From NCBI RefSeq assembly GCF_001194135.2, contig NC_068994.1:6567731-6631730 (forward strand): a stretch of 64,000 bases of DNA, given 5' to 3'. The notes beneath the pieces were generated by a model, which made no database searches, had not been told where the DNA came from, and worked only from the letters and a program-made list of their open reading frames with translations. The translations under genes were made by a program, and so were the position numbers. The stretch's first letter is position 1, and every line of letters begins with the position of its first letter. Shown here piece after piece: positions 1-64,000 of this stretch. This stretch comes from Octopus bimaculoides. Taxonomy: Eukaryota.

Positions 1-925
1 CACCTCATATTATCTTTCTGTACCTCTCTTTCTCTCTCTCTACAATGTTAAGTATGCTTAGAGAAATCAACCAACAAACATTTATCTTTGCTACTATCCT
101 GTAGACATTATTAGGTATGCAGCTAACGAGCTCATAGGGTGGCGTATAAAATACTTCAGTGTTTTTAATGCAATTTCTGAGTTTGAATCCCATCATTCCA
201 TTGTTGATAAAACAAGGCATCATTCAATTACTAAGGTCAATATAATCAATTGTTGCTGCTCTCCCTAAAATTTCAGGCCTTGTGCTTATGTTGGAAGCAA
301 TTCTGAAGAGTGATGAAATGGCAAATTCATTCGAGCATTGGACAAAATGCCTTCTAGCATTTTTTTTTTTTTTTTGGCTCTTTTCGTTCATCATTTACTT
401 TTTCATACCTGCATGGGTCAGACAGAGTTTATTGAGGCAGATTTCTACAGCTGGATGCCCTTCCTGTTGCCAACCCTCACCTGTTTCCAAGCAAGGTAAT
501 ATTCTCCCATGGCCAGACATGTTTCTGCAGAATATTGAAAATGAATGATATTCATTTACAACAATCTATGCAATGTCAAGACAAGGAGACACACACACAC
601 ATGACAGGCTTCTTTCAGTTTCCATCTACAAGATCCACTCACAAGGCTTTAGTTAACTCAGGGCTATAGTGGAACACTCGCCCTAGGTATCATGCAGTGA
701 AATTGAACCCAAGACCATCTGGTTAAGAAGGAAATTTCTTAACCATATAGCTACCTCTGCATGTATGGTTAATTTTGCCTTTTATCCTTTCAGGGTTAAC
801 AGAATATGTATGAGTCGAGCACTGTGGTTGATTTGATCAACTTAACCCCTTGCCTATAATCATTGACCTGGTGCCAAAATTTGAAACCACCACCACCACC
901 ACCATCATCTTCATCATCATCATCA

Positions 926-1120
926 AGGCGGTGAGCTGGCAGAATTGTTACCTTGCTGGACGAAGTGCTAAGTGGTATTTCGCCCATTGCTACATTCTGA
1001 GTTCAAATTCCGCCAAGGTTGTCGACCTTACCTTCCATCCTTTCGAGGTTGATAAAATAAGTACCAGTTGAACACTGGGGGTCGATGTAATCGACTCATC
1101 CCCACTTCTCACCCCCAAGC
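926..1120 (+). mobile_element. tRNA-derived SINE, family A (core GAGTTCAAATTCCGCC...TTTCATCCTTTCGGGGTCGATAAA...GTACCAGT). Other copies at ~8440-8660, 12770-12950, 15840-16030(-), 23704-24130 (tandem pair), 36285-36500, 37620-37760, 46625-46740(-), 54780-55170
   Basis: The same ~190-bp sequence recurs many times in both orientations in the window and has a B-box-like GAGTTCAAATTC. Family name not assigned. Confidence 0.8.
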
Positions 1121-1148
1121 TGCTCTTGTGGAAAAAAAAAAAATTTGA

Positions 1149-1189
<41 letters not shown>

Positions 1190-1212
<23 letters not shown>

Positions 1213-1358
1213 GTTTAACGTCCACTTTCCATGCTAGCATGGGTTGGACGGTTTGACTAAGGACTGGTGAAACCAGATGGCTACACCAGGCTCCAATCTG
1301 ATTTGGCAGAGTTTCTACAGCCGGATGCCCTTCCTAGCGCCAACCACTCAGAGTGTAG
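1190..1358 (-). mobile_element. Retroposon family C ending in a (GAT)n tail (core GGAAGGGCATCCAGCTGTAGAAAC). Other copies at ~13490-13660, 17918-18110, 27230-27418, 29172-29539, 32170-32424, 33540-33757, 45330-45612, 57330-57790
   Basis: Near-identical copies throughout the window with variable 5' truncation and a common CGTTAAACGATGATGATG end. This pattern fits a LINE-mobilised SINE or LINE 3' end. It is the source of the recurring spurious [27 protein letters not shown]. Confidence 0.8.
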
Positions 1359-1705
1359 TAGTAATAATAATAATTATTATTATTATGAATATTTCATTCA
1401 TTTCACATTAAAATAGAGTTGTTGTTGTCGTTATCTAGTTTCCCCATCAACTCTAATTAAGCAGACTCAAGACCAAGGCCATTCAACCATTAACCATCCT
1501 GTATTTTTTTTCATTTGGACATTTGTATATAACAGGCTTTATAGATTTTTTTTTTTTTGTTCATAAAGCAGTAGTGTGGTTTGAGGCTTGGCTGCTATGT
1601 CTAGCAGGTTAAGTGAGCACAAAGTGCCTCAATAAAAGAGAATAAGTGTTTTCAATGTAGGTCAAGTGAAGTGTAAGGAATTTGTTGTTTGTGTGTATTT
1701 GTATG

Positions 1706-1746
<41 letters not shown>

Positions 1747-2718
1747 CAAGGATCCAGATGAGTAATGCAGTGCTTCTACAGTTAATGATAGTGAAGTGGT
1801 GGTGTTGGTGGTAGCAGTGGCATGTGTGTGTGTGTGTGTGATTATTATTGGAGGGTAGCAGTGGCTTCATGTTAAGACATGCATAAATACTGTTTCAATG
1901 TCGAGTGTATGTGCGTGTATCTATCTATCTATCTATCTATCCATCTTATCTGTCAGGCCGGCTTGTCTGTCTGTCTCTATCTGTTCTGTGTGTATTTTTC
2001 TTTCTGTTTTTCTGTAAATTCCATTGTCATTCGCTTGTGCCTCAGCAGTGTGGTAAGAAGCTTGCTTCCCAACCGCATGGTTCCAGGTTCAGTCCCGCTG
2101 CATGACACCTTGGGCAAGTGTCTTCTACTATTGCCTCAGGCCGACCAACGGCTGTGCGGGTGGATTTGGTAGACGGAAACTGACAGAAGTGGTCAAGACA
2201 CATAAAAGTAAACAAAAATGTATGCTGATTTTTGTTTATTTTTATGGGTCTTGACCACACGTGTACTGATGAATAAAAGATGTAGTTTACAACGTTGATT
2301 ATGAAACCAGTGGTTTACCGTTAAGTTAAAAGCTTTTAGGAGGTTAGCTTTGAAAGTTGCATTCCCTCGCGATCGGTAAAAATGTGCTTATTTTAGTAGT
2401 TTTGATTTATGGAGTCCCTCTAAGCGTGAGGCATTATTGTATAGTAATACCCTTATATAAATTAAATCATACATATTTATGGGAAAAAATGATGGGTTTT
2501 TTTTTCTTTATGAGGTTTTTTCACGCTAACTACTTGATAAATTCTTATAAAGTATTTATCCTAATATTATATTATGTATATTCACATTAAAGTAAATTAT
2601 ACAGAATGGTATTTTGAAATAATGCTGCTTCCATTACTTAATGACAAATGAAATCTTCTTTGGCGTTTGTCATGGCGCTTATGGCGAATGTTATAAATTT
2701 GATTTTCTTTTATTTTAG

Positions 2719-5700
2719 GTCAAGTACTGTGTATTGAACGAGGAAATATGAGCTGCTGCCTGTGGATCCATCCAATTCCGATTTTGAAACCTGTTGAGGA
2801 TGGAAAACAAACGTATCATGGAATATATATATATATAACAACTACTGACTGACTTTAAATATCCTGTTCAGAAAGATAATCTGCAAATATTAATTTACAT
2901 CGATTCCAGTTATTATACAGTCTTGTATATCTCGAACTTATCCCTCAGAGTTGCCTCCAGATTGCCTGAAATTTGATTTTTTTTTTTTTTGTTTTATATA
3001 TCATTTACAATTCTTGTTATCACTCTTTAAAAAATATTTTACAAATATTGAGTGAAATATTTTGTCTCTTATGAATGACTGGTTTAAATTGGAAAATGAT
3101 GGAGAATGAAGCAAAGATTGTATTTAGTGATGTTACTAGTGAGCAGATTCTGAACAAAGACAATCCATCTGAAGCAAATGAGGCTGAAGAGCAACCTCTT
3201 CCACGTGACTTTGTTCTGAGAAAAGAGAATTTGTCTGAGAGAAATGTAACTAAAGAGAGACCCTTCCCCTATGACTTTGTTCAGAACGCAGATAACCCTT
3301 CTGAGGGCACTAAGACTGGAGAAAAACCTCTGCCTTATGGCTTTATTCCAAACAGAAATTACTCATCTGAGGGAAATGAGACTGATGAAAAACCTCTCTC
3401 CTATGACCTTGTCTTAAACAGAAATAATCCATCTGAAAGAAATGAGGTTGAAGAAAAACCTCTCGCTTATGGCTTTGTTTCAAACACAAAAAATTCATCG
3501 GAAGGAAATGAGACTGAGGGGCAACATTCCCCACGGGACTTTGTTCTGTACACGGATAACTCATCTGCAGAGACTGAGTCGGAAGAGCAACCTGTTCCTC
3601 ATGACTTCGTTCTGAACAAAGACGATTCATCTGAGGTGAATGAGACTAAAGAAGGACCTCTTGCCTCTGATTTTGTTCCAAACACAAATACCTCAACCGA
3701 AGGGGTTGAAACTGAAGAAAAATCTCTCCCCTGTGACTTGGTTCTGAACACAGATAATCCATCTGGGATTAAGTCGTCATCTGAGGGGAATCTGACTGAA
3801 GAAAGGGCTTTTCCTTATGGCTTTGTTCTAAACACAGGTAACTCATACGGGGTCAAGTCATCTGAGCGGAGTGTTACTGAAGAAAAATCTCACCCTTATA
3901 GCTTTGTTCTAAACACAGGTAACCCATCTGGGGTTAAATCATCTGAGGGGAACCTGACTGGAGAAAAATCTCACCCTTATAGCTTTGTTCTAAACACAGG
4001 TAACTCACCTGGAGTGAAGTCATCGGAGGGGGATATGTCTGAAGTGCGATCTCTCCCTTACAGCTTTGTTCTAAACACAGATAACCCATCTGGGGTTAAG
4101 TCATCTGAAGGGAGTGTGACCGAAGAAAGGTCTCTACCTTACGGATTTGTTCTGTACACAGGTCACTCATCCATGGGGAATGAGTCTAACATGGCACCCC
4201 TTCCCTATAGCTTTGTTCTGAACACAGACATTTCATCTGAGGGGAGCGAGACCAAAGAGGGGTCACTCACCTGTGACCCTTCAACTGGAGTGAATAAAAT
4301 CGAAGGGAAACCTCTCCTATGTGACTTTGTTATGAACACGGCTAACTCGTCTGAAGTAAATGATATGGACGAGAAAATTTTCCTTTGTGACTTCTGTGGT
4401 GAATCCTTCGACGTTTACATCAACCTTTCTGCACACAAACAGTTACACACAGGTGGTAGACCATTCCATTGTGAAATTTGTGATAAGAACTTTTCTACTT
4501 ATGAAAGCCTCTCTCGACATATACGAATACATACAGGAATAAGGCCGTATGTTTGCGAGATTTGTAGCAAAACGTTTTCTGAAAGTAGTCACCTCTATAA
4601 GCACCATCTCGTACACACAGGTGAGAAACCTTACCATTGTGAAATTTGTGGGAAAGCATTTTCTCAAAGTGGCACCTTGTGTCGCCATCGACTGATACAT
4701 ACCGGGGAGAAACCGTATCGCTGTGAAACTTGCGGTAAATCATTCTCTCGGAACAGTCATTTATCAACCCACCGATGGATACACACTGGAGATAAACCAT
4801 TCTATTGCGAAACGTGTGGGAAATCTTTCTCGACAAACTCGGCATTATTGGCACACAAAAGAACTCACACGGGGGAAAAGCCTTTCCGTTGTGAAACATG
4901 CGACAAAACATTTTCAACTAATTTTGCATTATCGTTGCATATACGGGTGCACACAGGCGAGAGGCCATATCACTGCGAAATTTGCGACAAGTCCTTTTCC
5001 ACAAACTCCACGTTATCTTCACATCGTCGGACACACACCGGAGAAAAACCATACCATTGTGAGACATGCGGTAAATCTTTCTCGACGAGCTTCGCATTAT
5101 CTTTGCACCGACGAGTTCACACGGGGGAAAGACCTTACCGTTGTGATCTTTGTTCCAAAACATTCTCCACCAATTCTACCTTGTCTTCACATAAACGAAC
5201 GCACACTGGTGAGAAACCTTTCCACTGCGAGATCTGTGGTCATTCCTTCGGTCAGAAATACACGTTATCTGTTCACAAACAAATCCACAACAGAGAAAAC
5301 AACAACAGTAATAGCAATAATAATAATGATAATAATAGTAATAGTAATAATAATAATAATAATAATGATAATAGTAATGATAATAGTAATGATAATAATA
5401 ATGATAATAATAATAATAATAATTTCTGTGAAATTGTACAACAAATAAACAAATAAATAAAGCATGGGAATATCATTTATATGGACGGGGAGGCATTTCA
5501 GTGAATCACTTCATAAATTCCAAAATATTTACACAGAAAGATTTGTGTAAGTATTTGTATATGATATACACTCACACAGACAAAGTAATAAAAAAAACAA
5601 ACAAAATCAAATTGGTATGAGTTTTAATTGTCATTAATCTTTGTATTTTATGTCATCAAAGATTCACGAGCTACACACACTCATAGGTATGTATGTGTAT

Positions 5701-5861
5701 CTATATATATATATATATATATTAATGAGGGTAGAAATTGATATTAATCAATTAAAACCAGTGGTCTAGCATATTAAAAAAAATCCGAAGATTAAAATTA
5801 TATTACATACAAAAATAAGAGGAATGACCAGCAAAAGTGGACTCCTGTATGCTAGAATGTG

Positions 5862-5893
<32 letters not shown>

Positions 5894-5982
5894 TATACAT
5901 ACACACACACACATACTGTTTGTATTATTAATTATCCATACATTTTCATGCTTTTGACAATTTCTCCCTCTGACTTTGTGTG

Positions 5983-6014
<32 letters not shown>

Positions 6015-6618
6015 ATTGCTTCATCTTGACGGATGGTAGCCATTTCAATTAGTTTACATCATCTCGACAATCTCCCATACGTCCGTGTGCTCCGAGAAGC
6101 GTCACAAGCTTTAATAGAGAGACACGATGAGCCGGACAAAACGAGACATCTGTACATCATTGGATTCAAGTGATACACACTTGTACAACACATATCCCAC
6201 TCTTTCTCTCTCCCCCCTCCATCCCTCTCTATCTATCTATCTATCTATCTGTCTCTATCTCAGTATCGGTAACTGGAATCCAGTGAATAACAAACATTGC
6301 AAGATGACTGGCAGCTACTTCAACTGCAGGTTTGATTTCAGAGTGCCTTCTCTTAGAATTTACCCATCAATGGGCACCCGTAAAGCAGCAGGGTTTTGAA
6401 AGAAGCACGTTTGCACAGAACTGGGTGGCTGTTGCTTGTTTTTTTATCGTATGGGTTGTCCAAAAACCACCCTTCTCATCAAGCCTGCTTGGTGGGCTTG
6501 CCAATTTAGTCACCAATGACCCAACCATGCAACAAGTTGTAATGGGGTTACATGTTAACAGTAGCACTCAAAAAAGATCTGACAATATGTGTGTGTATAC
6601 ATCTATATATATTTGTGC

Positions 6619-6696
<78 letters not shown>

Positions 6697-7812
6697 GACA
6701 TGGAAAGAATAAAAGCTCCATTGAAGAATAAAATTGTTTTATACAGAATCCATTATTGATTTGTGAGAATTTTTTTTAAGTATTACAGCCATTTTGGAAC
6801 TAACAAACATTTTTTGCAGAAGTAAGGAATCTACTGTTATATGGCATTATAAAAGTAAAAGAAAGAAAAGGATTATCTGCTAAAATGTTATTTCTGATGC
6901 CAAAGTGCTATTTTCCAAAAGTCTTTGATTGATTTGGTGATGATTCCTACATTTCAGCTGGAGATACCACAAACACACACATGCCCTCAGGCACATTTTT
7001 GCCACTTAGTACAAATGTTGATTTGGAATTGGTCAAACAACATTCATTGTTGTTATAATTTATCCTTAACATTCCTTTTTTCACTTCATTAACCCTTTTG
7101 TTACCAACCCAGCTGAAACCGGTTCTGGCTCTGAGTACAAATGTCTCGTTTTCACAAGTTTTGAATTAAAATCTTCCACCAAACCTTAGTTACAATCCTA
7201 ACACTAGTTTAATGATAACTAAGTTATTTTACTAAATTCTTTATTATATTTAAAGTAATTGAAAATTTCAAAATAAATATAGTAACGAAAGGGTTAAACA
7301 CTATACATTCATTAATGGCCTCTTGTGCATTTTTACATTCGGTAAGCGAAGTAATTGTCGTGGCCAATACCAGTACTGTCTGGACTGGCACCCATGTTGG
7401 TGGGACAAAAAACACCATTCGAGTGTGGTCGATGCCAGTACCGCTTGACTGGCTCCTGTGCTGGTGGCATGTAAAAAGCGCCATTCAGGCATGGTCATTG
7501 CCAATGTTGCTTGACTGGCTCCTGTGCCGATGGCACATTAAAAGCATATGTATATATATATATATATATATATAAACACATACACGCACATATTACTCTT
7601 TTACTTGTTTCAGTCATTTGACTGTGGCCATGCTGGAGCACTGCCTTTAGTCGAGCAAATCGACCCCAGGACTTATTCTTTGTAAGCTTAGTACTGATTC
7701 TATCAGTCTGTTTTGCCAAACCGCTAAGTTACGGGGACGTAAACACTCCAGCATTGGTTGTCAAGCGATGTTGGGGGGACAAACACAGACACACAAACAT
7801 ATACACACATAC

Positions 7813-7844
<32 letters not shown>

Positions 7845-9639
7845 CGACGGGCTTCTTTCAGTTTTTGTCTACCAAATCCACTCACAAGGCCTGAGGCTAT
7901 AGTAGAAGACACTTGCCCAAGGTGCCACGCAGTGGGACTGAACCCGGAACTATGTGGTTTGTCAGCAAGCTACTTACCGCACAGCCACTCCCGCGCCTAT
8001 ATGTATATGTATGTAGATATATGTACAAACATGCATATACACTGAATTATAGGTATTCTGAAACACAAATGTCAGCAGGCTTTCGTTGTATAAACACGAG
8101 TGTCATGGAAAGGGGAGGCTTGCATGTACAGACAATTGCCAGTCTTCCTCGAAAGAAATCCTGCCCAGACTTGCACATACACGCACTGATACATGACCAA
8201 CTTTGACTGGGAGGGCCTTGTTAAAATGTACACAGAAGAAACACAAACTTTTGTTGATTCACAGCTTGTGTAAAGAAAGCAATTATCGTGTCTACTGATG
8301 TGTGTTGAGCTTATGTTTTTTACTATTAATCCATAAACCATCGTCTTTCATTTGTGTCATTTGATATTATTCTGTTATTAAAACAGTGGATTGACAGAAT
8401 AATTAGAGCACGGGACAAAATACCTTTATGGTATTTAGTCAATACTCTCTATGTTGTGAGTTCAAATCTCGCCAACATCAACATTGTCTTTCATCTTTTT
8501 TGCAGGTGGTAGGGAGCAATAAAATTAGTACCAGTTGAGCACTGGGGTTGATATTCCAAGTTCAAATCCCGCTAAGGCTAACTTTGCCTAGTACCAGTTA
8601 AGCACTGGGGTTGGTGTTCTCACTTCAAATCCTACCAGGAACAACTTTGTCTTTCAGCCTTTCCAAGTTGAAAGTTACTGGGTAATTTCAATAGTGCTGG
8701 TATCATGAAAAATGTAACCAGTACATGCCGTAAAGTGGTAGACCTTAGCAAGAATATTCAGCCACAGAAACGATGCAAAAATAGAAGTTGGGACCTGATG
8801 CAGCTCCAACCCAAACCAGAATGGGAAATAGATGTCAAATGCTGATAACATTTATATGTTCTTCATTGCTATCAGTGGTTCTCAACCAGGGTCCAAATAA
8901 CAATTTTGGGGGTCCACGCAATGATATAGTAAGTTGAGGATCCACAACAGTCTTTTAAGGGCCCCTAAAAAAAATTTCATTTTAGATGTATGTTTGGTGT
9001 GTATTGCAAGAAACAGCTGGGTTTCTTTCTCTAAACATTTTTACATAGTTCAACCTAAAGTGTGAAAAAAAAAAAAAGGAATTTTGAAAAAAAGTTTCTA
9101 TAAAACTAGTTTTTAAAGATCAAATGGCTATGGGGGTCCCCCAGGATAAGATAGTAATCAAAGGGGTCCATAGAAAAAAACTGGTTGAGAACCTCTGGAT
9201 TAGATGTGTATAGTACTGAGGCATTGTTTAATAGCTGGATGCCCTGCCTGTCACTAACTCTTGTTTCTGCAAGTAAGGGATCCCTTATTCCATATGTCTT
9301 TGAAGGTAGAAAGTCAATGTTTGATTTGTTGATAGAAGACATGATGATAGTATATATATATATAAAGGTTATGAAGGGTATTGGAGTCAACTAAACCCTA
9401 AAGGTACATATATATAAATGAAAGAACCAGGGATCAAGGTGTAGGAAGAAAGTTAGCTTCAAGCAATCTGTAGTAAATATACAAAAATAACTTTCAAGGA
9501 CAATAGTGGTTTATTGAGATGGAAGGCTGTGGATATTTTCTGTATCAAAGAACAATAAGCTGGAAAACGTTCTTTTTATATCTCATAGGTAGGCAACCAG
9601 GTGTGCAAAGAAGAATACAAGAATTACGGAATGGAGAAG
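2719..9639 (+). CDS. Putative multi-exon uncharacterised protein with HIT-like motifs (partial). Candidate exons 2719-2812, 6053-6169, 6264-6329, 9601-9639
   Basis: AG/GT-bounded exons with matching phases (1-2, 2-2, 2-2, 2-2). Joined translation: QVLCIERGNMSCCLWIHPIPILKPVEDGKQTLHHLDNLPYVRVLREASQALIERHDEPDKTRHLYIIGFNIGNWNPVNNKHCKMTGSYFNCRCAKKNTRITEWR. Some donors are weak (GTGATA, GTATCA). Start and stop not located. Confidence 0.45.
3075..5456 (+). CDS. C2H2 (Kruppel-type) zinc-finger protein, 793 aa: N-terminal tandem repeats, 11 fingers (4380-5288), poly-Asn tail
   Basis: Uninterrupted ORF with 11 CxxC-x12-HxxxH units joined mostly by TGEKP/TGERP-type linkers. AATAAA overlaps the stop codon. 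Confidence 0.95.
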   Translation: MTGLNWKMMENEAKIVFSDVTSEQILNKDNPSEANEAEEQPLPRDFVLRKENLSERNVTKERPFPYDFVQNADNPSEGTKTGEKPLPYGFIPNRNYSSEGNETDEKPLSYDLVLNRNNPSERNEVEEKPLAYGFVSNTKNSSEGNETEGQHSPRDFVLYTDNSSAETESEEQPVPHDFVLNKDDSSEVNETKEGPLASDFVPNTNTSTEGVETEEKSLPCDLVLNTDNPSGIKSSSEGNLTEERAFPYGFVLNTGNSYGVKSSERSVTEEKSHPYSFVLNTGNPSGVKSSEGNLTGEKSHPYSFVLNTGNSPGVKSSEGDMSEVRSLPYSFVLNTDNPSGVKSSEGSVTEERSLPYGFVLYTGHSSMGNESNMAPLPYSFVLNTDISSEGSETKEGSLTCDPSTGVNKIEGKPLLCDFVMNTANSSEVNDMDEKIFLCDFCGESFDVYINLSAHKQLHTGGRPFHCEICDKNFSTYESLSRHIRIHTGIRPYVCEICSKTFSESSHLYKHHLVHTGEKPYHCEICGKAFSQSGTLCRHRLIHTGEKPYRCETCGKSFSRNSHLSTHRWIHTGDKPFYCETCGKSFSTNSALLAHKRTHTGEKPFRCETCDKTFSTNFALSLHIRVHTGERPYHCEICDKSFSTNSTLSSHRRTHTGEKPYHCETCGKSFSTSFALSLHRRVHTGERPYRCDLCSKTFSTNSTLSSHKRTHTGEKPFHCEICGHSFGQKYTLSVHKQIHNRENNNSNSNNNNDNNSNSNNNNNNNDNSNDNSNDNNNDNNNNNNFCEIVQQINK
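3168..4379 (+). repeat. Coding tandem repeat, ~17-18 units of 22 aa (66 bp) or 27-28 aa (81-84 bp), consensus SEGNETEEKPLPYxFVLNTDNP(SGVKS)
   Basis: Read directly from the translation, e.g. SEGTKTGEKPLPYGFIPNRNYS and SEGNLTGEKSHPYSFVLNTGNSPGVKS. Confidence 0.9.
7093..7293. mobile_element. piggyBac-like MITE
   Basis: Bounded by TTAA (7089-7092 and 7294-7297) with imperfect TIRs CCCTTTTGTTACCA / TAGTAACGAAAGGG. A related decayed copy lies at ~56030-56270. Confidence 0.65.
7594..7998 (-). mobile_element. tRNA-headed SINE, family B, near full length
   Basis: Reverse complement of the 26347-26737 copy, with an internal (TA)n tract. Confidence 0.85.
8873..9197. mobile_element. hAT-Charlie-like MITE
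   Basis: TIRs CAGTGGTTCTCAACC / GGTTGAGAACCTCTG. No clean TSD. Confidence 0.7.
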
Positions 9640-10082
9640 GTAAGAGCTGCAAATGCCGAGAGAATAAAGCAAAAGACTTTAAATGCTGATTTTTCTGCGA
9701 CCAAAAATCCTTTAAGCTGGTACCTTAGCATGGCCGCAGTCCAATGACTGAAATAAGTAAAATGATTTTTAGAAATTTAAAAAAATAGCGAGGGATTATA
9801 AAAAGAAATTTCAAGAGATTTGGCTGTTATTTCTAGCGTGTGGAGATACCTTCTAGACTTAGCTTCATGCGATGGTTGAAAATCATTTGAAAAAAATTCT
9901 GGGGTTGTTGTATTCGACTAAAAATTCCTCAAAGTGGTGCTCCAGCATGGCTGTAGTCTAATAACTAACAAGTAAAAGGTGAAAAAAATAATCGAAAAAT
10001 ATAACCGTGGGGCTTTGTCTTACACTCCAATTTATAACAGATAGAAATACCATCGAACTACTTAAAAAAATAAACTAAAAAA

Positions 10083-10464
10083 GGTACTCATGAAGAAGAG
10101 CGTACCCAAGTTTTTAAAATGAAATAAAATGTTATTCAAAAGTAAACCATTCCGAAAGATGTTTTAGAATGTTCTGAAAACACTCATCCCCGGTTTTCCC
10201 ATATTTCTCTCTCCAAAGAAACTCACCTTGATGGGATTCAATCATATTTGTTTGTATTCCCATCATACTTTTCAATCTGCGTTTATATAATCCAACACAT
10301 TCTTCTTCAAAAACTCTGAATGTATGGTAAAATATCATAAAACATTTTAAATAACAATAAATCGAATTATACCGAAATGAGTAACGCATTATTTCAAATT
10401 CAAAATTGTTTTATTTTCCACTTTCTTAATGTCTGGCGTGGGTCCTCTCTTCTCCATGAGTACC
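10083..10464 (-). mobile_element. Merlin (IS1016/ISXO2-like) internally deleted DNA transposon, 382 bp
   Basis: 28-bp TIRs starting GG, 24/28 identical (GGTACTCATGAAGAAGAG... vs GGTACTCATGGAGAAGAG...). The internal minus frame KRRLKSMMGIQTNMIESHQGEFLWREKYGKTGDECFQNILKHLSEWF resembles the Merlin transposase C-terminus (EF[ML]WR motif, recalled). No TSD seen. Confidence 0.7.
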
Positions 10465-11776
10465 CCGCAAAAAATACTAACTTACTTCGAAAACATACAC
10501 AATTAAGCGCTTGCATTAGTGAACTACAACTCTTGGAGAACCATGGCGCCATGGATTTAGTTGACGAAAGCTGAAAGAAGTCNNNNNNNNNNNNNNNNNN
10601 NNNNNNNNNNNNNNNNNNNNNNNNNNNNNNNNNNNNNNNNNNNNNNNNNNNNNNNNNNNNNNNNNNNNNNNNNNNNNNNNNNNNNNNNNNNNNNNNNNNN
10701 NNNNNNNNNNNNNNNNNNNNNNNNNNNNNNNNNNNNNNNNNNNNNNNNNNNNNNNNNNNNNNNNNNNNNNNNNNNNNNNNNNNNNNNNNNNNNNNNNNNN
10801 NNNNNNNNNNNNNNNNNNNNNNNNNNNNNNNNNNNNNNNNNNNNNNNNNNNNNNNNNNNNNNNNNNNNNNNNNNNNNNNNNNNNNNNNNNNNNNNNNNNN
10901 NNNNNNNNNNNNNNNNNNNNNNNNNNNNNNNNNNNNNNNNNNNNNNNNNNNNNNNNNNNNNNNNNNNNNNNNNNNNNNNNNNNNNNNNNNNNNNNNNNNN
11001 NNNNNNNNNNNNNNNNNNNNNNNNNNNNNNNNNNNNNNNNNNNNNNNNNNNNNNNNNNNNNNNNNNNNNNNNNNNNNNNNNNNNNNNNNNNNNNNNNNNN
11101 NNNNNNNNNNNNNNTAAGGTGGGGAGGAGTCCGTTTATGTCTGCGCCACTGAAACGAGTAAAAGATAAAAATCTTGGAATCAATGGACAATAAAATTGAC
11201 TCTGGCGGGATTTGAACTCAGAACGCAAAGGGACATAACTAAGTGCTGCAGTCATTTTGTTCGACAGTCTACGCTTCTTGTAAACCAACGCTTATTCTTA
11301 GAAATAAATAATTGGTATATCTGGTAATAAAACGACTTTAAAAAGCCAATGATATCCAGAATTCTATTTTAATGTACATGAACTAAAATGAAGTAAATAT
11401 TCTTTATACAAAGTGATAGGGTCATGTTAAAATTCAAAACGTGTGAAACGGAAGTTATGAATGACGAAACCAAGACATCAAATAGGAAAGATATTTTTAA
11501 AAATTCTAAAACCTATATACCACAAGCAAATCGAAATATCCCAAACTAAATATTGAGTAAATACTTTAATAAGAAATTAAAATAAATTCTACGTAAGTTT
11601 TATTAATTAATTCATTCATTTTGCCATTACAGAAGAGCTACGATTGGTTATTTCTTACCGCCAAGGTTGTCAACACTATATTAGCTTTTATATGTAACCC
11701 GTCCGGTGTCATACGGAATTGTGTCACTGCTTTAAAATTTATTTTAACTTCCTTATTTTTCCCATTCGTTCAAAAT

Positions 11777-14700
11777 ATGGCGTTCAAACGAAGATGTCTC
11801 GATGCCAGGTAAGCACAACGATCCTGTTTAGACTTCTATTGTATCACTGCATTCGTAGCAGTTCATCCAGTGATGAACTATCTTTACTATCTGTTATTTA
11901 TATTACAGCAATTTATTAATTTGCCATTAAACAATATATTTGAATCTAATTTCGCTTGTGTTTGTTGTTTTAAGTTGTTCAGATACCCCCCCCCCCNNNN
12001 NNNNNNCCCACACACATGCTGTGTGCGTCTATTTTTATCACTTTCCTGCATACATATACCTACATATATACATAAACACACACACTTGCGTGCTTCTATT
12101 TTTAACACCTTTCTACATTCTAAAACATAAATGCATTCACACGAACATACATACACACACACGCACACAAATATATTGATAAAATGTAACAACAAAAGAA
12201 CGAGTCCTCGATATTAGAGAAATAGAGGATTATTCATATATGTAAATAATAATAATAGTATTTTATAATTTCATAAGCTGCATAACAAAAACCATCGCAC
12301 ACACATGGTGTAATTTTCTGTGAAATCTGCTGGTTTAAAAGCTAGGTAGTAATTTAAATATAGCAACTGTAACCAACTGTTTTTCGTTTATTTGTTTTTA
12401 GCGACTACATAGGAATGTTTTTAATAAGTTTACTGCCGGATACAGTGTGTTGCTCTTTAAATAAAATAGTTAATGCTATTTTTGTTTAGTTTTCATTGGA
12501 AAAGCTAAATATACTTTTAAATATTTTTTTCATGGGTTTACAGCAGCAGTATGTATATATTTCAAACGAAATAATATCGGGTTTTCTTTAACACAAGGTG
12601 ACGACATTTACTTCAGCACGAACCAGCAGTCACCAAGCGCGAACCCTTTTGGCTTCATTTCATCATTGGAGTCTTTATGCGGTCGCTCACCTTACTAGAA
12701 GTGGCATCTAAATCTCTATAGAAATGACGTCTTTTGTCACACGATTCTGATATTTTACTCCCAAAGGTGGAGAGCCAGCAGAATTGTTAGCAAGTCGGAC
12801 GAAATGTTTAGCGGCATTTCTCTAAGGTATACGTTCAAAGTTCAAATTCCGCCAAAGTCGACTTTAACCTTTCATCATTTTGGGGTCGATAAAATAAGTA
12901 CCAGTCAAGTTACTGGAGTCGATGTAACCGACATGCCTCTTCCCTCGAAATTGCTGGGTGCAGCTTTCGTCACAGGTCACTAGATTTGAAGTACTGAGCT
13001 CCACCTTCTCCCTGCCATGTAAGTTGTTATCTGTTTGGTGGGATATGAAAGGTTTTGTCTACTTTGAACATTTAAACCCAAACCAAACGGTAACAAAGGA
13101 GATCTACTACAAGCAGCTTGTCAGCGCAAGAAGAAAAACAACCATCTTTGCTTTCAAGACGAAAGGTGTTCTTCCATCAGGATAATGCTCGGCCACATAC
13201 AGCAAGGATGACATTCCAAAGGCTGGAGCAGTTTGAATGGGAAACAATGCCCCACTCACCATATTTGCTGGACATTGTCCCCTCTGATTATCATTTATTC
13301 CACAGTCTTCAGAATCATTTGGATGGGAAAAGTATGAATTCTGTAGATGAGGTCGGAACTGTAATGGAGTATTTTTCACAAGTGAATTTTGGCAGAAGGG
13401 TCTTACAAGTCTACCAGATAGATGGAAGAGCTTTGTAGAAAATGAAGGAGAGTATATTTTGGATTAAAAGAGAACTTTATCCCAATGTGGTCGATGCCAG
13501 AGCTGCCTGACTGGTTCCTGTACCGGTAGCACATAAAAAGCACCCTCTCGGAGTGGTTGGCGTTAGGAAGGGCATCCAGCTGTAGAAACCTTGCCAGATC
13601 AGATTGGAGTCCGGTCAGCCTACTGGCTTGCCAGTCCTCAGTCAAACCGTCCAACCCATGCTAGCAGGAAAAGAAGTATAAAACAAATTGTATTATGATC
13701 TGACCCAATAGATACACAATGGTCTTCATTCCAGAAAATTGTGAATTTCTTCAACCACCTCTAATGTTCTAATTCCTCTCTCACCCCACATCTCTCATGG
13801 TCTCTCACCTCTACCGTCATTGAACTTCTTGTGTCAGCATAAAACAGTTTCTTGGCTCATACAAGTTAATCTTTAGTCTGAAGCATTTCATAAGTTTTAT
13901 GTAGCATTTTTACCCAGTTTAACACAAAACTTTACTGCTTAGTGAGCTTCCAAAATGCCTTCACGTCCTAATTGCACTCTTTAAAACTAGTCAGCTGTGA
14001 CAAATGGAGCTTAGTAAGGTGTGTTCACAGTGCTGTCACAACTGTTTCTCTTCAATCTGAAATAACAAATGCTGACAGGTCAGCTTGTCTGATGTATAAG
14101 TCATGATATGCTAAAATTTACAGTAATCTAGGGCAGTTATAACTGCCTCTCCTAAAAGCAAGACTTCAGAAAGGTATCTCATGTGTAGCAATTAAATTAT
14201 ATGAAGTTTGGTGAAAAAAATCTTTTAAAATTATATCTTGTTTGAGAACCACCTAACAAAGCCACACATGTATGGACTCTCTCTCTCTCTCTCTCATTCT
14301 CCCCCTCTTTGAACTAAAAACTTTCTCGTCAGACCACTCCTTTTCTAACAACTTCTGTATTGACTTATTCACTGCTATTCCTGTGAAAGTAATTGCTGTC
14401 TGTTCCTTCCTTGTATGTGTTCCTTTGCCCACATACAATCATCCCCAAGCAAGCTAAATGCTCCACCTTTAACCTTAACCATCTCATTATATAGAGACCT
14501 TAATTACGAATTCCAGTGGGGATATGGAATTACCAAATAGGTTGTAGATGTAAATGTATATCCTGTATTTTATCTATCTATCTATCTGTCTGTCTGTCTG
14601 CATGTTTGTGTTTTGACATGATGTAATATCAAGCCAACTACTTCAGAGTGTACCAGGTGCTTTTTATGTGACACCACCAACAGTGAGGTCATCAAGTAAC

Positions 14701-17700
14701 TTACAAGGTGAGACTCCCCAACTGTGGTGGCGGAAAGTGGTATTGAGGGACATGGCTATGTGCCAGATGAGGGACAGGAAATGAGTGTCTTGTGATAGAG
14801 GAGACACATGGCTACCTCAGTTGGGCTGAAAGAGAGAGAGGGAAGGTGGTGAAGATACGAGAGGGCATGCACACGAGTAGAACCAGGAAGTTCAGGAACT
14901 TGTCTGGCCATTTTTCTTATCTCATTGTAAACATATGAGTTACAATGGATGCAGCTGAGAGACCGTTTCCTGTTTTTAAGAATCCGTGGAAATGCTTGCA
15001 ATTTGGGAGTTAAAGTAATTATTTTGAAGTAGTTGCACGTTCAGCTGGCTGTGAGTAAGCGAATTCAGTTGTTTCCGTGTATATAAGTGCAGGCATGATT
15101 GTATGGTAAGAAGTCTGCTTCCCAACCATGTGATTCTGGGTTCAGTTCCAATCAAGGGCTTTTGAGTGGATTTGGTAGAGAGTTACTAAAAAAAATCCCT
15201 TTATATGTGTGTATATGCGTGTGTGTGTGTGTCTTTTTGTTTGTTCCCCCGCCACTACCACTTGACAACTGTTGTTCGTGTGTTTACGTTCCCATAACTT
15301 AGTGGTTTAGTGTGTGTGTTTGTGTATTCATGAATATAGGGAATGTATTTTTTTTTTCTTTTTTTGCTTGTTTTCTACTTTCAGTCAGGAAACAATCTTG
15401 AAGTATTTTCAAGTTTGCCGTGATCCGTGTGAGAGATTTTATTGTCTTACATTTTGAAATAGGTTTCAGTGAGTTACTGTGATAATAGCATTAACTTTTC
15501 TAATGACATTATAATAATACTAGTGCTGTTGCTACTACTACTACTAATAATAATAATAGTAATAATAATTATGTTCAGTATTAATTTTATCTATGTAAAT
15601 AATAATGGTAAAGACTATTCCAAAATCCAACGACTATGCACTGCTTGTATTATAATGATTTCTAACATAACCACCTGTTTATTTTTTTCTATAGTTAATG
15701 ATTTCTAACATTAATTAAAATTCCTGGAATTGTCTACCCTTTCTTGAGTTAGTCGTTAAGATAGATGAATTATTAATCAGGTCTTCTGACTAATTTCAGC
15801 TAAAATTTCTTGGCTCACTATATTCTTTTCTACTCTAGGCACAACGCCCCAAATTTTGGGGGAGGGCGTGGGGCCAGTCAATTAGATCGATCCCCAGTAT
15901 GCAACTGGTACTTAATTTATCAACCCTGAAAGGATGAAAGGCAAAGTCAACCTTGGCGGAATTTGAACTCGGAACGTAAAGACATGAAATACCACTAAGC
16001 ATTTCGCCTGACATGTTAACGTTTCTGCCACCTTGCCAACTTTTTGGCACACTGAACATCCCTGAGAATATGTTAGGAGTATGTGTGTCTGTAGAGTGCT
16101 CAGCCGCTTGCATGTTAATTTCATGATCAGACTTTTCAACTTGTTTAGCTAATTAGTACTCTAATAATTTCATAAGCTGCAACATCTTTGCTAATTATAC
16201 CACATTGGAATTCTTGTCTATTTCCATGTGTTCAAGAAACCTTTTTTACCTGCTTCAAAATTAATAAATTCATTATCATTTACTGTCTGTCTTCCATGCG
16301 GTCCTAGTTCGGATGGCTCAAGTACTATTGTCTAATTCGACATGGTTTCTACTGACAGATGCCTTTTCTAACATCAACCACTTTACAAAGTGTATTAATT
16401 CATAAAATAATTTCTCATTTGTGTTCAATAGATTTGTCTATAGATTAATTAATTAAATTTTTCTTAAGCTTTTGTTATTCATGATGGTACTCGAATGCTA
16501 TTTTACTTCTGCTGTTTGACATTGTTTTCCAATTCCTTGTTTGGTTTCTCATTAGTTCTACATTTATTTTCTTTGTTTCAAGATACCTTTTGCTGAGGTT
16601 GTAAACATAGTCAATCCCTAGAATACCTAGTGTTTAATAATTCTTGACGTTTCAAAGACTACACATTCTTACAAGAGAGAAAACAACAATACATAGAGAG
16701 AGGTTGGACAAACTCTAAGAATTTGTTCATGATTAATACACCATAATTGCATGTAAGCAGTGTTAATACCTGGTGGTTGTTGCTGAATTTGTGACATTTG
16801 AATAACTTATATAGGTAAGAAAATAAACGTTTTTTTTTTTTTTTTTTCACCTCAGACATGCTCTTTGCCTTCAATTTAAAAAATACTAATAATTCATGTT
16901 CTGTGTTTTAATAATTAATACAACGAGGAGTGAAGTTAAAATTAAAGTCTGGATACCAACGGCTGTTTCGGGAGGTTCATTGCAGGGAAAANNNNNNNNN
17001 NNNNNNNNNNNNNNNNNNNNNNNNNNNNNNNNNNNNNNNNNNNNNNNNNNNNNNNNNNNNNNNNNNNNNNNNNNNNNNNNNNNNNNNNNNNNNNNNNNNN
17101 NNNNNNNNNNNNNNNNNNNNNNNNNNNNNNNNNNNNNNNNNNNNNNNNNNNNNNNNNNNNNNNNNNNNNNNNCACACACAGTAATTCCTTGACTATCATG
17201 GGTGTTACATTCCAAAAAAAACCTGCGATAGGTGAAAATCTGCAGAGGAGAAACAGTACCGTACTGTATATTTTTTAAAATTATTTTTATAATTTGTATA
17301 TATTTATTTTTATTATAAATGCAAAACAACACCACGGAGGAATCGGCATGAGCTCAAATAACAAACCGCAATATAGCAAGGGATTACTTTATATGTATGT
17401 TTATGTCAGAAAAAAAACAGGAAACCATCCCTATGTTCCCTATGGAGTAAGGTGGCTTAACCACTGGTTCTACTTGTAAATATACCTTAAACAACCGAAG
17501 AGCCAATGCTTGTTTAATCCTTCAGTTTACTTCTATTATTTGTATTATTATTAGTTTATTATACAGCTAGGATGATAAATGCCACTGTTTTCTTCTCTAC
17601 AGTAACATCAAGCAACCTGTCTACACATGCAATACCAACTCCCTCACAGTCTGTCACCACTAGCAACAGTCCAACAATGGCCAGCAATTCCTTAAGATCC

Positions 17701-20674
17701 CGAAATAAAAAATCCACCGAAGGTGAATATTATTTACTTGTTGTATACATCTCTTCATTTAGTATACACCTCTCTTCATTTATCACTGATTCATTCATCA
17801 CTGATCTGGGATTACACGGTACGCTCAATTGTGAACCATGTTGAGTTTTAAGATAAATTGATCTGTTATAAATATGAGCTGGTAATCAATTCAAGATTCT
17901 GTTTGTGATATTTTTTTTGGCCTGACTGGCCTTCGTGCCGGTGGCACGTAAAAGCACCCACTATACTCTCGGAGTGGTTGGCGTTAGGAAGGGCATCCAG
18001 CTGTAGAAACTCTGCCAAATCAGATTGGAGCCTGGTGTAGCCATCTGGTTTCACCAGTCCTCAGTCAAATCGTCCAACCCATGCTAGCATGGAAAGCGGA
18101 CGTTAAATGACAATGACTTACTGATCATATGTTATTAAATTTTTTTCTAAATATTTTTCCAAGATGTGAAACAATATCCTCAAATGTGCTTAAACTGCTT
18201 GTGAGGTGTTATTTTGGGTGAGTCAGGGGGACAACTTGGGGTCACGGAATGAAACCTATTTTACCTTTGTGTTCTGTGATTCATTTATCACTGATTCATT
18301 TAACATGCCGTTTTCCGTTTTTTTAAAACCAAACAGCCGTGATCAACAAGCATAGCTGTACTTAACAAAAGTTAAGTACCATTTTCGATGTAATTGACTC
18401 GCCTCATCTTTCAATATTTTAAGTCTTGTGCCTATCAAAATACAGTCATTAAAACATATTTTAGTTTAAAATATTGTAATAAAAGGATTTTAGGCACCCA
18501 AAAATAACAATTCTATGCACTCCCAAATTCTTTTTGTTTTTCCTAACCTTGAAGTCCATCTCTGAATTCCTCCCCTTATGTAGCTATCGACTTCAACAAT
18601 GGTTATCTCTGTCTTAAAAGCTTCTTCATTTCTTTCTTCCAGATGACCACTCCCGAGACAGCTCAGATTTATCAGTATCTGACGACAGTGGGTAAGTTTT
18701 TCACAATCAGATTACACAGTGTGGTGTCTTGATATTTATTACTTTTTTTTTTATTTCTTTATGTTTTTTTTTTCACTAACCATTGACCTTTGACCCTTCT
18801 GGTGTCAGTCAAGGCAGGAGTAAATTCCTTGCTATTACTTTGGACATTAATTAAATGCTGATGATGTCAGAATTTGTAGGATGCCTTGCAGCATTTAAGT
18901 ATTTCCTTGCAAATTTCGAGTTCAAATCCTACAGGAGTTCACTTTGTCTTTCATCCTTCTGAAGTGCCAGTTTGGGACCCGATGCAATTTAATCCACCTA
19001 TACCAGTTGTTATTTCAAGCTGGTTGGCTGACCACATAAGGCCTCTCTTGTTGAACACCAAAGCCAAAAGACATTAGTATCACCTTGTTCCCATTCCGGT
19101 TTCATTCCCAGGCATAGGCTATATTTCTTTTGAGAAGCAAGCTGCATGAGATATATCTTATTATCAAGCAAGCTGCACTGGTAAAACATTTTCATAAATT
19201 TATTTTCCTCATAAAATTAGGCACGCCATTCAGAAAGTCCCATGGGTTGCATGTGGTTTGCACACTGCAATTTGCTTATGATTGGTTTAAACCATACAAG
19301 ACTTTCATTTTCAAATGTCAGACATTTGTTAAATGTCAAATATGGGCTACAAACATATATCAATATACATACATACATACATATATATATATAAATATAT
19401 AATTCATATGCATATATAATATATATATAATTCATATGTACATAAAAGGCTTTTCTTTGTGCTTGTCTTATTTCAGGATGTTACAGACTCGGTTGGATAA
19501 ATGTGAGGTATGTATTAATTACTTTGCTATGGAATTCTGCACATTGATTTTTTATAGAGTAAGTTTTGCTCAGATTAATTTGGCACATGTGTGTGTGTGT
19601 GTGTGTGTGTGTTTTAAAAAGTGGCATGGAATACTGTATGTGATACCTTGTGACATGTCAGGGTGGTGTATCATGTATTTTAGTGTGATATGGGGGAGCT
19701 GTTTGTGTTCTGACATGTATTAGAACACGATATAAGATGCTGTGTTACAGCACAGTGGAGTGTGGTGTGTTTTGCAGTGTGGCTTGGTGCCATGTATATT
19801 ACAGAATACTATGTTGTTTAGCCCCAGGTCAATTCTGATCCAGCAGGCCTATAATCTAAGACAGGGGTTTTCAAACTTTTTGACTTGTGGACCCCTTTAT
19901 ATTTCAGGCTTTACCTTAGGGACCCCCTTATAGACGCTTATGAAATTTATACATAAATATATGCTTAAAATAACATATTTTACATTTATTTATTTAACAG
20001 TATTTAACAAATAGGTTTATTGTCAATTAAAAGATTTCAATAAAAAACATATATAAAATCAAATTGCCCATAAAAAGTATTTGCTGTCNNNNNNNNNNAA
20101 AACATATATAAAATCAAATTGCCCATAAAAAGTATTTGCTGTCTACGTCCCTGTCTTGTCTTTGCGGACTCCCTGTGGTCCGCGGACCACAGTTTGAAAA
20201 CCCCTGATCTAAGACATTCCAGCCCTGACCATCTTGGGCAGCTTGTATCTAGGATAACATCATCCTAGATGCAAGCTGTCCCTCACTATTGATGACAGTA
20301 GGGTTTAATTCAAAGGGTAATTGACTGCTATTTTTAGCAGGTCAAACAACCATGGAAAGGTTCCCTTCTTTGGCTTGGCAGTGTGTGACAGTATGATGTG
20401 TTTTTCACTGCTAACACAAAAGTAAGGCACAATATTAACTTGCAGACTTTTAATACACTTGGTAGTACATTATGGTTGCAAAACGAAATACTGTGGCGTT
20501 GCTAGCAGTTAATCTGTGTGTGTGTGTGTGTGTGTGAATATATGTATGTAAATATGCATTTTTATGTGTGTGTGTAAATATGTATGTAGTTATGTATATG
20601 CATGCGTGAGTATATATGTATGTATTTAGTTATGTGTATATATATATGTGTATATATATATATATGTGTATGTG

Positions 20675-20708
<34 letters not shown>

Positions 20709-20724
20709 TGTGTGTATATATATA

Positions 20725-20767
<43 letters not shown>

Positions 20768-23700
20768 GGGACAAAATCCAGAATTACAGGTAAAAACTCA
20801 ATTAAAATCAATTTATAAAAATTCAAATTAAATTGAGCTTTACATATGTGACAGTGGATTTTCATCGATGAGTTCATGAACCTTGGTTCTTTTCCCTAAA
20901 ACTGTATGTATATATATATATATATATATATGCATATGTTTGTGTATGTATGTAGATATATACATGCACATCTACACGTATATAATGTATAGGTATGGTT
21001 GTGTCGTTAAGAAGTTCGCTTTCTAACCATTTAGAATCAGGTTCAGTCTCCTCGCATGGTACCTCAGGCAACTGTCTTATGCTATGATGCTAAAGCAGTG
21101 ATGGCGACACGTGTGTATAATGTTTTGTTTTCTTCTTTTTCTTCTCTTTGTTTGCAGCTGAAGGACAGTGGGGTTCGGCTAGATGTGAAACCAAAGAGCA
21201 AGATCACCCTCACGTTAGATGTACTGGTTGCAGACAAGATTCAGCAGGTAAATTAATTACCATATATAATTGTTATTGTTGTTCAATGGAAGCTGTGTGA
21301 TAGCTTTTGTAGATATGTTACATGTATACCCAAGTATTTTACATATATATATGTCGCCTTCCTGGCTCTTGTGCCGGTGGCATGTGAAAAGACATTCGAG
21401 CGAGGTCATTGCCAGTGCCGCCGGACTGGCTCCAGTGCAGGTGGCACATAAAATACACCATTTTGAGCGTGGCTGTTGCCAGTACCACCTGACTGGCCTT
21501 CCATGTAAGCATGGAAATGTAGATATTGATGATGATGATGATATGTATCATTTTAAACATTTACCTGTCTTATTTTGTTCACCAGACATTCTAATTAATA
21601 ATCTCACCTTTCTCATTTTATTAGGATGAGTTGGACAGGATGAACAGAGAGCTTCAGGTTTGCATCTCCCTTTTCTCACCCTCTCTATTTTTTTCATCGT
21701 CTTCTCCCACCACCTCTTTTATGTCTATCCTTCTTTTCCTTCTGCCCTTCTTCATCTCTCCCTCTCTCCATTTTCTTTACTCACTTCACATTACCTCCCC
21801 CACTCCTCTTTCTCTCATGTCTCTGCTACCATTCTATCAACCACTTCCATCACCATAACTAATGGATTTCTTATGAAATATACTGTTTTTTTTTTTTTCA
21901 TTTAATTTAAAAAATTGTTAACAACATAGACATTTATTAAAGTAACTCCTGTATTTGATGGCATATATGATGCACCTTTCCCCCCCCAAAAAAATGTTTT
22001 AAAAAAATCACTCTGGGACCTATATGCAAAGTTGTGCCTTGCATAAGCTAATTTTGTCCCTGGTGCTCACTACTATAGGCTAATTTTAATCTAAACAGTA
22101 TCTTCTACCTAGCCTGACTCCGTAATACTATTATTTACTTAAATATCATTTAAATAATTTATTGACTTATGTAATGTTCAAAGATTACTTTAAATATTAT
22201 ATTCTTTAACCCTTTATCATTTAAATTGGCCATATCTGGCTCAATTATTACACCTGTTTTATGTACAGACTGGCCATATTCAACATCTCACACCTACCCT
22301 GCAATGTCATACTAAAAATAAACAAGCACATCATTGAAATCTCAACACAGAAAGATAATCTGTGAGTTAATTCAAAGAAATGTGAATAAACAAGCTTTAC
22401 ATTAGACAAGAATAATCTAAATGCTAAAGGGGTTATGTACTAAAACGAAGGCACATGGCTTCGTGGTTTGGGTGTTCAGCTCATGATCGTAATGTCGTAG
22501 GTTTGAATCCTGGGGATGCATTGTTTCCTTGAGCAAGACACTTTATTTTCTCTTGTTGCTCCAGTCCACTCAGCTGGTAAAAAATGAGCTGTACCTGTAT
22601 TTTTCAAAGGACCAGCCATGGCGCATTCTGTGTCATGCCGAACCTCCTTGAGGACTACGTTAAGGGTACATATGTCTGTGGAGTGCTCAGCCACTTGCAT
22701 GTTAATTTCACGAGCAGGCTGTTCCGTTTATCGGATCAACTGGAACCCTTGTTGTTGTGAACAAACAGAGTGCCAATAGTGATGTATTAAAGATTTTTAT
22801 CCCGAATATACACAACCGAAATTGAGGTGCATCTTTTATGCCATCAAATACAATAACGCTCTTGATATTGAAGCTGGGGTTTAGTACTTACGCTAAAATG
22901 TTCTGACTTAAAACTATCCTGGATTGCTTTCATTTTGCTTGTGAATCCTTTCAAAATTGGCAATTTGGAGCCAGAGAACTCAAGATGGTGCTCAAGTGGT
23001 TTTGTATGGCATGGGTAAGACCTTAATGCATGTTTTGCTCCATTCCTAGCTTGTCTCACTCCTTTATGTCACTAGTATGTCTCCACATACCACCACCACC
23101 ACCACCATTCACCAGTGTCTTTATTTCAATTCCAGGCTGATTTGAAGTGTGGTGGCGTTAGCAACATGTTAGCTGAATTGAACGAACCAGGTAAGTATGT
23201 AATGAGTACATGCAGTAATTGCCATATAGCCATACACATCCATGATGTACTTCTTTCAGTTTCCATCCACCAAATCCACTCACACGGCTTTGTTCAGCCT
23301 GGGGCTAAAGTAGAAAATACTTGCTCGAGATGGCATGCAGTGGGACTGGACCCAAGACCATTTATGTAGACATGTCTGCATGGTCAAGTAGTTTGCTTCA
23401 CAACCACATGGTCTTGTGTTTGTTCCTGCTGTGTGGTACTGTGGGTAGGTGTGTTGTGTTAGTATTGGGCTGGCCAATGCCTCCCGAGTGGAATTTGTTG
23501 ACAAAAACTGTATGAAGCTTGTCTTTAATTATAGAGTGTGTGTATGATAAGAATTTAGAAGAATTTGAAAAATATGAAATTTTTTTACTTTGAATTCCAC
23601 CATTAGAAATGAATTGTGTGTGTGTTGGTATTGTTAATCTGTTGTGTTAAAACAGTGTCTCTATCAACACAACAGTAGACTTGTCTAGCCATTCACCTAT

Positions 23701-26700
23701 TTCAGGCGCCAAGCTGACAGAAACGTTAGCACGCTGGGCGAAATGCTTAGCAGTATTTCGTCTGCTGTTACGTTCTGAGTTCAAATTCCGCCGAGATTGA
23801 CTTTGCCTTTCATCCTTTCGGGGTCGATAAATTAAGTACCAGTTACACAATGGGGGTCGATATAATCGACTTAATCCCTTTGTTTGTCCCCTCTATGTTT
23901 AGCCCCTTGTGGGCAATAAAGGAATAAGAAACGTTAGGATGCCGGGCAAAATGCTTCGCGGTATTTCGTCCATCTTTACGTTCTGAGTTCAAATCCCGTT
24001 GAGGTCGACTTTACCTTTCATCCTTTCGGGGGTAGATAAATTAAGTACCAGTTGCGTACTAGGGTTGATTTAATCGACCGGCCTCCTTCCCAAATATTTC
24101 GGGGTCTTGTGCCTAGAGTAGAAAAGAATATAAGTCAGCCTTGAATCAGCAATACCAAATAGGTGGCGCCAAAATGTCTTGTATCCTGGTTGACTCAGAG
24201 TTCTGTTTGAAAGAGCAGAGTGCTGTGTAGTAAGCTCAAAACCTGGATTTCATGAACTTAACACCAACCTCTTCACCATTTGCATGGTTAAATGGTGGAG
24301 AAGTTTCTACACAAACATCCACTATTGGTCATTCAGTTATATTATCTGCATATCTCTATCTCTTTACAGATGGAATGTTACCAGAACACAAGAAGCAACT
24401 AGAAATGGTAAATATGTTTTTTGTGCTGTTTTTTTTTTTTCTCTGATGGCATAAATTTGTTTAAAAATCTATTTTATTTATTTATTTATTTATTTTTTTT
24501 TTTCGTATTTTTGAACTGAAGAATAAGGTATTTTTGTTCTTGTTGCTCTGATTTACCAAACTTGTGATCCAAAGCTTTCTATCTGTGACCATTCCATCTA
24601 ATTTAAAGACACAATATGTCTATGAGTACATTAATTAATCTGTCATATCTATAAAACTATTGTGTCTAAACTCCCGTTACTATATTTATAAACCCATATT
24701 GAGAAACTCGTCCTATTCTACGGCTCTAAAACCATGTCACAATATATGCCAACACCTGTTTATTTCTCCATAACACACACACATTCCTGTTGTCTCAAAA
24801 TAATTTGATGTTTCTCATTTCAGCTGAGCAATTTCCCACAGCACAACATCAATGAACTTCCACCGTGGGAGACACTGTTCGAAGCCTCCAATTATTGTTG
24901 CCTCTTCAACTCTGACCTGCAACTCAGCCATATAAAGTTTCTGCCTGGGAACAGTAAAATAGACAATACACTGGCAAACACAGAAGGTGAGAGGCTGAAG
25001 AGGACGGGGTTTTCACATTAAGGATTTGCTGTGTTTTTGTGTGTGAGGTGAAGAAGTCGCTGTTGGAGGTTATGAGATGTGAGATAAGTTTGTAACGTAA
25101 GAGTGAGAGAGGTAGTAGCAGCAAGGTAGTGGTAGTGGTTGAGGGTGAGTGAGTGAGTTCACTCTCTCTTTCTTTCTTTCTTTTTATGTGTGTCATCAAA
25201 TGAATAGTTTCGTTCACTCTTTGACATATTCTTTACTTAATTCGTTGAAATCTTCACAGGTACCGAACAGCTGGAATTCATCTTGAAGTCTGATATCCTG
25301 CGCATTGTATGGTATGCCGTGTCCAACAAAAATTTGGTCCTTCGATGGCTGTTCTTCTTAAGTAGGTACCCAGTGAATTCTATTTTACTTTTATTTTTTT
25401 TTATCCTAGATTACCTCATATATGGGTGGGGTGGGGTGGGGTGCTGAAAAGTTCCTGGCTTTGGGTAAAAAAAATTACAGGAGGGATCAGTTGATTATTT
25501 TATCCACCATATTCATCTCTCTGATTCACATACATTTTTTTTTTCCTGTTTTTATTTGTTTCAGTCATTGGACTATGGCCATGCTGGGGTACCACCTTGA
25601 AGGGTTTCCATTGAATGACTTGACCCCAGTAGTTATTTTTTAAGCCTGTTATTTATTCTATCAACCTCTATTGCCGAACTGCCAACTTATGAGAACAAAA
25701 GCTGTCAAGCCATGACCATCCCATCTTAGTTTTCAGGAATAGTGTACTCTTGACTGTATTAACTAAAGTACCCCTTTTTGTAGGATAGCAGGGTGTACTT
25801 TGATGTAAACTTGGCTGTTATTTCTTGCTCACCAATTGACCACATAGAAGCTTCCCTGTCATGATGTTTTATTTTTTGTTGTTTTTTTTTAATGCTGATG
25901 GTAGTGATGTATAAATGTATATATCTATGCATTTATACACCGTCACTCTCATCTTGCACTCATCATAGCTGCCTCCAGGCTCTTAATTCCATCTCTTATT
26001 TGTAGTGTCTATTCACAATGACGTCTCGGTGAGTGAAGCATGTTATCAGATCATACTGAACGCAATCCAGCTACAACTCTCATCTTCCCGGACGAAAAAC
26101 ACGTGGGCACCAGACATTGCAGATATATTGCGTATATTTATAAACTATGGTGAGTAGCACATTATTTTCTCCCTTTTTTTTTTTCTAAAACTTTTTTCCT
26201 TTGTTAGAAAGACGTGTTGTTATTTAGTTCCTGGCTTACTCTTATCAGGCATTCCAGCCATGGCCTTTCCACCTTTTAATGGTCATGTTGGATTACATTA
26301 TGTAATGAGGGTTTTTTTTTTTTTTTTTTTTTGTATTTAAGATGATAGGCGCGGGAGTGGCTGTGTGGTAAGTAGCTTGCTTACCAACCACATGGTTCCG
26401 GGTTCAGTCCCACTGCGTGGCACCTTGGGCAAGTGTCTTAAACTATATAGCCTCGGGCCGACCAAAGCCTTGTGAGTGGATTTGGTAGACGGAAACTGAA
26501 AGAAGCCCATCGTATATATATATATATATATATATATATGTTTGTGTTTTTCCCCCCCAACATTGCTTGACAACCGATGCTGGTGTGTTTACGTCCCCGT
26601 AACTTAGCAGTTCGGCAAAAGAGACCGATAGAATAAGTACTAGGCTTACAAAGAATAAGTCCCGGGATCGATTTGCTCAACTAAAGGCGGTGCTCCAGCA

Positions 26701-29700
26701 TGGCCGCAGTCAAATGACTGAAACAAGTAAAAGAGTATGGTAAAGTGGACATTGAAATGATGATTGTGTATGGGTGTGTTTCTGTGCCCGTGGTGATGGA
26801 GAGAGGATGTGTGTGAGTACATTGAATGAATATTCATTCACTCTTCTTCTTACAATCTTTATGTACTTTGTTCTAGGTGCTCCAGTCCATGACCTTGTGC
26901 CCAACCAAGCATTTCTTCGTTCTCTACCTCTAGGGTAAGTAATTCCGTCTCTATTAGAATCTTCTATACCGGTGATAGTGGACCATGGCATACATGTCAG
27001 CAGTGTCAGGCCACGGGTTTTGTAGATGACATGTAAAAATTCCTTATTTATAAACATTTACCTAAAATGGCAAAGGCCGTAATTTATCTCCTACTGGCAA
27101 TGTAAACATGAGTGTCTCTATGCACCAGAAAACTATCGCAGTATCATGTGTTCTAACACAACATCCACTTTTAAGCGGGGGATAAATATTACCTTTTGTT
27201 ATTTATACTACTACTGTTGCTAATAATTCATCATCATCATTTAACGTCCGTGTTCCATGCTGGTATGGGTTGGACGGTTTGACTGCGGTCTGGAAAGCCA
27301 GAGGCTGCTCCAGGCTCCAGTCTGATCTGGCAATGTTTCTACAGCTGGATGCCCTTCCTAACGGCAACCACTCCTGGAGTGGTTGGCGTTAGGAAGGGCA
27401 TCCAGCTGTAGAAACATTATCTGGTTTGTGTGTACACTGTTCTTGAGTATCTGCATCATACAAGTGATGTTCTTTGTTTCCAATCTTCTATGGGAAGCAT
27501 GTCTGACCCTGGTGAATTATTACCTTGCTTGGAAACAGGTGAGGGTTGGCGACAGGAAGAGCATCCAGCTGTGGAAAAATCTGCCCCAACAAATTCCATC
27601 TGTACTACACAAACATAAGAAAATGAACATTAAATGATGATGATGGTACTCGTATACCCTTTTCACCCAGTGGGTAGGGTACAGCTTAGTCTCTGACCAT
27701 ATAACACATTGTCCTAGTTTGGTTTACATATTACAAATGAATAACAATTAAGATCTGATATAATCTGACCTTACTTGTTTTATAAACCAAGGCTGTATTT
27801 CTCCTCCTCCTCCTCCTCCTCCTCAGGGCTCTGCAAAAACCCATCAACACAAATTGTAAGCATACGAAGCAAGACAAATCAAGTACCACAACATCATCTC
27901 CCAGAAATGCTGATTCTGTGCAGCTTAAAGGTTTACAAGATGCTGCATCGGCCCCGAAACTCAGAAAATCTGATAAAGCACAGTTTAACAGCACTGGTTT
28001 GGTTTATGTCCTTTCTGTGTTAAGTTTCGTCCTTGACTCAAGGTGAGTGAGTACTAATAGCAGTATTTGTTGCTAATATAAATTATAATTCCGTGACAAT
28101 CGCTCTGTGTAACTGACCAATCAGAACACAGTTCATGGTAATCTTCTCAACCTGAGAAACATTTATATTTGATATTTTTTTTATAAATGTGCAGTAATAG
28201 TCATTAACCAGCTAAGATTTGATTAATCGTGTGACAAGTTTTCCTCACCAACCAATCAGACCACAGCATTTCATTTTCTCCTTGTCTCCAGTAATATTTA
28301 CATTCCTCAACTCCTCGTCTGCTAACAGTAGTGACTGCTTTCTGTTTTGTTTCACCATAACTGAATATAAGAACGTATATATAATATATATATAGTGTAC
28401 TGGTCCTTGAAAAGTACTCCATCTGGTGAGAGATAAATATTATTTAATAAACACAATATGTGTATTATGTGCTACTATTAGTTTCATGTACTGGAAGCAT
28501 GCCAGACAGTGTTTTTAACACATCTGGTGTCCTTGCACAATCATCAGACACATGCTCTCATGAAACTAATAGCATCACATAAATACATATATTGCATTTA
28601 TTAAATAATATATATATATATAATTGTCAGTCTGTCACACTTTGACTCGATCTAAATTCACACCTTATATTTCGTTTCTCATGAGAATGTCAAAAGAGGG
28701 GATGATTCATAGCAAAATAATAATCTGTTAAAATGATTTTGGTGCCCTCCTTCTGGGAGTATCTCCTCACCTTGTATGGTTTGAACACTACTTGTAATGC
28801 TACAGATATTTTGGAACCATGGTTAGAAATGTTGTTGGTGTTTCTTTTTTTCTTTTTCTACTTGTCTTCTAATCTAATCTTTTCGTTCATTTCACAGGCC
28901 ATATTATACAACAGACCAGCTCTCTGCCTTGTTTTTAATGCTGTGCAAAGTCCGGTTGGATATTCATATTGCCACGTAAGTGACAATGTTCTTTCTCTCT
29001 TTCTTTGTTATGCAGTTCCTCCCCCTCATTAAATCAGTCTCAATCAAGCAACATGGTTATCTTTTATCTTTTACTTGTTTCAGTCTTCAGAGTGTGGCAC
29101 TTCCACAAGAGATTTCTTTCTAGATGAATACCACAGAAAATTTACTTTACGTAGTGTATTTACATTAGGCATCATCATCGTCGTTTAACGTCCGCTTTCT
29201 ATGCTAGCATGGGTTGGACGATTTGACTGAGGACTGGTGAACCAGATGGCTACACTAGGCTCCAATCTGATTTGGCAGAGTTTCTACAGCTGGATGCCCT
29301 TCCTAATGCCAACCACTCCGAGAGTGTAGTTGGTGCTTTTACGTGCCACAGGCGGTACTGGCAACGGCCACGCTCAAAATGGTGTATTTTACGTGCCACC
29401 TGCACAGGAGCCAGTCCAGCGGCACTGGCAACGATCTCACTCGAATGTCTTTACAAGTGCCAGGAAGGCGACGCTGGGCACAGGTGCCATCACGATTTCG
29501 CTTTCGCTTGCCCCAACAGGTCTTTGCAAGCCGAGTTTCNNNNNNNNNNNNNNNNNNNNNNNNNNNNNNNNNNNNNNNNNNNNNNNNNNNNNNNNNNNNN
29601 NNNNNNNNNNNNNNNNNNNNNNNNNNNNNNNNNNNNNNNNNNNNNNNNNNNNNNNNNNNNNNNNNNNNNNNNNNNNNNNNNNNNNNNNNNNNNNNNNNNN

Positions 29701-31448
29701 NNNNNNNNNNNNNNNNNNNNNNNNNNNNNNNNNNNNNNNNNNNNNNNNNNNNNNNTATATATATATATATATATATATATATTCTTTTCATTTACAAAGG
29801 GATCCACTGGTCAAGAATTTGCAAGCTGTTCTCTCAAGAATCATCCAGAAATTTCCAGCTGCAGAATGGCCACAAACGGTAAGTGTGTATGTATGTATGT
29901 TTATGTATACAATTATTTAATTGCCTAAAATGCATGTGACAACACTGTTTTTCTCTTTCCTTCTGTCTTTGTGACAAGGGTTCTGAATCTTCAGATTCTT
30001 CACTCTACACAGCAATTGTGATTTTTACCAAAGTTTCCTATGATCTCTCCTGTCAAATATTCCTCCAGTTCCACAAGATGGCTGCTTACGATGGCGTCAG
30101 TAGGGTGGTGGTAGCATCTCACCATGCTTATGGCTAGGTGAACTGGGCCGAGTAGACTTACTTCATAGCTTTTATATACAACAGTACAGGAAGCAAACCA
30201 CAGTCTTTGTTTGTGGGCAGACACTTTATTGAAGAATCAGCCCTTTATGATCTTTGCAAATCAACACTGGTTTAACATCCACCCATAGGTCTAACATGAA
30301 CCTTAATTTTATTGAAGCAGTTTTTGTATGGCTGGATGTAAACCAATGTCCTCGTCATGCAAGCGATGCTGTTCATTTCCATTATTTTCTGAAAACATGT
30401 CTGGCCAGCGGGGAATATTACCTTGCTTGGAAAAAGTAGAGGGTTTGTAACAGGAAGGGCATTCAACTAGAAAATCTGGTCTAATGAATTCTATCTGACC
30501 CAGGAAAGCATGGAAAAGTGTTATCACTGATTCCGTAAAGGGGTCAATGGTATATGGAGTTTACCAACAACCCCCTATTCTACAAAGTGGAGGGTAATCT
30601 TGTAGTTAGTTGTTGCTGTTGTAATCTCACAGATGAAGCCCTGCTATTATTTATGATATTTTCCAGGCCATCAATCTGTCCATTGACCTGACCACATTGA
30701 CCAGGGACCCCCATAACATGCTCTTCCTCACACAGACCTTACCACACTGTCAACAGAGTGTTGAACTCAGGCAGAGATTGGCTACACTACAGCTATATGT
30801 GATCACTGAACAGAATATATCCACTATCAGCAAAGAAGATGTTAATGTGAGCATTCTATTACTTTATAAACTATTGTTTTATCAAAGAGAGAGTGTGTAT
30901 GAGGTGATTGTGTGCAGTATATCTGTGGGTCAATAAATGTTGCTTTGAACTGGTGTAATTCTAGACAAGATGAAGAACCATTTGTGTTTATATGAAGTGT
31001 GTTTGACTGATTAAAAAGTGTGCTCCCCAACCACATGGTTCCAGGTTCAGTCTCATTCTGTGTCACCTTGGGCAAGTGTCTTCAGCTATAGCTAAAACCT
31101 TGTGAATCAATTTCATAGACAGATGCTGAAAGAAGTGTGTGTGTGTGTGCTTGTGTCTCCTCGTCTTGACATCACATGATTGTTGTAAATGAATGTCAGT
31201 CATACAAGCAGTGTCGTTCATTACCAGTATTCTGAAAAAAAAAACCCATTTCTGTTGGCCATGAGGAAATATAAACTTGCCTGGAAACAGCCGAGCATTG
31301 GAAATAAGGGTGTTTGGCTGTAGAAAATCTGCGTCAGTCAACTCCCTACAACCTAGGAAAGTGTGGAAAAGTGGATTAAAAAAAAACATCTGTCTGCTTT
31401 GTATGCATATTTTGTACACTCGGTGTATGTATGCATGCTTGCACATGT

Positions 31449-31482
<34 letters not shown>

Positions 31483-31554
31483 GCTAGGCTTGGCTTAGTT
31501 TGAGGCCCTCAGCTTACAGTGGAATCACAGAGATACTTGTGATATACTGCATGC

Positions 31555-31595
<41 letters not shown>

Positions 31596-33495
31596 ATCTG
31601 TTGCAGTCAATTGCCACAGCTTGAGGTCTCCACCCGTGACCTGCCTGTTTATTCCTTAATATTGTCTAACCATCTTTTCCTTTGTTCAGCTTGCCTCCTC
31701 TTTTCCCCCTCCTCTTCACTTTCTTGAAGCCTAGCTTTTTGCAAGACCACAGGATCATGTTACATAGCCACTTCTTCCATCTTCTGATTTGTGATATGTT
31801 GTTTGGTGGTGATTGCACAGAGAATGTGTTGTTGAGTAGTTGATTGTGTAAATATCTGTTGTTGTCTTTGTATTAATTTCATCCTACTATTTCTTTTAAT
31901 TTCCACAGATTTCTCAATTGTTTTGTCTGTTTCCTCACCTGAAATCATTTGCTCAGAACAAGCTCAGTACCCTCTCTGTAACCGTCGACTTACTCAGTAT
32001 TGCAGTTGGAGGGAGCTCCCTTCAGAAATCTGACCGGGTAAACTTATCCTTCATTTATTCTCATCTTTAGCTGGCAGATCGACAGGATATAAGTTTTGAG
32101 TTCAAATCCTGTTGAAGTCAACTTATTTTTTTTTATCCTTCTGGGGTCAATAAAACAAAATACAAATCTTGTGTGGGTGGCACATAAAATACACCATTTT
32201 GAGCGTGGCCGTTGCCAGTACCGCCTGACTGGCCTTCATGCCGGTTGCATGTAAAAGCACCCACTACACTATCAGAGTGGTTGGCGTTAGGAAGGGCATC
32301 CAGCTGTAGAAATTCTGCCAAATCAGATTGGAGCCTGGTGTAGCCATCTGGTTTCACCAGTCCTCAGTTAAATCGTCCAACCCATGCTAGCATGGAAAGC
32401 CGACATTAAACGATGATGATGATGAATTCATTATAAACTCTGTGTTGGTTAGCGTAGGTGTCTGGTTGAGAAGCTGGATTCCCAATCATATGGTTTCAGG
32501 TTCATTCCCACTGCATAGCACCTTGGGCAAGTGTCTTCTATTATATCCTCTGGCTGACCAGAGCCTTGTGAATGGATTTGATAGATGAAAACTGAAAGAA
32601 GCCCATCATATTTGTGCGCGTGTGTGTACATATATATCATCTTTGTTTAACGCCCACCTTCCATGCTGGCATGGGTTGGACGGTTTGACAGGCGCATGCA
32701 CCACTTCTGTGCCTGTTTTGGCATGGTTTTCAGAGCTGGATGCCCTTCCTAACACCAACAACCCAACAGAGTGCTTTTTACGTGATACAAGCACAGTTGA
32801 GGTCAGTTTTTGGCATGTGTTTTATAGCTGGGTGCCCTTCCAACTGCTTCACAGTGCGGACTGGATGCTTTTTGTGTGACCCCATAACGTGTGTGTTTTC
32901 GTGTATTCCTTATCTTGACATCACGTTTGTAAATGACTATCACTGTCAATGATACTTACTTCCATTTCTCTCTCTCTCTTTTTCTTTCATGCGTTTCCAT
33001 CATCAGGAAAACTTACAACAGGTTATGCACGAGGTGATGCAGTTATCTGAATGTCTTCGAGACAATGGAAGAACTGTTGCCTGCTCTGTGGTAGGTTGTT
33101 ACAATTCTCATTTACTCTTTTATTTTTCTCTTGAATGTTCGTTACTATCGTTTGTCATCCTCCGCCTCTTCGTTAATTAATTGCAGCTTGTTAAAAAAAA
33201 AAAAAAAAAAAAAAAANNNNNNNNNNNNNNNNNNNNNNNNNNNNNNNNNNNNNNNNNNNNNNNNNNNNNNNNNNNNNNNNNNNNNNNNNNNNNNNNNNNN
33301 NNNNNNNNNNNNNNNNNNNNNNNNNNNNNNNNNNNNNNNNNNNNNNNNNNNNNNNNNNNNNNNNNNNNNNNNNNNNNNNNNNNNNNNNNNNNNNNNNNNN
33401 NNNNNNNNNNNNNNNNNNNNNNNNNNNNNNNNNNNNNNNNNNNNNNNNNNNNNNNNNNNNNNNNNNNNNNNNNNNNNNNNNNNNNNNNNNNNNNN

Positions 33496-33540
<45 letters not shown>

Positions 33541-34480
33541 TGGCCGTTGCCAGTACCGCCTGACTGGCCTTCGTGCGGGTGATACGTAAAAGCACCCACT
33601 ACACTCTCTGAGTGGTCAGCGTTAGGAAGGGCATCCAGCTGTAGAAACTCTGCCAAATCAGATTGGAGCCTGGTGTTGCCATCTGGTTTCACCAGTCCTC
33701 GGTCAAATTGTCCAACCCATGCTAGCATGGAAAGCGGACGTTAAACGACGATGATGATATATATACACATTTATATACTGAGGGTGATAAATTGAATATT
33801 AATTTAATCAACAGCAATTTAAAACCAGTGGCCTAGCATATAAAAAATCTGAAAATTCAGAAAAATTGTATTACATGCATATAAGAAGGGATGACCACTA
33901 AGTGGACATCTGATATGCTAGAAAGAGATCAGCAAACTCCAGAACATATGATGATTTTCCTCTTGATGTTTCAGGTGAAAAACAAATTGGTGATTCTTAG
34001 TAACCGATGGAAGATATTCTTGGAAACAATTGGATTAACTCAGGTAAACATCAGTAACTGTTCACCCCCCACACACACATCCCCCACATCCCCACCTCTC
34101 CCAGAGTGCAAGAGGTCATTTCTATTGCTTTCATTACAACCATCACCACCACCACCACCACTATTACTACTACTACTACCACCACAATTACTATTGTTAC
34201 CATTTGCTTCACCACCGCTGCAACCACGCCACTACAACTATCCCACACCACCAACACTGATTACAGTTTTTCTGCTATTCATCCTTATTTTTCTCTCTTT
34301 CTATTCTAGAAAAATCTCTTTGCCTGGACCCGCATAGACCGGCCCCAGGAATCCATTGAAACGGCGTCAGAGGAGATGGCAATTTGTGAAGAGATTATAT
34401 TATCCGACTCTGACAGCACCGTCTGCAGTGATTCCGGTTCACTCTCAGACTGCAGTATATTCAGCCTGCCAGAGATCTAG
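11777..34480 (+). CDS. SLF2: SMC5-SMC6 complex localisation factor 2-like (FAM178A/CANIN domain), 20 exons, 643 aa. Exons: 11777-11808, 15385-15428, 17603-17722, 18643-18691, 19477-19507, 21158-21247, 23136-23190, 24370-24407, 24824-24986, 25260-25361, 26006-26149, 26877-26934, 27827-28042, 28898-28975, 29800-29878, 30667-30846, 31909-32037, 33007-33090, 33975-34043, 34310-34480
   Basis: All introns are GT-AG, phases are consistent, and the exons total 1932 nt from ATG to TAG. Motifs [83 protein letters not shown]...VKNKL...RW and QKNLFAW match, in order, the SLF2/FAM178 C-terminal domain as recalled. Exons 1-2 rest on splice signal and phase only. Extra exons could hide in N gaps. Confidence 0.85.
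13021..13467 (+). mobile_element. Mariner (DD34D) transposase 3' relic in SLF2 intron 1
   Basis: Frameshifted translation: [14 protein letters not shown] ... FHQDNARPH ... [16 protein letters not shown]. Confidence 0.92.
19862..20206. mobile_element. hAT-Charlie-like MITE with intact TSD
   Basis: Perfect 16-bp TIRs CAGGGGTTTTCAAACT and an identical 8-bp TSD ATCTAAGA on both sides. Confidence 0.9.
21950..22852. mobile_element. Tc1/mariner(pogo)-like MITE containing nested insertions
   Basis: TIRs TGTATTTGATGGCATATATGATGCACCT / AGGTGCATCTTTTATGCCATCAAATACA (26/28). Inside are a TTAA-type MITE (~22206-22434) and a SINE (~22445-22780). Confidence 0.65.
26347..26737 (+). mobile_element. tRNA-headed SINE, family B, near full length. 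Partial copies at ~2040-2185, 15090-15310, 32460-32610(-), 39632-39718, 55210-55545(-)
   Basis: A-box-like TGGCTGTGTGGTAAG and B-box-like GGTTCAGTCC head, internal (TA)n, tail GAAACAAGTAAAAGAGTA. Confidence 0.85.
27332..27418. other. Foldback hairpin, 43-bp arms, 1-nt loop, derived from family C
   Basis: 27332-27374 is the reverse complement of 27376-27418 with 1 mismatch. Confidence 0.92.
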
Positions 34481-34688
34481 GGTTCGACCGAACTTTTTGT
34501 TTGTTTTGTTTAGTTTTTTTGTTATATTTTGTGTCTATTTATTAGTTTTACACCCCCCCTTATGTATTTTTTTTTACATTTGTACCTATTTATCTTTCTA
34601 TATATTTTTATTTGTTTTATATTTTTCTATACTTTACTATTTCACTTTATATATTTATTTAGTATTGTTTTTACTTTTTAATTTAATC

Positions 34689-34730
<42 letters not shown>

Positions 34731-34934
34731 TATATCATTATTACTCATTGTTTCATTGGTTGTTTTATGCATTTGCTGCTGACATAACAACTCACATGAC
34801 CTCCACTGTTGTCTTGGCTTTGTCTCTAATGAGGAATGGGGAGGAAAAAAGCAAAGGAAATGATATATTTTACTTGTTTGCCCTTCTGATAACATTCCAT
34901 TGTTAACAAAGCTGTTAAATGGGCTCCACTATCA

Positions 34935-36125
34935 GTCTCTGACATTACCGTTCACTGACTCTGACATTACCATTCACTGTCTCTGACATTACCGTTCACT
35001 GTCTCTGACATTACCGTTCACAGTCCCTGACATTACTGTTCACAGTCTCTGACATTACTGTTCACAGTCTCTGACATTGCTGTTCACAGTCTCTGGCATT
35101 ACCGTTCATTGACTCTGACATTACCGTTCACTGACTCTGACATTACCATTCACTGTCTCTGACATTACCGTTCACAGTCCCTGACATTACTGTTCACAGT
35201 CTCTGACATTACTGTTCACAGTCTCTGACATTACCATTCACAGTCTCTGGCGTTATCGTTCACAGTCTCTGGTATTACCGTTCACAGTCTGGTATTACCG
35301 TTCACAGTCTCTGACATTACCATTCACTGTCTCTGGCATTACCGTTCATTGACTCTGACATTACCGTTCACTGACTCTGGCATTACCTTTCACAGTCTCT
35401 GACATTACTGTTCACAGTCTCTGACATTGCTGTTCACAGTCTCTGACATTGCCATTCACTGACTCTGACATTACCGTTCACTGTCTCTGACATTACCGTT
35501 CACAGTCCCTGACATTACTGTTCACAGTCTCTGACATTACCATTCACAGTCCCTGGCGTTATCGTTCACAGTCTCTGGTATTACTGTTCACAGTCTGGTA
35601 TTACCGTTCACAGTCTGGTATTACCGTTCACAGTCTGGTATTACCGTTCACAGTCTGGTATTACCGTTCACAGTCTCTGACATTACCANNNNNNNNNNTC
35701 TGACATTGCCATTCACTGACTCTGACATTACCGTTCACTGTCTCTGACATTACCGTTCACAGTCCCTGACATTACTGTTCACAGTCTCTGACATTACCAT
35801 TCACAGTCCCTGGCGTTATCGTTCACAGTCTCTGGTATTACTGTTCACAGTCTGGTATTACCGTTCACAGTCTGGTATTACCGTTCACAGTCTGGTATTA
35901 CCGTTCACAGTCTGGTATTACCGTTCACAGTCTCTGACATTACCATTCACTGTCTCTGACATTACCGTTCACTGTCTCTGACATTACCGTTCACAGTCTC
36001 TGACATTACCGTTCAGTCTCTGACATTACCGTTCACAGTCTCTGACATTACCGTTCACAGTCTCTAACATTACCGTTCACTGTCTCTAACACTACCATTC
36101 ACTGTCTCTGACATTATCGTTCACA
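34935..36125. repeat. Minisatellite, 22-bp unit GTCTCTGACATTACCGTTCACA with a 20-bp variant GTCTGGTATTACCGTTCACA, ~54 units
   Basis: Direct reading. A 10-N gap at 35689-35698 is flanked by duplicated sequence, so the true length is uncertain. Confidence 0.95.
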
Positions 36126-37147
36126 GAAGTGATGTTTACTGAATAGAAATCAAACTTCCATGCTCAGACACTTCACAAATACATGTTTTTGGGTTCAATC
36201 CTGCTGCATGGTACCTTGGACAAGTGACTTCTACAATAATTTCAGATCAACCAAAGCTTTATGAGTGAAATTTGGTCGGCAGAAAGGTTAGCACACTGGG
36301 CGAAATGCTTAGCGGTATTTTGTCAGCCACTATGTTCTGAGTTTAAATTCCGCCAAGGTCGACTTTGCCTTTCATCCTTTCGGGGTCGATTAAATAAGTA
36401 CCAGTTATGCACTAGGGTCGATGTAATCGACTTAATCCCTTTGTCTGTTCTTGTTTGTCCCCTCTGTGTGTAGCCCCCTTAGGGGCAGTAAAGAAATAAG
36501 AAACTGTGGAGAATTCCATTGGTGGGATTGTAGCTCTTGTCTTTGGGCTAGTAGACTTAATCTACTCCAACTGACCCTTGGGTGCCTTTTGCAGAGTCCA
36601 GCTCCCTGTTGCAAATATTCAGGCTAGATCNNNNNNNNNNNNNNNNNNNNNNNNNNNNNNNNNNNNNNNNNNNNNNNNNNNNNNNNNNNNNNNNNNNNNN
36701 NNNNNNNNNNNNNNNNNNNNNNNNNNNNNNNNNNNNNNNNNNNNNNNNNNNNNNNNNNNNNNNNNNNNNNNNNNNNNNNNNNNNNNNNNNNNNNNNNNNN
36801 NNNNNNNNNNNNNNNNNNNNNNNNNNNNNNNNNNNNNNNNNNNNNNNNNNNNNNNNNNNNNNNNNNNNNNNNNNNNNNNNNNNNNNNNNNNNNNNNNNNN
36901 NNNNNNNNNNNNNNNNNNNNNNNNNNNNNNNNNNNNNNNNNNNNNNNNNNNNNNNNNNNNNNNNNNNNNNNNNNNNNNNNNNNNNNNNNNNNNNNNNNNN
37001 NNNNNNNNNNNNNNNNNNNNNNNNNNNNNNNNNNNNNNNNNNNNNNNNNNNNNNNNNNNNNNNNNNNNNNNNNNNNNNNNNNNNNNNNNNNNNNNNNNNN
37101 NNNNNNNNNNNNNNNNNNNNNNNNNNNNNNNNNNNNNNNNNNNNNTA

Positions 37148-37196
<49 letters not shown>

Positions 37197-37419
37197 ACTG
37201 AATAATGATAATGTAAGTGTTTTGGTGCATGGCTTTTGGCCCATCCTCTGTGTGCGCACGCACAAACACATTTTTATGTTCTCTTATGTACATATATATT
37301 TTGATATAGATGCACTTATATGCATCTGTATTCATATGATAATATTTACCTTCACCCATGCTGCTAAAATTTTCTATTTAAAAAGAATTTTTAAAATTCT
37401 GACTTTGGAAACAAAATCA

Positions 37420-37975
37420 TCATCATCACCATGAAGAGATTATGGTTGCTCAACCGGCTGCATTTCCCTGCAATCACATTCTACTGTCTTGGAAAAAAAT
37501 AACGTTATTTGAATAAATGGGATGGTCACAGCTTGAGAGCCTTTTTGATCTGTCTCTTTCATCATTAAGCAGCATTGTCATCATGATTATCCTTGCATTG
37601 CTATAAGGCGAAAGATATCGATAGTCGTTGGCACGACGGGCAAAAACGCCTCGTGGCATTTCATCTGTCTGTATGTTCCAAGTTCAAATTCTGTCGAGGT
37701 CAACTTTGCCTTTCATCCTTTCGGGGTTGATAAAAAAAAAGTACCTGTTGCCCTTGTGGCAAAATTTGATACCATTATTATTATTACATGGGTATCCCTT
37801 CTCAGTTGAGACCGTTACTGGTGGTGATAGTAGAGATATATCTGTTGTGCATCCAGAATTCGCATCTCTGAGTAGTTTGTATTGCACCTCAATACCTTGC
37901 ATTTCCAGAGATTTCAACACTGCATTCGTCTTGATGCTATCAGGAGCTTTTTCATAGTCAACTGAATGATACACA
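37420..37975 (-). mobile_element. RTE-like LINE reverse-transcriptase relic interrupted by a SINE (37620-37760)
   Basis: VDYEKAPDSIKTNAVLKSLEMQGIE...GCTTDISL...KG resembles the DYEKAFDS RT motif. DHPIYSNNVIFF aligns loosely to the [FY]ADD box. Confidence 0.7.
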
Positions 37976-38229
37976 CAAGAAGCTTGTATTCATTCATTCA
38001 TTTATTCGTTCTATAAGCTCTGTTATAGTGAATATGTGATCTATCATACTATAGTTCTTAAGGAAACCTGCTTGGTCTATTGGTTGTTGAGGTGTTTTTA
38101 TAGTCTGGTGACTATGATTTTTGTAAACAGGCTCCCTTCTAAATCTAAATGGGATAATTTATTTTGCTTCTAAATTCAAAGCGCCTATTATGTATTGGCC
38201 CTAGACTTTAGCTGTCTGCTATTTGTATT

Positions 38230-38760
38230 GGAAAGCATGGTCTTTTATTTGGTAAGACCAGATGTATTCAGGTTGAATTGGTAAAAGTTCTTCTGTAAGA
38301 TGGACTTGAATATGAAAATGACTGCAGGAGAATGGTCTTTGTTTTTATCTCAAGTGATCTGCCCTTGGGCAGGTCCTGTTCATATGAAGCTTCTCCAGCA
38401 TTCTCAACACAACTTGTGCTGTCCTTCATTGAGTGGTATAACTTCCTCTGCCGAATATCATCCATCACTGTTGCCCTCTTTCTCCTTCCCGATGTGCTCT
38501 CATGTATTCCCCACCACCTTCACTGTGCACAGAACCCCACTCTGGCTCGTAATACGTCCTGTCCATATTGCTTTGCTTCTCTCCAACTCTCCAAAGCATC
38601 TCTTCATTGCTGGCATGGTCTCTCCAGCAGATCTTCTCCATTCGTTTCCAGAACCACATTTCACAGGTCTTCAGTCTCTAAGCACCAACCTCCTTGGTGG
38701 TCCATACCTCTGAGCCATCGAGGATCACTCTAGGATTTTCATCAGCTTCTTCTTTAGGTC
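38230..38760 (-). mobile_element. LINE (RTE/L2-like) ORF2 C-terminal relic
   Basis: GSEVWT...CEMWFWKRMEKICWRDHASNEEMLWRVG ... MMDDI matches the typical YGSETW...EMWxWRRMLxISWxD...NEEVL tail. Confidence 0.8.
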
Positions 38761-38899
38761 ACTTTTCTGGCCTTTGGATGGTAGTAATTGCTGGTTGTGT
38801 AATATTAAAGGGTCTCTAGAGCCACAAAAATGAAGCATTTTTGAGGAAGAATTTTTCTGGGTGATGAGGTGAACAAAAACCTCAACTTCTCTGAAAGTA

Positions 38900-39175
38900 T
38901 TGTAATGTGTTTGGATGGAGTCCTTTAAGCTTATATAGGTTGGTCAAGGTATGAAAGGTTCAAGTTTAAAGACAAGGCAGAGTCCAGTACAATATGGTAG
39001 TCCTTGTGCAGTTACTTCAGTGTCAATTCCCAGTATGTATCCAGCGGTACGTTATATAGGTTGCCAATCTTGTCTGCATGGACGAGTATTCCTGGATATT
39101 TTCAAAGTTTACTGATTAGGTCACTGATTTTTGACAGGTGAAGCTCAAGAGCTCTTTTCAAGGTGTTCATAAATT
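38900..39175 (-). mobile_element. Penelope-like element relic (segment N-terminal to the RT core)
   Basis: FMNTLK...ILVHADKIGNLYNVPLDTY with stops resembles the ADKTxNLY motif of PLE ORFs (recalled). Confidence 0.55.
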
Positions 39176-39799
39176 ATATTTGCAATTTAAAAAATTCATT
39201 TTCATTAAAAGTCAGAGATAATAATATAAACACCATTTAAAGACGAAAAACAAAAGTGATTTAAATATTAAAACTTTAATAATATTTATTTAACATGCTA
39301 AGAAGTTAATTGATCGATGCAATAAACTGGAAGTTGTAAAGAGAATTTATGAATGCCCTGTTTTAAAGATACTACCTTAATACCTACCCTAAAGATAGGG
39401 GAAATTAAATTTGAGCAGAAATCTGTTTTACTCCTTAATTGAATATTCAAATGACATAAGCCATGTTAACAATGATTAAAATATTAAAAATAACCTGAGT
39501 TATTTTTAATGTGATCATGTTTTTTTTTATATCAGCATTGCATTGTATGATGAGATATATGAAAAAAAAGCTATATGAGAAAATATTATTCAATTCTATG
39601 TCTAAGATGAGGAATTTTTATATTATGTATTAGGCGCAGGAGTGGCTGTGTGGTAAATAGCTTGCTTACCAACCACATGGTTCCGGGTTCAGTCTCGCTG
39701 CGTGGCACCTTGGGCAAGAAATCTATATTCTTCTTCCGGTTGGCGTTGGAGGAGCTTGGCTTTTCTTTTGCTTCCAACCTCTAATATTGTGAAACAAAT

Positions 39800-40013
39800 G
39801 CGGTGATTTCGACATCAGTGACAATGCGTTATCATCTAAACTAGATGAAATTTCTGCTCTTAATGACCATGCAGAAGTTTGTGAATTAGTGGCTAGTGAT
39901 TTCAATTGTGTTTTTGCTTTGTAAACTTTTGGTTTTGAAGGATGAGAAGGATGGCAATGCTTGCCAAATGTTTTACATAGAGATAAATTATCATTTTCCA
40001 GCACAGTATGCAC
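39800..40013 (-). mobile_element. Possible Penelope-like GIY-YIG C-terminal relic
   Basis: KTFGKHCHPSHPSKPKVYKAKTQL...AWSLRA loosely resembles TFKxRYNNHxxSF...YxNSTEL...WSI. Weak. Confidence 0.3.
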
Positions 40014-40442
40014 TCTTTACATTCACTTTTACATTTCCAATGTGTTTTTTCACCGTATTTTCTTTCTATCCTATAAGCAAAGTTAAGATCATCAACTAAT
40101 TTCACCCTGTTTCTGCTAGTTCCCATTGTAATGAGTTGGCTACACAATAAATATTATCAAATAAATAAAGAAATTACCTTGCCCCTTATTATTGGTTTCT
40201 TTAATAATATGATAGGTCGGTTGAAACACTTGTATACCAAGGCAGCAACTCCTCTTTTTTTTTGCGGTGAAATTGTCTTGTGGCAAACTTTCTTACAGCC
40301 AAAAATCCTGAGGTGAATTTTCCTGTGGCAAACTTTCTAGATACGGTAAAAAAGAGGGGAAGATGTTTAGAATGTCTTGGTCATAGATTCCTTCACACAT
40401 CTGATGCAGATTTTGCTATGATTCATTAACAATAATCAAACA

Positions 40443-41500
40443 TTATTTAGTTCCATGGTTGTTGATTTCATGACACCTGCCATCAATATCCAAGACGACC
40501 AGCCTACCTTCTGGGTCTAGAAATATTGCTCTTACTTTGAGGTCCAGACTCTTCTGAAAAAGCACCTTGGTACGACCTCCACCCATTCTCGGCAGACACA
40601 GAGAAAAATAAATGTCAAATTCTCTGCCGCTGAACATGTGCTGGAAGGCCTGCGGGTTGCAGAGTCTGGTCTCACTGATGGCTATGATATGCACATTCTG
40701 TGACTTGATGTTATTTAATAGGTATCCCTGTTTCCAAGGCGACCCCAAGCCATGCATATTTATATAACCGATTCTGAGCATGTTCCTATCATAAGTTGTG
40801 CTTTACACACAAAGGGAAGACGAGAGAGAGAGAGAGAGTCACTTACTGTTCAAAAGTTGCTTATCCTTCACCTCACAGTGTTCTCTCAAAAGGTTTTTGT
40901 TTAATTTTTTTGAAATCTCCCTACTGCATCTGGGTAGAGAGACTTCAGGGTGTTTTGTGTCACATGTATGATTTTTATGTGTTGTGGTGGTGTTGTGCAA
41001 AGGTAGCAACATGGCGTTCTGCCTTCAATGGCCACGTGTATGGTTGTGCCATCTGGAAGTTGAATCAGATCTGGGAGATTTTCTATTGTTTCCAGATTTG
41101 CTTGAATTAATAAATCCAACTCTTGTCCAATCCCATTTTGCTGTCCCAGGACGGCAATTTCTAGAATGTTGATTTGATCTCCAAAATCATAACAGATGGC
41201 TGACACCAGCCGCCTTATTCCTATTTCAGGGGGCACGTCTTTAGTTTTTACCTTTGTCACCCAACAACCAAAGTAAGTGGGAATCATTATAAATTCCTCA
41301 CATTCCAGGCTTTTTGTTGCATGTTCCTTTGTACGTTCTTCCATATCAAACCATACCTCTACAGTGGTAAATCTTTTGCCCCTTGTAATGCATGTTTTAA
41401 AAGCCCATGTGGGATGTAGACATTTCTCAACTGATTCTTTAGTTGCCTGTTCTATCTTTTATTTTTTGTGATCAGAGTTTTGTAAATAATGGGTTTTTTG
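40443..41500 (-). mobile_element. Tx1/L1-like LINE 5' part: ORF1 (gag-like, 41500-40900) plus the N-terminus of the APE endonuclease (40781-40443)
   Basis: ORF1: KTCITRGKRF...IPTYFG...KDVPPEI...VAIEGRTPCCYLC with a decayed zinc knuckle. ORF2: LRIGYINMHGL...IIAISETRL...DPEGRLVVLD, which contains the APE motifs N-x-x-G and [QS]ET. Confidence 0.85.
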
Positions 41501-41535
41501 GAAACGTCTTGCAAAATGCTTTCTGAAGGACAGAA

Positions 41536-42395
41536 GCAACAATGATAGAATTGTATTTGGTGTCTTGGCTCCTGTTTCTATAACTTGTACGTTTGCTACA
41601 GATGTTGCCATGATTTCTATGAATTCTGTCATAGATTGAACAGCAATAATAGAATCGTATTTAATATCTTTGTCTTCGATTTTCTACATCTGCATATGCT
41701 GCAAATGTTACATTGGTTTCTATGAATTCTATCATAGAATGAACAACAATAATAGAATGGTATTTAGTATCTTGGTTGTTGGTTTTTCACATCTGCATAT
41801 GCTACAAATGTTACGTTGGTTTCTATGAGTTCTATCATAGAATGAACAGCAATAATAGAATTGTATTTAATATCTTTGTCTTTGATTTTCTACATCTGCA
41901 TATGCTGCAAATGTTACGTTGATTTCTATGAATTCTATCATAGAGTGAACAGCAATAATAGAATCGCATTTAGTATCTTGGTTCAGAAATGGTGTAATCC
42001 TAGTGAGTAGGAGCAGTAATCCAACAGGAACAGTAATCCGAAGGCACAAGAATTCCAGGAATTGGGTACTCCTAGTTCAGGATCCATGTGAGCATGCGTT
42101 ATATAGTGAGTTCAAACAAGAAAAACGACAAAAAAAAACAACAACGCGAGGATGTGATACAGATCTGGCGTTACTGGACGCTCAGGAAAGGAAAGAAAGA
42201 GAATTTGACGTTTCGAGCGGAGCTCTTCGTCGGATATTTAGGAAAGTCCAAAAAAGGGAAAACAGAAAAAGAAAAAATCACCAACGATATACACAAGGTT
42301 GGTTTTTGACAGGAGCATATGCTACAAATGTTATGTTGGTTCCTATGAGTTCTATCATAGAGTGAACAACAATAATAGAATCGGATTTAGTATCT
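41536..42395. repeat. 103-bp tandem array (~5.5 units) interrupted by a ~315-bp insertion (41983-42297)
   Basis: The anchor CAATRATAGAAT recurs at 41540, 41644, 41747, 41850, 41953 and 42370. The unit sequence resumes exactly after the insertion. Confidence 0.88.
42199..42240 (-). ncRNA. Degenerate minimal hammerhead-like motif
   Basis: Minus strand reads AAAUAU CCGACGA A GAGC-UCC-GCUC GAAAC GUC AAAUU. Core U4 is mutated to C and stem I has a mismatch. Confidence 0.4.
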
Positions 42396-42419
42396 CAGCT
42401 GCTGAGTTTTTGACACACA

Positions 42420-42753
42420 TGCATATGGTACAAATGTTACCACCACCTCCGCCCATTCTCGGCAGACACTGAGAAAAATAAATATCGAGTTCTCTGCCGA
42501 ACATGTGCTGGAGGCTCCGCGGGTTGTGGAGTCTGGTCTCACTGAGGGCTATGATATGCTCATTCTTTGACTTGATGTCATTTAACAGGTAGCCTTGTTT
42601 CCAAGGCAACCTCAAGCCATGCATATTTATACAACCGATTCTCAGCATGTTCCGATCAAAAGTTGTGCTTTACACACGAAAGGAAAAGAAAGAGAGGGAG
42701 CGAGAGAGAGAGAGAGAGAGACACTTACTGTTCGAAAGTTGCTTATCCTTCAC
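42420..42753 (-). mobile_element. Second copy of the Tx1-like inter-ORF spacer plus endonuclease N-terminus
   Basis: MLRIGCINMHGLRLPWKQGYLLNDIKS...ALSETRL and the (GA)n-CACTTACTGTT spacer repeat 40590-40870. Confidence 0.85.
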
Positions 42754-42754
42754 C

Positions 42755-43370
42755 TCTAGGTCTAGGGTCACATCAAGGAAATCCACCGTTTTCAGGATGG
42801 TCTCTATAGTGACCTTCAGTCCGAAGGAGTTCATGGTGCCTGTGAAGTCCTTTTTGAGCCCATCTAACGCGAGGCCATTACCCTCTCTTGATATTGCCAG
42901 CATGTCATCCCTGTAAAGGCCAAAACTAGTTGAAAGGAATTTTTTTTTTTTAGTATATCTAGGGTAAAGAGACCCACTAGGGCACATACATCTGCACTGT
43001 CAAAAGCACCCGTTGCCACATTGAAGGAGCGTTCTGGGTCAGTGTGTTTGGTCCAAGCAGACCCCTTACTGAAGAGTAGGGTTCTTATGGTGCATATGTC
43101 CTCATTGTTGACATTAGTATGGGCCCTATTGAAGTTGAGTGCCTTTAACAGGAGCTCCCTTGATATGAATGGTTAGAAGTCCACTACATCAAATTGGGCA
43201 AACCTAGCCCTACCCTTCTTGCTGTTGGCCTTAAACCATGTAATGGCTTTGTTGATGTTGCGCCAAACGGCGAGGTCAGAGACGTTTCTAACGCCATTAC
43301 TGATCTTCCTGACAAACCATTTGCTCACCTGTTCGATCTCAAGCTTTGCTGGGTCTCTCAGCCAGTGTTC
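42755..43370 (-). mobile_element. Penelope-like reverse-transcriptase core relic
   Basis: VWRNINKAITWFK...FAQFDVVDF*P...LLFSKGSAWTK...FNVATGAFDSADVC ... GLYRDD ... LKVTIETILKTVDFLDVTLDL, all characteristic PLE RT motifs. Confidence 0.88.
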
Positions 43371-43529
43371 TTTTTATTGATGGAATCAAAACATTGAAGG
43401 AAACAGTTCTTGAACTATTTTCACAGAGTTAATTCAAAACTATGCCTAAAACTCACAAATTTTAGGCATATTTTCAGAATAAGCACATCATCATAACCCT
43501 TCTTCAATAGTTTCTTTGCCCCCCCCCCC

Positions 43530-43720
43530 CCACTTCAGCCAAGTAGATTGGTATGAGAATCAGTTTGTCACTCCTTAATTTTGTTATAAGGTGCTTCCTG
43601 ACTTCCTCCTCAATCAGGAATGTTACATTTATCATATTGAATCATTTTCCTCTTGTGACACATGTTTTGGTATCCAAGATTGGCACTGGACAATTTTCAC
43701 TAAAACTAGTAAAATATTCT
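43530..43720 (-). mobile_element. Diverged second Tx1-like ORF1 fragment
   Basis: KTCVTRGK*FNMINVTF...LILIPIYL aligns with KTCITRGKRFTTVEVWF...FIMIPTYF at 41400-41280. Confidence 0.65.
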
Positions 43721-44019
43721 TTTTTTTTTATTTCTGAACGTTTCCCTAAACCACAATAATTTGTAAGACTGAAACAAATGTGGAATTCATTTATTTAAGT
43801 CTCCTACTCACCGATTTGAGACAAAGTTTTTCAAGCCATGAATAAAACCTTGTGAACCAACAAACTTTCACACACACATACACAAACAGGGGTCAACAAT
43901 AATAGGTATACAGTTGCTTAAAATGAGCAATATATTCTTTTTATTTTTTTATTTCTCTCTGAACTGCAATAATTTGTAAGACTGAAACAAGTGTGGAATG
44001 CATTTTTACAGAAGTAAAA

Positions 44020-44520
44020 AAGGCATAATTCAGTACCTACCATGTCTTGGAAAGGGAAAGTCGATGTGCCTTGTATGGTTCCAGTGTAATGAAACATTTG
44101 CTCAATGGATCGGGTGAGGAATGATTTTCCACTGTTTGCTACACCTTCTAATACAAGCATATTTGTTTTGGGATGGTTTTCGTTTAATACATCTCATACA
44201 TCCTGTACAAATTGTTGAGGACCATTTTGCTGTATATTTTTCATGAAAGAGTTAGTTATAGTAATCTTTGGTTTGATATGCCGTCCAGCCCATTTTGAGG
44301 AATTTTTTCTTAAAATCTATGTCTAATGTTTTTAATTTCAAGATTTCTGCAACTTTTTTAATCATTGTCTCATATTGCAGATGAGATAAATCTATCCTGA
44401 AGTTTTGAGCATTTGGTTTGTTACACCAATCATCTTTAAACTCAGTTTCATTTCTGTACTTGTTTTCAGAATTCAGAAAACTCAAGTAATTGAATAGACT
44501 CCTGTGTATTTCTCTTACAT
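44020..44520 (-). pseudogene. Endogenous parvoviral element, NS1/Rep SF3 helicase relic
   Basis: FVQDV*DVLNENHPKTNMLVLEGVANSGKSFLTRSI...GTSTFPFQDMVGTELCLF. Walker A at 44145-44122, preceded by PKxN, followed by FPFQD (44058-44044) and truncated at Walker B. One TGA at 44196-44194 and a frameshift near 44280. Confidence 0.8.
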
Positions 44521-45869
44521 TGACAAATGTTGGTTCTGTTTATTTTTCTGCATGTATTTTTCTCGATGATCCTGTGTAGTGTGTAGTTTTTGGTATGTAT
44601 TCTTCTGTGCACCAGTAACTGAATGTTTTGTTGGCCCCTTTTTCACTGCTGAGTAGTAGTTGTCTTGGTTATATTCTTTATTTGGCACACAGGCCATGGC
44701 ACAGAGGGGGACAGCACAAAGACAGACAGAACACCACAGTGGGGACAAAAAACATAAAACGAATGAATGAGAGATGGATAATAATTAAATGAGGATGTAA
44801 TAGCTACTTGAACCCCACTCTCAAGCAGTACCATTTAACTGTTTAAATACAAAGTTTTTATATCATTTCTTCTACCTCCCCCTACACATACACTTTTTTT
44901 TTTCTTTTTAGTATCATATATGTAGTCTTCAAAAATTCTAAAAGCTTACTCATGCTTTACCATTTTATATATGGCAACAAGTTGTCGTAATCTATAACTG
45001 ACGGTAGGTCGTCAAACTTTACCCTCACTCCCATTGGATCCATCTTGTTTCTAAACCATTCCTTTAATTTTTTGTACCTCTCTTTGACTACTACTATGGC
45101 TTTTGTACTTTATGGGTAATTTAACTCTTATCACCGATTTAAATTTGGTGATTTTCTTTTCTATATCTGCAGCAACTAATGTGAGATTGCAGACCTGGCA
45201 ACTAATGTGAGATCGCAGCCATGGCCGATGCCAGTGTTGCATGTCCGGCCCATTAAAAAGTACCCTTGATGCATTGGGTGATATGATATTCTTGAGAAGA
45301 CCTATTGAGTCAAGTAAAACTAAGATAGTAGCTGTGGCCAGTGCCCCTTGAACGGCTCCCATGCCAGTGGCATGTAAAAAGTACCATCCGAGCGTGGTTG
45401 ATGCCAGGTCTGCCTGACTAGCTCCCATGCCGGTGGCACATAAAAGTCACCCACTACACTCTCCGAATGGTTGGCGTTAGGGAGGGCCTCCAACTGTAGG
45501 AACCTTGCGAGATCAGATTGGAGCCTGGTGCAGCTGCTGGCTTTCCAGACCTCAGTCAAACCATCCAACCCATGCCAGCATTTAAAACGTGTGTTAAACG
45601 ATGATGATGATGGTCTGTAGAGATAACCTTAACAAATGATGTAAAAAGCACACTGCTAATGCAGTAGAACGTGGTATTGACTTATAAAAATGTTTAATAT
45701 ACTTTATACTATACAAGGTACAGCAGAAGTAATGTCCTTTTTGCATTTGATAACTTTTATAGTATAAAAATTCTTAATATTATGGAGATGTACTTGCATA
45801 GCAAGTGACTTGATCTGAGATCGTGTGCTGGAACGAAAACAATTGCAGCATGGAAGGTGTTTATAAGCC

Positions 45870-46075
45870 ATTTAAGAAACACACAAAAACCGTTAGATTC
45901 ACTTCAACATTTAAATTTAATTTGTCAATATATTTTCGTCGCTTTGAGACCGCGACCTGCTGCAGCACGGAATTTTGTCAGTGAACAGGTCGCGGTCTCA
46001 AAGCGACGAAAATATTTTGGCAAATTAAATTTAAATGTTGAAGTGAATCTAACGGTTTTTGTGTGTTTCTTAAAT
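45870..46075. other. Long hairpin / foldback MITE-like element, 90-bp arms, 26-bp loop
   Basis: 45870-45959 matches the reverse complement of 45986-46075 at 88/90 positions. Confidence 0.92.
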
Positions 46076-49000
46076 TTTTGATAATTAATCTTTTATTGAA
46101 CACAAATTTATTGCATTACTTAAAGAAACGAATAATGAACTAATGAAAAAATCTTAGAAGTTTTAGGAAATTTATTAAGTATTGTTTCACAACCTGATTC
46201 AAATACAAAGGGGCATTATTTCCTCTGCACCCTGTTTTATGGTTGCATAACAAAATACCATGTACCTTACAAGTCATTAGTATTATGGGAAGTATCCTGC
46301 TTGATCAGTTTGTAAATACAGTGATAAAATGTAAAAAAAAATCTAATTATTGTTACCTTGTTGGCATTTATTATGGAAAAATTAAAAATGTTACAAATGC
46401 TATTATTGTTTTTGTTGTTTATTTGTTTCGGTTTTAAAATTTCTTTTTGTGTTTTATGTTAGTGTTGCAGAAAAGTTTTTCTTGAGACAACTTTTGGTTC
46501 CATGAAACTAAGCCTTTTGTTTTTTGTTTTATTATTATTAAAGTGTTTTTATTTAAATTAAAAACCCTCTCTCGTAATCTTTTGTGTAAGAACCATTTGT
46601 TAAGTTTTGTTACAAACATTAACTTTATACTTATTTCATCGACCCCAAAAGGATGAAAGACAAAGTCGACCTCAGCTGAATTTGATCTTAGAATGTAAAG
46701 ACAAACAAAATGCTATAAATGATTCTGCCAGCTCGCTGCCTTAATAATAATAATAATAAAAAAGTCTTTTCCTAAATTCCTCTAAATTCTTCATTACTTT
46801 CAAAATTAATCAAAGCATATCAATTATATTAATATGCTAACTTTTTGTTTTTTTATGTACATAACTGTGGTGTGTGTCACACTTACTTCAAAGGAAGAGG
46901 TAAAAAGGTTGAAGGGAGAGGTACAAAGAAAAAGAGAAATAAATGGTGTTAAGCAGAGGAGGTGTAGTTGAAGTGAGTGGCAAAGCGGGAGGGGGGGAAG
47001 GACAGAGAAGAAGCGAGAGAGAGACAGTGAATGGTGACCGAAAGAAAGGAAGGTGTCGTTCCTTTTTACACTGTGTATTTGAAAAGAAAAATGGTAAGTA
47101 AAGAGTTTAGCAGCTGCAAGTGAGACACATTTCACCATGCTGTCGCTTGTCTCCCCACCCCCATTAGCTTTTGGTAGCTTTTTCAGTTTCATGTTGAGCT
47201 TCACAGAGGCGATGACAAGTGACCAAGGCCATGACGATATGTTGTGCTTCAGAAGACTCGTAAAGCCAAGTGAAACTGTAATCATGGCCATTGTGGGTGT
47301 CATGTATATGTCACCTGTGAAATCGTAGCTGTGGCTATTACTGGTGTCGTGTAAATGGCACTCTTGCAGGTGGCACGTAAAAAGCAGCCATTACACTCTC
47401 GGAGTGGTTGGTGTTAGGAAGGGCATTCAGTTGTAGAAACCAGTCCAAATCAGACTGGAACCTGGTGCCACTCTTCAGCTTACCAGTTCCATGTATGTGT
47501 GTATGTGATAGTTTTTGATTAGCAGCGTCGATTTTTACAATTCTGTAAATAATAATAACAGTATTTTATAAGCTATCACCGTGCAATGACTAAAGAAAAT
47601 AGTCTAATAATGGGGCATATAAGCCCTCAACGGAAAAAAAGTAGGTTTTCCTGTCTGTGCATACAAGAATAGATTAAGCAGTGCAGGGGTGTACATGAAG
47701 ACGGAAAAGTGTCTCTGAAGAGCTCACAGATGTGTGATGAAAGATTTTCAGGCAATGGACATGAGTTAAAATGAGAGCAGTAATAAACGAGGGGAGAACG
47801 AATATATAGTGCATGTGTATATTTGGTAAAGATAAAAAAATGACCATCCCAAAATATAACACGTTTCAACACACGGTTTCAGAACAGGAATCTGGCAACA
47901 CAAATTCGTGAACGTGTATACATGTACATATATGTCGTCGTCATCATCATCATCATCATCATCATCGTCATGGTCGTCGTATAACGTATCCCTTCCATGC
48001 TGGCATGGGTTAGACAGTTTGACAGGAGATAGATAGACAGAGAGGTATACTTTTATCTCTACTAGTTTCAGTTATTGGTCTGTGGTCATGCTGGAGCACC
48101 ACATTCAACAGTTAAATTGAAAACGGTGTATGTGCGTGTGTGTGTGTGTGTGTATATATATATGTGTGTGAATATATAAATTATATATGTGTATGTATAT
48201 GCATGCGTGTGTGTATTTGTTCACACACAGACATAACTTGTTAAAACAAAAAGAAAAAAACGCAATTTCAAATGCAAGCTTACGCATGTATACGAATATC
48301 CATATATACCGTTCTATGCCAGACATTTGAACGCATGGAGACAAACTGGTAGTTCACCGGTTTATAGATCTCGAATTACCGCCAACGTTGCTGTTGTCTG
48401 ATCGTAGCATTTTGCTCAGTCGGAGTCCAACAACCAAAACAAATGTTCCAGCTATGCTGCTTGCCGTTCTGCAGCAGATGCATTGACAGAGAGGACGGGC
48501 GGTGGCGTGTCTATCCCAGCTAAGCTGATCTTGCCCTGTAGAATAATATTATCCTCCTCATCCGAACTTTAGATGGTAAGATACATATATATATATATTA
48601 TATCTAAATGTGTGCGTATATATATTTATCTGTGTGTGTATATAAATTTTGTTTGGTGTTTGTGCGTATAGTGTCTGTACTGATACATGTATGTATTTAT
48701 GCTTATATATAAATATATGTGTGTCAATGTATATATTTATATACGTAAGTTGTCTAAAAGCCCATAAGTCAAGGAAAAGATTGCATTCGTATATCTGTCA
48801 ATAAAGTGGGTATATATAATACGACACTTCGGATATATATATATATATGTGTGTGTTGAATTTCAAAAGAAAAATATCTCTATTTATCTGTCAGTCTATC
48901 TGTCTGTCTATCTCTGTTTGTTTGTTAGTATATCTATCAGTCTATTTATCTGTCTTTCTTTCTTACTCTTGTCTTTTCTTTCTTTCTTTATTTATTTATG

Positions 49001-50310
49001 CCCTTTTATTAAGTCCCATCTTCCTTCCTTTTCTTCTTCTGTCCTTTTCTCTCTTTCTTCTTTTGAATATTTCTTTCTCTGTTTGTCTTCGTTTCTGTCT
49101 AGTTTAGGATCATCGAATCGTGGCGTGTCTTTGATTTCAGTTGCGAGCGTTGTAAAAACAACACTATTAACAAACAAATATAAAGACACATACACACACA
49201 CACACACACACACGACTTGACAATCAACACACACACACATATATATTATACACACTGTCTTTTATTCCTCTGCTTAGCGATTTCTCTAAATACACAGCAA
49301 ATATTGTTGTGTATATGGTAATTATACACTATATGGTAATTATACACTAACTATAAAACAACAGAAATACTTTCATTGTATATGGTTTATTATTTTGGTT
49401 CCTTAACTTCAAGTGATCTCTGATCAAGCAGCTCTATATTCATAGACATTTCAGCCGTGACCATCCAATCTTTATTATTATTATTATTATCATCATTTGC
49501 AGACGAGTGTCGTTTATTTTAATAGGGTTAGATGCAATTTCAGGGTATTTGGTTACTTTTTCTAGCAGACCAAGGAAGTGACTACGGTGGAGATAGATTC
49601 TTTAATTGGTTCGTTGGTCGTTCATTCGAAGTAAATAAACATATCTTCTTCTGTTCGTTCGTTCGCAAGCAACACTCGAACTCCCGCCTTTAAAAGGCCT
49701 GTTTATTGTTTTTGTTACCGCCTTTAGATCGATCGTAGTGTCTCAATCAAACACAACCAAGGCCAGACCAGGTTTGTTGTTGTTTTGTTTTCGTCTTTCC
49801 ATACTTCAATTGATCTTTCACTCCCCCCCTCTCTCTCTCTTTCTTAACGACTGTTAACAAATTCCTCGTCACTTAGATGAAATGAAGCCAGCACAGACTT
49901 AAACCTAAATAATAACATTTATGATTCGAAACTGGGAACTTTATAGTGTTCTCTTTCTCTCTCTCTCTCTCCACACACATACATATGTAACGTCGTCTTT
50001 GCAACCACATAGCCGCCCCCTTGGGTAATCATTGCACTGGGCCCTGCAGCAAGCTACAACATATATAGATCAAAACTGGGCCCCTGGACAACTGCCCAGT
50101 GCGTCCCTGTCTGAAGACGGCATCGCGCGCGCACACACACACACACGTAACTATAATTTGCATTTTGTTTCCTAACAAGTTTTTCAGGGACAAACAAGAA
50201 TAAAACAAAAACACACACAAAAAAAAAACGTATGTTCGATTCGAAACTGGAAACTTTTTATAAAAATAATTCTGACTATCCAAATGGTCTTTATATAGTA
50301 TTGTGATAAC

Positions 50311-50342
<32 letters not shown>

Positions 50343-50691
50343 AGAAAGAATGTATGTGTGGGCGCGCACATTCACCCCGTGTATATAACAGTATGTCTGC
50401 ATTCTGTTTATACTGTCTTTACTTGCGTGCGCGCACATACACATACATATACATACATACATACATGCACGCAGATACGTGTGTATGTGTATGGTTGCTA
50501 AGTTCTGTGTGTGTTTGTATCCATATGTATATGTTATGTTGTTTGTTTGCTAGCCTTGCACAAAAGTATAGCAAGCTGTTATTAGCTTCTTGTAAGTGCG
50601 CGTGTGAGAGAGCATGCGTGTGTTGTGTTGCATTTGCGCGCTTATATAAGCGTATCGAGTCACACCAAGGCAACTCGTAGTGACACATACA

Positions 50692-50723
<32 letters not shown>

Positions 50724-51582
50724 GCACATACATTTACTCATAGTCACATAATACGGAAACAAAGGCAAACTGCTCGTATATGGTCCACATACACACACAG
50801 ACACTTGATGACACATACAAACAAAAATGCATATTCGCAAACACCCATCCTACACCAGACGCACGCACATGCATAAAGATACACATGCACACATGCGCGC
50901 ACTCACACACACACACACACAAACACATAGGCTTTCGCTATCCGAACTGAATACAAGCATACGCACGCGAGTTGTAGCTCGACCTGCGAAGAATAGCAGC
51001 CACATTTCCCTAAAATAATCTCAAACTCTGTATCTCAAATACGGGAAGGACACATTGCGTAATATACCTTTCTGAATATCTTGCAAAAAAACGGTATGGT
51101 CACTTCTGGCATGCATTTGATCCTAGTTCTGGTCGACTTATGGTTAAATAAAATCTGGCATACACATACTCGACTTGTTGGGAATAGCAGCCAGGAAGAA
51201 GGACACAATGAGTACTATACCCCTACATATCTCGAAAAATGACAATATGGTCACGGCTGTCATAGCATTGATCTTACTTCTGCTCGAAGTGGGTCGACTG
51301 CGGGTTAAATAAAATCGAGCACGCACACACACACACGCACTGACTGTGGCTTGCATATACATACAGTGACAAGCATACGCTGCACAGTCACACGATGCAG
51401 GCATATTTACAGAGAGAGAGAAATGACACACGGGTATATATTGTACTGGAGAGGAGCAGTGCATGTGTACGCATGAGTCCACAGACAAAATGACACACAC
51501 GCACACTAATAGTAACGAAATTCATTCACACCACATTCACAACATATATATGTGTATATATAGTGGCAAGAAACTCTCAAGA

Positions 51583-51659
<77 letters not shown>

Positions 51660-52082
51660 CATAGACATATATATGTATATATATATACATAGACATATGT
51701 ATGCATATATATATATATATATGTACATATTTATATATATATGTATGTGTGCGTGTGTGTTAGGTGGAGAAATGTAGTTTTAATTGAGGTCTGAGGACAT
51801 CTTTCGGTCGGCTTTACTCAGAGTTTCGTATGGATCACATATCAAACTCGAGAACACTTAGTTACAGATTACTTTTTTCTCTCTCCTCCCCCCTCCCACA
51901 TCCCTCCCCTGTAAATTCAAGTACATGACACACACACGCATACACACACACGCACGCACCAGGTGTTTTGCAAGAACACATCTTGTTTTTATTCTGCCTG
52001 TTTGCTACGTTGCAAACATCACCCATTCCCCCCCACCGCCACTTCCTCCTATTATGTCTCTCTCTCTCTGTCTCTCTCTTCC

Positions 52083-52118
<36 letters not shown>

Positions 52119-52554
52119 AGTCATTTTTGTCTCCTTCCATCCTTGGTGTTGTTGCCTGACAGTGAAAGAAGAAGAAGAAGAAAGCCATCGAAATTTGTTA
52201 CGTTAATAGTAATTTACTAGTTTCTTGGAGACGTGTGAGAGAGAGATTTTATAGGAGAGTGTGTGTGAGAGACAGAGATTTCATAGGAGAGTGTGTGAGA
52301 GACAGAGAGAGAGAGTTGACAAGTCTTTTTCACATCTCTCTCTCTCACACACGGTCTTTCTCTCTCTGTATCACACTCGCCTTCTGTTACTTGGACCGAA
52401 ATGTCCGCAGTTCGAATCGTGGTGTATCCCCCTACCATTTTCTGTTGCCATTATCTTGTTTTTTGTTTTGTTTTGTTTTGTTGTTTTTTTTTCTATACAA
52501 TTTCTTTGTTTTGCAAAGCGCCAAATGAAGAAACGGTGATGACGACGAAAAGAC

Positions 52555-52587
<33 letters not shown>

Positions 52588-52819
52588 AGAGAAAAAAAGA
52601 GGGGGGAGGAGAAATAAGTGGCTGGAAGCCAATGACTATTGAAGGAGTGGTGGTGGTGGGGGAGGGGGGACCAGAGAAAGAGAGAGAGAGGGAGAGAATA
52701 TTAGTTTAGGTAGGTGGGTAACAGACGAGTAGAGAGGCTTCCTCCACCACCGCCGCCGCCACTACGGTTTCATCTCTCCTCCTCCTCCTCCTCCCTCCTG
52801 TTGTTTTTGAGAAATCTGT

Positions 52820-53126
52820 TGTTGATGCTGTCGTGACTACAGCAGCTGCTGTTGCAGCTGCTGCTCAAACTTGTGTTATTTCTGTTGCTACTGCTGCTGC
52901 TGCTGTCAAGAACTGTTAGTATTGTTAGAGGTGGTGGTGTTGCCACAGCTGCTGTTCAGTAATAACAACAACAACAACAGTAACAACAACAACATCTGCT
53001 GTTGTTTTTGCAGACTTCACTGCTGTTGTTGTCACATATTCCTGCTGCTGCTGTTCCAGTTGTTGTTGTTTCTGCTGCTTAAACTGCAGTTGCTGTTATA
53101 ACTACTACAATTGCCGTTGCCGTTAA

Positions 53127-53160
<34 letters not shown>

Positions 53161-53560
53161 GCTGCCACCATTACTACGATTACCACTACTAGTGATGTTG
53201 TTGCTCTTATACTACTACTCTACTGCACAGAGAACTGCTGGTGGTGCTGCTGCTGTTGCCACTCTGCTGCACCTATAACTGCCGCCGCCGCCGCCGCTGT
53301 TGTTATTGTTGTCTTCGGTTACAACAACAACAGCAACAACTACCGCCGCTACTACTTCACTGCAACCACTACCATGCTATCACCGTTACAGTGCTTACTG
53401 TTGTTGTTTCTATCACGACGACGACGACCACCACCACCACCACCACCATTTCTGCAGTTGCTGTTGTTAGCACCATCATCACCACCACCACCCGTCACCA
53501 CTACCACCAACACCACCACCACCACCATTGCTGCTGATGTTGCTCTAATTTATTTTGCTA
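52820..53560. repeat. Mosaic trinucleotide low-complexity tract (GCT/CTA/ACA/ACC)
   Basis: Direct reading. The short ORFs here are low-complexity only. Confidence 0.85.
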
Positions 53561-55363
53561 AGATGTTGTTATTCTGTTGTTGTGTGTGAAGACAGTTGAA
53601 AACTCTAAAAGCGAAGGGACAAGCCCCATGCCTAGATAACATACATTTTCATCTTCTTTGTTTCAATGCTGACTTCTTTCCTGTTCAAACGTGGTTTCCT
53701 AAAAGAAGTGACATTAAACTGCAGTAGTTTTACAAAACGTAGACAGATAAGAACTCAAAGCAAATGGATCATCTCTCTGCTTTAGAGACTGTCTTATGTC
53801 CTACAGGAATATATATCATGGCATGAGGTAGGTTTAGTTTTTGCTATGTTGTTTTGTTTTTGTTTCGTTTCTTATAGTGTCTGATAAGAAAGGACATTGC
53901 CAACACACTCCGTACCCCACACACATACATATCATAGACTCATAGCTGAAGGGTGGGGAGTTTTGAGAGAGGGGGGGTTATATGCGTTGATTTTTATTTC
54001 CTGTCAACTGTGGATGGTAGACAACAAGTGGATATAAAACCTTCCTTTTACTGTAAACTCTCACTGATTTCTCTGAAAGAATTTGGCCTACGAGGGCATT
54101 GCATTTTGTGGGGGTAGTTACTTTGAATTACTCAATGCAGCAGCAGACTGCTCCCCCCACATCCCTGCTGCATCTGTTGTCTTTAGAAAGCAGGCCTCAT
54201 AGTAAGGCATATGTGTTTTGAATTTAAATTCTCAACCTCAAGATAGCATGCTTGGCATATAGTTAGGTTGACCCTGTCCTGTTTCTATGCGAGGTTGTGT
54301 TTCCCATTGAGCAGATGTGTTTTTGTGAAGGGCTGGAAGTGGTGGACACTGCTAATATGACAGTAATGCTTGTTTGTGTCAGTGGCATGGTGTCAAAACA
54401 GGGATAAACACACACACACACACACACATACATTTATATATGCGTGTGTGTTGTGTGTGAGTGTAAGTAGATGTTGTCATTGAATGTGTGGTATCCCTTT
54501 TCCAGTTCTCCGTGAAAATATGCCCAGTCATGAAGAAATATTAGCTTGCTGGAAAACAAGCAAGGGTTAGTGTCAGGAAGAGCATCAAACGACACAAAAT
54601 CTGCTTCTGTGAATTCTGTCTGGTTTATGCTACCACGGAAAAGTGGGTGTTAAAATGATACTAATGAAACGAGTCACAACTGAAACGGTGATCAAAGGGT
54701 TCATAAGTTGGGTGTTTCTAAGTCTTTGATGGTTTTTAAGGATCATAATTGCACTCTGGCTTTAGGGGTCCTAATATTACTATTTCGTCTGTCATTATGT
54801 TTTGAGTTCAAATTCTGCTGAGGTCAGCTTTGCCTTTCAACCTTTTGGGGTTGATAAATTAAGTACCAGTTGCATACTGGAGTCGATCTAATCGACTGCC
54901 TCCCCCCTCTTCCAAAATATCGGGCCTTGTGCCTAGAATAGAAAAGAATATTAATCTCTTGAGGTGGTGAGCTGCCAGAATCGTTAGCACGTCAGGCAGA
55001 ATGCTTAGCAGCACTGCGTCTGTCTTTGCAGTCTGAGTTCAAATTCTGCCCAAATCGACTTTGCCTTTCATCCTTCCAGGGTCAATAAAATACATTCAAG
55101 TTGAGCACTGTAATCGACTTACCCCACCCTCCCCTAAATTGCTAGCTTTGTGCCAAAATTTGAAACCAATATTAATCCCTTGAGGTAGGACACCCTGGCT
55201 GTCTTGGGGAATTTAAAGCAGTGTAATAGCAAATTGACCCCAGGACTTATTCTTTGTAAGTCTAGTACTTATTCTATCAGTCTCTTTTGCCAAACTGCTA
55301 AGTTACAGGGATGTAAACACACCAACATCGGTTGTCAGACAAACAGACACAAAAATACACACA

Positions 55364-55399
<36 letters not shown>

Positions 55400-57170
55400 G
55401 CTTTCAATTTCTGTCTACCAAATACACTCACAAGGTTTTGGTTGGCCTGAGGCTATAGTAAAAGACACTTGTCCAAGGTGCCATGCAGGGGGCTGAACCC
55501 AGAACCATGTGGTTGGGAAGAAAGCTTCTTACCACACAGCCACTCCTCAAGTACTGGGGTTGATTTGCTAAACTAAAAGCCCTTCAAAGCTATACCCCAG
55601 CATGGACATAGTCCAATGATTGAAACAAGTAAAAGATTATAGAGGCTGTCATTTTGATTAGGCCTAATCAGAGCTATTGTAACTCCATTATAGGCCCCTC
55701 TCTACAAGGTCCCTTACACATTCAACTACAGCATAAATAAATTAGCATTAGGCCCCTAGACCTGTGAAGTACCTAGTGTAGCTATGCTTTAAGACAGTGC
55801 TGGGCATAGCAAATTGGCATTTTATCCTTCTGATCCTAACCCTATCTTAAAGATCAATGGTTTATATCCTATCAGTAGAGCTATCTTAAAATGTAATTTT
55901 ATTTTGAATGGTCCAGTCTACTTGGCTGTAAAGAGATACTCTGGTGAAGTACAGGTCATATCTGTTAGCACAACAATTACCACTTAACTAACTAGTATCT
56001 TTTGTTAGCTGGCAATGCTGACTTTAACCTTTTTCATACCAATCTGCTTGAGACCACCTCTAGTTCTCAGACACAAACTTTTTTGTATCTAAGCAACCTA
56101 AATTCAAATCTTCCTCCAAAATTTCATGTTAATTTATTTGTAAACAGCTTAATAATGACACAGTTATCTTACTAAATTCCTCATTATTTTCGAAATTAAT
56201 TAAAAACAAAGGCAGCCTATTTCAACAGAAATATGATAACAAAAGAGTTAAAGCAATCTAAATTTAAACCTTTCATCAAAATTCCATGCTAATTTATGTT
56301 CTTAACACCAGCTTAATTACGAAAAAGTTATTTTACTAACGACTTCCTTATTTTCAATATTAATTGAGACAAAGACAGTGTATACTTCGACAGAAATATG
56401 GTAAATTCTCTCACACACCTGGAGTTTTGTGAGTGCCCCCAATTTACTGGATTATAGGGCACTAGCTATAAGATGATTCTTCACAGTTTTGCAAAGCCGG
56501 TTGTTAGTGTTTGGAAAGAAGTGTGGAAATTCTCAGAATAGATAGCTACATGCATGCACACCCATACAAGACTAAGCACCAAGGGATGTTGTTCAGGGAC
56601 AGGTCAGCTTCGATCAAGCGGATCCATTGTTTAAGATATTCCAACCAAAACCTTTCCTATTTTGTGCATACTTTTATCTAGAACTACATTATTCTATTTG
56701 TCCTTTTTTTTTGTAAGATGTTGGAGTAAAATCTGACTGCTATTTCTAGCAGATTGAGCATCCATGTAAAAGCTCAACACAACTAAACTGTTCAAAAGAG
56801 CAAAGGAACCGGTATTAAGGAAGGGTAAGAAAATATTAGATTTATAAGCCCTAAAATTCACTCTATAATTGCCCCTTTTGGGATTCATAGTCTTACTAGT
56901 ACTGGTGATATAAGAAAAAAAGCTCCTAGTACATGCTGTGGAGTGGTGGTTGTTAGGAAGAACATCCAGCCATAGAAGCCATACCAGAGCAGACACTAGA
57001 CCACAATGCAATCTTTGGACCCATTGAATCCTGTCATACCATTCAATCTATGTCAGCATGGAACATAGGCTTTGACTCATTAACTGCCATGGCCTGTTGC
57101 TGGAACTTTCCCATGATGCCACATGTTTCATGTGGTCACACCACATACTGTTTGATTACAAGGGAATGTA

Positions 57171-57214
<44 letters not shown>

Positions 57215-57833
57215 AATGTTTCATAGTCAACCCTTTAGTGTTCGCATTATTCTGCCAAAATTAATGCTTTTTTATCCACATTGTTTTGAACTAATCAAGC
57301 ATTATCTTGTAGCTATGAGATCTTGATCATCATCATCATCATCATCATCATCGTTTAACGTCCGCTTTCCATGCTAGCATGGGTTGGACGATTTGACTGA
57401 GGACTGGTGAAACCAGATGGCTACACCAGGCTCCAATCTGATTTGNNNNNNNNNNTAATGCTTTTTTATCCACATTGTTTTGAACTAATCAAGCATTATC
57501 TTGTAGCTATGAGATCTTGATCATCATCATCATCATCATCATCATCGTTTAACGTCCGCTTTCCATGCTAGCATGGGTTGGACGATTTGACTGAGGACTG
57601 GTGAAACCAGATGGCTACACCAGGCTCCAACCTGATTTGGCAGAGTTTCTACAGCTGGATGCCCTTCCTAACGCCAACCACTCAGAGAGTGTAGTGGGTG
57701 CTTTTACGTGTCACCCGCACGAAGGCCAGTCAGGCGGTACTGGCAACGGCCACGCTCAAAATGGTGTATTTTATGTGCCACCCGCACATGAGGTAGCTGT
57801 TAATTTTATAAACGATATTGTAGGGCCAACCCT

Positions 57834-58057
57834 GAGGACTGCATTGTGCTCCAGTGACTGTTTCGGCATAGTTTATATAACCACTAAGCCACATGCCTTT
57901 ACACGAGAAGTAGGGGGTCGTGTTGTATATTTTATTGATGTTAGCAAAATTTGTGGGATATGTGCTTCCTTGAGGTCAAACTTCATTTCATGCACTGCAC
58001 TCAGCTGTAAATGAATCCCAGTAATAGACAGGAAGTTAACCCTGCAAGGGACTAGCA
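57834..58057. repeat. 224-bp segment present as an inverted copy at 60812-61035
   Basis: Hand alignment gives about 10 mismatches, several at CpG/TpG. Confidence 0.9.
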
Positions 58058-58519
58058 GATCTGGCCATTTTGAACATAAAACAGGCAGAATACTTTTGGC
58101 CGGATGTGGCCGGTTTAAATGCTAAAGGGTTAAACTTTAATATTTAGAGAGTAAAATATATTCTCAAATTATGAAATTACGAAGATTGCATATGGTGGTT
58201 AACATATCAAATGAGGATGAGAGAAAAATAACACGCTCAAGGTTGAAGTTTGTTTTGTCTGTAAACTGAAAGATACCTGCTAATTTCTACAAGATTCTTG
58301 CATCTAATCTCTGATTGCTGTTATCTCGCCACCATATGTCTTCAACTCTTTGTTTTTGTTTTTACACATACTTTCAATTTTATATCTATTTTAATTTGAG
58401 CACCACTCCTAATTTATTAATCCTAATTTTTTTGCCTTCATTTCTTTTACTTGTTTGTCTCTTTCTTTCTCCTTTTTTACTACATCCAAATTTTTCAGTT
58501 TGCTTCTATCCCAGTCTGT

Positions 58520-58920
58520 TCAATTTTGTCTCAATTTTTCTCTTTATCTTTGTATCTCAATTTCTTAACATATTTTGTCCCAATTTCTCTCCACAATCTT
58601 GTTTTGTCCCAATTTGTTCTTCAATCTTAACTTGTCCCAATTTCTCTGTCTTATCTTATTATGTTGTCCCCTTTTCTCAGTCTGTCTTAGTTTGTCCCAA
58701 TTCCTCTGTCTATGTTATTTTGTCCCAATTTCTCTATCAGCCTATTTTGTCCCATTTCTCTATCAGCCTATTTTGTCCCAATTTATCTATTTCATCCTAA
58801 TTGCTTTTTTCGTTCTACTTTGTCCTAACTACTGCATCTACCCTATGTCATTCTCATTGTTACTTCTACTATAATTATTTTATCTGTCCTAATTTCCCTG
58901 CTAGATTTGTCCCAATTTTC
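58520..58920. repeat. Degenerate ~25-30-bp minisatellite with core TTGTCCCAATTT
   Basis: About 10 recurrences of the core in pyrimidine-rich sequence. Confidence 0.75.
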
Positions 58921-58983
58921 CCTTTCTTATTCTAAATACCTCTTTTAAATTTTTCACAGACAACTGGGATGACTATTTTTAGA

Positions 58984-59207
58984 TTATTTACATTATTTAC
59001 ATTCGACAGATATTTTGTCCTCATCTTGTTTGTTGTTAACACAACGTTTCGGCTGATATACCCTCCAGCCTTCATCAGGTGTCTTGGGGAAATTTCGAAC
59101 CTGGGTCCTCATTCCTAAGGTATTTTTCAATGTTGTTGTTATTATTATTATTATTATTCAGGTCACTGCCTGGAATCTTGGGGTTAGTAGCCTGCGCTCT
59201 TAACCAT
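58984..59207 (-). mobile_element. Short retroposon with tRNA-like head, (AAT)n linker, hammerhead motif and short-repeat tail
   Basis: Minus strand: TGGTTAAGAGCGCAGGCTACTAACCCC head (B box apparently deleted), AATAATAAT linker, ribozyme fold, then an ATGTAAATA x2 tail. Confidence 0.6.
59038..59083 (-). ncRNA. Minimal type-I hammerhead ribozyme (Penelope-type)
   Basis: GACAC CUGAUGA A GGCUG(gaggguauau)CAGCC GAAAC GU U GUGUU: intact catalytic core, 5-bp stem II, stem I GACAC/GUGUU, and stem III reduced to palindromic ACGU. Confidence 0.7.
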
Positions 59208-59745
59208 TGTAATATCTATTTCTAGATTTAAAAGTTTGAAGAAGATGGTTCTCGTCGCTTGTACTGGCTGTTTTATAATTTCCATTCTCGTAGTTCCTTA
59301 ACTTCCATGTCTGTTATATGTGTATGCATCGCAAAAGAAGCATGGTCGCAGTTCAGTGACTGAAACGAGTGAAGGGTAAAAGATGAATGGTTCCTTGCAG
59401 CTATAATAGATGTCGTGCAGTTTGAGCAAGTGCAAGCTCTGGTGCATATTGTTGTTATTTAATTGGGGGTGAACTGCACTGGAAACGGTTATGAGGGGTG
59501 TGTCTAGAGTGGAAGTTATGTAATGGGCCGCTCGGATGATGCAGCTGCTGCAACTGCAGTTTGAATGGGGTGGCGGTGGTGACAGCGGCAGTGCTTGTGC
59601 GGGTGGTGGTGGTGGTGATGTCAGTGTTGGTGGCGGCGACAGTAGCAGTGGTGGTGGTGGCAGCGATGGGCTGCGGTAGATGTTGTGCAACTGACCACTC
59701 GGTCACTTGTAAGGAGCTAGTACTGTGTCTGTTTGGGCATTATAG

Positions 59746-60340
59746 TTGTCCGGTGAAGGTGAAGATGATGATGATGATGATATAGCTATGATTGCTAACA
59801 AGAAGAATGGGGATAGTAATGATGATGATGGTGAAGATGATGACAGTGACGATGTTGATGATGGTGATGATGACACCGATGGTGATGATGGTTATGAAAA
59901 CGATGATGATGATGATGATGCAGATTGTGTTGATGATGGTGATGATGATGTACATTGTAATTATAATTATTATGATGACCATGAGGGTGTTTGCTGGGGG
60001 GTGGGGGGTAGTAATAATAATAGTGATGACCATGATGTTAGTGATGATGATATTGCAGCCTCTGGTAATGCTGGTTATGATGATGATGATAATGTACATC
60101 ATGATTATAATTATTATGATGATTGTGCAGATCATCGTGACGACTGTTGTAATGATAATTGCGGTGATGGTAAATGACAATGATGCTAATGATTGTAATG
60201 ATGAAGATGGTGGTAATAATGATGGTGGTAGTGGTGGTGGTGGTGGTGGTGATGATGATGACAATGATGATGATGATGATGATGATGATGATAATGATGA
60301 TCTCATTAACAAGAAGCAAAAATTCATTCTTGTGTGAGAG
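59746..60340. repeat. Degenerate (GAT)n/(GGT)n low-complexity tract
   Basis: Direct reading. Confidence 0.9.
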
Positions 60341-61432
60341 GAGTAATTAGTAATCAATCACATTTCTGCAGATTAACTAAACTATTCCTCAATTTCCAGC
60401 TTTGCTCCTTCCCCCTCTCCCCATCAACCACCACCACCATCACCACTACATTTCACCTTTTTTTTTTCTACAATTTTTTTTTTTTGTAGCATGTTTTTTG
60501 CACCCAGCTAATTAAAGGTGCACCCAGAGTAGTATGCCACACCTTTAACGAGATGAACCCTTCCAATGTGGATTTTTGTTTTTTGTTTTTTTTTGTGACA
60601 CCACTTCCTTCACTGCTACATCTGCCACCACCTCACCACAAACCACAACTCTACAAGAGATACCATAAACACATCCCTACATGTGCTATTTCATTGCTGC
60701 AATCTCACCTCAAGCACCACCACTCAACTACAGCCCCTGCTACCTGACTATAACACCACCACAGCCATCATAACATCATTTTCAGCTTTTTTCACTCAAC
60801 CCTGGATGGGATGCTAGTCCCTCACAGGGTTAACTTCCTGTCTATTACTGGGATTCATTTACAGCTGAGTGCAGTGCATGAAATGAAGTTTGACCTCAAG
60901 GAAGCGCATATCCCACAAATTTTACTAACATCAATAAAATATACAATATGACCCCCTACTTCTTGTGTAAAGGCATGTGGCTTAGTGGTTATATAAACTA
61001 TGCCAAGACAGTCACTGGAGCACAATGCAGCCCTCGGACTTGTTGGACCCTGTCAGGCCAAACAATCTATGCCAGCATGGAGAATAGATGTTAAATGGTG
61101 GTGGTGGCAGCGGCGGTGGCTTGCTCAAGGACACAACGCGTCGCCAGGAATTGAACTCTCAACCTTACGATCGTGAGCCGAATGCCCTAACCACTAAGCC
61201 ATGCATCTTCACATAACAGACATACATGCACACGGTATAACACATACACACGGTATAACACATACACACCGTATAACACATGCATGTGAACATATACAAA
61301 CTAATGCATATTTCTATTTTTCAAAATTATTTTACTATTATATAAACATGAATGAATACACAGACACACACACACACACATACGCATGTATGTATATAAT
61401 GCTATATAAAATTTTTTCCTGTTACTTTTCAG

Positions 61433-61548
61433 GGAAGTGGGTTTGAAGAACCAGTGAAGTTAACAATTGCAAGGAAATCTTCCTCCAGTTCATATCAGTC
61501 CTGACAGAGAAAGCCAGAAGTGTGAGACAGTTATTTGGAGGAGACACA
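61433..61548 (+). other. Candidate upstream (probably 5'UTR) exon of the downstream ZNF gene
   Basis: Acceptor TTACTTTTCAG at 61432 and a GT at 61549, followed by a poly-T tract and AG at 61619, just before the ATG at 61631. Confidence 0.35.
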
Positions 61549-61572
61549 TGTGAATATATTTAAAAAAATCTT

Positions 61573-61612
<40 letters not shown>

Positions 61613-61630
61613 AATAAAGAAAGAACAACA

Positions 61631-63931
61631 ATGAGTGTGAAAGAAGAAGTTTTTACTTGCCATATATGTGAAGAGGTCTTTCCAGAAGATTCTCTCTTAC
61701 AGGATCATGTTATCATCCATCAAGATAATGTTTCTTATCGCTGTGACATCTGCCAGAAAGATTTCTGCAAATATTCCGATGCTTGTGTCCATCTGAAACC
61801 CATTGCTAATCCCAGGCTGTTTCACTGCGATGTGTGCTCGAAAGAATTTGTCACAAACAAGAACTTGAAAAGACACTTGAGGACACACACCGGAGAGAAA
61901 CCCTACAACTGCGAACTGTGTGGCAAACACTTTGCTCAGGCGTCATCATTGAAACGACACATGAAAGCACACAGTGGCGAGAAACCATATTCTTGTGAAG
62001 TGTGTGGAAAGAAGTTTCTTGCTGGAAATGATTTAAAGAGACATAATCGAACGCATACTGGTGAAAAGCCATTTGCGTGTGATATCTGTGGCAAACGATT
62101 TGTTCAGAATACAGATTTGAAACGGCATAATAAAGTACATGTCCGTGAAAAGAATTTTCCCCGTGAACCGCTAAAGAAAGACACTGCAAGTTTCAAATCT
62201 AAAACCACAAAAAAATTACCTACAACGTATCCTATTGAGAAGCAATACTGTTGTCAAATATGTACAAAGGTATTCCCGAAATTTTCAAAATGGGCCAATC
62301 ACGTTCGTAGCCATCCTGGTGAAAAACCTTATTATTGTGAACTGTGCAAAAAGAAATTTGCACAGGGTTCTTCTTTAAAGCGACACATCAGAGCCCATTC
62401 GGGGGAGCGTCCTTTCTCCTGTGAAGTGTGTGCAAAGCGATTTGCTGCCAATAACGACTTGAAAAGACATGCACGTACACACACAGGTGAAAGGCCTTAC
62501 ATTTGCAATGTCTGTGGAAGAGGATTCGGTACGAACAATGATCTGAAAAGACATTTGAAAATTCACACTGGAGAAAAACCTTTCCATTGTAAAGAATGTG
62601 GGAAAAGCTTCCTGACAAATTCTAGGCTACAGTATCACTTAAGATGCCACTCTGGGCTGAATCTAACCTGTAAAGTATGTAAAAAAGTTTTTCTAAAAAG
62701 TTCGACCCTGAAGAGTCATCTTTTGATACATAACAGAGGAGTTTGTGATAAGGATTCTCCTAAGACAATTCCACTGATAAGGACTAAGAACGGTGAAGAA
62801 CAGAGGAATTACATTTGTTCTATTTGTAAATTAACCTTCCAAACTCATATTGAATTAGGTCGTCATGTCAGAACACACAGTGAAAATCGAAATTTGAATT
62901 GTGAAATACCTGGAGACGGTTTAACTCCACATCATTTTCTGTCAGTGAACAACAGTGTGATTGACAATGTGAGCCGAGTGGCCAACACTTGTGAACCTCT
63001 AAGTGAACTTAAGGCTGGAAACAATTTAATCGTTCATGAGAAACGGTTGACGAATAAAGAATCGTATGCCTGTGGCATTTGTCAAAAATCTTTTGTAACT
63101 CAGAACAACCTAAACAACCATGTAAGGATTCATACTGGGGAAAGGCCCTTTCCTTGCAAGGTGTGTCGGAAAAGATTTATAACAAACAATAACTTAAAGC
63201 GGCACAGTCGAACCCACACAGGTGAGAGACCATTCTCATGTGAAGTTTGTAGCAAAAGCTTCCTGACGAGCAATGATTTGAAAAGACATAATAAAACACA
63301 CACAGGTGAGAGACCCTTTTGTTGTACGATATGTACAAAGGGATTTGTTCAAAATACTGATTTGAAGAGACATATGAAAGTGCACCTTCGTGAAAAGAAA
63401 CAAGACACCGAGTTGCCGCTTAAGAAAGACAGTGTCGTCAGTTTTAAGATGCACAAAGGTTTGCTCTCCTCTGACAAAGTGCATCGTTGCCAGATATGTA
63501 ATAAAACTTTCCTCAGGTATTACAGATTGAGGATTCACCTAAGGACACACACTGGAGAAAAGCCTTACAATTGTAGGACTTGTGGCAAAGGTTTCACGAC
63601 TAGTTGCAACCTTAAGAGACACACAAAATTTCATGCTGGAGAGAAACTTTTCTCGTGTGAAATTTGTGGCAAGAATTTTGTCATGAACTGTGATTTGAAA
63701 AGACATATTCGAATTCACACAGGTGAAAAACCTTACTCTTGTGGTATCTGTCAGAAACATTTCACCACCAGTAATGTCTTGAAAAGACACAACAAAATCC
63801 ACATGAAGGGTGATTTTTACCCGGGTACCCAATGTCAAGAGAACTTTGTTAATCCCAGTGATTTTAACATCCATTTAGGGATGCACAGTTTGGTTGATCC
63901 CATTCTACTTGAAAACAAAAAAACTTTTTGA
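61631..63931 (+). CDS. C2H2 (Kruppel-type) zinc-finger protein, 20 canonical plus at least 2 degenerate fingers in several clusters
   Basis: Long ORF with TGEKP/TGERP-linked fingers. The ORF-track start (TTG at 61535) runs through a poly-T tract, so ATG 61631 (MSVKEEVF) is the likelier start. Confidence 0.95.
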   Translation: MSVKEEVFTCHICEEVFPEDSLLQDHVIIHQDNVSYRCDICQKDFCKYSDACVHLKPIANPRLFHCDVCSKEFVTNKNLKRHLRTHTGEKPYNCELCGKHFAQASSLKRHMKAHSGEKPYSCEVCGKKFLAGNDLKRHNRTHTGEKPFACDICGKRFVQNTDLKRHNKVHVREKNFPREPLKKDTASFKSKTTKKLPTTYPIEKQYCCQICTKVFPKFSKWANHVRSHPGEKPYYCELCKKKFAQGSSLKRHIRAHSGERPFSCEVCAKRFAANNDLKRHARTHTGERPYICNVCGRGFGTNNDLKRHLKIHTGEKPFHCKECGKSFLTNSRLQYHLRCHSGLNLTCKVCKKVFLKSSTLKSHLLIHNRGVCDKDSPKTIPLIRTKNGEEQRNYICSICKLTFQTHIELGRHVRTHSENRNLNCEIPGDGLTPHHFLSVNNSVIDNVSRVANTCEPLSELKAGNNLIVHEKRLTNKESYACGICQKSFVTQNNLNNHVRIHTGERPFPCKVCRKRFITNNNLKRHSRTHTGERPFSCEVCSKSFLTSNDLKRHNKTHTGERPFCCTICTKGFVQNTDLKRHMKVHLREKKQDTELPLKKDSVVSFKMHKGLLSSDKVHRCQICNKTFLRYYRLRIHLRTHTGEKPYNCRTCGKGFTTSCNLKRHTKFHAGEKLFSCEICGKNFVMNCDLKRHIRIHTGEKPYSCGICQKHFTTSNVLKRHNKIHMKGDFYPGTQCQENFVNPSDFNIHLGMHSLVDPILLENKKTF

Positions 63932-64000
63932 GGCTAAAAAAAAAACTGTTACTATTGTATGATGACACATGTATAAAAGTTTTAAATAAGTGACTTCCTT

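What the first reader, a model, noticed from the sequence alone, without database searches (positions are those of the whole stretch)
44020..44520. Endogenous parvovirus NS1 relic in a cephalopod-like genome
Seen: PKTNMLVLEGVANSGKS...FPFQD with an in-frame stop and a frameshift, so it is a fossil rather than contamination by an intact virus. Established (recalled): parvoviral SF3 helicases have PKxN-hhhh-G-P-x-x-x-GK[ST] followed by FPFxD before Walker B. The LEGxxNxGKS form is closest in memory to brevihamaparvovirus-type NS1, though papillomavirus E1 and CRESS Reps share the Walker A layout. Inference: evidence of germline infection by a probably undescribed mollusc parvovirus lineage.
Basis: partly seen in the sequence, partly recalled or inferred. 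Interest (0 to 1): 0.8.

Follow-up and report, generated by a model that had tools for sequence, protein, structure and literature searches.

The report
Decayed parvovirus NS1 fragment in octopus
A 650-base, broken and doubly truncated piece of a parvovirus replication gene sits in an Octopus bimaculoides chromosome; it is a real viral fossil, but similar sequences in this octopus were already reported in 2016, so it is a fairly ordinary find.

Summary
Window 44017-44668 (minus strand) carries about 217 codons homologous to parvovirus-type NS1/Rep. They run from just after the nuclease tyrosine motif to the start of Walker B, with Walker A readable. The best hit among 1.84 billion proteins has E 5.9e-14. 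tblastn against the window gives up to 3e-33.

The fragment is read in two frames, so it has at least one frameshift. It has two to three in-frame stops and lacks both ends of the gene. No other NS1 piece and no capsid piece lies in the 64 kb.

The window is Octopus bimaculoides chromosome CM046614.1 (about 6.61 Mb). The relic lies in a 20-kb gap-free stretch and is flanked on the upstream side by a high-copy octopus repeat.

Full-length relatives have HUH and SF3 motifs. They score above the Pfam Parvo_NS1 cut-off, and their profile hits AAV Rep best in the PDB. They sit next to a capsid gene with an N-terminal PLA2 domain, and one relative ends in a Y-shaped hairpin. The source is therefore parvoviral, not papillomavirus E1, CRESS, Polinton or Helitron.

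No brevihamaparvovirus affinity was returned. The lineage is also not undescribed: François et al. 2016 list O. bimaculoides and Lamellibrachia sequences of this group.

Side observation: in this lineage the capsid gene lies directly upstream of NS1.

The parts
44017..44668 (-). Relic of a parvovirus-type NS1/Rep gene, given as one broken gene. It corresponds to residues 135-358 of a 547-residue intact relative (P0041). Breaks: truncated at both ends, at least one frameshift, two to three in-frame stops.
   Evidence: tblastn of 59 relatives: P0041 45% identity over 199 columns, P0002 42% over 207; two frames. HMMER E 5.9e-14.
44032..44238 (-). The part of the relic that matches the SF3 helicase core (N-terminal part of the ATPase domain only).
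   Evidence: Pfam Parvo_NS1 20.4 bits (cut-off 20), profile positions 87-158 of 271. PPV_E1_C 21.3 bits (cut-off 26.5).
44122..44145 (-). Walker A (P-loop) codons, still readable. The proline that 14 of 15 relatives have inside the loop is an alanine here.
   Evidence: G, K and S of the loop invariant in 15/15 relatives; lysine invariant in 10/10.
44239..44668 (-). The part of the relic that matches the region between the nuclease domain and the helicase core of NS1 (linker/oligomerisation region).
   Evidence: tblastn with P0041, P0002, P0009 and P0012 reaches 44623-44668. By itself it has no Pfam match (protein 2).
43919..44005 (.). Non-viral sequence abutting the 3' cut of the relic. It is one copy of a local duplication whose other copy is at 43701-43792 (78% identity).
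45334..45612 (.). High-copy octopus interspersed repeat upstream of the relic, with at least 10 further copies in the window and one in L009. It marks host sequence on that side.

Best explanation
Window 44017-44668 is an endogenous parvoviral element. DNA of a parvovirus-like virus entered the germline of an ancestor of Octopus bimaculoides, and what remains here is about 40% of its NS1 (replication initiator/helicase) gene. It has since decayed as neutral DNA, and the nuclease domain, the rest of the helicase and any capsid gene have been lost. It cannot encode a working protein and most likely has no function now. Shown: the homology, the breaks, the truncations, the host context, and the parvoviral nature of the gene family. 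Inferred: the route of entry (capture of viral DNA at a chromosome break by non-homologous joining, as is generally assumed for such elements), the neutrality, and that the deletions came after integration rather than at it.
For: Homology: HMMER E 5.9e-14 against 1.84e9 proteins; tblastn E 3e-33. Family identity: relatives score 31-106 bits on Pfam Parvo_NS1 (cut-off 20), above their own PPV_E1_C score in 9 of 10. Their profile hits AAV Rep40/Rep68 at 1e-13 and NS1 9kbj/9kbg, ahead of papillomavirus E1 at 5e-11. Full-length relatives keep the H-x-H (10/10) and tyrosine (9/10) nuclease motifs and all the helicase motifs. The nuclease-region profile best matches the HUH domain of plasmid RepB, with both motifs aligned (E 0.009). 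Linked capsid gene: PLA2 domain at 47 bits; AAV VP1 unique region at E 8e-10; the body weakly matches shrimp parvovirus capsids (6wh3 at 8e-4). One 4017-nt relative begins with an 87-nt Y-shaped hairpin (z -5.2). Fossil state: two frames, 2-3 stops, both ends missing; no further NS1 or VP piece in the 64 kb. Host context: a zinc-finger ORF in the window is identical to one on O. bimaculoides CM046614.1; the nearest assembly gaps are at 37145 and 57446; an octopus repeat lies upstream; relic GC is 0.34 against 0.38 for the surroundings. A second, independent octopus locus (L005, CM046628.1) holds decayed VP and NS1 relics side by side.
Against: On its own the window piece only just reaches the Pfam Parvo_NS1 cut-off (20.4 against 20) and scores slightly higher on the papillomavirus E1 model (21.3, below that model's cut-off of 26.5). 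The family assignment therefore rests on relatives. None of the family-defining parts other than Walker A survives in the window: there is no nuclease domain, no motifs B' or C, no capsid and no hairpins. The relic is only 40-45% identical to every relative, so its exact source virus is unknown. Nothing here shows whether it is transcribed or processed into small RNAs.
Confidence: 0.88

Rival explanations
1. The fragment is not the trace of its own germline infection. It is a secondary copy of an older octopus parvoviral element, moved here by segmental duplication or carried along by a transposon, and then decayed.
For: The genome holds at least three loci of this gene family: the window, L005, and KOF81493/A0A0L8GWZ8. 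The relic lacks both gene ends and lies among repeats and LINE-like fragments. Relatives in other genomes occur as multi-copy arrays.
Against: It is only 43-52% identical in protein to the other octopus copies. Outside the NS1-derived stretch, the only DNA matches to L005 within 41-48 kb of the window are short (37-173 nt) stretches that are not collinear with the relic. No target-site or transposon ends were recognised around it.
Confidence: 0.15
2. The SF3 helicase fragment comes from a non-parvoviral source: a papillomavirus/polyomavirus-like helicase, a CRESS-DNA virus Rep, a D5-like primase-helicase of a Polinton-like or giant virus, or a cellular P-loop ATPase.
For: The window piece alone scores about equally on the E1 and NS1 Pfam models. 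Papillomavirus E1 structures are the second group of PDB hits.
Against: NS1 scores above E1 in 9 of 10 relatives. No CRESS Rep, D5, Pif1 or Helitron family was returned at E<=0.01. The relatives have an N-terminal HUH domain. They sit next to a capsid gene with a parvovirus-type PLA2 N-terminus, on roughly 4-kb units, one of which has a terminal hairpin.
Confidence: 0.03
3. The relic is kept because it does something as RNA, for example as a source of piRNAs or other small RNAs against related viruses, as proposed for viral fossils in arthropods.
For: Nothing direct. The idea rests on the general literature on EVE-derived immunity cited in PMC11357303.
Against: No expression data were available. 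The sequence shows the stops, frameshift and truncations expected of neutral decay. There is no sign of a cluster of viral fragments in the 64 kb.
Confidence: 0.07
4. Chance similarity, contamination or misassembly.
For: The assembly is a draft with N gaps.
Against: E 5.9e-14 in a 1.84e9-protein search. The breaks rule out an intact contaminating virus. There is a 20-kb gap-free context with an octopus repeat.
Confidence: 0.01

Closest known systems
Parvovirus-related sequences of Octopus bimaculoides and Lamellibrachia sp. reported by François et al. 2016 (Sci Rep 6:30880, PMC5013282). Examples are KOF81493 = UniProt A0A0L8GWZ8, A0A0L8FGN6 / XP_014789984.1 (LOC106883473), and Lamellibrachia satsuma KAI0231278.1.
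   Same: Same gene family and, for the octopus entries, the same host genome. They are the top hits of the window piece, at 47-59% identity in the helicase core. The paper states that the mollusc sequences branch outside all known parvovirus genera.
   Different: This is a different locus on a different chromosome from L005. It is far more decayed and much shorter, and it was not picked up by the word-based protein search. Whether the 2016 screen saw this locus is unknown.
Endogenous parvoviral elements in general, such as the IHHNV-derived elements of penaeid shrimp and the dependoparvovirus- and protoparvovirus-derived elements of vertebrates.
   Same: A germline-fixed fragment of NS1 with stops and frameshifts, no hairpins, and host flanks. 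This matches the description of EVEs in PMC11357303 and PMC13426907.
   Different: The host phylum and the viral lineage differ. Only about 40% of one gene remains.
AAV Rep40/Rep68 and parvoviral NS1 helicases with solved structures (1s9h, 1u0j, 7jse, 9kbg).
   Same: They are the best structural-database matches of the family profile, at E 1e-13 over about 140 positions of the SF3 domain.
   Different: Sequence identity is low. The window keeps only the first third of that domain. No confident model could be made for comparison.
Papillomavirus E1 helicase (Pfam PF00519; 2v9p, 2gxa).
   Same: SF3 fold and Walker A layout; the second-best PDB group.
   Different: Relatives score lower on E1 than on NS1 in 9 of 10 cases. 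They have an HUH nuclease domain rather than an E1 DNA-binding domain, and a parvoviral capsid gene as neighbour.

Membership tests
Parvoviridae NS1/Rep (origin of the relic) | Significant sequence match to the NS1 helicase family (Pfam PF01057) | tested here: met
   The window piece scores 20.4 bits against a cut-off of 20, which is marginal. Its homologues score 31-106 bits. The profile's best PDB hits are AAV Rep and NS1.
Parvoviridae NS1/Rep (origin of the relic) | SF3 Walker A motif | tested here: met
   Readable at 44122-44145. The loop glycine, lysine and serine are invariant in 15/15 relatives.
Parvoviridae NS1/Rep (origin of the relic) | SF3 motifs B, B', C and the arginine finger | tested here: not met
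   Absent from the window because the relic ends where Walker B begins. They are present and invariant or nearly so in 10/10 full-length relatives.
Parvoviridae NS1/Rep (origin of the relic) | N-terminal HUH (rolling-circle) nuclease domain | tested here: not met
   Not in the window: the relic starts just after the tyrosine motif, and no further NS1 piece lies in the 64 kb. In relatives the H-x-H is 10/10 and the Tyr 9/10, and the profile hits the RepB HUH domain at E 0.009.
Parvoviridae (genome of origin) | Linked capsid (VP) gene, with a PLA2 domain in many lineages | tested here: not met
   There is no VP similarity anywhere in the window. It is met in relatives: L001 and L011 VP carry PF08398, the AAV VP1 unique region matches at E 8e-10, and shrimp parvovirus capsids match at 8e-4. 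A VP relic lies beside the NS1 relic in octopus locus L005.
Parvoviridae (genome of origin) | Roughly 4-6 kb linear genome with terminal hairpins | tested here: inconclusive
   Nothing was tested for in the window, and nothing is expected there since both ends are cut. Relative L001 is 4017 nt and starts with an 87-nt Y-shaped hairpin (z -5.2). Its other end shows none and may be incomplete.
Endogenous viral element | Viral sequence contiguous with host DNA on both sides, and disabled | tested here: met
   The host was identified by an exact ORF match to GCA_001194135.2 CM046614.1. There are no gaps between 37146 and 57445. An octopus repeat lies at 45334-45612. For the stops, frameshift and truncations.
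   No hit carrying that name came back from any search. The tools hold few named parvoviruses. An N-terminal PLA2 in the lineage's VP argues against this group on the statements of PMC13426907.
Papillomavirus E1 helicase (PF00519) | Score above the family cut-off, and best among the SF3 families | tested here: not met
   The window scores 21.3 against a cut-off of 26.5. In 9 of 10 relatives E1 scores below NS1.
CRESS-DNA Rep, Helitron RepHel, Polinton/D5-like helicases, cellular ATPases | Any significant match to their protein families | tested here: not met
   None appears among the Pfam hits of the window pieces or of 10 relatives at E<=0.01, apart from weak generic P-loop families below their cut-offs and one sub-threshold REP_ORF2-G2P hit in P0019.

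The most novel reading that the evidence does not exclude
The relic belongs to a clade of parvovirus-like viruses whose capsid gene lies directly upstream of NS1 on the same strand. This is the reverse of the NS-then-VP order of all monosense parvoviruses I know of. The clade has living representatives (roughly 4-kb virome or metagenome contigs L001 and L012) and fossils across Lophotrochozoa (octopus, vestimentiferan tubeworm, and at least one other host). In every context where both genes can be seen, the VP end is 0-140 nt from the NS1 start. One contig begins with a terminal hairpin on the VP side. If this layout is native and not yet described, the octopus fossils document an unrecognised parvoviral genome architecture and its antiquity.
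Probability: 0.3. Interest if true: 0.6.

Novelty: new member of a known kind. Interest (0 to 1): 0.3.

Why it matters
The locus itself adds one more, heavily eroded, data point to the record of parvovirus integrations in cephalopods. It is useful for a census and for dating if orthologous positions in other octopods are compared, but it does not change what is known. It also shows that very decayed fossils, which word-based searches miss, can be found with a full profile scan of unrepaired pieces. The relatives pulled in by the search are more interesting. They tie the octopus and tubeworm sequences to complete roughly 4-kb genomes with a PLA2-bearing capsid. They also suggest a capsid-first gene order, which would be a new layout for the family if it is confirmed.

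Tried and rejected
- **Word-based protein search.** With the window piece it found nothing. With P0005 or alignment A1 it returned only 2-3 proteins, probably swamped by low-complexity words.
- **Neighbouring ORFs.** Pfam on eight neighbouring ORFs gave nothing.
- **PDB search.** With the window piece alone it returned only noise.
- **Splice-donor idea.** I considered that the sequence after the aromatic-rich stretch was a splice donor, which would make this an exon. I rejected it because homology to relatives continues a few codons past it into the Walker B lead-in.
- **Spurious hits.** Two of the 26 HMMER hits (P0015, P0022) are repetitive proteins. A weak tblastn hit at 41018-41230 (E 0.099) overlaps a retroelement-like ORF and repeats a part of NS1 that the relic already has, so I judged it spurious.
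- **Collection scans.** IMG/VR and JGI metagenome scans for relatives found none.
- **Exact look-ups.** The 80-residue ORF of the relic and P0003 were not on record.
- **Run accessions.** SRR11869384-94 were not found in the paper library, so the host of the closest relatives P0041 and P0002 is unknown.
- **Canonical order in L013.** The third ORF of the 'Mops bat parvovirus' contig shows no similarity to the VP profile, so I could not confirm the canonical order there by homology.
- **Literature.** Searches for octopus or cephalopod parvoviral fossils found only François et al. 2016.

Full report
**1. What is in the sequence**

I did not repair it. I searched with the pieces as they stand, marking a stop by X.

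- Alone, the piece is a marginal SF3 helicase match. Pfam Parvo_NS1 gives 20.4 bits (cut-off 20) and PPV_E1_C gives 21.3 bits (cut-off 26.5).
- The PDB search with the piece alone gave nothing meaningful.
- The word-indexed search of 5.8 billion proteins found nothing.
- A full HMMER scan of 1.84 billion representatives found 26 proteins at E<=1e-3, with a best of 5.9e-14 at 59% identity. Two of the 26 are repetitive proteins and irrelevant.

**2. Extent and state**

tblastn of all the retrieved relatives onto the window places the homologous stretch at 44017-44668, minus strand. That is about 150 bases longer than the finding.

- It corresponds to residues 135-358 of the intact 547-residue relative P0041 (45% identity over 199 columns) and to residues 9-225 of P0002 (E 3e-33).
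- It starts just after the nuclease tyrosine motif and stops where Walker B begins.
- It is read in two frames, so it has at least one frameshift. It has two in-frame stops within the aligned blocks and possibly a third in the unaligned joint.
- The N-terminal roughly 130 residues and everything after the start of Walker B are gone.
- No other NS1-like or capsid-like piece exists anywhere in the 64 kb. One weak hit at 41018-41230 (E 0.099) is spurious.
- The 3' cut abuts a small local duplication (43701-43792 and 43919-44005).
- Upstream lie unique sequence, then a high-copy octopus repeat (45334-45612) and a palindrome (45870-46075).

**3. Host and context**

A 793-residue zinc-finger ORF of the window (3075-5456) is identical to a gene on Octopus bimaculoides GCA_001194135.2 chromosome CM046614.1. 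That puts the relic at about 6,611,747-6,612,398 of that record. The relic lies in a gap-free stretch between N runs ending at 37145 and starting at 57446. Its GC content (0.34) is like its surroundings (0.38). It is therefore host-flanked in a chromosome-level assembly.

**4. What the gene family is**

Named members of the closest group are:

- O. bimaculoides A0A0L8GWZ8 ('SF3 helicase domain-containing protein');
- O. bimaculoides A0A0L8FGN6 / XP_014789984.1 ('Parvovirus non-structural protein 1 helicase domain-containing protein', LOC106883473);
- Lamellibrachia satsuma KAI0231278.1.

The rest are unnamed ENA or Logan contigs. A second tier of hits comes from roughly 4-kb contigs and includes the NS1 of 'Mops bat parvovirus', an unclassified member of Parvoviridae.

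Evidence that the family is parvoviral NS1:

- Ten relatives score 31-106 bits on Parvo_NS1, and nine of them score higher there than on the papillomavirus E1 model.
- The family profile hits AAV Rep40/Rep68 (1e-13) and NS1 (9kbj, 9kbg) ahead of papillomavirus E1 (5e-11).
- In an alignment of ten full-length proteins, the H-x-H pair is invariant and the downstream tyrosine is kept in 9/10. The Walker A lysine, the Walker B acidic pair, B', the motif C asparagine and an arginine are invariant or nearly so.
- A profile of the N-terminal region best matches the HUH domain of plasmid RepB, with both catalytic motifs aligned (E 0.009).

**5. Genomes of the relatives**

- P0005 sits on a 4017-nt metagenome contig (L001) together with a 525-residue protein. 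That protein's N-terminus is a PLA2 domain (PF08398, 47 bits).
- A profile of three such proteins matches the AAV VP1 unique region (E 8e-10). In its body it weakly matches the capsid proteins of shrimp parvoviruses (6wh3 at 8e-4, 3n7x at 0.013).
- L001 begins with an 87-nt Y-shaped hairpin (DNA fold -22.4 kcal/mol, z -5.2). The other end shows none.

These are the hallmarks of Parvoviridae. By the account of PMC13426907, a PLA2 at the VP1 N-terminus is a feature of Parvovirinae and Densovirinae. I could not test that likeness directly.

**6. Other copies**

A second octopus locus (L005, chromosome CM046628.1) holds a capsid relic (6576-7344) directly followed by an NS1 relic (7344-8570). The NS1 relic has five stops. 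The RefSeq gene model LOC106883473 is built on this relic.

The window copy is only 43-52% identical to the octopus copies and 40-45% to everything else. Outside the NS1-derived stretch, the only DNA matches to L005 are short stretches that are not collinear with the relic. I cannot tell whether it stems from its own integration or from an old duplication, and I give the latter 0.15.

**7. Prior knowledge**

François et al. 2016 (PMC5013282) screened animal genomes and transcriptomes for parvovirus-related sequences.

- They list six molluscs and two annelids.
- They include 'Octopus_bimaculoides_KOF81493' (matching P0003 by eye) and several Lamellibrachia sequences in their SF3 alignment.
- They list O. 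bimaculoides WGS hits.
- They state that the marine-mollusc sequences branch outside all known genera.

The lineage is therefore not undescribed, although this locus may be. No other paper on cephalopod parvoviral fossils was found in the held library.

**8. Explanation**

The relic is best read as a dead endogenous parvoviral element (confidence 0.88). Viral DNA was captured in the germline. The surviving roughly 40% of NS1 then drifted and was trimmed. It cannot make a helicase, because motifs B through C and the nuclease are absent. A role as an RNA source cannot be excluded without expression data (0.07). A non-parvoviral SF3 source is unlikely (0.03). Chance or artefact is negligible.

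**9. Side observation**

In every context where both genes are visible, the capsid gene ends 0-140 nt upstream of the NS1 start on the same strand:

- L001;
- L012, where the upstream ORF matches the VP profile (hhalign 98.4%);
- three units of a head-to-tail array in a tubeworm-like genome (L011);
- L010 and L004;
- octopus L005;
- a trace in L002.

The gaps are too short to hold two genome termini, and L001's hairpin lies on the capsid side. As far as I know, monosense parvoviruses have NS upstream of VP, so this looks like a different layout. I could not find it described, but my literature access is partial. The ends of L012 are an identical 17-nt inverted sequence that looks to me like a random-amplification primer. 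Those ends are therefore not genome termini.

**10. Limits**

No eukaryotic genome collection could be searched by DNA, so there is no orthologue-based dating and no copy census. The hosts of the closest relatives (runs SRR11869384-94; samples ERZ25084518 and ERZ23499376) are unknown.

Noticed in passing
L001 464-3953; L012 2-3833; L011 5617-18199; L010 6924-9605; L004 7801-9605; L005 6576-8570; L002 132-2040: In all relatives where both genes are visible, the capsid gene ends 0-140 nt upstream of the NS1 start on the same strand. This is the opposite of the usual NS-then-VP order of monosense parvoviruses.
   Followed up: partly
L001 1-87: The 4017-nt metagenome contig starts with a Y-shaped hairpin: a 20-bp stem with two small arms (-22.4 kcal/mol, z -5.2), like a parvoviral telomere. 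The other end has only 64 nt after NS1 and no hairpin.
   Followed up: partly
L011 5600-20747 (ENA ERZ21939214 ctg11576l, >=90% identical to a Lamellibrachia satsuma protein): A head-to-tail array of at least four VP-NS1 units, with copies 50-80% identical to one another. Some are intact (VP 588 aa, NS1 574 aa) and some are broken. It is either an integration hot spot or an old tandem amplification.
   Followed up: partly
L002/L003 (Logan SRR11869390, SRR11869394) and L004/L010 (ENA ERZ25084518): Intact NS1 reading frames persist beside decayed or missing capsid genes. One is a 547-aa ORF identical in two runs. The other is a cluster of eight 489-535-aa copies, >=90% identical, on several large contigs of one eukaryotic assembly, with Mutator and DDE transposase fragments nearby. 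These could be recent integrations or retained or co-opted NS1 genes.
   Followed up: partly
L005 8001-10298 (O. bimaculoides CM046628.1): RefSeq gene model LOC106883473 (XP_014789984.1, 189 aa) is built on an NS1 relic that carries five in-frame stops when read against full-length relatives. It is probably an annotation artefact rather than a working gene.
   Followed up: partly
L012 1-17 and 3942-3958: Both contig ends carry the same 17-nt sequence in inverted orientation. It looks like a random-amplification (SISPA-type) primer left in the assembly (my own knowledge), so the contig ends are not genome ends.
   Followed up: no
window 3075-5456 and 61526-63928: Two long open reading frames (793 and about 800 codons) of C2H2 zinc-finger type by eye, typical of the octopus zinc-finger expansion. 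The first is identical to an annotated O. bimaculoides gene.
   Followed up: partly
window 40446-43172, minus strand: Two similar LINE-like fragments with endonuclease-like N-termini by eye (42501-42756 is 84% identical to 40634-40874), plus a 103-bp tandem repeat at 41614-41979. Pfam gave no hit for these ORFs.
   Followed up: partly
window 45870-46075: A 206-bp near-perfect palindrome (90% self-complementary), of unknown nature, 1.2 kb upstream of the relic.
   Followed up: no
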